From Octopus vulgaris (Eukaryota): a DNA stretch of 64,000 nucleotides. A model generated the notes under the pieces. It was not told where the DNA came from and made no database searches. It was given only the letters and a program-made list of their open reading frames with translations. The position numbers and the translations under genes were made by a program. How positions within the stretch are numbered: the first letter of the stretch is position 1; every line of letters begins with the position of its first letter. The stretch lies in NCBI GenBank assembly GCA_951406725.2, contig OX597819.1, forward strand, positions 10,168,001 to 10,232,000, read 5' to 3'. Below, one piece after another: positions 1 through 64,000 of this stretch.

Positions 1-747
1 GTAGTCTGTGCTTGAAAATAAATATGAAATGATCACTGCGGGAAGCTTCTGATTCAAGGTCATCTTCGCCCCAGGGCTACAACTCAAATAACTAGCTTAA
101 CATATTAGCCCGACTATATTTACTGTTCTTATTGTAACTATAAAGATAGTAGGATATCCAGGCATAGAAGTCACATAAAAACAAAAAAAATGCAATGTCT
201 CCAACTCATCTTGGAGAGCAACAAGTGCAAATAAGAACTGACTTGGACACTGTTGCTTCATCCAGACCAAGTCAGCAATGGGAAGTAAATGTAAAATGGT
301 GATTTCAAGCCCACTTCAGTGAAAGATTAAGAAGCAAAAATTCAAACCTCAATCTCAACCAATAATCTATCGATTTATTTATTTACTGTTATATAGATTC
401 TTATTTGTAAACACCTTTTTTTAAAAAACTAACTTCAAAAATAAAAACTATTAAAAGTATTAAAATGGGAAGGTGAAGAAGATCATTAAATATGGTGAGT
501 AGGTGTGATAAGAAAAAGAAAATTTGTAATCTTTTTCTATCCACATTAATCATAACTTAATGGTGTTTTCTCACATTTTGGTAATCAGTGGTAAGATTTA
601 AAAAATGACATCAGATTTCTTTACAGATTTATATACATTTTATTCTCTATGGTGAAGCATCTACATGGCTGTTATGTTACCCAAATCATACAAGCAACTG
701 ATGGAACATCATTAAAAATTGATAAATTAAAACCAATGTTTACTACA

Positions 748-1135
748 TAGGCGCAGGAGTGGCTGTGTGGTAAGTAGCTTGCTTACCAACCACATGGTTC
801 CGGGTTCAGTCCCACTGCGTGGCACCTTGGGCAAGTGTCTTCTACTATAGCCTCGGGCTGACCAATTGTGAGTGGATTTGGTAGACGAAAACTGAAAAAA
901 GCCCGTTGTATATATGTATATATATATGTGTGTGTGTTTGTGTTTGTCCCCCTAGCATTGCTTGACAACCGATGCTGGTGTGTTTACGTCCCCGTCACTT
1001 AGCGGTTCGGCAAAAGAGACCGATAGAATACTGGGCTTACAAAGAATAAGTCCCGGGGTCGAGTTGCTCGACTAAAGGCGGTGCTCCAGCATGGCCGCAG
1101 TCAAATGACTGAAACAAGTAAAAGAGTAAAGAGAG
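748..1135 (+). mobile_element. tRNA-derived SINE family A
   Basis: A box TGGCTGTGTGG, B box GGTTCAGTCCC, CORE-like ccttgggcaagt, central (TA)n/(TG)n, (gtaaaaga)n tail. About 16 near-identical copies in the window. Confidence 0.9.
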
Positions 1136-1372
1136 TATATGCTTTTACGTTTTTTTTAACAATTGAAATAATGAGAACAAATAAAGCGTTTTCTCTCCAT
1201 CTTTTATATTTTGCTCAGATTCTGAAGTTTGTATTTCACATTGTAGTATGTAATTCACATAATACAGCCATTTTAATTTGGTTCAAAACAAAGGAAAATA
1301 CTAGCAATATTCTCAGTGTTTTAATTTGCTTTAATGAATCTTGCTAACAATTAAAAGCTCTATGTTCTTTAA

Positions 1373-1592
1373 CCCTTCCGTTACTAACCCGGCTGAAACC
1401 GGCTCTGGCTCTGAGTACAAATTTATTGTTTTCATAAGTTTTGAATTAAAATCTTCCACCAAACCCTAGCCACAATTTATGTTCCTAACACTAGCTTAAT
1501 GAGAACTAAGTTATTTTACTAAATTCTTTGTTATATTTAAAGTAATTGAGAGAAACACAAAGCCTCTTAAAATAAATACGGTAATGAAAGGG
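1373..1592 (+). mobile_element. piggyBac-type MITE, family P1 (220 bp)
   Basis: TTAA|CCCTTcCGTTAC...GTAAtGAAAGGG|TTAA. Confidence 0.85.
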
Positions 1593-2065
1593 TTAAGGTG
1601 TAATACCACATATTCATGTAAAGTGCAAATTATGTTAAAGTTATATTAATACTGCCGCTACCTTTTTTCTTGTTTCATTCACATACCCCTTGCTTAGAAC
1701 CACATTCCATCTTATTCACTCATGTTCCACCCACCCTATCCTATCAAACTCACACTCCTACATCATCCCAGCCAATTCCTCATATCTAAAAACATGTATC
1801 CCCAGCATCCCTCTACCTTACTAATTCCTACTAGGCTGACTCTCATGTAATGTTTCTCCCTCTATTTCATCCTATTCTTTTACTCATTCTATCACATTCA
1901 ATTAAACTTAATACATTTCATTCAGTCTTCCCAAATAAACCCCTACCAGGTCCCTGTGACAACTTTAATCTGTGATAAATCCCAGTTAGATTAGTGACAT
2001 AATACTCAAGTTGGTAAAGGGATACAGGTGGATAAATTGTACAAGTCATCAGATTAACCATAGAT

Positions 2066-2450
2066 AGAAGCACTCCGTCGGTTACGACGACGAGGGTTCC
2101 GGTTGATCTGAATCAACGGAACAGCCTGCTCGTGAAATTAACGTGTAAGTGGCTGAGCACTCCACAGACACGTGTACCCTTAACGTAGTTCTCAGGGATA
2201 TTCAGCGTGACACAGAGAGTGACAAGGCCGGCCCCTTTGAAATACAGGTACAACAGAAACAGGAAGTAAGAGTGAGAGAAAGTTGTGGTGAAAGAGTACA
2301 GCAGGGATCACCACCACCCCGCGCCGGAGCCTCGTGGAGCTTTAGGTGTTTTCGCTCAATAAACACTCACAATGCCCGGTCTGGGAATCGAAACCGCGAT
2401 CCTATGACTGCGAGTCCGCTGCCCTAACCACTGGGCCATTGCGCCTCCAC
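2066..2450 (-). mobile_element. tRNA-derived SINE family C (long tail)
   Basis: A box TGGCCCAGTGG, B box GGTTTCGATTCCC. ~23-bp TSD tacaagtcatca(g/t)attaaccata. Confidence 0.9.
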
Positions 2451-3085
2451 TACAAGTCATCATATTAACCATAAATAAAACCATGCCCAATTAATATAAC
2501 AGAAATTTGCTTCAAATTCTTAGGTAGAATCAAACAAGCTACAATGTGACTTTATCCAAAAAGGGGAATAGATGGTGAAAGCTATTTATTTTTTCTGGTA
2601 ACATTACTTAAGAGAGGAAAAACAGTCATCTAGAATTTGAAATGAAGATGCAAATGTTTAGAGTTGTTTAACTAAGATACTGTAAATATAAACATTTCAG
2701 GCTAGTGTTTGACAGTTAACTGGGTGAGACTGGGGGAAATATATCAGCCAACACCACTGTCATATCTCCCTTGAGGGAAGAAATACAGTATTCTCCTTTA
2801 ATCTTGCCTATAAACCAGTCTTAGCTTTCAATGTCATTTCTTGGACTGCCTCATCTACTGACTGTACTGTCAATAGTGATATCCAGCCACATATCAACAC
2901 ATGATCATACTAATAGCCAAAAGGTTGAAAATAGATGGGGAAAGCTGAGTAAACAGACACCATGAACTGATTAAAAATGGGCCTAACTTTATCAAGAGAA
3001 TGGCAAGTGAGAAGCATGTGTTTTATCTAGAAAATGAATGAAATTTTCACGTTTAGCAAAAAAATTTAAAAATCTGAAAATAAGT

Positions 3086-3479
3086 CTCTTTACTCTTTTA
3101 CTTGTTTCAGTCATTTGACTGCGGCCATGCTGGAGCACCGCCTTTAGTCAAGCAACTCGACCCCGGGACTTATTCTTTTTGTAAGCCCAGTACTTATTCT
3201 ATCGGTCTCTTTTTGCCGAACTGCTAAGTTACGGGGGACGTAAACACACCAGCATCGAATGTCAAGCAATGCTAGGGGAACAAACACAGACACACATACA
3301 TATATATATATATACGACAGGCTTCTTTCAGTTTCCGTCTACCAAATCTACTCACAAGGCATTGGTCAGCCCGGGGCTATAGCAGAAGACACTTGCCCAA
3401 GATGCCACGCAGTGGGACTGAACCCAGAACCATGTGGTTGGTTAGCAAGCTACTTACCACACAGCCACTCCTGCGCCTA
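3086..3479 (-). mobile_element. SINE family A
   Basis: Full-length reverse copy. Confidence 0.9.
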
Positions 3480-4106
3480 CGAACTTTTTCTATACTTTTT
3501 CTATACTCAACAACCAATACAAGCTATAACATTTCGAGTGGTTAACGGTAACTAAAATCCTTAACCTAATTATTTCAATGAGTTTTATTTCGGGAGGAAA
3601 ATTAAATTGAAAAATACTGAAAATAATGTTTCAAACTTACACACTTCCATTTTTGCTGAAGTGTTCTGATACCAGAGATATCTAAGTTCTGACATGAAAT
3701 TATCAGAGGCTAACTCTAAATTGAAATAAGAGGAATCTTTGTCTCTATTTCTTTAATAAATCAGCATTGGGTAAAATGAGAATGTTAAAATTCGTATTTA
3801 GACTAGAGGCAAGTATTTTACATGTCAAATTAGAAAAGGCAACCAAGCAGAACAAAAAATTCTTTATTAGAATGTTCAATCATCATCATTTCACATTTGC
3901 ATTCCATGACAGCACCAATGAGATCGCAAGACAAGGAAGGAACTCTTGGCTGAGAGAGGGAGTGTGGTGGTAAATACATAAAGGATATGCCTGTATGTAT
4001 GGATGGTAAAGCCTGTCATGCATGTATGTGTGGGTATATATATAAATATACACATATATACATACATATACACGTATATATACATATACACACACATATA
4101 TACATA

Positions 4107-4338
4107 AAGGCGGCGAGCTGGCAGAAACGTTAGCACGCCGGGCGAAATGCGTTGCCATATTTTGTCTGCCGTTACGTTCCGAGTTCAAATTCCGCCGAGG
4201 TCAACTTTGCCTTTCATCCTTCCAGGGTCGTTAAATTAAGTACCAGTTACGCATTGGGGTCGATGTAATCGACTTAATCCGTTTGTCTGTCCTTGTTTGT
4301 CTCCTGTGTGTTTAGCCCCTTGTGAGTAGTAAAGAAAT
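4107..4338 (+). mobile_element. tRNA-derived SINE family B (~230 bp)
   Basis: Head ggcggcgagctggcagaaacgttag, B box gagttcaaattcc, central gaggtcgactttgcctttcatcctttcggggtcga, tail gtaaagaaata. Confidence 0.88.
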
Positions 4339-4984
4339 ATATATACATAAACATGTATATATACATATATATAGATATTGACTAGCTTACGGTAACCTGC
4401 TCTACGCACAGGTAAGAGTGTGGTTGTTACTTTCTGTTGTTTATCACCACATTCTCCCTCTTTGTTTCTTTCTCCTTTCTTTCTCACTTTCCCACTCTCT
4501 TACTCTTCTTTTCTCTCAGACTCTCCCTTGCTTTCTCTTACTCTCTATCTTTCTCTATCTATGTCTCTCCCATTTATAAACAAAAGATCTTGAGTAAGTT
4601 GAGAAAGAAAATATTTTGAAAGATCAGCCATAAATATCAGGCAGTGACACCGGAAAGGTCTGCTTCAAGGCAGACAGCAAAACACTAACATTTAAAAGGG
4701 ACAGACAAACTTGTGAGCTGAATAAAAATAATAAAATATTGGAAACCAAAGTTTGAAGGGATAGAATCTGAGGATAGTAGAGTCACCATGGCTGGCATTT
4801 CTTAACGACAGACAGCAACGTAATGGCAACGGCTGGAGTAAAATTTTGAACTTGATGGAAAAGAAAATGCCTAAACACCCACTCCTGTAAATTTTAATCC
4901 CCTTCCAGCCCCATTTAGACGCCTTTTCACTCTAGGGTACACTAGAAATAAAAGAGGAGTCAGTGAGTGCTCAAATAGTACATA

Positions 4985-5330
4985 ATGTTGTGTATCTTAT
5001 AGAAAGAAACTATTCCAAATAAAATGCAAGAGATGAAATACATAAGCAGGCAGTTTAACCAGGAGATTTGTATGCCACATACAGTTGAAAGCCTTATCGA
5101 TTTCAAGGGTAACAACATGGTTTTCATCAAATTTCTGGTGAGTGACACAAGGAATAAAGCCTTCAGAATAATTGGCTTTACAAAAGTCATACCAGTGGTC
5201 ACTGCAGGATAGAGATTCAAGGTGATTCAAAAGGTTGTTGTTAATGACACTCTTCATTCCATCTGAGATGCTGGAAGTATGATAAGATGATAGCTGGCAA
5301 GGTTAGAGATAGCTTTTCTTGGGAATGGTA
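4985..5330 (-). mobile_element. Old LINE RT fragment (Jockey/CR1-like)
   Basis: ...KSVINNNLLNHLES... and VVTLEIDKAFNCMWHTNLLVKLP resemble the LDISKAFDRVWH-LL-KL RT motif. Frameshifted. Confidence 0.7.
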
Positions 5331-6229
5331 CACACTGTGCCATATTCTCAAAAATTAGTGTCTATCTATCTATAGAGAGAGAGAGAGGGTGAAGGGAGTG
5401 ACTGAAGAGTTTGGTGAGGATAGGGACTAATTAAACAGACAAAAGAAAAAAAATATTAGAAGTACATTATAATAATGCTTTAAACTATTACAATGTAAAT
5501 CTCACAAAGTATCCAAAGAACTCATTCTAGTGGTGACCCATAACCCATTTAAAAATCAGCAAACTATTCAAGTAATAATTTAAGAGAAGATAATTAAAGT
5601 AATTTTCTGCTGACTTCTTTGAACTCAAGACTGCAAGCACTCTTACATAGCAGGAAGTGAAGCTGTGAGTGAACTTGGTTCACAACCCAGTTTTTATACT
5701 CAATTGAACCCAACTTGACTTCACTTACATCTGGTATTGTTCTTCAGAGAAGCATAAAGGTTATACACTTTCACTCCCCTCCCCTAGAAATTTGCAGCCT
5801 TCCACTTAAGTGCTTAGATAGTGAGTACCGACACTACTTACAGCTGAGAATTGCATCTCCTATGGTGTTTTGAAGCCAAGATCAGAAATGCTATCAAATT
5901 ATAAAAGATAATGAAACAAAATAAATAAAAAGTAAATGGCTTGAACAACTCAAAAACAATTTTCAATATTTAGACAAGAGGTGTCAATCTCTAATTGTGG
6001 AGGGAATATGTGGAAGGAGTAGACCCAGGAAGACATGGGACAAAGTGGTGAGAAAGGATCTTTAGACGATAGAACTCACAAAGAGGATAATACAGAACTG
6101 AGAGTCTTGGCAGTTTGCTGAACTCGAGAAGACACGCCAAGCTAAGTAAAATTGTGGTTGTTCTTTGCCTACAGGCAGGTTTCCTGCACCCCTCTGCAGC
6201 TGAGTGTTCCTAATCTTGTGGGCTTGTGG

Positions 6230-6795
6230 GTGCTGATGCCACGTAAAAGCACCCAGTACACTCTGTAAAGTGACTGGTGTTAGGAAGGGCATCCAGCGGT
6301 TGGATGGAACCTACACTCGCCTCCTTATGAGAGCTCAAAATCTCTCGTGGAAGCGCCATCCAACCAAAATGCAAATATATGGGAAACTACCACCTGTATC
6401 ATCTCTTGTGAAAGGTAAGAGAGTCCAGTTTGCTGGACATTGTTGTAGAGCTGAAAAAGAGGTAATTTCTACTCTTCTCCTCTGGAAGCCATCTACTCGC
6501 AATACCAGAGGGCGCACACTCTCCTACCCTGATGTAATCTCCAGGGATACAGGCATCCAGCAACAGGACCTCCGTAATGCCATGATGGACCGTGAAGTCT
6601 GGCGTAGCATGGTAAATTCCATTGTCTCAACCACGGTCAAACAATGATGATGATGAAGGGCATCCAGTATTAGAAACCATGCCAAAACAGACATAGAGTC
6701 TGGGCAGCTCTTCAGCTGGTAAGCTCCTATCAAACCATTCAACATAGGCAAGCATGGAAAGCAGATGTTAAAAATAATGGTGATGATGATGATGA
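6230..6795 (+). mobile_element. Retroposon family D (old copy) interrupted by the LINE fragment
   Basis: D motifs on both sides of 6297-6654. Confidence 0.75.
6297..6654 (+). mobile_element. 5'-truncated LINE 3' end (RTE-related, clade uncertain) with (TGA)n tail and 13-bp TSD
   Basis: RLDGTYTRLLMRAQNLSWK...FAGHCCR...AMMDREVWR is open to the stop. TSD gaagggcatccag at 6284-6296 and 6655-6667. Confidence 0.85.
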
Positions 6796-6903
6796 ATAAA
6801 TAACAATACTGCATGTTTCTATTTAATGAATGGCAAACATAACTTTACCAAAACACAAACATAATTCATTATCAAAAAAGAATAAATCTAACAGTCACTT
6901 TAC

Positions 6904-7197
6904 CTTGGATCATTCTGTAAGGCATTTGTTATGATTTTGAGGTCATCTTGTGTCAGTCTAACTGATGGGTTGAGTTCTGTGAAAATCTCCGATTTTTCCC
7001 ACATTAACTCTTGGAAATCCTGCTTGGCCCGCATTCGCAAATCCACTTGGTGTTGTTCATACACTTCTTCTCGCTCTCGCTCATTCAAACTGGTGTAACA
7101 TTCTTTGCCAACAAAGTTGATATATGTTTCACTAATTGGCTTGCCTGGTTTAACTTGCTTGTTTTCTTCTAGAAAGTCTTTGAATTTTTTTTTTAAT
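6904..7197 (-). CDS. RhoGAPp190: p190 RhoGAP coding exon 4 (FF region)
   Basis: Acceptor ttttgcag|A, donor AG|gtaaag, 294 nt, phase 2-2. Reads LKKKFKDFLEENKQVKPGKP...EVYEQHQVDLRMRAKQDFQELMWEKSEIF...ALQNDPR, an FF-domain pattern. Confidence 0.93.
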
Positions 7198-7950
7198 CTG
7201 CAAAAGTAATGAATATCTTTTAAGGAAACTATGGGACAAATGATTTAAGCACCAAAAGCTGTTCTTACAATCACATCAGCTATTACTGAGGGAGACCTAT
7301 CTTTAGAATATGTCCTAGAGACAAGAAATCATGGTCGGTGATAGCTTTGTATGTTTTCTCCATCCTAGCATGAAGTCTATCAGTTCTTCTGTTTTAGTTT
7401 AATAACCACAATTTCGCTAGTAAACAACAACCAAATCAACATCTACTTACATAAGAACTAGTTCATATGCCCTCCATATCTAGTTCTTCTACACCCAGCA
7501 GCCTTCACGTGCCTTCCACACACACTCAACCACCTTTACACCTGTTGCTTATCCAGCAACCTTGCATTCACTCAACCACTTTGCGTTCAAAAGATAAAAT
7601 TACAAAGTATCAATCAATCAATCAATATTGATTACTTATATTGGCATAGTTTAAGCTGTAAGATGGAGATATAGTCAAGTGAATCAACTTCAGTACAAGC
7701 TTGCTAACTTGCTTCGCTAACTGCAGAGAGAGGAAAGGAAAAACTGACTTTGACAGAATTGAAAGTCAGGGATAATAATAAACACCTTTAATGGAGAACA
7801 AATAACTCAGAATATAAACTGTAATTGTTTGTTTTAATTAATGCTTTTATTGTTATACATAAGACCCCTTATGTTGTAGGGGGTCAGCAACCATTATCCC
7901 CAAGGCCATTGAGACTGCTTTTCATTAATTATCCCGCTTATAATAATAAT

Positions 7951-8255
7951 TGAGGCGCAATGGCCAGTGGTTAGGGCAGCGGACTCGCGGTCGCAGGATC
8001 GCGGTTTCGATTCCCAGACCGGGCGTTGTGTGTGTTTATTGAGCGAAAACACCTAAAAGCTTCACGAGGCTCCGGCAGGGGGTGGTGATCCCTGCTGTAC
8101 TCTTTCACCACAACTTTCTCTCACTCTTTCTTCTGTTGGCCTGCTCGCTTAGCCAGCGGGGTGGCGTAGTTCGAAGGCTAAAACAATGCAAAGCGCATTG
8201 TGACCAGCGATTTGTAACAACATCTGATGGTCTGGTCGGTCACATGATCACGTGA
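7951..8255 (+). mobile_element. SINE family C, alternative-tail variant
   Basis: C head followed by a different 3' part ending tcacatgatcacgtga. Confidence 0.88.
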
Positions 8256-8887
8256 TAATAATAATTAGGCATGTGTTCATATGCTGTCATGTTTAATCTT
8301 TAACTAAAGAAGTAAATGGCCTTTAATAGTATGTAAACTAGTCAATCATAAATTCTTTGACCATATTAAGTAGCATTTTTGTTTGGCAGCCAAGTAAGGA
8401 CTGGAAAATATCAGATAGGTATAGGTAAACAACAACTGAAATAAACAATAATACAAAATGTTATAAACAAGTCGATTACGGGCACAACTCCAGAAACTAA
8501 AGTGAGAAAAAAAAAAAAAAAAAAAAAAAAAACTTCACTGGCTGCCAAATAAAATGACAAAAGTGAAAGTAATGTCCTAAATTCAAGGATTAACTAAATA
8601 ATGGAAACGTTATCCACCAGGAGATAATTTGAACAAAATAAATTATCGAACAAACATATCCAAATATTTTTGTAGTGCATAGATGACCAAAAAAAAAAAG
8701 TGTTTACAAAAAGCTGAAACTGAAGAGGAGTACATAACAGCTTTCTACATAGGGAAGAAAATATAGGGAGGGTGGTTAGACATTATTTGTCTAAAACATG
8801 TGCTTTTACTGATAAATACAGATCCAACAAAAACAAACAAAACCAAACATCATGAGTGGATCCACTTGTTATTAAAATTAAACTTAC

Positions 8888-9100
8888 TCTAATTTCTTAT
8901 GCTGTTCTTGTAATGCATTAACATGGTTCTTGAATGTCGTCTCTGCTTCAGAAGATTTGAGCAAATCAAATGGTAAGCGCTTATCATCACTGTCTAACCA
9001 ATTACAATCCTTCCAAGTCTGACCCTCTCCACACATATTGATAAAAAATTTTGGCATATCTGGATGGCGGAAAATATAGTTCTGACAGGAAATCCAGCTC
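8888..9100 (-). CDS. RhoGAPp190: p190 RhoGAP coding exon 3 (FF region)
   Basis: Acceptor ttttcaccag|G, donor GA|gtaagt, 213 nt, phase 2-2. Reads KSWISCQNYIFRHPDMPKFF...DKRLPFDLLKSSEAETTFKNHVNAL, matching the p190 RIPFDLL-type motif. Confidence 0.93.
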
Positions 9101-9269
9101 CTGGTGAAAAATGGAAACATACAAAATGAAAATCAAAACATACAAATATGTAATAAAAAAATTAAAAAAAGTAACAATCTGAGATGAGAAAAATTTTTTA
9201 AAGTGAAAATGATTAATGGTTAGGGTAGTCATACCTAACCCTTTTGTTACCATGCTATCATAAAATACA

Positions 9270-9670
9270 CTCTCTCTTTTACTTGTTTCAGTCATTTGAC
9301 TGCGGCCATGCTGGAGCACTGCCTTTAATCGAGCAACTCGACCCCGGGACTTATACTTTTGTAAGCCCAGTACTTATTCTATCGGTCTCTTTTGCCGAAC
9401 CGCTATGTAACGGGGACGTAAACACACCAGCATCGGTTGTCAAGCAATGCTAGGGGAACAAACACAGACACACAAACATACACGCACACACAGATATATA
9501 TACATATATACGACGGGCTTCTTTCAGTTTCCGTCTACCAAATCCACTCACAAGGCATTGGTCGGCCCGGGGCTATAGCAGAAGACACTTGCCCAAGGTG
9601 CCATGCAGTGGGACTGAACCCGGAACCATGTGGTTGGTTAGCAAGCTACTTACCACACAGCCACTCCTGC
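9270..9670 (-). mobile_element. SINE family A
   Basis: Full-length reverse copy, ~170 bp upstream of the exon 3 acceptor. Confidence 0.9.
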
Positions 9671-9963
9671 TTATTATATTTTAATTAATTTTGAAATTAA
9701 CATGAATCTAGAAGGTGCTTAGAAAAATATTTCATTAAACTGATGTTTGGTTTCAGGTGGTTGGTATAAAAAACTATTGTTACTGGTAACAGAAAACAAC
9801 AGACTGGAATGACTGGGAAATTACTCTAATGCTTTTGTCAATGTCCAAAGGACATTTTCAAATTTAAAACAATGGAAAAGAAAACGAAACAAAAATAGAA
9901 CAAAAAAAAAAACAACACAGGAATCTAATATGTATAGTTTATAAATGTCCCCTGGGTAGTTAA

Positions 9964-10251
9964 TCTTTATATATAAAAGTGAAGTTGTGTGCTGTCTGTC
10001 TCCTACGATTTAGATTCCTAACTACTCTCACATTTTGCGGTGCAGTGTAACCAAAACCGAGTATCTTATAGTCGTGATTCATATCGAGCCCTTCTGGATA
10101 TTAGCGCGCGTCTATGATGAGTCTACGATTTAAAAAATAATTTACCATCATTTTTCTCCATTTTTAATGCATTTTTTGGCTATAACTCTCTAAAAATGCT
10201 TATATAGTTATTTCCCTTACAAACCCGAGCAACGCCGGGCGATACTGCTAG
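9964..10251 (+). mobile_element. Non-autonomous Helitron, family H1
   Basis: 5' a|TCTTTATATATAAAAG, 3' hairpin cccgagcaacgccggg followed by CTAG|t. A/T insertion site, no TSD. Confidence 0.85.
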
Positions 10252-10671
10252 TAATAACTAAAAAGGGTGAAAACCTGAAGACAGAAAATAATACTGATAT
10301 AAACAATTCCTAGCTTTATGTACTTAAAAGTGTGATATATTTGTTCATCTAGAGTGCTTCATTTTAAGTGAGGCTTGTGGAATACTGAACATCATCAAGT
10401 ATAAGAACTGATTAGAATGTGAGAGTCTGTCTAATTGCGTTGTGGTAGAGTCATATTAGCTACTTAAAACATAAATGCTGGTGTATAATTTAGTCTTTTT
10501 TTAATTTTATAGCAAAGTCATATATTTACATTTGGGTCACTGATACTCTATTTTACAAGTGTGCATGTGTGTGTGTGTGTGTGTAATGTTTATGCAAGTA
10601 CATAGGACTGACATAACTCAGCAGGTAATAATACTGGGAAATCAATTCAGAGGAGACAAATTTAAATTCAT

Positions 10672-11070
10672 TCATCACCATCATCATCATCGTTTAACGT
10701 CCGTTCTCCATGCTAGCATGGGTTGGACGGTTCGACCGGGGATCTGGGAAGCCAGAAGGCTGCACCAGGCTCCAGTCTTATCTGGCAATGTTTCTACAGC
10801 TGGATGCCCTTCCTAACGCCAACCACTCCGTGAGTGTAGTGGGTGCTTTTTACGTGCCACTCGCACAGGTGCCAGGCGAGGCTGGTAACGGCCACGGTCG
10901 GATTGGTGCATTTTACGTGCCACCGGCATGGAAGCCAGTCGAGGCGGCACTGGCTTCGGCCACGATTCGGTTGGTGCTTTTTACGTGTCACCGGCACGGA
11001 AGCCAGTCGAGGTGGCGCTGGCATCGGCCACGATTCGGATAGTGCTTTTTACGTACCACCAGTCCAGGGG
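10672..11070 (-). mobile_element. (GAT)n-tailed retroposon family D with internal ~62-bp tandem units
   Basis: gtggcacgtaaaaagcacc units, then ggcgttaggaagggcatccag, then gcatggagaacggacgttaaac(gat)n. Confidence 0.8.
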
Positions 11071-11431
11071 TCCTGGCATTTAATTGCACAAGATATAAAA
11101 TGTTATATCCCTCAGCTCATGTGGTTGCTAGGGATAGGTCCCAGAAATTTAGGGAACCTCATCTGCAAAAGATAGCTTCACATCCTATCAACGGAGGATT
11201 CATCACTTGCTTAGTTAAAACAACAAAACAAAGTTTAGCAATCAATTCAGCATGCAAAGCAGGAACCCAGAAAAGCCTAGCCCTCAATCTCTGCTGGTTC
11301 CTTATAGTTCTCCAGATAAACGGAAGGGTTTAAAACTAGCTGCCTGTAGTAACTCATGTATCTCGTCTCCTCTGTCAAAGTGGTTGGTATTAAGAAAGAT
11401 ATTCAGTTATAGAAACCAAGCTAAAAGTGGA

Positions 11432-11738
11432 ATGTGATCACGTGACTGACCAGACCATCAGATGTTGTTACACATCGCTGGTCACAATGCGTTCACATTG
11501 TTTTAGCCTTCGAATGACGCCACCCCGCTGGCTAAGCGAGCAGGCCAACAGAAGAAAGAGTGGGAGAAAGAGTGGTGAAAGAGTACAGCAGGGATCACCA
11601 CCATCCCCTGTCGGAGCCTCATGGAGCTTTTAGGTGTTTTCGCTCAATAAACACTCACAACGCCCGGTCTGGGAATCGAAACCGCGATCCTATGATCGCG
11701 AGTCCGCTGCCCTAACCACTGGGCCATTGTGCCTCCAC
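11432..11738 (-). mobile_element. SINE family C, alternative-tail variant
   Basis: Reverse copy of the 7951 type. Confidence 0.88.
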
Positions 11739-13093
11739 TACTTTGTTTATATAGTTAAAAGTTTGGGCCGCAGTCCATATACTAAAGTGGGATGGACCTT
11801 GCGAAGCTAATATGTTCTTTCCTACACGCATATTTAAAGCCTTCTGTGGTTATTTACTGGCTTATTAAGGGTTGTGGATAGGATGCTTGGCTAAATTCAG
11901 TCATGAATATCACTTTTCTCCATTCCTTTGCAAGTAGATTTTGAAGAAATAGCTGAGGTTTTATCTAACTAATAAAACCAATCAAATTGTATTGCTTAAT
12001 GTGTGTGTGTGTTTGTTCATGTGTACACATATCTTAAAAGGGGGAAAATATACATGGAAGTAGCTTCATAAGTTCATATGTGCAAGGCGATAGAAATAGA
12101 TAAGAACTCTCATTGAAGCATTTCAAGTACGTGTAGGCTCCATTTAACCCAATCAATTCTCTGCTGCCAGAACTTGAAACCATGGAAAGATTATATATAT
12201 ATATGAGAGAGGGGGAGGGGGAGAGGGAGAGGGAGAGAGAGAGAGAGAGAGGAAAACTCTGAAACACCTTTAATTAATAGATATAAAAACTTTAAACAAC
12301 AGAATAGGTTGGTTAGGTCAAATGATGCAGATAACCAAAGTTCTTGCAAAGACACATTGAAAAAATGAGTAAACATCACTAATGTCCAATACCATTGTTG
12401 CTTTATACACTGGCACAGGCTGGAGAGGTGAACACTATGACAAATTCATAACCAATTACATTGACGATGGTAATGATGCTGCCATCATCAATGACTTAAC
12501 TGATACAGATAAATGATGCCTGTGTACACCCAGGGGCAATTAAATAAGCAGAGTTAAGTGAGTGAAGACAATCTACAGATCCTGTGCATCAGTGAAGCCA
12601 ACACAAATAGGTTTTGACACGTGTAAATGTAATTGGAGATAAGAGTGGGGCGAAAGGAATTTAATAGATTTATTGAGCAAATTGAACAGTTATTTGTATG
12701 ACTAAGATGACGTTTCATGATTGAGGAGTTTATATTTCATCATCCATGGTTTTGAAGTTTTAAAAAAATGGCCAAAATCAGTCCTGATAGTTATTATTGT
12801 AAGGCTTATAACATTCCAATTAGCCATTATAACAAAATCACTTAATTTAAATTTTTTTTTTTTAATTATACCAGTATATTAAAAAATTATCATTTTATCA
12901 AAAATATTCATTTAACAAACTCCAGAAACTGATAATATTCTTAAAATTGTGTCTTGTATCAAAGTTATACAGCTATTTTGTCTAATAGCATGCATTCATT
13001 CAACATAAAATCACTTAAAAATTATACCAGTATATTAAAAAAAATTTCATTTTATCAAAAATATTTATTTAGCTATTAATAAATTATCATTAA

Positions 13094-13454
13094 CTAGCAC
13101 TATGACCCGACAATGCCGGGTCATAGTGCTAGTGCATACATATACAGCTGCGTGCATGTGCACATACACGCGAGTACTGTCCAAATCTCCGACCAATCAC
13201 ATACAGCTAGCTGGCATTCAGTTAGCGTATCAAGTTTCAGGCATTTTGATTGAGATTTGGATAGGAAATTCACCAAAAATCACTTCTGTTGATTTTTTAA
13301 TGGCTTTGCGGGGTGACTGGGGAAATGTAAAGATGTGCACGACCACCCTTGGATGGTTTTAAACGACCATAGAAAGTACGAACCCTCTAACTGAAAAATT
13401 GTGGATTTGTATAAAGAACACAGACGCAGACATTTTGCCGTTTATATATAGAGA
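13094..13454 (-). mobile_element. Non-autonomous Helitron, second family (H2)
   Basis: Minus strand a|TCTCTATATATAAACGG...cccggcattgtcgggtcatagtgCTAG|t. Confidence 0.75.
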
Positions 13455-14373
13455 TGAAAATAGAGGTGAGAGAGGGAGACTGTTGCAAATGAAAACAGAA
13501 AATGTCACTTGCAACAAATTAATATTGTTTACTATTAAACATTAAAATCTACTTCACAGTGAATGCAATGAATATTTAAATTTGTGAAAAATTGGATGCA
13601 GTGAATGCAACAAATATTTAAATTTATGAAAAATTGGAGTTCAAAAATTCAATAAAATTCAGAAATCGAAATTATAAGAAATTTCTTAGAACATGAATTT
13701 ATAAAAATATTTCCAGGTGGTCAAGTCTTTCATATTTGTTTTCTTTTAGTACTTTTGATAACTGTTACACACCTAATTAATAAGCAGCTTTCTCCATTAT
13801 AATATAGATACCTGTAATCTGTATAAGTAAGATGCTGACAAAACAACATGGCTGTCAGATAATAAACTGTTAAGGGAGGTAAAATTACTGATTACATTGG
13901 CAACTGATGCCTTCTTAGGCTGGAAAGCATAATATAATGTTCTTAAGCATTATACAATATTTTAAGCCAATGGCAGGTCTGAATGTAACTTCTACCTTTT
14001 TAGATTTTGTCTGTTTCTCTACTCTTCTGAGTGTGGCAAAATGGAAAAGTACTCATGTAAATGGTTCATTGTTGGGGGGAGAGAAGGGGAAAGCAAAAAG
14101 AATGCCTTATAAAAGACAAGGTAGAAACCATCACAGTGAATCACTTAAGATTTTTCTCTTGGAGTCTCTTCATAAACCCTAAGCATAACATATTGATGTG
14201 TCTTCTGCTAAACACAATTTATGGCATTATATTGCTTAGCACTTTTGCAGACTTGATATTTTTTTTTAATATCTATGAACTTTTTCCTACAGTGTAGATG
14301 ACTGAGGTATAGGCCACTGCCATTACCCCCCACCCCTTACTGGTATGGGTTGGATGAGGCTTGTTAGAGGTGG

Positions 14374-14608
14374 TAGCGGCGAGCTGGCAGAAACGTTAGC
14401 ACTCCGGGCGAAATGCTTATCGGTATTTCGTCTGCCATTACGTCGTGAGTTCAAATCCCGCCGAGGTCGACTTTGCCTTTCATCCTTTTGGGGTCGATTA
14501 AATAAGTACCAGTTACGCACTGGGGTCGATATGATCGACTTAATCCGTTTGTCTGTCCTTGTTTGTCCCCTCTATGTTTAGCCCCTTGTGGGTAATAAAG
14601 AAATAGGT
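14374..14608 (+). mobile_element. SINE family B
   Basis: Full-length copy. Confidence 0.88.
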
Positions 14609-15267
14609 ATTCAGTAGCTGGATGTCATTCTTGATGCCCACAACTCTCACTTCAAAAGAAGTGAGGGTTGTGGGCATCAGAGACACATGATAGTCTTCCA
14701 CACAATATCTCTACTGAATTTCACTCAAAGTACATTGGTTGATTGAAGCTGAAAGCTAATGGTTGTAAAGCAAACAACTTCACTACAGTAATACTTTTAG
14801 AATGTTTTTTTTTTTAGAGATGAACCTGTGGAGATCAAATGTTTTTAAAAATATCAGATTTGTTTGATCTCTGAATGTCAGCAAATATTTTATTTCAGGT
14901 TTTGTAAATAGATCAGTGCATGCATGTAAATATTAAATAAATGTCTCATCTCCTAAGATGAAGTTAAAAATCTGAAAGATTATATATAATCTTATTAATG
15001 ATTCTCTGAAGCATTTAACGTTTCCCTACAGTTCGATACCTTTTAATAATATAGAAGGCCAAATCTTGTTATACTGAGTGACATAGTCAATTGCATTGTC
15101 TTTGGCATATTACTAACACACAATTTATCAACTCCTGAAGAATGAAAAGGCCAAGTTGACCTTGACTAGAATTAATATAAATTCAGAATATGGAGAGACA
15201 CGTTAAATATTTTAAGGTATTTACTGCCATTTCACTGACTTAATAATGAAAACTTGAGAATTTTGAT

Positions 15268-15657
15268 ACTCTTTACTCTTTTACTCGTTTCAGTCATTTG
15301 ACTGCGGCCATGCTGGAGCACCGCCTTTAGTCGAGCAAATCGACACCGGGACTAATTCTTTGTAAGCCCAGTACTTATTCTATTGGTCTCTTTTGCCGAA
15401 CCGCTAAGTGACGGGGACGTAAACACACCAGCATCGGTTGTCAAGCAATGCTAGGGGGACAAACACACACACATATATATATATATATATACATATGACA
15501 GGCTTCTTTGAGTTTCCGTCTACCAAATCCACTCACAAGGCATTGGTCGGCCCGGGGCTATAGCAGAAGACACTTGCCCAAGATGCCACGCAGTGGGACT
15601 GAACCCAGAACCATGTGGTTGGTTAGCAGGCTACTTACCACAAAGCCACTCCTGCGC
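15268..15657 (-). mobile_element. SINE family A
   Basis: Full-length reverse copy. Confidence 0.9.
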
Positions 15658-16356
15658 CGGTTGATATAAGTTAGTGCTAGTGACTTATTTTGGCTAAACA
15701 CAACTGTGATGGCCAATTTTGTACAAGAGGGAGTGAGTAGAGTTGATGGAAGCACTTCTTTCATATTAGTGGCATTCATTTAATTGACTACTATGAGATA
15801 GAAAGGACAAACATATCACTTTAGCATAATTGAGCATAGAACAGTGAGGTCCTGACTGAATAAGGCATCATAATATATCAAAGCTGGCTTAAAAATTCTT
15901 TTGATAACACTGATGGGTTCTATACAGATTGATAATTATATGCTTAATTAAGCACAAGTCTATTTATTGGGAGAGAGAGAGAGAGAGATACAGTTGACTG
16001 CATTGACTCCCAATATATTAGTAGTATTTGTTTTATGAAAGAGAGACGGGGGAGGAGGGGGGAGTGAGAGAGGCAGCAGAAACTACTGTGACAGGATTTG
16101 TAACAAAGAGAAGTGAAATGTCTAGCAACATTCAGCAAGCTTCCAAGCCATCATTCTACTTTCACAAGACTCTTCAAATAAACAATATTTACTGAAAAAT
16201 ATCCCATTAGATAAAGTATTTTAAGAGAATGTTTAAAGTTACCTTAGTTGAGGAAATACTCAACTGGCTGCCATTATATCAATAAACCAAATGATTTACA
16301 AACCAGACACCATCTTATGAAAGGACACACTAGATAATCTCTAGAGTACACTATTT

Positions 16357-16787
16357 ACTCTCTCTTTTACTCTTTTACTTGTTTCAGTCATGTGACTGTG
16401 GCCATGCTGGAGCACCGCCTTTAGTCGACCAAATCGACCCCGGGACTTATTCTTTGTAAGCCCAGTACTTATTCTATCGGTCTCTTTTTGCCGAACCGCT
16501 AAGTGACGGGGACGTAAACACACCAGCATCGGTTGTCAAGCAATGGTGGTGGTGGGGGGACAAACACAGACACACAAACATATATACACACATACATACA
16601 TATATATATATATACACACATATACGACAGGCTTCTTTCAGTATCCGTCTACCAAATCCACTCACAAGGCATTGGTCGGCCCGGGGCTATAGCAGAAGAC
16701 ACACTTGCCCAAGGTGCCATGCAGTGGGAATGAACCCGGAACCATGTTGTTGGGAAGCAGCAAGCTACTTACCACACAGCCACTCCT
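16357..16787 (-). mobile_element. SINE family A
   Basis: Full-length reverse copy. Confidence 0.9.
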
Positions 16788-17498
16788 AGCAAAAAAAAAA
16801 AAAAAAAAAAAAGACTGGTCATAGTTTGAATGGCTTTTTATCATAAGGTCAGCTTGCTTATATATCACAGTTGATCTGGACCAACCCTGTAGTTTATTTG
16901 AACCTAGGAAGCAATACTACTGCAATCACAAGTAGAAAAATTAACCATAACTTGTTCATGTTGTTGATGTCGAATTCTATGTTAGCCTCAAACAGAACTA
17001 CAATTAAATGCATTCCAACTTCATTTAATCCCGACTGTATTATGTAAGATGCGTTTTCCTCTTTTTCAGCTTTAAAGATGGTAGAATGTAATTTGAGGGA
17101 TATTTGGCTGTTATTTCTTGTAAAGCTGACAAGCTCATATGAATTGATAGTAATCTGGACAATTTCTGTTAACTTGGATTTTAAGTACACTTGGGACTGT
17201 TGAATAGCTGGGGCTAACTAAACAACTATGGGATAGATGATTTAAGGTGGTGGAAGATGGGGGAGAATAAGATGAGGGAGTTAAAAAACGTTCATGGGTG
17301 AGGAACAGAAGGCAGAGAGAAAGGGAACAGAAGGGATAAAAGTGGAAAGGAAGTAGAAGAAAGAAGTGTTTTGTTAATAACAAATGTAGAGATTTAACCC
17401 TCCCTGTATCCCCACCCCCCATCTCTCTCACACACATTGAGCTAATAAATAAAATAAAAAGCAAACCAACAAAAGGTGAACAAATCTGATGTAGCAAT

Positions 17499-17970
17499 TT
17501 CTTTATTACCCACAAGGGGCTAAACATAGAGGGGACAAACAAGGACAGACATGGGTATTAAGTCGATTACATCGACCCCAGTGCATAACTGGTACTTAAT
17601 TTATCGATCCCGAAAGGATGAAAGGCAAAGTCGACCTCGGCGGAATTTGAACTCAGAACGTAAAGGCAGACGCAATACCGCTAAACATTTCGCCCGGCGT
17701 GCTAACGTCTCTGCCAGCTCGCCGCCTTTTATGTATACCTATTTCTTTATTACCCACAAGGGGCTAAACATAGAGGGGAAAAACAAGGACAGACATAGGT
17801 ATTAAGTCGATTACATCGACCCCAGTGCAGAACTGGTACTTAATTTATCGACCCCGAAAGGATGAAAGGCAAAGTCAACCTCGGCGGAATTTGAACTCAG
17901 AACGTAACGACAGACGAAATACCGCTAAGCATTTCATCCAGCATGCTAACGTTTCTGCCAGCTCGCCGCC
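17499..17970 (-). mobile_element. Two adjacent full-length SINE B copies
   Basis: 17499-17728 and 17740-17970, both with heads. Confidence 0.88.
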
Positions 17971-18372
17971 ATGCTGTCAATAGAATATTTAGTTAAGTTT
18001 GCTCCTATGCATCAACTCCACTGTCCAATGATACGACATGTTCAGATGAATTAAAGATGAAAATTACACATCAGAGCTCTTACCTCTTACTTATTGAGCA
18101 CATCATATTTATCCTCTACCTTTTTACAGGCTACAAGTGCCACATTTTTTTAACTATTTGGATGATGTGGTGCAAATATTTTATAACAGACAGAATTTTG
18201 GCTCTTGTATGTTTAAAGATGGTTTTTGTTAACTTTAAAATTAATATATAATGTAGCCCCTTTGATGTCAACATGCATGAGACCACCTTCATTTCTTAAA
18301 TACCAAATTTCTTACTTTTACAGGGTTCATATTTAAGTTATATATAACCGATACATAATTTTATGCTAAGAA

Positions 18373-18536
18373 TAGGCGCAGGAGTGGCTGTGTGGTAAGT
18401 AGCTTGTTTACCAACCACATGGTTCCGGGTTCAGTCCCACTGTGTGGCACCTTGGGCAAGTGTCTTCTACTATAGCCTCGGGCCGACCAAAGCCTTGTGA
18501 GTGGATTTGGTAGACGGAAACTGAAAGAAGCCCATC

Positions 18537-18571
<35 letters not shown>

Positions 18572-18667
18572 TGTGTATGTTTGTGTGTCTGTGTTTGTCC
18601 CCCTAGCATTGCTTGACAACTGATGCTGGTGTGCTTACGTCCCCGTCACTTAGCGGTTCGGCAAAAG
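18373..18667 (+). mobile_element. SINE family A (3'-truncated)
   Basis: Ends at cggttcggcaaaag. Confidence 0.88.
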
Positions 18668-18921
18668 TCTGTATTACGTTGTGTTGACAGACTTGCACTT
18701 AAAATTCCTGCCAATTTTAATCAAGTCCTGTTAGCTACAGAGGTGACAACACTACCTACTTATCTTTCACACACACACACACACTTTCTTTCTCTCTCTC
18801 TTGCACAGTATTTCTTTCTCAACAACAACTTTTCTCCTCCTCTCTTTCCCCTCTCCACACAGCTATTGTTACAGACAGACGGAGTTTATCTTTTCTTTTA
18901 TAATATAAAATTGATACTTGA

Positions 18922-19071
18922 AGAGTGGTTGGCGTTAGGAAGGGCATCTAGCCGTAGAAACACTGCCAGATTTAACTGGGCTTGATGAAGCCTTCTGGCT
19001 TCACAGACCCCAGTAGAACCGTCCAACCCATGCTAGCATGGAAAGCGGACGCTAAACGATGATGATGATGA
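18922..19071 (+). mobile_element. Retroposon family D, 3' fragment
   Basis: Conserved 3' end and (gat)n tail. Confidence 0.8.
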
Positions 19072-19559
19072 TAAAAGGAAAGGTGTTAAAGAATTCCTGC
19101 AGTGACATCAGAGAGTAAGAAGAGTGGATTTTGTATTTGTGTAAAGTACTTGTGTATTACAACTGTAACATTACAATTACTTTTACTTTTTGAACAGAAT
19201 TAAAAGCCCTTTTGAATTCCCCTTTCATTTTCCCTTGGAATCTGTTTAGCAATAGGTCAAAGGTGATTTGCCTGTTTTGCATTTATAGCCTTAGCAGCAA
19301 CAGGAAGTCTAGACTGTCAGTGAATTAATTCTTTGGCACGGGAATTATTTATGACTTTTTCCAAATAGATGTAAGCATAAGTGTTCAAAGGCACCATGAC
19401 ATATCAAGGACCTAATGTTTTGTTAGCTTTAAGGGAATTTAATGCATTTTCTTACATGATGTAGGTCTGCAAATCTCCCTCAAAAGAGTAAAAAATGCAT
19501 AGGCCTCTGACTAAATGATCCTCCTCACCAGAAAAAAAAAAAAAAAAAAAAAAACTGAG

Positions 19560-19965
19560 TAGGCGCAGGAGTGGCTGTGTGGTAAGTAGCTTGCTAACCA
19601 ACCACATGGTTCCGGGTTCAGTCCCACTGCGTGGCATCTTGGGCAAGTGTCTTCTGCTATAGCCCCGGGCCGACCAATGCCTTGTGAGTGGATTTGGTAG
19701 ACGGAAACTGAAAGAAGCCTGTCGTATATATGTATATATATATATATATATATGTGTATGTGTGTTTGTCCCCCTAGCATTGCTTGACAACCGATGCTGG
19801 TGTGTTTATGTCCCCGTCACTTAGCGGTTCGGCAAAAGAGACCGATAGAATAAGTACTGGGCTTACAAAGAATAAGTCCCGGGGTTGATTTGCTCGACTA
19901 AAAGGCGGTGCTCCAGCATGGCCGCAGTCAAATGACTGAAACAAGTAAAAGAGAAAAGAGAAAGA
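19560..19965 (+). mobile_element. SINE family A
   Basis: Full-length copy. Confidence 0.9.
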
Positions 19966-20629
19966 GAGTACATTTACCTTTGTCAACATTGTGAGCTATA
20001 GAGAGGACTAGAATAATAATAATAATAATAAAGCAATATATAGTTCTCAATACAAAAACTACTTCTCTGAATTAAGAGGGTTATTTGCATTGTTTGTGAC
20101 TATGGCCAGCTGTTTTAGTACAATTTATCTATGGCAGCATGAACTTATTAATATCCTCACCTCACTAGTTTAGCCATAACAAACTAAATCATCCATATAC
20201 AAGTCTTTATTGAGCCTTTACAATATCTTATCAGTAACATGAAGAAAGTTAGCTCATATCATACCATTGCTTTATGTTAATTCAATGTCCTAGATTAGCA
20301 CATTAAACTGATATGTTATATCAGTTACTATAATGTTGAATTAGTGGAAGATACATCCCCACTTTGATGAGATGATAGATAGCCAGAAATAGCTCCATTA
20401 GAATTTAAGCTCAGAGTCATTTAACTGTCACTTCAAAATTTACTCCTCCTCCTCTTTTGCTATCTTTTACCTATTTTATTGATGCTGAAGCAATAGAATA
20501 GTTATATGTCTATTTATGTGGGATTTGAACTTCTAAACCATAGGCTTCCAACTTGCCAGATGTTCTAACTTGTATAGCTTTAGTTGCAAGAAAGCCAGCG
20601 CGGTGAGAGGTTGTGTGTCGTTCTCTCTA

Positions 20630-20864
20630 TGGTGGGGGGACAAACACAGACGCACAAACATATACACACACGCATACATACATATATATATAAATATATA
20701 CGACAGGCTTCTTTCAGTTTCCGTCTACCAAATCCACTCACAAGGCATTGGTCGGCCTGAGGCTATAGCAGAAGACATTTGCCCAAGATGCCACGCAGTG
20801 GGACTGAACCTGGAACCATGTGGTTGGTAAGCAAGCTACTTACCACACAGCCACTCCTGCGCCT
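20630..20864 (-). mobile_element. SINE family A (5' half)
   Basis: Head through the central microsatellite only. Confidence 0.88.
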
Positions 20865-20897
20865 ATATGTAAATTTATATAAATTTTCTTATTTCAG

Positions 20898-21672
20898 AGC
20901 CATGAATCCATCGTCATTTTTTGGGGGAAATCTTCCTGTAAGCAAGATTATGGTAAACAGGGAACAGATGAGATTGATTCAAATGATTGTGAGATTGATT
21001 CTGGTGAGCATGAAGTGTCATCTGGAACATGCAACGATACTACATCAACCTATACTTTGAGTAATTCAGAAATAAGTAGTGATGAAGAAAACAATGGTAG
21101 AGTAATGACAACATCTGTAGAGATACTTGGCAAAACATTACTGTTACAACATGATCATTTTACTTCACTGGCAATGAGCAACTATTGATACAACCAGTGC
21201 CCTGTGACACAAATGAGATGGTTTCACCTATTGATGCCTATAAATTATTTGTAACAGATATGATGACACACATTGTTAAAGAAACAAATAGATATGCTGA
21301 TCAAATTCTTGGGACTCAAACAGTAACTAAGAAGTCACTTGTGTCACAGTGGTTTCCAACAAATAATGATGAATTGATGAAATTTTTTGGCATCATCATT
21401 AGTATGGGAGTTGTCAACATGCCAACAATGGAGTGTTACTGGTCAAAGAAGAAGGTATACAACTATAACTTCATGAAGGATAATATGACAAGAAATTGAT
21501 TTTTCTTGCTTCTATAAATGTTGCACTTCAATGATAATGTAACTTTTGAAAAAAAAAACCCAGAAGATTGCATAAAATTCAACGACTCTTTGAAATGCTA
21601 ATAACCAACTTCAAATCTGTGAACTCTCCAGGTGAAAAACCAGTGGTGGATGAATCATTGGCTCCTTTCAGA
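20898..21672 (+). pseudogene. Decayed piggyBac transposase (PGBD4-like), N-terminal half
   Basis: Acidic N-terminus, then IVKETNRYA...ELMKFFGIIISMG...YWS...MTRN*F...LHFNDN...LHKIQ...PGEKPVVDESLAPFR (first catalytic Asp motif). Stops and frameshifts present. Confidence 0.88.
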
Positions 21673-22132
21673 CAATGATAAGAGGGGGCTGAGGACCGAT
21701 CCTTGGTGAACCCTTACTTCTACCCAGAATTCTTTGCTATACTCATTGCCAACCCTTACCTTACTAACGGCATCCTTGTATAAGGCCTCTACAACTCTTA
21801 TTAACCACTCGTCAATCCCCAGTTTCCGCATCGCCCACCAGATAAGGGATCAGGGGACCTGTCAAAGGCTTTCTCCAAATCCACAAAAGCCAGGTACAGG
21901 GGCTTATCTTTGGCTAGGTATTTCTCCTGCATTTGCCGTACCAGGAATGTAGCATCAGTGGTGCTTCTACCGGGCACAGAACCAAACTGCATCTCATCTA
22001 AGCAGACTCTCTCCCTAATTAGTTGGACTATGACCCTCTCCGTGACCATCACCTGACCCAGCAGTTTGATACCCCTGCAGATATTTCTAGCTAAAGCATC
22101 ACCTTTACCTTTGAAGCAGTTGACTATGGTGT
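21673..22132 (-). mobile_element. RTE-clade LINE reverse transcriptase fragment
   Basis: KGKGDAL...RGIKLL...LDEMQFG.VPGRSTTDATFLVRQMQEKY...LYLAFVDLEKAFDR...VHQGSVLSPLL, frameshifted. Confidence 0.9.
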
Positions 22133-22536
22133 TGTATATAAGCTTTGTTAGCAGAATGACAATCACAAGCCATGGAGATGTCAATGATAGTGTAATAGCT
22201 AAAATTTGTAATACTTCCAGGACTTTTAATTAACATGCCCTTGCGAATAATAAAGGGATTCTGTGCATATAAAAGTAGTTATGTATGTCAGTAGTATGGT
22301 ATTGTTTGAGACCCCCTTCGGCCATGACTGACCATGGGATTGCACCTAGAAAGTTACCCTCCCAGGCATCAGTCTGGGCAAGGTTGTTTATGGAAGACCA
22401 GCAGTTGCCCATGCAATACGAAATGGTAACAAAACCATTATTGAATTTGTAGTAGACAGTGGTTTTTACTGTTTAACTCTAGGTCAACCTTGGTTGAAGA
22501 AATCAAATGATCAAAGGTATTTATACCATGACCAAT

Positions 22537-22751
22537 ACTCTTTACTCTTTTACTTGTTTCAGTCATTTGATTGTGGCCATGCTGGAGCACCGCCTTTATT
22601 CGAGCAAATCGACCCCGGGACTTATTCTTTGTAAGCCCAGTACTTATTCTATCGGTCTCTTTTGCCGAACCGCTAAGTGACGGGGACGTAAACACACCAG
22701 CATCGGTTGTCAAGCAATGCTAGGGGGACAAACACAGACACACACACACGC

Positions 22752-22799
<48 letters not shown>

Positions 22800-22962
22800 T
22801 ACGACGGGCTTCTTTCAGTTCCCGTCTACCAAATCCACCCACAAGACATTGGTCGGCCCGGGGCTATAGCAGAAGACACTTGCCCAAGATGCCACGCAGT
22901 GGGACTGAACCCGGAACCATGTGGTTGGTTAGTAAGCTACTTACCACACAGCCACTCCTGCG
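22537..22962 (-). mobile_element. SINE family A
   Basis: Full-length reverse copy. Confidence 0.9.
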
Positions 22963-23607
22963 TGTTCTTTCTTCTTTTTTAAAAGACACTAGGGTGAAAT
23001 CTGGGAGATGTATAGCTACTTTTTCTAGCAGGTCAACTGAACATGTAGAAAAGTAGGTGGAGTTAACAGGATCTATTAACATAATTATTAGAATAATCTA
23101 GATTAGATAATTAAAAGAAATTATCCCAGAAATGGATAGTCATAAGACGAAATCTAAAAGCCATTCAACAAGCTTAAGTTTAGCGAAAAACACATAAAAC
23201 AATGTAAGTATTATATCCGAAATTAATTTTCCACAATTATGCAAACCAATATTATAATTATAGATGTATCAGTTACATAACCATAAGCTTTAACACAAAA
23301 AAATGCTTTTGAAGAATGAAATAAACAGATATTTGATACAAATTCTAAACTGAGAGGTGAAATATAGAAATAAATTACAAAAACCACAAATTCTTTAGAT
23401 GATGGCAGTAGTTAAAAGAACAATAACATTAGTTTGATAGACACTATTCTCTTAATTGTGATGTAAATATAACATGTAAGGTGAATTGTGAATAAAAACA
23501 ATCGTAGTAGCAGTTTGCAAAGGTGAAAATTTTTCTTTGTTTTACAAGGTTTTATGAAAATCTTCCAGTTCAGACATTTCCACATGCACTTATTCAACTA
23601 TATGAAA

Positions 23608-24002
23608 CTAGCAGTATCGCCCGGCGTTGCTCGGGTTTGTAAGGGAAATAACTATATAAGCATTTTTAGAGATGTAAAGTATAATAGCCATCTCAATATG
23701 GCTAACCACAAAGGGGGTGTTACTGTAGCTTTTTACGTTCTGAGATTTAATAATAAATTTTTAGAGAGTTACTTCCCTTATATAATAGCAAAAAAATGCA
23801 TTAAAAATGGGAAAAAATGATGGTAAAATTTTTAAAATCATAGACTCATCGTAGATGCGCACTAATACCCAGAAGGGCTCGATATGAATCACGACTATAA
23901 GATACCCGGTTTTGGTTAAACTGCACCGCAAAATGTGGGAGTAGTTAGGAATCTAAATCGTAGGAGACAGACACCACACAACTTTAGTTTTATATATAAA
24001 GA
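23608..24002 (-). mobile_element. Non-autonomous Helitron H1 (variant with 84-bp foreign module)
   Basis: Same termini as 9964-10251 on the minus strand. Confidence 0.85.
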
Positions 24003-24178
24003 TGTAATCTGAACAGCACAAAGGGTTATTGGAATTAAAATAACCAAAATTTTTGGTCTTGTTATTCGCAAGAATAGAAGTGTTGGTGTATTATTTACAT
24101 TATCTAACGAGCTACAGAAAATAGAAATTACACTGAAACTGAATCAAATAGAATGACAGAAAAATTAAGCCCACTTAC

Positions 24179-24851
24179 TTGTCAGAGATGACATCCAATG
24201 AAGTTAAGAAGTATTGTAATACTGTTGGCAGACTATCTAGATATCGCAATTCTCGTTGCCGCAACTGTTGTTCTTTTAAATGCATGGTATGTTTGCGAAA
24301 ATGTTCTACGGCACTTTCAGTTCCAAATAATTCCACATAATGATTATAATCAGACTCCTTCATAAATTTCTTTTTCCATATAGTCCATGATGCTTTTGGA
24401 TCTGTAACCTGAGTATTGAGCAGTTTTTTGTATGCCTTGGTAGCAACTTCTAAAATATCTTTGCGGGCTCGGTAGGCATCAGCAAAAGGAATAATTTTTT
24501 TCCTCATTTTTGTACCATCAATTAGGTGCGCAAGTGTCATAAATGCCAATTCTACATTGATGTTGTCAAGTGCAGAGGTCTCCACAATGGGAATATTGAG
24601 TTTACTGCGAGTGACCAATGCTCCAGCTTCCTTACAGAATCGGTCCACAGCCTCGTCATGCTTTGTAGTTGCCAGCACCACAGGTTTGCGGATCTTCTGC
24701 AAAGATTGAAGAATTTGAGAAACAAACTCAACCTGTCTCTCAATTGGCCGGTTGTGAACAGTGCTGACATCAAACACTACCATAAAGCCATCAATATTCA
24801 GCTTGCCATCTGGCATCAGCTTCTGCTCATAAGCGCTGTCTGTTTCCATCC
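24179..24851 (-). CDS. RhoGAPp190: p190 RhoGAP coding exon 2: end of GTPase domain and first FF domain
   Basis: Acceptor tctcttcag|GG completes Gly with the G from the previous exon, giving QLGMETDSAYEQKLMPDGKLNIDGF...KPVVLATTKHD...VETSALDNINVELAF. Donor AA|gtaagt. 673 nt, phase 1 to 2. Confidence 0.96.
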
Positions 24852-25317
24852 CTGAAGAGAAAGAAAAAGAAACAAATTTAATTCAAAGGAAAACAATTTT
24901 ACTAAAATGACCACAACCACCCCGGCCCCAAAAATCTTTCAATATAAAATACATTTGGTAAATAGGCTTTAAAACAAATGGCTAAGATGCAATGGTATAC
25001 TGATATATATACATATAGAAGCATCCCCATTGGAAGATGCATAAAGAAAGCTAGTTAAACATACAGTGAGAGAAAATGTATGTGTTAAAAAAGGAAAAGA
25101 AAAGGTATATGTATAATGGGAGGCATTTTTTGTAAAGTTGTGTATTTAATGCATATGGAAAGAGAGTGGGGGCAGAAGAGAGCAGACATCTGGAGAGGGA
25201 AAGAAGGGAGAGAAAATGAGGAGAGTGGTGGGGACTGAAAGAGAGAGAGAGAGAAGGGGAACATGTTAAAATAAAACACGAAAAAAAAAACCTGGTAGTA
25301 GACAAAGATAGAAATAA

Positions 25318-25716
25318 CTAGCAGTATCGCCCGGCGTTGCTCGGGTTTGTAAGGGAAATAACTATAAAGCATTTTTAGAGAGTTATAGCCAAAACATAGC
25401 AAAAAAAAATGTATTAAAAATGGAAGAAAAATGATGGTAAGTTTCTTTTTAAATCGTTGACTCATCGTAGACATTTTTAGAGAGTTACTTCCCTTATATA
25501 ATAGCGAAAAAAATGCATTAAAATGGAAAAAAATGATGGTAAATTATTTTTAAAATCGTAGACTCATTGTAGACGCACACTAATACCCAGAAGGGCTCGA
25601 TATGAATCACGACTATAAGATACCCGCTTTTGGTTACACTGCACCGCAAAATGTGGGAGTAGTTAGGAATCTAAATTGTAGGAGACAGAACACAACTTGA
25701 CTTTTATATATAAAGA
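25318..25716 (-). mobile_element. Non-autonomous Helitron H1 (internal duplication variant)
   Basis: TC/CTAG termini and hairpin. Confidence 0.85.
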
Positions 25717-26502
25717 TAAGGTAAATAAATTTCTCATGTTAGTTAGAAAATTATTCTCTGTATCTAAATTTCTGTTTAATTTGATACCCCACCACTCATT
25801 AGTTTGACAGGAGCAAATGATATTCAGATATTCAAATGAGAGCATTATTCTATGATTGAAAAGTAAGCAGAAGAAAAATCTGACTACTCATGAAGAACAC
25901 TAACAAATCAATCAGCTATATTATAAAAGAATATTTTATCTACTTTATTGATTTCTCTTTGTCACCACCACCAACCATTATTTTCTTTCAAAAGTTCATT
26001 CAAATTTTTGAATATTCACACATATTTATGTGAACATCATGTGCACATGGATATAAATGTATCTCTAGTATTTTATATGCACAAGTCTTCCACCCCAACA
26101 CATATATTTTGTATTCCTTGGCTAGAATGACCAGCAGCCAATAAAATCAAGATGAAGCTACAACATCACAGTAATATCTCTGTATATTTTGCATATTAGA
26201 CAAAGCAGAGCAATTTGCTTAGGAAAAAAAACCCCAAAAAACTATTTGTTTTATGGTTAAAATGTACATGCAGGAGGGAAAGTAAGACAAGTGATTAAAC
26301 ATAGAACCTCAGTAGTAGTTTAGGCAATGAAATGTTACAGCAGGTTCAATTCCTGTTTCAGATTTTATTCCATTGATCTCTACACCAAGCTGCAAGTGGA
26401 GACAAAGACAAACACACACACACCTCAATTCAAACTAAGCACTAATTTAGAGACTTAGCCTAACATTGGAACCCATTCTTGGTAACAACTGTATCTTGTA
26501 CT

Positions 26503-26887
26503 GTGGAAGCACTCCGTCGGTTACGACGGTGAGGGTTCCGGTTGATCCGACCAACGGAACAGCCTGCTCGTGAAATTAACGTGTAAGTGGCTGAGCACTC
26601 CACAGACACGTGTACCCTTAACGTAGTTGTCGGGGATATTCAGCGTGACACAGAGAGTGACAAGGCCGGCCCTTTGAAATACAGGTACAACAGAAACAGG
26701 AAGAAAGAGTGAGAGAAAGTTGTGGTGAAAGAGTACAGCAGGGATCACCACCATCCCCTGCCGGAGCCTCGTGGAGCTTTTAGGTGTTTTCGCTCAATAA
26801 ACACTCACAACGCCCGGTCTGGGAATCGAAACCGCGATCCTACGACCGCGAGTCCGCTGCCCTAACCACTGGGCCATTGCACCTCCA
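26503..26887 (-). mobile_element. SINE family C
   Basis: TSD tatcttgtact. Confidence 0.9.
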
Positions 26888-27112
26888 TATCTTGTACTAA
26901 CAAGAAGCCATCCAGAAAATGACACATTCGCACACATACATATGCACATAGTATCATGCAATAAACCCTACAGCTCACTTTTACTTTATTGAATCAAAGT
27001 ATAATCCTTAAATTAAAGTAATTCATACATCCAATCTGTTATATAAATTAGCAACTTCCCTCTTTACCTGTGATTTCAAATGAAAGCCTACACCCTTCCT
27101 ATATTCTATTTC

Positions 27113-27345
27113 AAGGTGGCGAGCTGGCAGAAACGTTAGCACGCCGGGCGAAATGCGTAGCCGTATTTCGTTTGCCGTTACGTTCTGAGTTCAAATTCTG
27201 CCAAGGTCGACTTTGCCTTTCATCTTTTCGGGGTCGATAAATTAAGTACCAGTTACGCACTGGGGTCGATGTAATCGACTTAATCCGTTTGTATGTCCTT
27301 GTTTATCCCCTCTGTCTTTAGCCCCTTGTGGGTAGTAAAGAAATA
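27113..27345 (+). mobile_element. SINE family B
   Basis: TSD tatattctatttc on both sides. Confidence 0.9.
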
Positions 27346-27986
27346 TATATTCTATTTCTATTGAATAACCATCTTTGGAATCAATGGACACAGCACATAA
27401 AAATCAAAATGATATATTATTCTATTTCTAGTCAAAAGAAGCTTTTAGAAATCTATGTAATGTATAGGTATTGGTTATAAACTGATTTTATGTGCATATG
27501 CATAAAATATGCACGCATGTGAGTGAATGTATGAACCTATAAGTATGGATAAGTGAATGTATCCATGTAGACATGATTAAATGTGATTATGTATATAATG
27601 CAAATGCAGAAGTATTTTTTACATACATATATACTATAAGTTTCTGTGTATATAATACATAGATTTCTGTAATTTTAAGTGAAGACAAGAGAGCGTCATA
27701 AATAAAAGAATTATTCATCATAGTCGATCTATAGCCAAAAAGCCTGAAGAGAATCTGATTTTACAGCTTATTTTCTCATAGGAAACAAAATCAGAGGAAA
27801 GTGTTGGTAAGTAAATCCAACCCACCATTGACACATCTGAAAAATAGCAAGGAAAAAAAAAAAGCCTATAAACTGAGATGAAATCAAAACTGACACTATT
27901 TATAATTAGGAAGCTTGTTCTTTAACCGGGTCATGTTGAGTTCTGTCCCACTGCATCACTGTATGGTATAGCATATTGAGCAAGTA

Positions 27987-28402
27987 AGGTGGCGAGCTGG
28001 CAGAAACGTTAGTATGTCGGGCGAAATGCTTATCAGTATTTCGTCTGCCGTTACGTTGTGAGTTCAAATTCCGCCGAGGTCGACTTTGCCTTTCATCCTT
28101 TCGTGGTCGATAAATTAAGTACCAGTTATGCACTGGGGTTGATGTAATCGACTTAATACCTATGTCTGTCCTTGTTTGTCCCTTCTGTGTTTAGCCCCTT
28201 GTGGGTAATAAAGAAATAGGTATTTTGTCTGCCGTTACGTTCTGAGTTCAAATTCCGCCAAGGTCGACTTTGCCTTTCATCCTTTTGGGGCCGATAAATT
28301 AAGTACCAGTTATGCACTGGGGTCGATGTAATCGACTTAATACCCATGTCTGTCCTTGTTTGTCCCCTCTATGTTTAGCCCCTTGTGGGTAATAAAGAAA
28401 TA
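27987..28402 (+). mobile_element. SINE B head-to-tail dimer inserted into an old SINE A
   Basis: Single 22-bp TSD ggtatagcatattgagcaagta (27965-27986, 28403-28424). Confidence 0.88.
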
Positions 28403-29324
28403 GGTATAGCATATTGAGCAAGTATTCTCTACTATAGCTGCAGGCTGGCCAAAGCCTTGTGAGTGGATTTGGTAGACACAAATGAAAAGAAGCCAGTTGG
28501 TTATGTAGACATACGCAAGACTGCAAGAAATATATTGTCATCTGTCACCAGGAAATATTACCTTACTGGAAGGGTTTGTGATGGGGAGGCAAACTGGTCA
28601 TACAAAATCAGCCTCAACAGTTCTGACTGACCCACAAAAACAAGGAAATGTGGAAGTTAAAACCATGATGATGATGATATATATATAGGTGTGTATATAT
28701 AAAGATGTGTCTGTGTGTGTGTATATATGTGTGTGTCTGTGTATGTCACTTTCCGTAATTTACAAAGCCTTTCTGGTTTGTTTAAAAATATTATATGTAG
28801 TATCAGATAGTTAAAGTATATATTCATAAAATTTGGCTGAAATTGATGGGTGAGCATTTGGCCTAATTGGATGTGTATGGAGCCATGCAAGCATTAATAT
28901 GTGGGTTTGATTCTGAGTAGGCTTAGCTCATCATTTTTCAGTCAGTTGCTTATATAAAATGTCACTTTAAATTGGAGAATATATATTATATATTATTATA
29001 TAGTTATTATTGTACTAAGAGGCTTTCATAGTTGCTTTCTCTCCATAACTTACAAAGCCTTTCAGGTTTGTTTACAAATATATGTAGTTATGTATGTATG
29101 TGTATATACATCCCTTAGCATAGTGGTTTAGCAAAAGAGACTGATAGAACAAGTACTAGGATTTAAGTACTAGGGTCAAATCATTTGACTACAGTCACTC
29201 AAGGTGGTGCCCCAGCATGGTTGCAGTACAAAGACTGAAACTAGTGAAAAGAAAACAAAAGCAAAAAATATAACACCAGTTTAGTAATATACACCTAAAT
29301 AGTAAAAAGAAATTTAATAACAAA

Positions 29325-29699
29325 CTAGCAGTATTGCCTGGCGTTGCTCGGGTTTGTAAGGGAAATAACTATATAAGCATTTTTAGAGAGTTATAGCCAA
29401 AAATTAGCAAAAAATGATGGTAAATTTTTTTTAAATCGTTGACTCATCGTAGACATTTTTAGAGAGTTACTTCCCTTATATAATAGCGAAAAAAATGCAT
29501 TAAAATGGAAAAAAATTATGGTAAATTTTTTTTAAAATCGTAGACTCATCGTAGACGTGCGCTAATACCCAGAAGGGCTCGATATGAATCACGACTATAA
29601 GATACCCGGTTTTGGTTACACTGCACCGCAAAATGTGGGAGTAGTTAGGAATCTAAATCGTAGGAGACAGACACACAACCTTACTTTTATATATAAAGA
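29325..29699 (-). mobile_element. Non-autonomous Helitron H1
   Basis: TC/CTAG termini and hairpin. Confidence 0.85.
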
Positions 29700-30526
29700 T
29701 ATCAATTTCTCCATATTCTAGTAATTCTGCAATGTTGAATGTGTTAAGTGAAACCAGTGGTTACAGGCAGATATTATAATGGAAAAAAAATTGTGAGCTA
29801 AACAAAAGCTGAGAATTTAATTTACTTAATTAATCAACATATGATGTGAAGGACTATGCAAGCAAAAGTGATTGATGATGTTTGTGCCAATTCACAAAAC
29901 AATAGATAGTTCCTCTATAAAAAAACAACAACAACAAGAGAAAGATAATAGCTATTTTATTTCCCCTTTCAATATTAGTCTTACATCTTTTGCTACTGAT
30001 CAAATTATTTTAATTATTAAATTTTATAATGCGGCAAAATTTTAAAAATTGGTAAATTCAATTAGTAATTGATATTCTGATAAAACCACACATTGAAAAC
30101 ATTAAATATAGAAGATCAAACTAGGATATAAAAATGTAAATTTGTTACAAATTAAAGACATATTTTATGGTTTCCTATTCAGAGCTACACATCTAAATTG
30201 AAAACTGAAATACAAAAAAAGTTGCCTTACCAAAAAAAAAAACAACTACAAAAACACTCCAAATAATCTAGATGTTAAAACAGTGAGAAACTATCATCCA
30301 CATCAGTTTAATGTCAATTTTTATAAATGTGGGACCAGTATCCAATCATTTATATTTTAGATCATCCCAAACATTAGACATGTTTTGAAATCTGATTTAA
30401 TTCATTCTTCTGTACCATCACCTCACTCAACATGCATCAACCATATACTTGTGTATGTCTATACATGATTAACTATCTTTCTTGCCTACACTAGTGTTTA
30501 TGCAGGAGTTTTAATTTAAACAGCAT

Positions 30527-30867
30527 ATCACGTAAAAGCACCACCATCCGTTTGTGTCCGTTGCCAGCCTCGCCAGTGGCACGTAGCACCATCCATTTGG
30601 CCGGCCAGCCCGTGCCGGTGGCACGTAGCACCATCCAAAGCACCATCCGTTCGTGGCTGTTTGCCAGATCCATCTGGCACCTGTGCGGGTGGCACGTAAA
30701 AAGCACCCACTACACTCACGGAGTGGTTGGCGTTAGGAAGGGCATCCAGCCGTAGAAACACTGCCAGATCAGACTGGGCCTGATGCAGCCTTCTGGCTTC
30801 ACAGACCCCAGTTGAACCGTCCAACCCATGCTAGCATGGAAAGCGGACGTTAAATGATGATGATGAT
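30527..30867 (+). mobile_element. Retroposon family D
   Basis: Internal repeats and (gat)n tail. Confidence 0.8.
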
Positions 30868-31465
30868 CACAGTTTTCTTTGCTTATCCTTCATTGAGTGT
30901 CACAATTTTCAGCTACTGTGTGTGTGCACGCGTGCACATGCATGTGCACCTGTGTGTTCTTAGACGAATTCTCATGAGTGAAACACTCATAAAATAAATC
31001 ATTTTAAAAATTGTTCCTTTAATTGCCGACAAAATTACCAACAATGATTGTGTAGAAATCTCCTAGTTTTAGAAAAGGTATAGAACTAAAAAGGGCTGAC
31101 AAGAAAAAAAGAAAAAAAAGTGGGTGGATGGGGGAATGACATTCAGTTGAGAAATGCTTAATCAGAAAATTCACCCAACCCATACCAGCATGTAAAAGTA
31201 GATGTAAAATAATACAATGCATGTTGTAGGGATCTAAACATCTTCTGAACATTTTCTACTACACAGATACCAAGATTCTGGGAGTGCCATTTTCATCTTA
31301 GGTAGGGGCCTATAATATAACAACTGCAATTTCTGCTGACCTACCAAAGCAGTAGGTCACAGCTATAGCACAGATCCTAGTTAGTCAAAGGGTCATATAT
31401 ATTTCTAATAGCTACTTCTTTTCCATGGCATTATTGAATGCTAGACAGATACTTTCTGGCCTTAA

Positions 31466-31685
31466 CCCTTTCGTTACCAACCCAGCTGAAACTGGCTCTG
31501 GCCCTGAGTACAAATGTCTTGTTTTCAAAAGTTTTGAATTAAAATCTTCCACCAAACCTTAGTCACAATTTATGTTCCCAACACTAGCTTAATGATAACT
31601 AAGTTATTTTACTAAATTCTTTGTTATAGTTAAAGTAATTGAAAGAAACACAGAACATCTCAAAACAAATACAGTAATGAAAGGG
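31466..31685 (+). mobile_element. piggyBac-type MITE P1 (220 bp)
   Basis: TTAA TSD, CCCTTTCGTTAC TIR, homologous to 1373-1592. Confidence 0.85.
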
Positions 31686-32004
31686 TTAATTTATATTTAA
31701 AGCTAAGTTATTACTTTGAACTCACACAAAAACCCCAACAGACATTCTACAGGCATTAAAAAAAAAAAAACCCAACCTAACTGATTGGCATAAAGCTGCT
31801 CCCCATTACATTCCAACCTCTTGTCCTATCAGACAGCTTTGAGGAGCAGAATGACCTATACTTCCCAAAGCTGGCTTATCTTGTAACACTTCCACTCAGG
31901 TTTACTGACTCATGCACCTTCTGCCGGCCCCTCACCATCTATGCTGTATCTTACCTGTCCAGATCCTATACCAACTACTTTTCCTAGTCTTTCACTCTGG
32001 TAAG

Positions 32005-32562
32005 TGGAGGCGCAATGGCCCAGTGGTTAGGGCGGCGAGCTGGCAGAATCCTTAGCACGCCAGACGAAATGCGTAGCCATATCTCGTCTGCTGTTACGTT
32101 CTGAGTTCCAATTCCGCCAAGGTCGACTTTGCCTTTCATCCTTTCGGGGTCGATATAATCGACTTAATCCGTTTGTCTGTCCTCTCTGTGTTTAGCCCCT
32201 TGTGGGTAGTAAAGAAATAGGTCATAGGATCGCGGTTTCGATTCCCAGACCGGGCGTTGTGAGTGTTTATTGAGCGAAAACACCTAAAGCTCCACGAGGC
32301 TCCGGCAGGGGATGGTGGTGATCCCTGCTGTACTCTTTCACCACAACTTTCTCTCACTCTTACTTCCTGTTTCTGTTGTACCTGTATTTCAAGGGGCCGG
32401 CCTTGTCACTCTCTGTGTCACGCTGAATATCCCCGAGAACTACGTTAAGGGTACACATGTCTGTGGAGTGCTCAGCCACTTACACGTTAATTTCACGAGC
32501 AGGCTGTTCTGTTGATTCGGATCAACCGGAACCCTCATCGTCGTAACCGACGGAGTGCTTCC
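32005..32562 (+). mobile_element. SINE C with a SINE B nested in its tRNA head
   Basis: C head to gttagggc, then B sequence ~32030-32220, then C resumes at gtcataggatcgc. Confidence 0.85.
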
Positions 32563-32909
32563 CATATAGTCATGTACTAGTTCTTATTTAGAAAGATCAT
32601 CAACAGCATCAAACCCATTAGAGTTGAAGGGCTTGAGGAGGTCATGAATGAGCACAGACCCTTTACACTAACCAAGTAATTGGTGGGAGGGATTTGATAA
32701 TGAAATATTAATTATACAAATTGCTGAACACCTTGATTGGCAGCACTGTCAATGGTTACTCCAGCTACTTATGCAATGATTATAAAAAGTGAGTAATTTT
32801 GTTCCATTTTTGTTTTATATATCTTTCGTTTAAATTTCATTACCACATTTCTATAGATAACACAAGTTAAACTCAAAGACCAAACAGGATTCACTTCTTG
32901 TATATATTA

Positions 32910-33303
32910 CTAGCAGTATCGCCCGGCGTTGCTCGGGTTTGTAAGGGAAATAACTATGTAAGCATTTTTAGAGATGTAAAGTATAATAGCCATCTCAATA
33001 TGGCTAACCACAAAGGGGGGGGTTACAGTAGCTTTTTACGTTCTGAGATTTAATAATAAATTTTTAGAGAGTTACTTCCCTTATATATGCCAAAAATGCA
33101 TTAAAAATGGGAAAATTGATGGTAAATTTTTTTTTAATCGTAGACTCATCGCAGACGCGCGCTAATACCCAGAAGGGCTCGATATGAATCACGACTATAA
33201 GATACCCGGTTTTGGTTAAACTGCACCGCAAAATGTGGGAGTAGTTAGGAATCTAAATCGTAGGAGACAGACACTCACACAACCTCTTTTTTATATATAA
33301 AGA
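32910..33303 (-). mobile_element. Non-autonomous Helitron H1 (variant with foreign module)
   Basis: TC/CTAG termini. Same internal module as the 23608 copy. Confidence 0.85.
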
Positions 33304-33907
33304 TAAAGTGATGAAAAATAACAATTAACTAAGTACCAAATTGGATATAAAAAACAGTCTAGCCCCAAAAGAACAAATTTCATCAAATTTTTCAGTGATT
33401 CATAAACTAATATGAAGTATCTGTTGATCAACCAGTCACTTAGAAGTGAACAAGGTTGAAGTTCATATTCTTGTTAAAGAATTTGCAAAATTAATGCTAG
33501 GTTAAGTTTTGACTAAAACAAGATTGTAGCATGTGGAGATGAAAACTATTACTCTTAGAAACATATGGAGATTTACTCTAAGACATACAAAACCAAGGCT
33601 TTTGTTTTTAATGAATATGCAAACGTGAGTGTAATATTCATAGTCGAGATATGTGAATGTGTGCAAGCATGTATAAAGATACATGTAGGAATATCATGTG
33701 TAGTTACTATTACAACATTATTGACATTTTCACTCAGAATGCATCATCTAATTGCATGGCATGTCATACTAGGATATAAACCAATTCTTTTGATGCACAA
33801 TCACTATTTCAACTTTATACAGTTAACAGACTATATACTCAATTCATTACTTCTCAATTGCTAAAACTTCCCTGTATTTGTTACCTATGTTTCATCACAC
33901 TTTTTAA

Positions 33908-34104
33908 CCCTTTCGTTACTGTATTTATTTTGAGATGCTTTGTGTTTCTTTCAATTACTTTAAATATAACAAAGAATTTAGTAAAATAACTTCGTTATCA
34001 TTAAGCTAGTGTTAGGAACATAAATTGTGACTAAGGTTTGGTAGAAGATTTTAATTTGTACGACTGAACCAGAGCCGGTTTTGGCCGGGTTGGTAACAAA
34101 AGGG
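33908..34104 (-). mobile_element. piggyBac-type MITE P1 (internally deleted)
   Basis: TTAA TSD, same TIR, reverse orientation. Confidence 0.85.
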
Positions 34105-34121
34105 TTAAACATTGTAATTCA

Positions 34122-34739
34122 TTAGAAATTTACTATTTTTAAATCTCACAACAAGAGATATTCAGCAACAGTACTTTGGAGTAAAGATTATTTGCCAACA
34201 TAACATGGCAGTCCTGGTTTAGGATAAATATTATAATTTAGCCCAAGGACACATTGTCTCCAGCTGGCTATAAGGCACGATCTGCTTCCTTATATTTTTA
34301 AACAAGGGAATCTAGCACCCCCACTCAGCTCAAAACAATATCTCTGTATCGCAATTTCTGAGGCTAAATTACAGCAACATTCGTCCTAAACCAGGACTGG
34401 CATGTTATGTTGGCAAACAATCTTTACTCCAAAGTACTTTTGTGAGATTTAAAAATAGTAATTTTCTAATTTATAGATCAGTGACTAGTTCTCACTTTGA
34501 AAACTATATATTTTGAATGGGAATTTGGTAGCACCACCTCTAGCCAAACAATTATTCTGTGCTGATGAAGAGAAATAACCCAGAAATCGCAATACACAGA
34601 TATTGTTTTGAGCTGAGTTGGGGAGCTAGATTCCCTTGTTCAAAAATATAAGGACACAGATTGTGTCATATAGCCAGCTGGAGATGATGTCTCCTGGGGC
34701 TAAATTACAGCAACATTCGTCCTAAACCAGGACTGCCAT
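34122..34739 (+). mobile_element. Hammerhead-bearing non-autonomous retroelement (Penelope pLTR/retrozyme-like): inverted arm plus permuted ~336-bp monomer
   Basis: 38-bp direct repeat at 34362 and 34698 (period 336). 34122-34360 is an inverted copy of downstream sequence. Hammerhead motif inside the monomer. Confidence 0.65.
34556..34600 (+). ncRNA. Minimal type I hammerhead ribozyme-like motif (stem II degenerate)
   Basis: TCTGTG-CTGATGA-agagaaataaccca-GAAA-T-CGCA-ATA-CACAGA. Perfect 6-bp stem I and conserved core. The inverted partial copy near 34341-34360 implies a CGCG palindromic loop III. Confidence 0.6.
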
Positions 34740-35354
34740 ATTTTAGTATATATACCTTATCAGTAGTTCTTCCTAAGTTCTATATACTCTAGGAACGATA
34801 TATTTTCCTAATTTATCCAGTACAACCCTTAAACAAGTAAATAGTATTTTCCTAAACAACAGATCCACTTATTTTGGTTAGTGACTTATTCACAAATATA
34901 CCAACACTCGCGCCTGAGGGTAATATTCTCTGGTAATGCACAAAAGCCCTTTTCAGAGTTATTTACTTTCAATTGTTATTATCTCATATCTGATTCGCCT
35001 GTTATTACGTAACATGCTTCACGATTTTTCTATACATACCTTAGTATTTCCTCCTAAGTTCTATATACTATGGGAATGCATTAAAGCCTTTTTGGGGGCT
35101 ACTTTATTTGAATTCTTACTATTTGGGTAACTAATTTCATGTTATTACATAACCAACTTCACAATTTGGGTATACATAACTTATCGGGAATTCCTAAAAA
35201 CAAGATCCTGTGTAACACAGTTCAGTATTCTCTGTAAATGCACAAAAACTGTTTTAAGGCCTACATACTTTGTATTGTTGTTATTGGATAATTATGAGGA
35301 TGCAATCAAGGGATAAGCTGCACTTTCCCGGGAATTAATGGGTACATCAGCAAG

Positions 35355-35394
<40 letters not shown>

Positions 35395-36640
35395 TTAACA
35401 CTGGCATGAAATTCTGGGTACTAAAATGTTAGCAGTGGTAATAAAGATAGCAGTAGTGGTGTTGATAGAAGCAAGTGCACCAATATTCATCTAATTAAAA
35501 AAAAAAATCAAGGAGTCTCCTAGCTTTGAATGCCATGTAAAAACCAAAGAATAAATATAAGACAGATTCAGAGAACTAGTCCTCACACTTCTGCTTCAGA
35601 AGTGAAGAACAAAAGCTGCTTTTCATCTCTGAGTTTATTCAGTATATCTAAGTTGAAACCCCCCTATTCAAGAGCTAATACTAAATTAAATAATAAATTG
35701 ATTGTAGCTTTTGAGAGTACACCCCCCACCCACCACACGAAAATAGTGATAGCAATTTAATTTGATCAGTAAAACATGTAAAATTTAATCATTGAAACAT
35801 CAAAAATGTCTAACACATTGAGATGAAACCACTTTTTTTGATTCTTACTGAAGAATACAGTAACTAATTCTACATAAATGAGGACACATTACATAAAACC
35901 AATTTTCAAAGACAACTAGGCAATAGTTTACATTAATTTGGTGTTGAAACTATCTGAATAAAAAAAAATCCCACAAAACTATTCAAAGCATCAAATAGAA
36001 TTATAAATAAACATTTTATGAGCAACGTTTCGATCAATAACAAAGATTCTGAATTAATCATCATCATCACTATTATCATTATAACATAACATTTTCCCTA
36101 TTCACCTTTCTTGTTGACCAGTTCTATAACCAAAATTCTCTTTAAATGTCTATCTTTTGTTACTTTCTCCATTCATACCCTTGTATTACTTGTAACCAGC
36201 TTCTTTGAGGATTTCTTTGGTTAATCACTGCTCTGAATTCTATCTACCTCTATTTCAATACATGGCTTCATTCAATTCTCTCTTGTTATTCTTATAAAAA
36301 GCTACAATTTGTCCTAATTCTCAGTAATTCTTGACCATATATTACACACACTATTTACAATCCATTCTGCACCCCTACTCTTACATAATCGTTTCTACTG
36401 TTCTACTTTCTTTTCATGTGATGAGCTTTATTCTCAGACTGCTCTGTAATTCTTTACTATACTTCTTCAACACATGCTTCATGCAATTATTCTTTTGAAC
36501 AGAGGAATATTCTCTTTTCCTATATTAGGAGTAACATTGATAAGCTATTACAAGCTAAAGTCGCTAAGCTATCTGGGATGCCTACACCAATAATGATTAG
36601 GCCAACCAGATAGCAACTTTTTATCTATTACCACCAGGTA

Positions 36641-37045
36641 ATAGGCGCAGGAGTGGGTGTGTGGTAAGTAGCTTGCTAACCAACCACATGGTTCCGGGTT
36701 CAGTCCCACTGCGTGGCATCTTGGGCAAGTGTCTTCTGCTATAGTCCCGGGCCGACCAATGCCTTGTGAGTGGATTTGGTAGACGGAAACTGAAAGAAGC
36801 CTGTCGTATATATGTATATGTATATATAAGTGTGTGTGTATATGTGTTTGTGTGTCTGTGTTTGTCCCCCTAGCATTGCTTGACAACCGATGCTGATCTG
36901 TTTACGTCCCCGTCACTTAGCGGTTCGGCAAAAGAGACCGATAGGATAAGTACTGGGCTTACAAAGAATAAGTCCCGGGGTCGATTTGCTCGACTAAAGG
37001 CGGTGCTCCAGCATGGCCGCAGTCAAATGACTGAAACAAGTAAAA
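36641..37045 (+). mobile_element. SINE family A
   Basis: Full-length copy. Confidence 0.9.
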
Positions 37046-38154
37046 GAATAAAAGGATAAAAAAGAATAATCCTTAAACTTGTAATGAAAACAAAAGAAGA
37101 AAAGAAGCTATTCTGTGGCTTTATGAAAATTTTACATTTTTGTTCAAGAAACTTTCCAAGAATTTTCTTTCTAAATAACTACTTGCTTGGTAAAGACACA
37201 TACAAGTTCTTGGAACTTGGAAAGCAAGATGGGAAGAATGGGCCCATTGTCGACTTACTCACTCGGGAACATTATAAAATCACGGATTTTTACAAAAATA
37301 AGAGGGGAAATGGAAACAGAAGTCTATGAGATCCAAGGTGAAATGATAAAATAAGTATGACTTGTGGAGTATGTAAAGAAAGGTCTTGTGACCAGCAAAT
37401 ATTTACAAATAATGGGTTGCGAGAAGATGAAGATTTACATATGAGGGGCTTCAATTACACTTATTTTTTTCAGTTGTCCTTTCCTGTCGAGTTTGAAGAT
37501 AAAATTCTTAAAGTCATAACTTTTATGTCTGGAGCATGAATATTTTGATGTGGGAAAATGAAATATGTAGTATTTAAAAGAAACAAAAAACATAAATTTA
37601 GATTAATTTTAGATTGCTTCTGATCTGTTGAAAGGACTCCATGCATTTATTTAATTTTTAACTAAAATCCAAAGAGTAAGATGAAAATGAAAGATAAGCA
37701 AAAATATCTAGTCTTGTAATAACATGGAAGAGAAAAGATATGACTTTGATTAGCAACTGCAATACGTAGCAGACCAGTAAGTAAACTTACAGCATATCTA
37801 ATGGTAATTAGATAATTATAAAAACCAGAAATTAAATACATATCCATTAATTAATAAATGAGGTGACTCACATAGAATGACATTTAAATATAATTCTGTA
37901 CAGTAAATTAGAACAAAATTAGAAAGTTAATTTCCAAGTTCAGTAGAAATTATAGAGAAGTTGCATACCTATCAACCTGCTTACTACATCTCTTTAAATA
38001 TTCTTTAAATGACAGTTTATTATGCATAAGCATTACATAACATTTTAACATTAAAGATTCCTTTGCTATTGCATAATTTAAGTGCATTACAACACTTTAA
38101 AAGTGTACCAAGATCAAAAGAGATAAAATAGCTTTTATGTCAAAATACTAAATC

Positions 38155-38540
38155 ATGTAAAGTATAGAAGCCGTCTTAACATGGCTAACCACATAGGGGA
38201 GGGGGTGTTACTGTAGCTTTATAGCCCCAAGAGATCATCGTCTCCAGCTGGCTTTAGACACCATTTCAGTGCCCTTGAAGTATTTGCAAAGGGAGGCCAT
38301 CCCTTCCTCGCAAGCCTGAGTGATACGCTCGGACTTGCGAGGAAGGGATGGCCTCCCTTTGCAAATACTTCAAGGGCACTGAAATGGTGTCTAAAGCCAG
38401 CTGGAGACGATGATCTCTTGGGGCTATAAAGCTACAGTAACACCCCCTCCCCTATGTGGTTAGCCATGTTAAGATGGCTTCTATACTTTACATTATCGAG
38501 CGATTACTGTTTCAATCTCATCCTGAGATTTAATAATGCT
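38155..38540. mobile_element. ~339-bp near-perfect fold-back insertion with 13-bp TSD, same family as the hammerhead elements
   Basis: 38155-38493 is self-complementary almost to its centre (~38324). TSD tactaaatcatgt at 38146-38158 and 38541-38553. Confidence 0.85.
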
Positions 38541-39227
38541 TACTAAATCATGTTTAATAAAAAAAAAGTAAATAAATATTAAGCGTATAGCAGTAATAAG
38601 AAGCATAAACAAAATGATAGTTTGAGCTTGCTGTTTAGCTCCAGGTCAGCCATAGCGAAGCAGACTTCTGATCAAAAAGTATTTCAACTTTGGACATTCC
38701 ATTTATGGAATAACTATCAATGAAGTATTGAGGACTATATAGTTGGCTTAAAACAGTGAACTGTCAGGCTATTCACATGAACATGTCTGGTTTGGTGTCC
38801 TATCGTTCTGAGTTCTTATTCTGCAAACTAAGTTCAAAATCTAAAAATCCTGTTCTGAACAACAAAGATCCACAGGACAGATTCTTATCCAGTTATTGTT
38901 ACGGCACCAAATGAATGAGAGATAACACTCCTCTTGAATAAGACATTGATTTATCTGGAATTTTCCTCAGAGGAGAAACAATTTGATAGTGTAGACTATG
39001 TTGTTGTTGCTGCCAACAGCAAGAAAAAAATAAAAAATCATATGCCTGCAAAATTCAATTGGAGACATGCAACATTGATACCCTATTTGATAAGTTGCTG
39101 TAAATAGAAGCCAATCCTCTCTCAAATCAAACCTTATTGTCTTACAAAAAAAAGGAAGGCTGTGGGCACTGTAGTCATGGCTAGAATGTCTTTGATTCAT
39201 GGATCTACTTGATCAGGGTTGATATGA

Positions 39228-39610
39228 TGGAAGCACTCTGTCGGTTACGACGACGAGGGTTCCGGTTGATCCGATCAACGGAACAGCCTGCTCGCGAAAT
39301 TAATGTGTAAGTGGCTGAGCACTCCACAGACACGTGTACCCTTAACGTAGTTCTTGGGGATATTCAGCGTGACACAGAGAGTGACAAGGCCGGCCCTTTG
39401 AAATACAGGTACAACAGAAACAGGAAGTAAGAGTGAGAGAAAGTTGTGGTGAAAGAGTACAGCAGGGATCACCACCATCCCTGCCAGAGCCTCATGGAGT
39501 TTTAGGTGTTTTTGCTCAATAAACGCTCACAATGCCCGGTCTGGGAATCGAAGCCGCGATCCTACGACCGCGAGTCCGCTGCCCTAACCACTGGGCCATT
39601 GCGCCTCCAC
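39228..39610 (-). mobile_element. SINE family C
   Basis: TSD cagggttgatatg. Confidence 0.9.
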
Positions 39611-40507
39611 CAGGGTTGATATGGAACTTAGCAACAACATGGAATTGAGTGAACTAGAACTTTGTGAGCTAAGTGTTTTGGACAGGGCCATCATAATGAT
39701 TGCTAAGATATGAGCAACTGACTTCTCAGCCGGCTGTCTGGTGCCTAACTTTACAATCCATACTTTTTCGTTTTGCAAGGGTTCATAAAATAATAATCCA
39801 GTAATATGCGTAGCAATTTCCTTACTAAGACTGCTCAAAAGAAATCGATATATCCAGATAAATAAGTGAAGTTCCCCACTGATAATTATGTTGTGCTTTC
39901 ATACTATCACTTTTCTAGCAGAGACAAGAAAAACAACACTTATAAATAGTTAAAGTTGTTACATGCATTTGTGTTTCTTCACTGATCAAAGCATTTCTTG
40001 TTAGACAACTTATACAACTTCAGATTCTTGTTTATCACCAAATAATTCACTCACTTCACTTTCCATATACCATTTCTCTCAGCTGCAATTCTCATTGAGT
40101 AGGATTGAAAAAATAAATAGGTCTTAAAAAAAGATAAATAATGAGTTGATGAAAAATATCAAGTAACTAAACTTTTCTAGTTAAGAATGCCAACATAATT
40201 AGTAGCCTTTTAAGAATGAGAGTTAATTGTAGTTGTTTAAACTCAGTTGACCTCTGCTAATATCAGGTGGCAAAATATTATAATCTTTGGTTGTTCATCA
40301 GTTTGTTCTGCTGTATTCACCCCCCCCCCACTCCTGGACATTATTCTTTATAAACCACTTGAACTAAATTACAATTTAAACAGCTGTTTGTGTCCACTCT
40401 CTATAAGGTTTAAATAGGCTAGTTAAATAGTTAACCTCCCTTTACCAGTGGTTTCACTAAGTAACATATTACAGTTTCCTGAGAGTAGCTGCTATGTACT
40501 ATATTAA

Positions 40508-40903
40508 TCTCTTTTCTCTTTTACTTGTTTCAGTCATTTGACTGCGGCCATGCTGGAGCACCGCCTTTAATCGAGCAACTCGACCCCGGGACTTATTCTT
40601 TTGTAAGCCCAGTAGTTATTCTGTCGGTCTCGTTTGCCGAACCGCTAAGTAACGGGGACATAAACACACCAGCATCAGTTGTCAAGCAGTGCTAGGGGAC
40701 AAACACAGACACACAAACACACATATATATATACATATATACGATGGGCTTCTTTCAGTTTCCGTCTACCAAATCCACTCACAAGGCATTGGTCGGCCCG
40801 GGGCTATAGTAGAAGACACTTGCCCAAGGTGCCACGCAGTGGGACTGAACCCGGAACCATGTGGTTGGTTAGCAAGCTACTTACCACACAGCCACTCCTG
40901 CGT
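40508..40903 (-). mobile_element. SINE family A
   Basis: Full-length reverse copy with TSD-like ctatattaat flanks. Confidence 0.9.
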
Positions 40904-42084
40904 CTATATTAATACTCTTTAGGTACATTTTATATTACTCTTTTATTCAATTACCTACTTTAATAAACATTTTAAGAACTAAATTGACATTCATTCTGAA
41001 CTGCTTTTGCTTTGTCTTTTTTTAAAATGTTTGTATGTGAAGGGAGATTTTAGCATTGAGGACTTTTGCAATACTTTGGCAACTTCACTGGTGCCAGTGG
41101 CCTGAGGGAAGCACCCTGTACACAATGTAAAGAGTTTGGCATTGTAGAAACCATGCTAAAGCTGACATTGGAGCTTGCCACAGCCCTGTGGCATATTGTC
41201 AAGCTGTGGAACCTACGCTAGCATGGAAAACGGCTGCTAAATGATCATGATGACATATGTATACGTGAGAGTATGTGTTTATGTCTCCTAGTCCTGACAT
41301 CATGTGACAGCTGTAAATGAGTGTCACTGTCATACAAGCAGCATCATTCATTTCTAATATTCTGTGTAAACATGTCTGGTCTTAGGAAGATATTACTTTG
41401 CTTGGAAACAGGTGAAGGATGGCAACAGGAAGGGCATTCAGGTGTAAAAAAAAAATCTGCTTCAACATATTCATATCTGACCCATACAAGCATAGAAAGG
41501 TGACTTAAATAATGACAGTGACTTTGTCCAAGATCACAAGGTCACTCACTGACTTTAGAAGGGTACTGAATCCTAATCTAATATTCGTACTGTATTGTAA
41601 CAGATAAAGGATATTATTCCTCAGATTAAAATTTTATTGTATTTCTCTTCTATTTTAATGGAATTTACATTGAAAACAAGACTTGCATTATTTTTGGTGC
41701 CACTTTGAGAATACCCTGCCTAAATCTCTGAAGGGTGATAAATGGCAAAAAACTTGGTCGTAATTGAGAGGACGCAGAAAATAAAACTGTTACAGTACTA
41801 CCTTTAAAAAAAAAAAGAAAAGAAAAAAAAAAGACTTTTCTAAGCAATGTCAGTCCATGTTTTTATAAAAGCAACAATCATAGTTACCATGTAGCAAAAG
41901 GAAAATAAAAACTCAATACCAAAAAGTAAAAACAACAATACTCAGCAGTGTTGTGTCAAGATGTGAACTTTCATGGTATACACACACAATTCTCACATGA
42001 CAATGAATATATTTATTTATTTTTACATAAGTTCACACACAAAACCAACCTACCATTCTGAATCGAAGATTGTAAACAATTTAA

Positions 42085-42468
42085 TCTTCTTTATATATAA
42101 AAGTGAAGTTGTATGTCTGTCTCCTACGATTTACATTCCTAACTACTCCCACATTTTGCGGTGCAGTTTAACCAAGTATCTTATAGTCGTGATTCATATC
42201 GAGCCCTTCTGGGTATTAGCGCGCGTCTACGATGAGTCTACGATTTAAAAAAGAATTTACCATCATTTTTTTCCATTTTAATGCATTTTTTTGCTATTAT
42301 ATAAGGGAAGTAACTCTCTAAAAATGTCTACGATGAGTCAACGATTAAAAAAAAAATTTACCATCATTTTTTCCCCATTTTTAATGCATTTTTTTGCTAT
42401 AACTCTCTAAAAATGCTTATATAGTTATTTCTCTTACAAACCCGAACAACGCCGGGCAATACTGCTAG
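42085..42468 (+). mobile_element. Non-autonomous Helitron H1
   Basis: TC...cccgaacaacgccggg...CTAG|t. Confidence 0.85.
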
Positions 42469-43863
42469 TGAATATTAAATCCCATATCTTAAAGGAAAGC
42501 AACAAGAGCAAAATAAAGAATAAACATAGGTGAACAAGTGGTGAAACTACTGATGTCTCTCTTTCCTTTTTGACATGTTCTAAACCACCCCCAAATACTA
42601 ATTTTTAACCCTGAAGGCATTGCAACTAGCTACGTAAATACAGACTTCTCAGTGTAGTTGAAGCAAAGGCATTCAAACAGATACGAGTGTAAAATATTTA
42701 AGAAAACACATACAACAAATAAAAATTAAACAAAGCTAAAAACTATTGATTTAAAACGAGCACCAATGAAAATAATACAACTGTTAGCCTCTAAAATACT
42801 CAGCATAAATACAACTATTGTCATAAAACTTAATATGTAAAGTAAATTTGTGAAATCTTCAAAATACAAATCCGTGCACCCTTTAAGTAGATAAATCTTT
42901 AATCCTTTAAACAAAACAATACTTCAAAATCAACATGTAATTAGTAATATCCATTTAATCCTTTTTTTTTCTTCTTTTATTTCCACTCAATTGTCTTCCA
43001 AATAGAAAAAGGACAAAAAAAAGACGTCTGTGAATTCAGCAACTTATTAAATTATAATTCTAAATCATTAACACAGAATCCTTATAAAACAAAACCAACC
43101 AATCAAAATCACACACACACACACACACACTTTCTCTTTCTAATTTTTAGCATTGTTTGGCTCTTTCTGAAAGTTTGGATGTACGTACGTATGTACATAC
43201 ATACATGGTGGCTGCCCCCTCGTATGAAGCTTAATCAATGTTGTTATTGTGCAATGCTTGTGCAAGAAGATATTTTTTTTAAAGTGAGGAAAGGCTGTGC
43301 ACTGAGTCAATCCCACTCACTAAGCAAAAACAGCCATAATCCGAAAAGAAGAACAAGTCAACATCATTGGTAACCACTGAGCCGCAGGTTTTATGTCGAA
43401 GTTATCCCAGTTACCATCTCCTAGAAGGATGCCCTAACAAAGGCTGGGAGTCCTTCACTCCCAAAGGTTTAACGTCGCAATTAGGTATTCATTCCAATTA
43501 TTTCTATGTCCTCATGCATGATACATCCTTAAGATGTTTATTGGTTGGCTGTTGACTCTCAAGAGTTCCTCCGCCCTTTGACGGGTTTTGTTTTGCATCC
43601 CACAGGGTGTCCAGTAAACACCCTCCTCACCAAGCAAGCTTGGTGACACGACACATCATGTCATGACCTAACCCGACCAACCATACATATATATATATAT
43701 ATACAGTTATTTCTTAATTTTCCTTTTTATCATTCTCAAACTTTGGTTATTAACATTGCCAAGTGTTGAATACAATTTATAGTTGATTGAACTCCCTAGC
43801 ACTAACCACTCAACTGTTAAGTGAGAAGGGTACTTCAGCCCTGACCTTTGGTCAATTAACTAT

Positions 43864-45060
43864 ATGTATATAGTTGGAAAATTGGGAGAATGGCTTCATG
43901 ACTTTCTGAAGGATAGAAGCCAGGTGGTAGTAGCCAATGGGGCCACTTCCATTAACACACAAATAGTGAGCAGTGTTCCGCAAGGCACTGTTTTGGGACC
44001 ACTATTGTTCATAATGGCCCTCTCAGACATGCCCTCAGCCACGCAGAGAGCCACGATCACAAGTTATGCAGATGATACAAAAGTTTCACAGGCAATACAG
44101 AACCCTGAAGACACCATGCACCTGCAATGTGAGCTGGACAAAATATATAAGTGGGCTGAAAAGAATAGCATGCAGTACATTGCTGAAAAGTTTTAAGCTT
44201 TATGCTATCAGCATGCAAAACTAAATGCAATACCCAATAAATACACTGGACCTGGAGGGATTGCAATCCCAGAGGCACAATCAGTGCGAGACCTGGGTAT
44301 TTACATGAGTGATGATGCAACCTTTCATGTGCATGATGCTAAATTGGCAATGAAATGTAGGCAGCTGACCGGATGGATTCTTAGAACCTTTAGAACAAGA
44401 GACCAGGAAACCATAATGGTCCTCTGGAGACACTTGTCCTAAGCCACTTTGACTATTGCTCTCAGCTGTGGTCACCAAACCAGTGTCAAGTTAATCACAG
44501 AACTTGAGGTGATCCAACGAAGCTACATGAAGAAGATAGCCTCTGTGCAGCATATAAGCTACTGGGAAAGACTCAAGAGATTAAGACTCTATTCCTTAGA
44601 GTGTCGGCGAGAAAGATATGCCATAATATACATCTGGAAGATCCTAGAAGGACTTGTCCCAAACTTTGGCATTGAGAGTTACACAAATGCTAGAACTGGG
44701 CGCCACTGCATAGTGCCAAGGACTCCAAATTTGCCATCAAGATGTAGGACAAGATACTGTGATAGCCTGGGCTTCAGAGGCCCACAGCTCTTCAATATCC
44801 TCCCGAAGAACCTGAGAGACCTGCATGGGGTGGATGCAGATGTCTTTAAAATAAAACTGGATCTCTTCCTGTCGGGTGTCCCAGATGAACCAACTTCGCG
44901 GCAGGAAGTGTAGATGAGGGCAGCTGCAGCGAACTCTCTCATGCACCAAATGTCAATTGCTATAAAGCATTCGTGAAGTAAAATCATGTAGCAACACCGA
45001 ATGGCAGTACCCCAGCATGGCCACAGCTCGTGAGCTGACGCTAGATAAAATTAAAATAAA
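43864..45060 (+). mobile_element. 5'-truncated CR1/L2-group LINE (RT C-terminal part and 3' UTR)
   Basis: WLHDFLKDRSQVVV...VPQGTVLGPLLF...SYADDTK...SVRDLG...SYWERLKRLRLYSLE.RRERY, with stops and frameshifts, then an A-rich tail. Confidence 0.9.
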
Positions 45061-46249
45061 AAATATATATACATACATACAAATATATATACATACATAC
45101 ATATACACACACAAATATATACACACACACGCACATATAGGATGGGCTACCAAATCCTCTCACAAGGCTATAGTAGAAGACACTTGCTCAAAGTGCCACA
45201 CAGTGGAACTGAACCCAGAACCATGTGGATTGATTGGGAGACAAGCTTCTTTCCACAGCTATGCTTCTGTCTAGAACAGGCATCGAAAGTAATTAGTAAA
45301 AGCATGGTATAAGTTTTCAGGTCATGCCCACTATTGAATGATGCTTAGACATCATAACCTGCACTGGTCCAGATGATATATGGCAAAGGCTGGTAAGAGT
45401 AAATAGCAAAAAAAAAAAAAACAAAAAAAAGTACTCCACAGAAATAGATGAAGCAAAGACTTTTAGGAACAAATAGCAAAGTTAGTAGCTATTAGTGTTG
45501 GATAGAAACTCAGAGATGCTGCATTGTAGAAGATAAAACAATCATTATGTATTAGAGGAAATGGATGTAACTGACTTCTCACACACAAGAATTCGATAGA
45601 ATTAACTGTTTATTTCTAAAGTAAACAAAGGGTCATAACAATAATTTATATCCAAGAAAAGACAAAAACTTCAATGGAGAGTAGAAACATTTGAGAATTG
45701 GTACAAATGATATTCAAACTCAGATAGAAATTCATTTATTTATTACACACATGTGAGTGAGAACACTGAGATATTTTTGGTATCTAACATATGTCAGATA
45801 CTGCGAGCGCTGCTTCTGATTGGTCAATCCATGGTGATGACCCGAGGTCACGGTGACAGCACTACTTTTGTCATTCATAAGTTACAACTAAACTTCATTC
45901 ATTACTTTCACGAGCAGGTAGAATGTAGCCATGTAATTAAACAAACATACTATCTTTTTTATACCAGATATCACTTAAAGTCATATACATATAAAATATA
46001 AACATTTCTGGTGGTAATTCAATTTTTTGTTGCCAAAAAAATCACAACATATTTCGTCCAGTCATTTCACTTGAAAACTTAGCGCTATAAAGTCGGACTA
46101 TCTTCCTGCGGCATGACATCTTTTACAGTTACACATTGTGATGTCACTGACGTAAAATCAAGCTGTATTCATGCGCGCTTCAACACGATGTGAAGAATTT
46201 AGTTATTGGGTAAATAAAATATGGTCGTTTATTCGTGTGTAATAAATAA

Positions 46250-46393
46250 AATACCAAACTCATTCCCTATGGATACCGTATTTATTACAACTCGTGGCTT
46301 GTAAACGTATCTAACTCGCTTTCGCTCGTTAGATACGTTTACAAGCCACTCGTTGTAATAAATACGGTATCCATAGGGAACTCGTTTGGTATT
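46250..46393. repeat. 144-bp palindrome with regular CTCG internal loops, probably the end of an unclassified element at ~45750-46400
   Basis: Arms pair except at three ACTC(G/A) / ACTCG positions. Apex actcgctttcgctcgt. Confidence 0.8.
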
Positions 46394-47118
46394 CTCTATT
46401 TCTTAACACATCCACACACACATACATACTTTGCCCTGTCTTTTATTCTTAGTTACTTTAAATCACTAAAACCTTCACCTCATTCCTATACTTTATATTA
46501 ATCCAATTGATCACTTTAGTGATTCAATAACTTTTGCTAGCAACAGTGACTCACTCACATCTGACTCAATATTTACAGAAATGATGATGATGATGTTTCT
46601 CTCTCACTTTCTTTTTTTTGTATATTTTTACTTCAGTTAATTGTTTATAGCAGAAAAAGAAAAACAGAAAAAAATTAGTAAACTCAAGAACTAATATAAA
46701 TTTCAATAATTTTTTCCAGTTCTGCTACTAATTAATGATTAAATGTAGACAACACCTGTTTGCCTCATGGCTAGTAGTAAAACAGTTCTGATTTATTTCA
46801 AATCTTTGCTCTACAGTTAGCATTTATTTCAACATTCTTTTTTTTTCTTTCTTTTTCTCTTATTTTACCCTCTTCTATTAGAAAAAAACAATGTTACAGT
46901 AATATTAACAAACTGGTTGCTGTAAGAAGTTCATTCTACATATCATCATCACCAGCATTGTTTTTAATGTCCACTTTTCCATGCTAGCATGGTTAGATGA
47001 TATTTGTTGAGGTAGATTTTCCATGGCCATATGTTCTTGTTCCCAACCCTGACCTATTATGAAACAACGTAATATTTCCCAGTGAACACCAACAGCACAA
47101 TGGCAATGTATGTATATC

Positions 47119-47349
47119 TATTTCTTTATTACCCACAAGGGGCTAAACACAGAGGGGACAAACAAGGACGGACAAACGGATTAAGTCGATTACATCGACC
47201 CCAGTGCGTAACTGGTACTTAATTTATCGATCCCGAAAGGATGAGAGGCAAAGTCGACGTCGGCGGAATTTTAACTCAGAACGTAACGACAGACGAAATA
47301 CCGCTAAGCATTTCGCCCGGCGTGCTAACGGTTCTGCCAGCTCGCTGCC
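47119..47349 (-). mobile_element. SINE family B
   Basis: TSD atggcaatgtatgtatatc. Confidence 0.9.
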
Positions 47350-47589
47350 ATGTATGGCAATGTATGTATATCAGTGACATTTACAATTAGTGCATGGACA
47401 ATTTCAAGACAAGGAAACAAAAAGTCAGGCACACATGCATGCATACAATAGAGCCCTTTAATTTTCTTCTACCACATCTACTCACAAATCCTTGTTGAGT
47501 CAATTTGGTAAACAGAAACTGAAAGTAGCCTGCAGTGTGTGTGTGTGTGAATACTTCTTTCAGTTTCTATCTACCAAAGTTGCATACAC

Positions 47590-47868
47590 GAAGCCAGTGC
47601 CGCCTCGACTGGCTTCCGTGCCGGTGGCACATAAAATGCACCAATCTGACCGTGGCCAATGCCAGCCTCGCCTGGCACCTGTGCAGGTGGCACGTAAAAA
47701 GCACCCACTACACTCACGGAGTGGTTGGCGTTAGGAAGGGCATCCAGCTGTAGAAACATTGCCAGATAAAACCGGAGCCTGGTGCAGCCTTCTGGCTTCC
47801 CAGATCCCCAGTTGAACTGTCCAACCCATGCTAGCATGGAGAACGGACGTTAAATTATGATGATGATG
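47590..47868 (+). mobile_element. Retroposon family D
   Basis: 5'-truncated, (gat)n tail. Confidence 0.8.
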
Positions 47869-48290
47869 ATACACACAGAAACATACAAAATACCTTTTAA
47901 ATCCCACCCCCATGTTAGATGTGTTTTGTCAAGAGTAGATGAGTCTTCTGTAATAGTGAAAAATAGCTAGTTAGTATTATTGTGTCATCTCTTTATTATT
48001 AGAAGAGTAAAGAAAATATTTCATTTGCTTCCCACTTTTTTTTTTATATTGATGACTAACATTTACATCATAAATAAAAGAAAACAACAAATTGAACAGT
48101 CAATTCAACAAAGTACACTAATTTTAACTGAATATACTTGAAATAAACATTTTTCATAGCAGGAGTGGACTGTTTATCCCAAATTAATTTAAAGGGGAAA
48201 GGATATTGTCAATTTCCTTTCAAAGTGTCAAATCTCTCAATACTTGTAACAGTATAACAACTTGAAAATTTCTTAATACAGTGTGTGCAC

Positions 48291-48322
<32 letters not shown>

Positions 48323-48336
48323 TTATGCTTGTGAGT

Positions 48337-48468
48337 TATTTCATCTTCTAAAGGCAAATTCACTACAGTTACCATGGAGAAAAAAAAATTCTCTCTTATA
48401 GTAAAAAGTAAACAACAATTTTTTTCTCCATGGTAATTGCAGTGAATTTGCCTTTAGAAGATGAAATA
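48337..48468. repeat. Inverted repeat/MITE-like, ~52-bp arms
   Basis: tatttcatcttctaaaggcaaattcact...ccatggag is mirrored by ctccatgg...agtgaatttgcctttagaagatgaaata. TA at both ends. Confidence 0.8.
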
Positions 48469-48542
48469 TGTAAATATGTTACAAACATTTTAAATAACCT
48501 AAAGTTCGTTAATTCTTAATCACTGCTTGGCACTGATGCTGT

Positions 48543-48574
<32 letters not shown>

Positions 48575-48783
48575 TGTAAAACAATAGCTGATAAGGCTTG
48601 CTAATCACCCACTTGTACCTGGTAAATGTGTAATTTATTCCTTTGCATACTACGAATATGATTACACTTGCAAAGTTGGAAACAACTGACTACTTTTTCT
48701 GTGACAAAGTAACAAAACCTCAACTTCAAGTGTTACAATGGTGTTGGTGGGGAGATTAATTTGTATAGCTGAGTGATGCAATA

Positions 48784-48899
48784 TCTTTATATATAAAAGA
48801 GAAGTTGTGTGTCTGTCTCCTACGATTTAGATTCCTAACTACTCCCACATTTTGCGGTGCAGTTTAACCAAAACCGGGTATCTTATAGTCGTGATTCAT
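48784..48899 (+). mobile_element. Helitron H1, 5' fragment
   Basis: First ~116 bp of H1, broken off where the hammerhead element begins. Confidence 0.8.
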
Positions 48900-49379
48900 T
48901 ATATATGTTACAAATTAGAACAAACAGTAAAAGGTTTTCATTATAGTACTCAGAGTTTTGAATACTGTCAACTCAACGTGACAGTCCCCTAAGGGAATTA
49001 CATCACCGTCATTTAGCCCTAGGAAACATCGACGTTTCCTGTCGGATTTGACACATTTTCTGTGTCCTTATATTTGCAAAGGGGAGGCAATCACCCCCGC
49101 CAGCTGGGACTAGCACCTGAAGACATATGTTTCTGAGTGTATTGCTTGTCATCAGTCCAGGGTAGTCAGTCTCACTCGCTGAGATGACTGCAACCTCTAT
49201 GCAAATATATCCTATTTTCAGTAAAATTTATTTACTGATCACCAAAATTAGAAATATTGAATTTCTAAATGTCTCAGAGAGAGAGACATGGGCGGTGACG
49301 GAGCGATATAGTGGTTGTATACTGTCAACTCAACAAAAAATGTGTCAAAGCCGACAGGAAACGTCGATGTTTCCTAGGG

Positions 49380-49382
<3 letters not shown>
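48900..49382 (-). mobile_element. Hammerhead-bearing non-autonomous retroelement related to 34122-34739
   Basis: Direct repeat atactgtcaactcaac at 48962 and 49319 (period 357). Inverted pair 49014-49059/49337-49382. Shares the atttagccc-aggaaacatcg and tgtgtccttatattt motifs with the 34 kb and 38 kb elements. Confidence 0.65.
49116..49161 (-). ncRNA. Minimal type I hammerhead ribozyme-like motif
   Basis: Minus strand CCTGGA-CTGATGA-caagcaatacactca-GAAA-C-ATAT-GTC-TTCAGG. Stem I of 6 bp (one G-U), palindromic loop III, canonical GUC triplet. Stem II is decayed. Confidence 0.7.
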
Positions 49383-49439
<57 letters not shown>

Positions 49440-49616
49440 CTTTTTAAAAAGTTTTTTAGCTGCTATTTCTAATGAGTTCAGTATGCGGCAAAGTAATTTA
49501 TTTTACTAAGACCTTTATATAATGTAATAATTTGAATTCGCCTTAAATGGTCCCTTTGCATACTGAACACTTGGTGAAATTGATTAATAATTAATTAATT
49601 TTACCCTCAATTGTTG

Positions 49617-49662
<46 letters not shown>

Positions 49663-49803
49663 TAGGGAAGAACCTCCATGTAGCAATTCAACAATGAAAT
49701 TCTTAAATCATATAATATAGAAAAAAATTAAAAATATGATGAAACGTTTACCTAGAACTAAATAAAGTACGAAATAATAAATAAATAGCATATAATTAGT
49801 AAA

Positions 49804-49888
49804 TAGACTACACATGCTTTGTGGCTATATTTTCAAATTGATAACGATAAAATCAATTCAATTTAAATATAGACACTCATCAGGTCTA
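49804..49888 (-). ncRNA. Degenerate type I hammerhead-like motif with long stem II
   Basis: Minus strand TAGAC-CTGATGA-GTGtCTATATTT...AAATATAGcCAC-aaagcatgt-GTA-GTCTA. Stems I and II pair. The GAAA box is mutated, with most changes explainable as CpG decay. Confidence 0.5.
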
Positions 49889-51443
49889 AGATAAAAACAA
49901 TTAAATAATTAAATAAATGTACGTATATTATCTTATAAGAATATATATATATATAAATATACATAATTTTTACAATAAAAACTGAACAAAATTCAACAAT
50001 ATATCTAAAAATAAAAACATGAAATATCTTATTGAATATATTCTGTTAACTAAATCAAGGACTTAGTGTGTATATAATAAATTTATCTTGTTAAAAACGT
50101 GGTGTAAATAAAACTAGAATAGATATATCTATTTTATCTATGAAAATATATTTTAGCTTATAGAAGAAAAAATAACAAACTATAGTATATCATTACTGGA
50201 AAATTGAAATACAAGTAATTAAAACAAAAAATATATATATGTAATTACATAATATACATTAAGTGAAGCTAAAATACTATAATTTAATCTATATCCATTA
50301 AATTATTTATTTATGTGTTTAATAAACATCTAAGTTTAATCTTATTCTTATTGAGTCGGATTTCACGTATTTTGGGGTCAGTCACCATAGCACAGATGTA
50401 TGAATAATGAAAGTAATGTTTCTCCAAATTTCTCACATGTATTATAATGAAGAAAGCTGCTGATTATCTATCTACCAAATAAACTATGTTTTTTAACTCA
50501 ACAACTTTTTTACAACTAAAATAATGTCAGGAACTAGGTCGGGTCGCACAATTTTGAGTTCATTTTCAGACAATATTTTGATTTGCTTCTAAAGTATCAC
50601 TTTCATCCGATGTTTCACACATGCATAACTCAGATAAACATTTATGAACATGTACACATAAATATTGTATTAAAATAAGCCACAACCAAAAAAAATTATA
50701 TTAAAAGACATCCATTTCTCTATATGCTATGAGGAAATACAGCCTCACTCTCTCTCTCTCTCTCTCACACACAAAAAAGAATCATGCATATATATTTATG
50801 GGCGAAGGTCAAGAATATGTACTTCCAGTGTTTAGGATAAGTGTTACGCTGAAAATGGATGGTGTGTGTATTCTTTACCTCTGCTTATTTATTTGTAGAA
50901 AATTTTTCTGGATGTTATGAGGCAACAAAGTGGGGAGTGTATACATATGTAGTAATGCCCTTTTAATTATACATTTTTTTCAATTCATGTTTATTTCATT
51001 CATTATTTGCAATGTTCTCTCTCTCACTCATGCACACTGCAAAGCTTAAAGATGGGCTGCTGAACTGAAATCTCTATGTTGCTTTGAGGGGAAGGTAAAA
51101 CCTGACAAACCGCTTCTCCCTCTGTTGTTGGACTACTGTGATGTTTGTTTAAAAAAGATTATGACTGTGATAAAATAATGAAAGCAATATTTACTAAGCA
51201 AGTGAGCACTATTATACAAAGAAATAATTAGATGTAAAATATAAAAATTATTTGAATTGAGAATCAAATGTGAAAATATTATGAAGGGGCTCGCAGGAAA
51301 CTGCCCGGAGGGCGGTCTTTCTGCTAGTATATATAATTAACTTTTATAAATATCTTTATGTTATCTATTGAAATAAAGAGAAACCTTAAGCAAACAGACA
51401 TAAAAGATGTTGGCAAGAGAAATGCCTGATAGTAAGAGAAAGC

Positions 51444-51495
51444 AATCTGAACAAAGTGTATTAATAATATATTATTAATACACTTTGTTCAGATT
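51444..51495. repeat. Perfect 52-bp palindrome
   Basis: aatctgaacaaagtgtattaataat-at-attattaatacactttgttcagatt is fully self-complementary. Confidence 0.9.
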
Positions 51496-52419
51496 AATAG
51501 TTTCCAGACACATCCACATAACTATTAGAATCAAATACATGGATAATTACAAAGATTGGAAGTTTTTGAGTAGCTAAATTCAGATTAATCATAATGGATC
51601 TGTTTGTACATATGACCATTCAAAAAGAATGCAAGTAGAGTATATTTTATGATTAAATAAATCGATTAAATAATGAAAAGGTTAGAAATGATAAGAAAAA
51701 TGCTGACCTAAATTATCAGTTATAATATATGACACTGGGGGGGGGGGGGAAATACCCATCTTGCATGTTTAGTGTAAGCAATAATTCTGAATCGGCTGAA
51801 CCAGTGGTTCTCAGCTTCTTCAATATGTAGGCCAGATACAAAAGCTGGCTTAAAAAAAATTTTCTTTTAGTGGGTTCCCCCACCAAGAAAAAAAAAAAAA
51901 AGGAAAACAAGTCAATTAAAGAAAAATTTATAATATTTAGAGGGAAGGATGTTGGGGGTGTATTTGACTTTGGGAACTGTGATTGACAATCACTGCTCCA
52001 GACCCTTGTCAATTACAGGCACCCTCTGCTTTGTGTTACCAACCTGAAAATTTTGCTGCATGTAATATGGAATCCTGTAATGTGAAACCTAATTTCCCAC
52101 TGAATCCCAGAAAATAGGCTTCACATTATGGCGAAATGTTAGGAACATAATGTTTATGTAACATGGAGGATGTCTGTATTTCTCTACAATATTAATATTT
52201 CAAAATTGACATAAACAACAAATGTAAAAATAAAAAAAAGCCCACTACTATTTTGAATATTTCCACATTTACTAAAATAACGAATAAACGTCATCGAGCC
52301 TGAAGCTGCAATTCAAATCCTGAATAATCTTAGATTTATATTATTCTATGGTTGAGAAAAAAAAGAAACTTGTAATAATTTAGACATTGAGACTAGCATC
52401 GAACTGAAGAGAAAAAGTA

Positions 52420-52833
52420 TTCTCTTTACTCTCTTTTACTTGTTTCAATCATTTGACTGCGGCCATGCTGGAGCACTGCCTTTAGTCGAGCAAATCGACC
52501 CCGGGTCTTATTCTTTGTAAGCCCAGTACTTATTCTATCGGTCTCTTTTGCCGAACCGCTAAGTAAAGGGGACGTAAACACACCAGCATTGGTTGTCAAG
52601 CAATGCTAGAGGGACAAACACAGACCCACAAACATATATATACATACATATATATATATATATATATACGACAGGCTTCTTTCAGTTTCCGTCTACCAAA
52701 TCCACTCACAAGGCTTTGGTCGGCCCGAGGCTATAGCAGAAGACATTTGCCCAAGGTGCCACGCAGTGGGACTGAACCCAGAACCATGTGGTTGGTAGGC
52801 AAGCTACTTACCACACAGCCACTCCTGCGCCTA
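52420..52833 (-). mobile_element. SINE family A
   Basis: Full-length reverse copy. Confidence 0.9.
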
Positions 52834-52865
52834 TGTTTCATTCTCAACATGATGGAAACTTTCAA

Positions 52866-53080
52866 TCATCATCATCATCCTTTAACATCTGTGTTCCCAT
52901 GCTGGTGTGGGTTGGGCGGTTTGACAGAAACTGGCAAGGACCACACCAGGTCCCAAAGTGTCTGTTTCGGCTCGGTTTCTACAGCTGGATGCCCTTCCTA
53001 ATACTAATCTCTTTACAGAGTGTACCAGGTGCTTTTTACATGGCACCATCACAAGTAATTTTTATGTGGCACCATCACAT
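52866..53080 (-). mobile_element. Retroposon family D, diverged
   Basis: (cat)n followed by gctggatgcccttcctaa. Confidence 0.7.
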
Positions 53081-53815
53081 CTAGATAAACCTAATGCCTA
53101 GGTTCTCTTTTAGCTATCTGATATAGTTCTTTGCTGACCCTACTTTTCCACTCTTTTCAGACCAGTCTTAAATAATTTAGCTTTAATATTGATTTTTTGA
53201 CAACTTTCAATGAAAATCTCATACACTGAATATTATTGTATAAAACAAAGAATCAGATCTCTTGTTTTAATAATTTAGTGGTCTCTTAGAAAGTTCTGCC
53301 TTTCTGTTGATGCTGAAAATTACTTGCAATGTTTTCTGTTAGTACTCCTAGTTATTAGTGACATTATCAACTGTAATATATTATAAACCTTTAAACATGG
53401 ACTCACTACTGACTTCAACTTGATTAGTACTCTTGGTCTAGCAGCCTAACATTCCAGTAATGTTATTTACATTATTGATTTCATATCAGTGTTTGACAAC
53501 ACTGTTATGCACTATCTTTCTATATGTCTACACTATTTTCTGCTCACTTCTAAAGCCTTGTGTCTTTTGATCTATCGCCAATGGGGGCCACTAACACAAT
53601 AGATTTTATATTTATTTCTCAAGGTTCTATGATTTAATAGTTCATGAGAAATTTTCTACAGTATATTTCAGCCATTATACTCATTAACATAAATTTCTGG
53701 TATGTTAACACATTTTGTGTTACACTTTCATATTACATGCCTACAGAAATCCAATCATCTCTGTGAGATAGATCATAGGCCAATGGTTTTGAGCACAAGC
53801 ACACATTGAATTTAA

Positions 53816-54036
53816 CCCTTTAGCATTTAAAATGGCCATATCCGGCCAAAAGTATTCCGTCTGTTTTATGTTCAAACTGACCAGATCTGGTCTCTCACAC
53901 CAACCCTACAATATCGTTTTAAAAATTAACAGCTACCTCATCGAAATCTCATAGCTACAAGATAATGCATGATTAGTTCAAGGCAATGTGGATAAAAAAG
54001 GATTAATTTTGGCAGAATAATGCAAACACTAAAGGG
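53816..54036. mobile_element. piggyBac-type MITE, family P2 (221 bp)
   Basis: TTAA|CCCTTTAG...CTAAAGGG|TTAA, with a different interior from P1. Confidence 0.75.
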
Positions 54037-54497
54037 TTAAATAAATTTTACAACTGCTTCAGAATATTTAGTCATTTTGGCAATTATCCAAGTATACATT
54101 AAACAATACTATTGCTATTGACTAGCTGTTATCTCCAACTTCCATTATTTGTCCATTCAGTAACCAATATAACCATTAATAATTATTTTGGATGTAACGA
54201 TCCACATCTTTCAAAGTAAGCTGTTATTAATCTTATCTTGATGTTCTGGTCAACTTAATGGATAGTCACTGGACTTAGGCTGTATTCATTACACACACAC
54301 ACAATATCTGTACCAAATGTATTGTAGGTAAAATTACATTGTGAAAAATCATTTATGAAAGCAATAAAAAGTGTCCACAGAGAACTCAGTGGAATGCTTT
54401 TTTTGACTAGAAAGCATCCATGTGGTGACTTAAACTAGCAAGAAACAGCAGACAAAACCCACTTCAAATAATACCATAATATCTTAAAAAAAAAAAA

Positions 54498-54918
54498 AAG
54501 GCGCAGGAGTGGCTGTGTGGTAAGTAGCTTGCTAACCAACCACATGGTTCCGGGTTCAGTCCCACTGCGTGGCATCTTGGGCAAGTGTCTTCTGCTATAG
54601 CCCCGGGCTGACCAATGCCTTGTGAGTGGATTTGGTAGACGGAAACTGAAAGAAGCCTGTCGTATATATGTATATATATATATATGTATGTGTGTGTGTT
54701 TGTGTGTCTGTGTTTGTCCCCCTAACATTGCTTAATAACAACCGATGCTGGTGTGTTTATGTCCCCGTAACTTAGCGGTTCGGCAAAAGGGACCGATAGA
54801 ATAAGTACTGGGCTCACAAAAAATAAGTCCCGGGGTCGAGTTGCTCAATTAAAGGTGTGCTCCAGCATGGCCACAGTCAAATGACTGAAACAAGTAAAAG
54901 AGTAAAGAGTAAGAGTAA
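54498..54918 (+). mobile_element. SINE family A
   Basis: Full-length copy. Confidence 0.9.
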
Positions 54919-55109
54919 ACGATGGACATATTAGGCAAGTACTCCTAGATATGGATATGATAGTATACTCACAACTGGAATACTTTAAATCCTTGGGGTC
55001 TGTTATTGGGGGTTCCTTTTGTATCACTTTGTCAGAAAAGCAATGCAAACTTCAAGTATGTCTTTCATAAAGGATAACATTGCATCATCTACCTGGCATA
55101 TGTTGAATA

Positions 55110-55495
55110 GTGGAGGCGCAATGGCCCAGTGGTTAGGGCAGCGGACTCGCGGTCATAAGATCGCGGTTTCGATTCCCAGACCGGGCGTTGTGAGTGTTTA
55201 TTGAGCGAAAACACCTAAAAGCTCCACGAGGCTCCGGCAGGGATGGTGGTGATCCCTGCTGTACTCTTTCACCACAACTTTCTCTCACTCTTACTTCCTG
55301 TTTCTGTTGTACCTGTATTTCAAAGGGCCGGCCTTGTCACTCTCTGTGTCACGCTGAATATCCCCGAGAACTACGTTAAGGGTACACGTGTCTGTGGAGT
55401 GCTCAGCCACTTACACGTTAAATTTCACGAGCAGGCTGTTCCGTTGATTCGGATCAACCAGAACCCTCGTCGTCGTAAGCGACGGAGTGCTTCCC
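55110..55495 (+). mobile_element. SINE family C
   Basis: Full-length copy. Confidence 0.9.
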
Positions 55496-56160
55496 TCCAA
55501 TTTAACAAGCAGGCAGTTCCGTTGATCAGCTCAATCTAAACCCTCATTGCTGGAACCAATGAAGTGCCAGGTATTAACATACATACGTATACATGTACAA
55601 ACAAGTGCAAGTGTACATGTAAATATCTCTACACACATACATGAACACACACTATAGCTACAGATATAGACATATATATATATGGTTACACACACATATA
55701 AGCATACTTACATGCATACACAATAATTCATGCATATAGACACATACAAGTGGGCTATTCACACAAGAAAACTGAATAATCAACAGTATAATTAATAATA
55801 CACAAAGACAGACAGTATCTGTTCAGGAAATCACATGTATGAAAAAGAAAAGCATATATGTCAAGTACATGCACACACACTCTCTCTCTCTCTGCATTCG
55901 GCTCTTTTCCTCAATGACATAAGCCAATAAGAAGGCCTCTATGTGGTCCTTTGACATAAATAGCAGCTACAGCTCTAAAATTACAATCTACCATCTGGAA
56001 AAGAACACACTGGACGATGTGATTCTTGATGCATTTTGCTCTATACTTGAGAGAGGGAGAGGATAATTCCAGCTGGAACACCTTTCACCATAAGTAGGTT
56101 TGATATGGGATGACACTAATCTGGGCAAACAACTAAAGGAAACTCAACAGTTACCACACA

Positions 56161-57185
56161 GCGCAGGAGTGGCTGTGTGGTAAGTAGCTTGCTAACCAAC
56201 CGCATGGTTCCGGGTTCAGTCCCACTGCGTGGCATCTTGGGCAAGTGTCTTCTGCTATAGCCCCGGGCCGACCAATGCCTTGTGAGTGGATTTGGTAGAC
56301 GGAAACTGAAAGAAGCCTGTCGTATATATATGTATATATATATATATATATAGGAACCTACACCAACCCTTCCTGCCATCGTTCCTCCTTACCCCAACCT
56401 TCCCCACTGGTTGCTCCCCTATATTACCCACCTCAACTGGACCCCCCTCCCCAACTCAACTCTAGAATATCTGTATTCTTTCCTCTACCTAATAACGTTA
56501 CTCAGTGACGATAACGAATGTCTTTATTTCTTAGGAACCTACACCAACCCTTCCTTACTCAGTGACGATAAATGCTGTGACTACAAAGACCTGGGCTGCT
56601 TTCTGCAGCAATTCCACATACCCCCTACTCATTCTAAGTACCCCAGATCCCCAAAGTACCCTGGATCCCCAAAGTACCCCGGACCTCGTTGCCCCCGTGC
56701 CGCTGACACGTTAAAATGCTCGAACCGATCGTGACGATGCCGGACCCTCCGGCCCCTGTGCAGGTGGCACGTAAAAGCACCCAATCCACTCACGGAGTGG
56801 TTGGCGTTAGGAAGGGCATCCAGCCGTAGAAACTCTGCCAGATTCAGACTGGAGCCTGGTGCGGCCCCTGGCTTCCCAGACCCGGTCAAACCGTCCAACC
56901 CGTGCTAGCGCGGAAAGCGGACGTTAAACGATGATGATGATGATGATGATGATATATATGTGTGTGTGTGTGTGTGTGTGTTTGTCCCCCTAGCATTGCT
57001 TGACAGCTGATGCTGGTGTGTTTACGTCCCTGTCACTTAGCGGTTCGGCAAAAGATACCGATAGAATAAGTACTGGGCTTACAAAAGAATAAGTCCCAGG
57101 GTCGATTTGCTCGACTAAAGGCGGTGCTCCAGCATGGCCGCAGTCAAATGACTGAAACAAGTAAAAGAGTAAAAGAGTAAAGAGT
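56161..57185 (+). mobile_element. SINE family A split by a ~600-bp insertion in its central (TA)n
   Basis: 5' half 56161-56351, 3' half ~56953-57185. Confidence 0.85.
56352..56952 (+). mobile_element. Retroposon family D with an unusual C-rich 5' extension
   Basis: D 3' part from ~56700, preceded by internally repetitive sequence. Sits in the (TA)n of a SINE A. Confidence 0.75.
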
Positions 57186-57630
57186 ATACTCCTGTACTCT
57201 CATATAGAGATAGACATTCATAATCACTATACAAATAAAAACCCATATCACTGCCAAAATGCTACTCTTAGTGTTAGTTTTGATTAAAATATTCTAATGA
57301 TGCACAGAGTACTTGCATTTGACATTTGTGTGAAGGAATAAATAAATGTGGACATAAGTGGATTCAAGAATTAACAAGTGAAAGAGATTAAATATATGAA
57401 GAGGTGGAAAAAGGGCAATACATATTGTTTCTTTGTGAACCTAAACTAGGAATTTCTCAAAAATTAACCTAAGCAGTAAATTCTACGTAACTCAGGGGAA
57501 CCAAAGAATATTTACTTTCCAATCCAATTTGTCCCACTTTCTTAAAAGACATGTATATATATATATATTTCGTTTATGGATTTGGTTTGCAAGATTCTTT
57601 ATATGAGTTTGTGTGTTGAAGCATCTTCTG

Positions 57631-57900
57631 TTGTGTCTGGGGAGAGTCATTTTCTTTTTGTGCCTTATGATTTAACACACGCACCGGTAAAATTTCCACT
57701 TATTTCTTATTTTAATTTTTATTCTCCTAAGATTTTCGCTGCGTCTTGCAAGATTATCGAGTCAAGACTATTGAAAAGGTTGCAAGACGCAACGGAAATT
57801 TTAGGTGAATAAAAATTAAAATAAGAAATAAGTGGAAATTTTACCAGTGAGTGTGTTAAACCAAAAGGCACAAAAAGAAAATGACTCTCCCCAGACACAA
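57631..57900. repeat. Long inverted repeat (~120-bp arms, 28-bp spacer) between (TA)n tracts
   Basis: ttgtgtctggggagagtc...ttgcaa (57631-57751) is mirrored at 57780-57900. Confidence 0.85.
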
Positions 57901-57904
57901 TAGA

Positions 57905-57938
<34 letters not shown>

Positions 57939-58035
57939 GAGTCCACTGCATCTTAAAGGAGAAACAGCTGTAAGCTAAAGAAGCTCATAAGATTCCTTTG
58001 AGATCTCATTTCATATATATATATATATATATATA

Positions 58036-58370
58036 TTCTTTTACATGTTTCAGTCATTTCACTGCAGCCATGATGGAGCACCACCTTTAGTCATGCAAAT
58101 TGACTCCCCCAGGACTTATTCTATAGGACTCTTTTGCCAAACTGCTAAGTTACAGGGACGTAAACACACCAGGATCAGTTGTCAAGTGATGTTGGGAACA
58201 CACACACACATATATACGATGGGCTTCTTTCAGTTTCCGTCTACCAAATCCACTCATAAGGCTGTAATCAGCCCGAGGGTATAGTACAAGACACTTGCCC
58301 AAGGTGCCACACAGTGGGACTGAACCCAGAACCATGTGGTTGGTAAGCGAGCTACTTACGACAAAGCCAC
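58036..58370 (-). mobile_element. SINE family A, older diverged copy
   Basis: Same layout with many substitutions and deletions. Confidence 0.8.
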
Positions 58371-59000
58371 TACAAAAGGAAAATGAATAATATAGATGAG
58401 AGAGATAATTATTACAAGACATATCTTTCATAGACTAATAGGGTTGTAAAAACAAAATAATTTATCCCACCAAAAAAAAAGGGAGGAAAAAAAAGAAGAA
58501 CAAAACAATATCAATGAAAGAACTGAATTAGTAAGAATATTTGAAAAAAGTGACATTTTAAAACAATGATTGATTATTTTGTTAAAATATTGCCATAAAC
58601 ATAAGCTATTAATTTCTGTTTTATCAGAAATTCCCACTCCACCCTCTTTCTTGTTAAATGTTGAATGATATCGAAGACCAGCGAGTAGCCTTATCTTTGG
58701 AAATGTGTACCAAGAATTTTTTTTGTAAATCACTGTTAATGAAATTCTTTCGCTCTCTCTCCCGCTTTCTCCTTCACTACGAAAATGCAGAAAACAGATT
58801 TTTTTAACAAAAAGCATTTCTATTAGCAATCCAGTATCACGCACAAACACATATTTGCAATCCTGTATACAATCAGTTGAGAGGGAGGGGAAGAAGGATC
58901 GTATGGAGCAATCAACTACAATAACAGACAAAAAAACATGGACTGTAAAAATGCCTTGGATTTTCAAAATTACATCTTGCCTTAACAATAATTAAGCATA

Positions 59001-59409
59001 ATAGGCGCAGGAGTGGCTGTGTGGTAAGTAGCTTGCTAACCAACAACATGGTTCCGGGTTCAGTCCCACTGCGTGGCATCTTGGGCAAGTGTCTTCTGCT
59101 ATAGCCCCGGGCCGACCAATGCCTTGTGAGTGGATTTGGTAGACGGAAACTGAAAGAAGCCTGTCGTATATATGTATATATATATTACAAGTGTGTGTGG
59201 ATATGTTTGTGTGTCTGTGTTTGTCCCCCCCCCAGCATTGCTTGACAACCGATGCTGGTGTGTTTATGTCCCTGTCACTTAGCGGTTCGGCAAAAGAGAT
59301 TGATAGAATAAGTACTGGGCTTACAAAGAATAAGTCCCGGGGTCGATTTGCTCGACTAAAGGCGGTGCTCCAGCATGGCCGCAGTCAAATGACTGAAACA
59401 AGTAAAAGA
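59001..59409 (+). mobile_element. SINE family A
   Basis: Full-length copy. Confidence 0.9.
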
Positions 59410-60472
59410 ATATCTGTATTAAGTTCTAGGCGTTCAAAAATGACTGCCATATAGTAAGTAAAGTTGGAGAATATAGTAAAAGATTATGTGCTGACAAATG
59501 TTAGTACCAAGTGAATTAGTTATGTGCTACTTCTCCACCCTCCTTGTGTGTATATGTGGTTGTATTTGTAAAACAATGTATAGTGATTAGATGAACACAG
59601 AAACTGAAGTTGTAAACCTTTAGGCCAGCATTTAGAGATAATCTGGAGGAAATAATCAAAACAGAGTCTAAATAGTCTGAAATGGCAGTCAAAGATGTAA
59701 AGAGGAAATACTTTTTTTTTAGATGATGGGGTGAGAGTAGTTACAGAGGGGAAAAAAATACAATCTGATTAAGATGTCGGAGGTCAAGTGTTTATCTAAG
59801 GGAAGATAAAACGAAATGAAATATAATGTGTCCCCTTTCTAAATTCAAACTGTTTGGAATCATAGGAAACATAGTTTGAAGTACCACATTTTGAATAAGG
59901 GAGAGGAAAAAGGCATTTATTGATTGAAAACTTGGCTGTGCATGAAGGCCTTGACTTACTTTCATCCAGTTAAATAGTGATCTTGTCATGAGAAAAAAAG
60001 ATAACTGGAGCAGCCCGCTGAGGTATTTTATATTTTATTTTTTTTTTTGGTCACACAAATGAAACCTGTTTAATTGGTATTAAAGAATGCCTTTATACAA
60101 AGATATAAACTTGGTCAATAGGCTTGAGGAGAACAAAAAAACATTTTTACATTCATTACTATGCAAAAAGGAAGTAGTTTAGAATGCTGACTCTTTGACA
60201 ATGTTGAAACTATGATCAAAATTACATCTGCTCTTGGGAGTAATAAACAATTTAATATCCTCTATTATGTCAAAGTAATCCCATCAAAGGGAATCTGTGA
60301 TAGAAAGATCCTTGAATTTAATTTGAATCACATTAAATCATTTCAAGTACAAAGTTAACAATACCATAAACCCTTACACTTTTGGAGAATGCATGGCTCC
60401 ATCTAGCAGAGTCCAAATAAACGCTAGCTATTATCAATCTCTGATAATCTTTGTGAAATTTACTTAAGACTA

Positions 60473-60720
60473 CATCATCATCATCATTTAGCATCCGCTT
60501 TCCATGCAAGCATGGGTTGGACGGTTCAACTGGGGTCTGTGAAGCCGGAAGGCCACATCAGGCCCAGTCTGATCTGGCAGTGTTTCTACGGCTGGATGCC
60601 CTTCCTAACGCCAACCACTCCGTGAGTGTAGTGGGTGCTTTTTACGTGCCACCCACACAGGTGCCAGACGGAGCTGGCAAAACGGCCACGAACGGATGGT
60701 GCTTTTACGTGCCACCGAAA
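60473..60720 (-). mobile_element. Retroposon family D
   Basis: (cat)n followed by conserved body. Confidence 0.8.
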
Positions 60721-60950
60721 GGCAGAAAATAGTTGCTAACCTTCTAGAACATTACTTCTGCATGTAGTTCTGTGTGTGTGTGTGTGTGTGTACAAAAACA
60801 TGCACATTTTAAATAGATTAAAAAAAGGAAACTCTATATTTACTAACATCCTCTAAACAGTTATCTCATCTGCCATTATTACTACAACCATTATTTCTCT
60901 GGGTTTCTAACTCTCTGGTGGAACCAAGTCCATATAAATGAATTATTTAT

Positions 60951-61180
60951 AAGGCGGCGAGCTGGCAGAATCGTTAGCACGCCGGGCGAAATGCTTTGCG
61001 GTATTTTGTCCGCCGCTGCGTTCTGAGTTCAAATTCCGCCGAGGTCGACTTTGCCTTTCATCCTTTCGGGGTCGATAAATTAAGTACCAGTTACACACTG
61101 GGGTTGTTGTAATCAACTTAATTCGTTTGTCTGTCTTTGTTTGTCCCCTCTATGTTTAGCCCCTTGTGGGTAATAAGAAA
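60951..61180 (+). mobile_element. SINE family B
   Basis: TSD catataaatgaattattt. Confidence 0.9.
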
Positions 61181-61850
61181 ACACATATAAATGAATTATT
61201 TCTCCCAATCCTGTATTCTGGAATTTCCCTTACACCTACAGGCCTTCTTCAACTACAAACCTTCAATAATTCAAACAATCTGAGAAGAGTTAAAATGGCT
61301 ATGAACTGTTCCTTTTTTCTGCAACAATAATGAATTCATAGCCACAAGTTCTCAGATTAAATTGGCTACACCATTCATATGGGAATGGTACAGCTCCAAT
61401 TTCATCTGCTCCAAGACTTGACTGCTACTTTATTTTATTGGTCTTGTAAAGATGAAAGGCAAAGGTGATCTCAGTAGGATTTAAACTTAGACTGTATAGA
61501 GATATAATTAAACACCACAAGGCATTTTGTCTGCTGCTTTACTGATTATGCTAGTTCACCACCTTTTTCAACAACAATTATTTCTAATGTAGGCACAAGG
61601 CTTGAAATTTGATGGAGTACTGACCCTCACTACTTGAATGGTACTTTATTTTAATGACCTTGAATGTATCATGACAAGCAAACTTGACCTCGGCAGGATT
61701 TGAACTTAGGATGTAAAAGAGTTGCAAGAAATACTATACGACATTTTGCCCACTGTTCAACTGATTCTGTCAGCTTGCCACATTAATAATAATGATCTGA
61801 AAATTTGGAGGATGGAACTAGTTGATTACATTGACTACATTGATTACATT

Positions 61851-62268
61851 AAGGCGGCGAACTGGCAGAAACGTTAGCGCCCCGGGCGAAATGCTTATCG
61901 GTATTTCGTCTGCCGCTACGTTCTGAGTTCAAATTCCGCCGAGGTCGACTTTGCCTTTCATCCTTTCGGGGTCGATTAAATAAGTACCAGTTACGTACTG
62001 GGGGTCGATATAATCGACTTAATCTGTTTGTCTGTCCTTGTTTGTCCTCTCTGTGTTTAGCCCCTTGTGGGTAGTAAAGAAATAGGTATTTCGTCTGCTG
62101 CTACGTTCTGAGTTCAAATTCCACCGAGGTCGACTTTGCCTTTCATCCTTTCGGGGTCGATTAAATAAGTACCAGTTAGGCACTGGGTTCGATGTAATCG
62201 ACTTAATCCGTTTGTCTGTCCTTGTTTGTCCCCTCTGTGTTTAGCCCCTTGTGGGTAGTAAAGAAAGA
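61851..62268 (+). mobile_element. SINE B head-to-tail dimer
   Basis: Same junction as the 27987 dimer. gattacatt flanks both ends. Confidence 0.88.
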
Positions 62269-62742
62269 GATTACATTGACTGCAGTATTCCACTGGTACT
62301 TATTTCATCAACATCACTATATTTCTTATACGCAAGAGTTTATGAAGTTTTCATCTTAAATGTAAACTGCTAATGCATGAGAGAAATCACTAAGACTGGA
62401 CAACTTTTATCTGGGAATCAATACTGCAAATCCTACCAACATCTTCACTGCATCAATATAAAAAAAAAACAAGTTGACCCTGAACTGAGGCAAGATAAAA
62501 TACTAGGACAGAAAAAACAAAAAATGAAGACTATTTAGCTGAAATATAGACAACACTTATGTTATAATGGACACAAAACTCAAAAATTGCATCTATAACA
62601 ATGCATGTAAATGTCCTAATACCCACTGAGGGTAATTTTTTTTTTTTTTATCTAGTAAAAACTCCACAGACAAAAGGATAAAAATCAGTTAACAAAATCA
62701 AAACAAAAAAAGCAAGTAACTATATAAATGACGAATACTTAC

Positions 62743-63145
62743 CAAGTTGTTCTTTACAGATATACATGAGTTTTTCTGCTGATTGCACTTTGGTACTAAT
62801 ACACCTTTTACTATAAGGCTCATGCTTGCCAGTCTTAAATGGCTGAAAAGACACATCATCTGTGAACTCAGTCTGTTCTATCACATGGAATGTGTGATCA
62901 ACTCCTTCATCAGTTTTGGAGATTTCACCCCAGTACAGAAAGTGGTCATTGTTGATCACACGGCCTCCAAAATCACTTTGGCTTAACACAGAGATGTGCT
63001 CCATATGGTAATCATTGGCTAATGGTCGCATAAACCGATTGCATAGACATGACTTGCCAACACCAGTGAGGCCCTTTTCCTTCTCAGTTCCTGACAGACC
63101 AATAACACTAATGTTAAAGGTCCGTGGTTCTGTCCTTTTGGCCAT
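62743..63145 (-). CDS. RhoGAPp190: p190 RhoGAP (ARHGAP35/ARHGAP5 family), first coding exon: N-terminal GTPase-like domain
   Basis: Translation [38 protein letters not shown]...[24 protein letters not shown]...[10 protein letters not shown]...[14 protein letters not shown] matches the p190 N-terminal GTPase signature. Donor CTTG|gtaagt, phase 1 (403 nt). Confidence 0.96.
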
Positions 63146-63466
63146 ATTAGGAAATTAGGCCACCTCACCTTGGCCTTTACTGATACTACATCTTGTTATG
63201 GGAGTACACTAATAATTGATTTCTTGTTTACGTTATTTTGGTTAAAATTCCCAAGGCATGGCTCCATGGTAAAAGAAAATATTTAAACAGCAATTTTACT
63301 TGGAAAAAAAATGATGATAAGAGAGATGAAGTTGTTAACTGGGATTCTTTGGTTTCTATTTTAAGATCAGTTAATAGTACAGTTCTCACATCCACTCTGA
63401 CAAAGGATTAAAAAGATCAGAGAATCTTCTTCCAAGCTTTCTTTCTTCTTAATTCAAAGCATCAAT
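63146..63466 (-). promoter_or_regulatory. Putative 5' UTR part of the start-codon exon, containing upstream ORFs
   Basis: Strong acceptor (T-rich tract, ttctcttctttcag|) at 63467 on the minus strand. Several upstream ATGs precede 63145. Confidence 0.6.
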
Positions 63467-63687
63467 CTGAAAGAAGAGAAAAAAAAAAAACAGTCTTATT
63501 ATAAAAATAAAAAGATAATAATAACAGTAACTTTCAGAAAATGAGAAGAGCGAAAACAGTTTATTTCAGTAGTTAAAGGCAACTAACTGAAAACACCTTA
63601 AGTTATAATAGTTTTCATTGTAACATATTTATAGGAAGTCACATTATTTACATTTGACGGATATTTGTCCTCATCTTGTTTGTTGCT

Positions 63688-63733
63688 AACACAATGTTTC
63701 GGCTGATATACCCTCCAGCTTTCATCAGGTGTC
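63688..63733 (-). ncRNA. Minimal hammerhead-like motif, inverted copy
   Basis: Reverse-complement copy of 63865-63910: GACAC-CTGATGA-aAGCTG...CAGCC-GAAAC-ATT-GTGTT. Confidence 0.55.
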
Positions 63734-63780
63734 CTGGGGAAATTTTGAACCTGGGTTCTCATTCCTAAGGTATTTTTTGA

Positions 63781-63814
<34 letters not shown>

Positions 63815-63864
63815 ACATCGAAAAATACTTTAGGAATGAGAACCCAAGTTGGAAATTTATCCAA

Positions 63865-63910
63865 GACACCTGATGAAGGCTGGAGGGTATATCAGCCGAA
63901 ACATTGTGTT
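63865..63910 (+). ncRNA. Minimal hammerhead-like motif (Penelope pLTR type)
   Basis: GACAC-CTGATGA-a-GGCTG-gagggtatat-CAGCC-GAAA-C-ATT-GTGTT. Stem I, stem II and core are present. There is an extra A after the core, and stem III is minimal. Confidence 0.6.
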
Positions 63911-64000
63911 AACAACAATCAAGATGAGGACAAATATCCTCATCAAATGTAAATATTGTACATAATTCCTAATCTCTTAAATACAGAACTGTATTATAGG

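Follow-up and report, generated by a model that had tools for sequence, protein, structure and literature searches.

The element at positions 48962–49385 of the window (the whole 64-kb stretch of Octopus vulgaris DNA that we analysed) consists of a 372-nt copy of a repeat unit of ~354 nt, which we call family A, and a 52-nt inverted arm. We consider it very probable that this is a decayed copy of a dispersed non-coding repeat with a covarying hammerhead fold, and that such copies are made in trans by a Penelope-like reverse transcriptase (RT) from an RNA that is circular or else uncleaved and multimeric. Family A is one of six related families in the genome. Judged by sequence, the assignment of these families to the known class of non-LTR retrozymes is well supported, as they show every feature of the class that can be tested.

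Results

Layout of the element and its flanks

The main segment lies on the minus strand at 48962..49333. It begins at unit position 147, crosses the predicted cut site and stops at 161; it holds one unit of ~354 nt plus a terminal redundancy of 16 nt and is 91% identical to a natural tandem unit. A previous reading of the window, made from the letters alone (the sequence-only reading), had described a direct repeat of period 357, and we found the 16 identical nucleotides at 48962 and 49319. A 16-nt repeat is weak evidence by itself, but the family also has a natural head-to-tail dimer with a period of 354 nt. The inverted arm described in the same reading was recovered as well (49011–49063 against 49333–49385; 53 nt, 94%). 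This arm is 5'-truncated, occupies 49334..49385 on the plus strand, corresponds to unit positions 61–112 and stands head-to-head with the main segment. It is an exception among the arms in that it ends at 112, where it abuts a (TA)n run (49381..49438). This run at the outer end of the arm is the likely target; no target duplication was found at the 49 kb copy.

The element does not extend to 48900, where the reading had placed its start. Positions 48899–48963 (minus strand) lie outside the family-A unit and belong to another hammerhead-like repeat, family D, of which they are the 3' half; this half shares an AT overlap of 2–3 nt with the family-A 3' end. We rejected this flank as a Penelope tail of the family-A element because its sequence is that of family D. 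In family D (468 first-look candidates) there are inverted arms and a separate hammerhead-like motif, whose stem II has 6 bp and whose loop 2 is long. The family-A copy is joined to this repeat just before its GAAA, which could reflect a nested insertion with a deletion or template switching.

Other repeats were seen in the window. One dispersed repeat of ~250 nt occurs at 32974–33038 and 23672–23735, also at 25443 and 29425, and as a truncated copy beside the family-A element, up to 48899; its initial piece matches the retrozyme body profile (E about 1e-8). At 63693–63905 and 48347–48458 there are inverted repeats that are almost perfect and AT-rich in the centre; the Rfam miRNA matches at these places are below threshold. 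SINE-like families with microsatellite tails are abundant (e.g. 3080–3480, 4100–4340, 17486–17973 and 28036–28407), and some of them form tandem pairs with a period of 184 or 244.

The hammerhead of the 49 kb copy

The minus-strand GUC hammerhead that had been proposed is present as a type I motif at 49112..49167 (minus strand; core C3 at 49155). It comprises stem Ib, a 3x1 internal loop, a 6-bp stem Ia, the core, stem II and a 2-bp stem III with a palindromic loop, and the GUC cut is predicted between 49122 and 49121. When both strands of the window were scanned strictly for the core plus a perfect 6-bp stem I, two loci were returned, 49161(-) and 34556(+). Rfam models matched the window 49 times at E<=1, none of the matches being a hammerhead, and neither the 49 kb nor the 34 kb motif was called. 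On the genome, RF00163 gave 6 matches from 73 scored candidates, none of which has a hammerhead belonging to the six families. These RF00163 matches did reveal a further hammerhead family, which has a ~77-nt insertion in stem II and is unrelated to the six (loci L139, L140 and L143).

The 49 kb copy carries a private stem II change at 49147, where it differs from family A; the family base predominates in public contigs (four runs, contigs of unconfirmed type). None of the public runs listed for the sequence is recorded as RNA. In the family-A majority, stem II has 3 bp above a C.A mismatch at 10.1–11.1. Thus, reverting the change at 49147 would still leave the copy without a closing pair. The 10.1–11.1 pair is absent in families A and B. 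The 49 kb copy is probably a dead or weak ribozyme. For a family-A monomer, the hammerhead conformation differs from the minimum-energy fold (-4.3 vs -16.2 kcal/mol). Animal hammerheads that act as dimers have a short palindromic stem III (PMC4209133, PMC7229834). Head-to-tail copies with one hammerhead per unit do exist in the families, whereas the 49 kb copy has a single hammerhead.

Families and copies in the genome

We searched a genome of 2.8 Gb in 227 contigs. Family-A copies were found on many contigs at 89–95% identity, in counts that are lower bounds because 40 of 2270 first-look candidates were scored. A 34-nt intact core pattern matched exactly at 44 places (control, 0). The A unit is non-coding, with a length of 354 nt and a GC content of 0.43, which falls within the ~150–450 nt and GC under 50% of retrozymes. 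No long ORF was found in the unit; Met-initiated frames reach at most 53 aa in A and 28 aa in B. CpG-type changes account for 61 of 326 substitutions, at 22 of 235 positions.

Two relatives lie in the same window. The first, from family B, is at 34121..34742 on the plus strand (main segment 34358–34742, inverted arm 34121–34358) and has its hammerhead, with an AUA cut triplet, at 34550–34604 (plus strand). The sequence-only reading had claimed that the 34 kb and 49 kb elements share body motifs and place the ribozyme equivalently. In our alignment, 173 of 274 positions agree (63%, E 5e-19) and the ribozymes are in register. That reading had also made itself depend on a significant alignment of the two bodies and on the pairing of stem II; the bodies align significantly, and stem II is paired in the family majority. 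The second relative, from family C (38154..38551, plus strand), is a fold-back of two 5'-truncated arms without a hammerhead.

Through this fold-back and through diverged matches in flanks, we found four further families, C, E, G and H. Together with A and B they share a collinear order, at 46–62% identity. Natural head-to-tail periods are 354 nt (A), 350 nt (B), 362 nt (E) and 352 nt (G); the family-A dimer was seen in one of 30 loci, head-to-tail copies also occur in B, E and G, and no head-to-tail dimer was seen in C or H among the sampled loci. Family E appears young, with matches at 95–98% identity and 169 exact matches to a 35-nt hammerhead pattern. Subfamilies of C differ by a compensated change in stem II and by another in the stem III palindrome.

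Covariation of the hammerhead stems

It had been claimed that stem I and loop III differ between the 34 kb and 49 kb copies and still pair. The pairing is indeed kept, but loop III of the 34 kb copy reads CGCA, and CGCG is only the family majority. The further claim, that this covariation indicates selection, was overstated for A and B alone, which provide a single phylogenetic contrast: two-sided changes are present in 5 of 11 pairs, a number reached by 128 of 500 shuffles. Over six families the evidence is strong. We compared column majorities drawn from 28/30 A, 25/30 B, 14/25 C and 14/14 E, G and H loci, leaving out same-place duplicates and copies truncated before the hammerhead. With stem Ib offsets set by eye after seeing the data, only six families and no tree-aware statistics, 86 of 90 stem cells are paired, and 12 of 15 pairs are fully paired in all six families and show two-sided change. 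When partners were slid by 1–3 columns, none of the 15 pairs passed in any control; in the background, 1.7% of 12,289 body column pairs passed.

Each of the six families retains the catalytic core, the 3:8 pair and a triplet that could be cleaved (GUC or AUA). In C and E the core has U3-A8 instead of C3-G8, a variant that has been described in PLE hammerheads (PMC4209133). The type I core with three helices that is expected of non-LTR retrozymes is present, with A and B lacking the 10.1–11.1 pair. Among 12 distinct natural sequences, two-sided change was seen in all 10 counted pairs and in at most 3 when slid; this count covers stem I and the 3:8 pair only, because MAFFT placed the family A stem II one column out of register. 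Inserted copies decay: the core and stem III are kept in 23 of 31 family-A hammerheads, and the core, stem III and stem II in 19 of 31. Thus, selection acted on the source RNAs and not on the 49 kb insertion.

RNA structure outside the ribozyme

In RNAfold predictions for all six families, the hammerhead region sits at the tip of a long helix with arms ~50 nt upstream and ~46 nt downstream. In the 49 kb element, the predicted upstream arm is at 49168..49217 and the downstream arm, which contains the tatattt...aaggg motif, at 49066..49111 (both minus strand). The own-family duplex of the family-A arms has an energy of -45.2 kcal/mol, and none of 200 shuffles was as stable. With stems Ia and Ib excluded, the best partner of the upstream arm was the downstream arm of its own family in six of six cases (z -5.9 to -7.7; 0/200 shuffles). 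As this helix spans the cut site, its formation should require an RNA that is either uncut, as in a precursor, or re-ligated into a circle. Co-evolution of a helix across the cut site suggests that selection acts on an RNA whose cut site is joined or uncut. When four natural units were folded as circles, z was -4.1 to -6.3 (40 shuffles each). We rejected the idea that the TATA-like motif upstream of the hammerhead is mainly a promoter, since it makes up one arm of the long helix; it may also have a promoter role.

Several hairpins are found in the body (all minus strand). Two that are kept across families lie within 49014..49066, at 49050–49066 and about 49014–49045, and the second of these shows two-sided changes. 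A conserved hairpin at 48965..48984 immediately precedes the first preferred 3' end, at about +174 relative to the cut. Within 49218..49287, the hairpin at 49271–49287 lies on the 5' side of the second preferred 3' end (about +229, which is 49247 in this copy), and 49218–49238 forms another conserved hairpin.

Insertion footprints

The 3' ends of the copies fall at 155–185 or 210–245 from the cut site in 29 of 30 A and 24 of 28 B loci, in windows drawn after seeing the A and B data. A conserved hairpin directly precedes each preferred end. Inverted arms have outer ends that do not depend on the query, and 50 of 60 of them lie in these two windows as well; the main ends of C, E, G and H are query-biased, and the C and H references are shorter than the unit. 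At 18 of 30 A loci, a TA run is present after the 3' end. Of 86 loci, 15 have target duplications of >=7 nt, compared with 2.1% of 1990 mismatched pairs; two of the 15 are AT-repeat-like and two share one flank, and about 12 are left once the two AT-repeat cases and one of the flank-sharing pair are removed. A minority of copies have target duplications of 8–14 nt.

Partial tandems, an adjacent inverted 5'-truncated copy, an optional tail, AT-rich targets and 8–10-bp duplications are insertion marks of Penelope-like elements (PLEs; PMC8557442, PMC3846280). The inverted 5'-truncated arm and the optional tail are both present in our units, with a tail of about 55 nt against the 30–40 nt described for PLEs (PMC8557442). 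The PLE protein of anole (PAc) cuts AT-rich DNA, extends both strands and, in vitro, initiates at two internal positions that delimit the tail (PMC11167929).

The ends of the copies are variable and circularly permuted, and fixed terminal inverted repeats are absent. Both points argue against a MITE or SINE-like repeat with a chance match to a hammerhead. The genome is rich in repeats and Rfam calls no hammerhead in the window, as such a repeat would predict, but the six-family covariation disappears entirely in the slid controls. We regard this explanation as largely refuted already and exceedingly improbable.

Copies that cross the cut site are common among the best-scoring matches, which favour full-length copies. 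A cleaved linear monomer is excluded as the template of these copies because they span the cut. Minor variants are shared within a locus more than between loci (19% vs 8% in A; 11% vs 6% in B), a pattern that fits circular and multimeric templates alike and cannot separate them. It is conceivable that the template is an uncleaved linear read-through RNA, that no circle is involved and that the hammerhead, although conserved as a fold, cuts seldom or not at all. The long helix would form equally well in an uncleaved precursor, and A and B lack the 10.1–11.1 pair. Furthermore, 5' truncations, looked at as a sign of cleavage in vivo, are not concentrated at the cut site: 6 of 58 fall within -15..+5, about what an even spread predicts. 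For PAc insertion in vitro, cleavage is dispensable and unprocessed RNA is the main substrate (PMC11167929). In Xenopus, one of nine retrozyme dimers cleaved in vitro and the other eight did not (bioRxiv 10.64898/2026.07.22.740005). However, none of the six families has lost the core, the triplet (GUC or AUA) or the 3:8 pair, which in two of them shows a compensated swap; the unit length is constant at 350–362 nt in the four families with measured periods; and circles are the main form of comparable animal elements (PMC7229834). On balance, we think this reading unlikely.

A possible Penelope partner in the genome

No PLE ORF was found in the 64 kb window, and none was found upstream on the same strand in 127 element loci. 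We rejected the family-A element as an autonomous PLE, since it lacks an RT + GIY-YIG ORF bounded by the repeat. In a search for GIY-YIG, in which 150 of 6136 candidates were scored, many matches lay in open frames of 781 aa that recur at many loci. Two proteins were tested, and both have RT and GIY-YIG domains. The 781-aa protein has a Cys motif between these domains, which marks the Neptune and Nematis clades (PMC8557442). Its elements have their own 3' hammerhead motifs, TA-run ends and an optional tail of ~30 nt. One such frame (L118:1745–4087) is 95–99% identical among several copies and has a U3-A8 hammerhead motif about 0.6–1.1 kb downstream. From its sequence, this element looks recently active.

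The sequence-only reading had suggested looking for a Penelope ORF flanked by these units, and none appeared in the sampled loci. The six-family profile detected no unit-related terminal repeat on Penelope loci in 60 partly overlapping GIY-YIG stretches drawn from the 6136 candidates; the matches it did give in these stretches are separate insertions. These results bear on the possibility that our units are 5'-truncated pseudo-LTR (pLTR) stumps of an autonomous PLE outside the sample. pLTRs are known for inverted arms, an optional tail, TA targets and a hammerhead (PMC8557442, PMC3846280), the scored candidates were 150 of 6136, and of 57 retrozyme families in Xenopus, 24 match known elements, 21 of which are PLEs (bioRxiv 10.64898/2026.07.22.740005). 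On the other hand, copies that exceed one unit repeat the unit and do not enter an ORF, which makes such an origin less likely. In addition, a Penelope fragment lies within about 1.5 kb of only 3 of 127 element loci, each time on the opposite strand, and the long helix joins the end of the unit to its start. We therefore consider an origin as pLTR stumps quite improbable.

Discussion

We propose a model in which the non-coding unit is mobilised in trans by a Penelope protein, as the insertion footprints suggest. Source loci would be transcribed, and the hammerheads would cut, probably as dimers through the palindromic stem III, to free unit-length RNA that a host ligase may circularise. Few copies should be able to release a circle, because most hold one hammerhead. 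A Penelope-like protein would then nick AT-rich DNA, and cDNA synthesis would start inside the RNA, just 3' of one of the two conserved hairpins. The RT would run back through the joined cut site, giving copies of 1 to 3 units, and priming from the opposite strand would give the inverted arm.

More tentatively, and with less than even confidence, we suggest that these circular-RNA parasites may recruit a Neptune-type Penelope protein by shape and not by shared sequence, with the two hairpins setting the starts and the RT rolling through the ligated hammerhead junction. If this is true, the young family E and the open 781-aa ORFs would allow, in one genome, a direct test of the mobilising enzyme and of the circular template.

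Our literature search, which covered the main texts of papers that are largely free of subscription, found no publication on such elements in cephalopods, and the main text of a recent octopus repeat annotation does not mention hammerheads, ribozymes or retrozymes (PMC13282606). The involvement of Penelope in retrozyme mobility has already been proposed (bioRxiv 10.64898/2026.07.22.740005, PMC7229834).

The octopus families resemble animal non-LTR retrozymes (Cervera and de la Pena, 2020; PMC7229834) in having a type I hammerhead in a unit of 170–400 nt without an ORF, a GC content under 50% (0.39–0.43 here), target duplications of >4 bp when present, a highly paired predicted circle and coexistence with PLEs. 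The retrozymes of axolotl are similar in their units of 330–350 nt, in having a loop 3 that is palindromic and in the mismatched base of helix II (PMC7229834); the mismatch is U.U there and C.A or A.G here. The octopus elements differ in that most are dispersed copies of 1–1.5 units, with dimers and trimers rare in our sample, and in having inverted arms and two preferred 3' ends, neither of which is described in the available text of that paper (PMC7229834).

With vertebrate retrozymes (Li, Clavereau and Pollet; bioRxiv 10.64898/2026.07.22.740005) they have in common several families per genome, many monomers and PLEs of the Neptune/Poseidon type. In that work, 'active' denotes two complete tandem hammerheads, and the 49 kb copy does not qualify. 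With PLE insertions they have in common partial tandems, an inverted truncated copy, an optional tail between two starts, AT-rich targets, 8–10-bp duplications and the U3-A8 core variant, but they carry no RT/EN ORF (PMC8557442, PMC3846280, PMC11167929, PMC4209133). The hammerhead also differs: it is of the canonical type with an internal loop in stem I, whereas PLE hammerheads have the minimal form (PMC4209133). This superfamily thus provides natural hammerhead variants with and without the 10.1–11.1 pair and with both 3:8 pairs. Finally, the link between retrozymes and Penelope in vertebrates had come from co-occurrence and from pLTR similarity, that is, shared terminal sequence (bioRxiv 10.64898/2026.07.22.740005); here, with no pLTR homology in the sampled loci, the superfamily adds both a helix that co-evolves over the cut site and insertion footprints on non-coding units.
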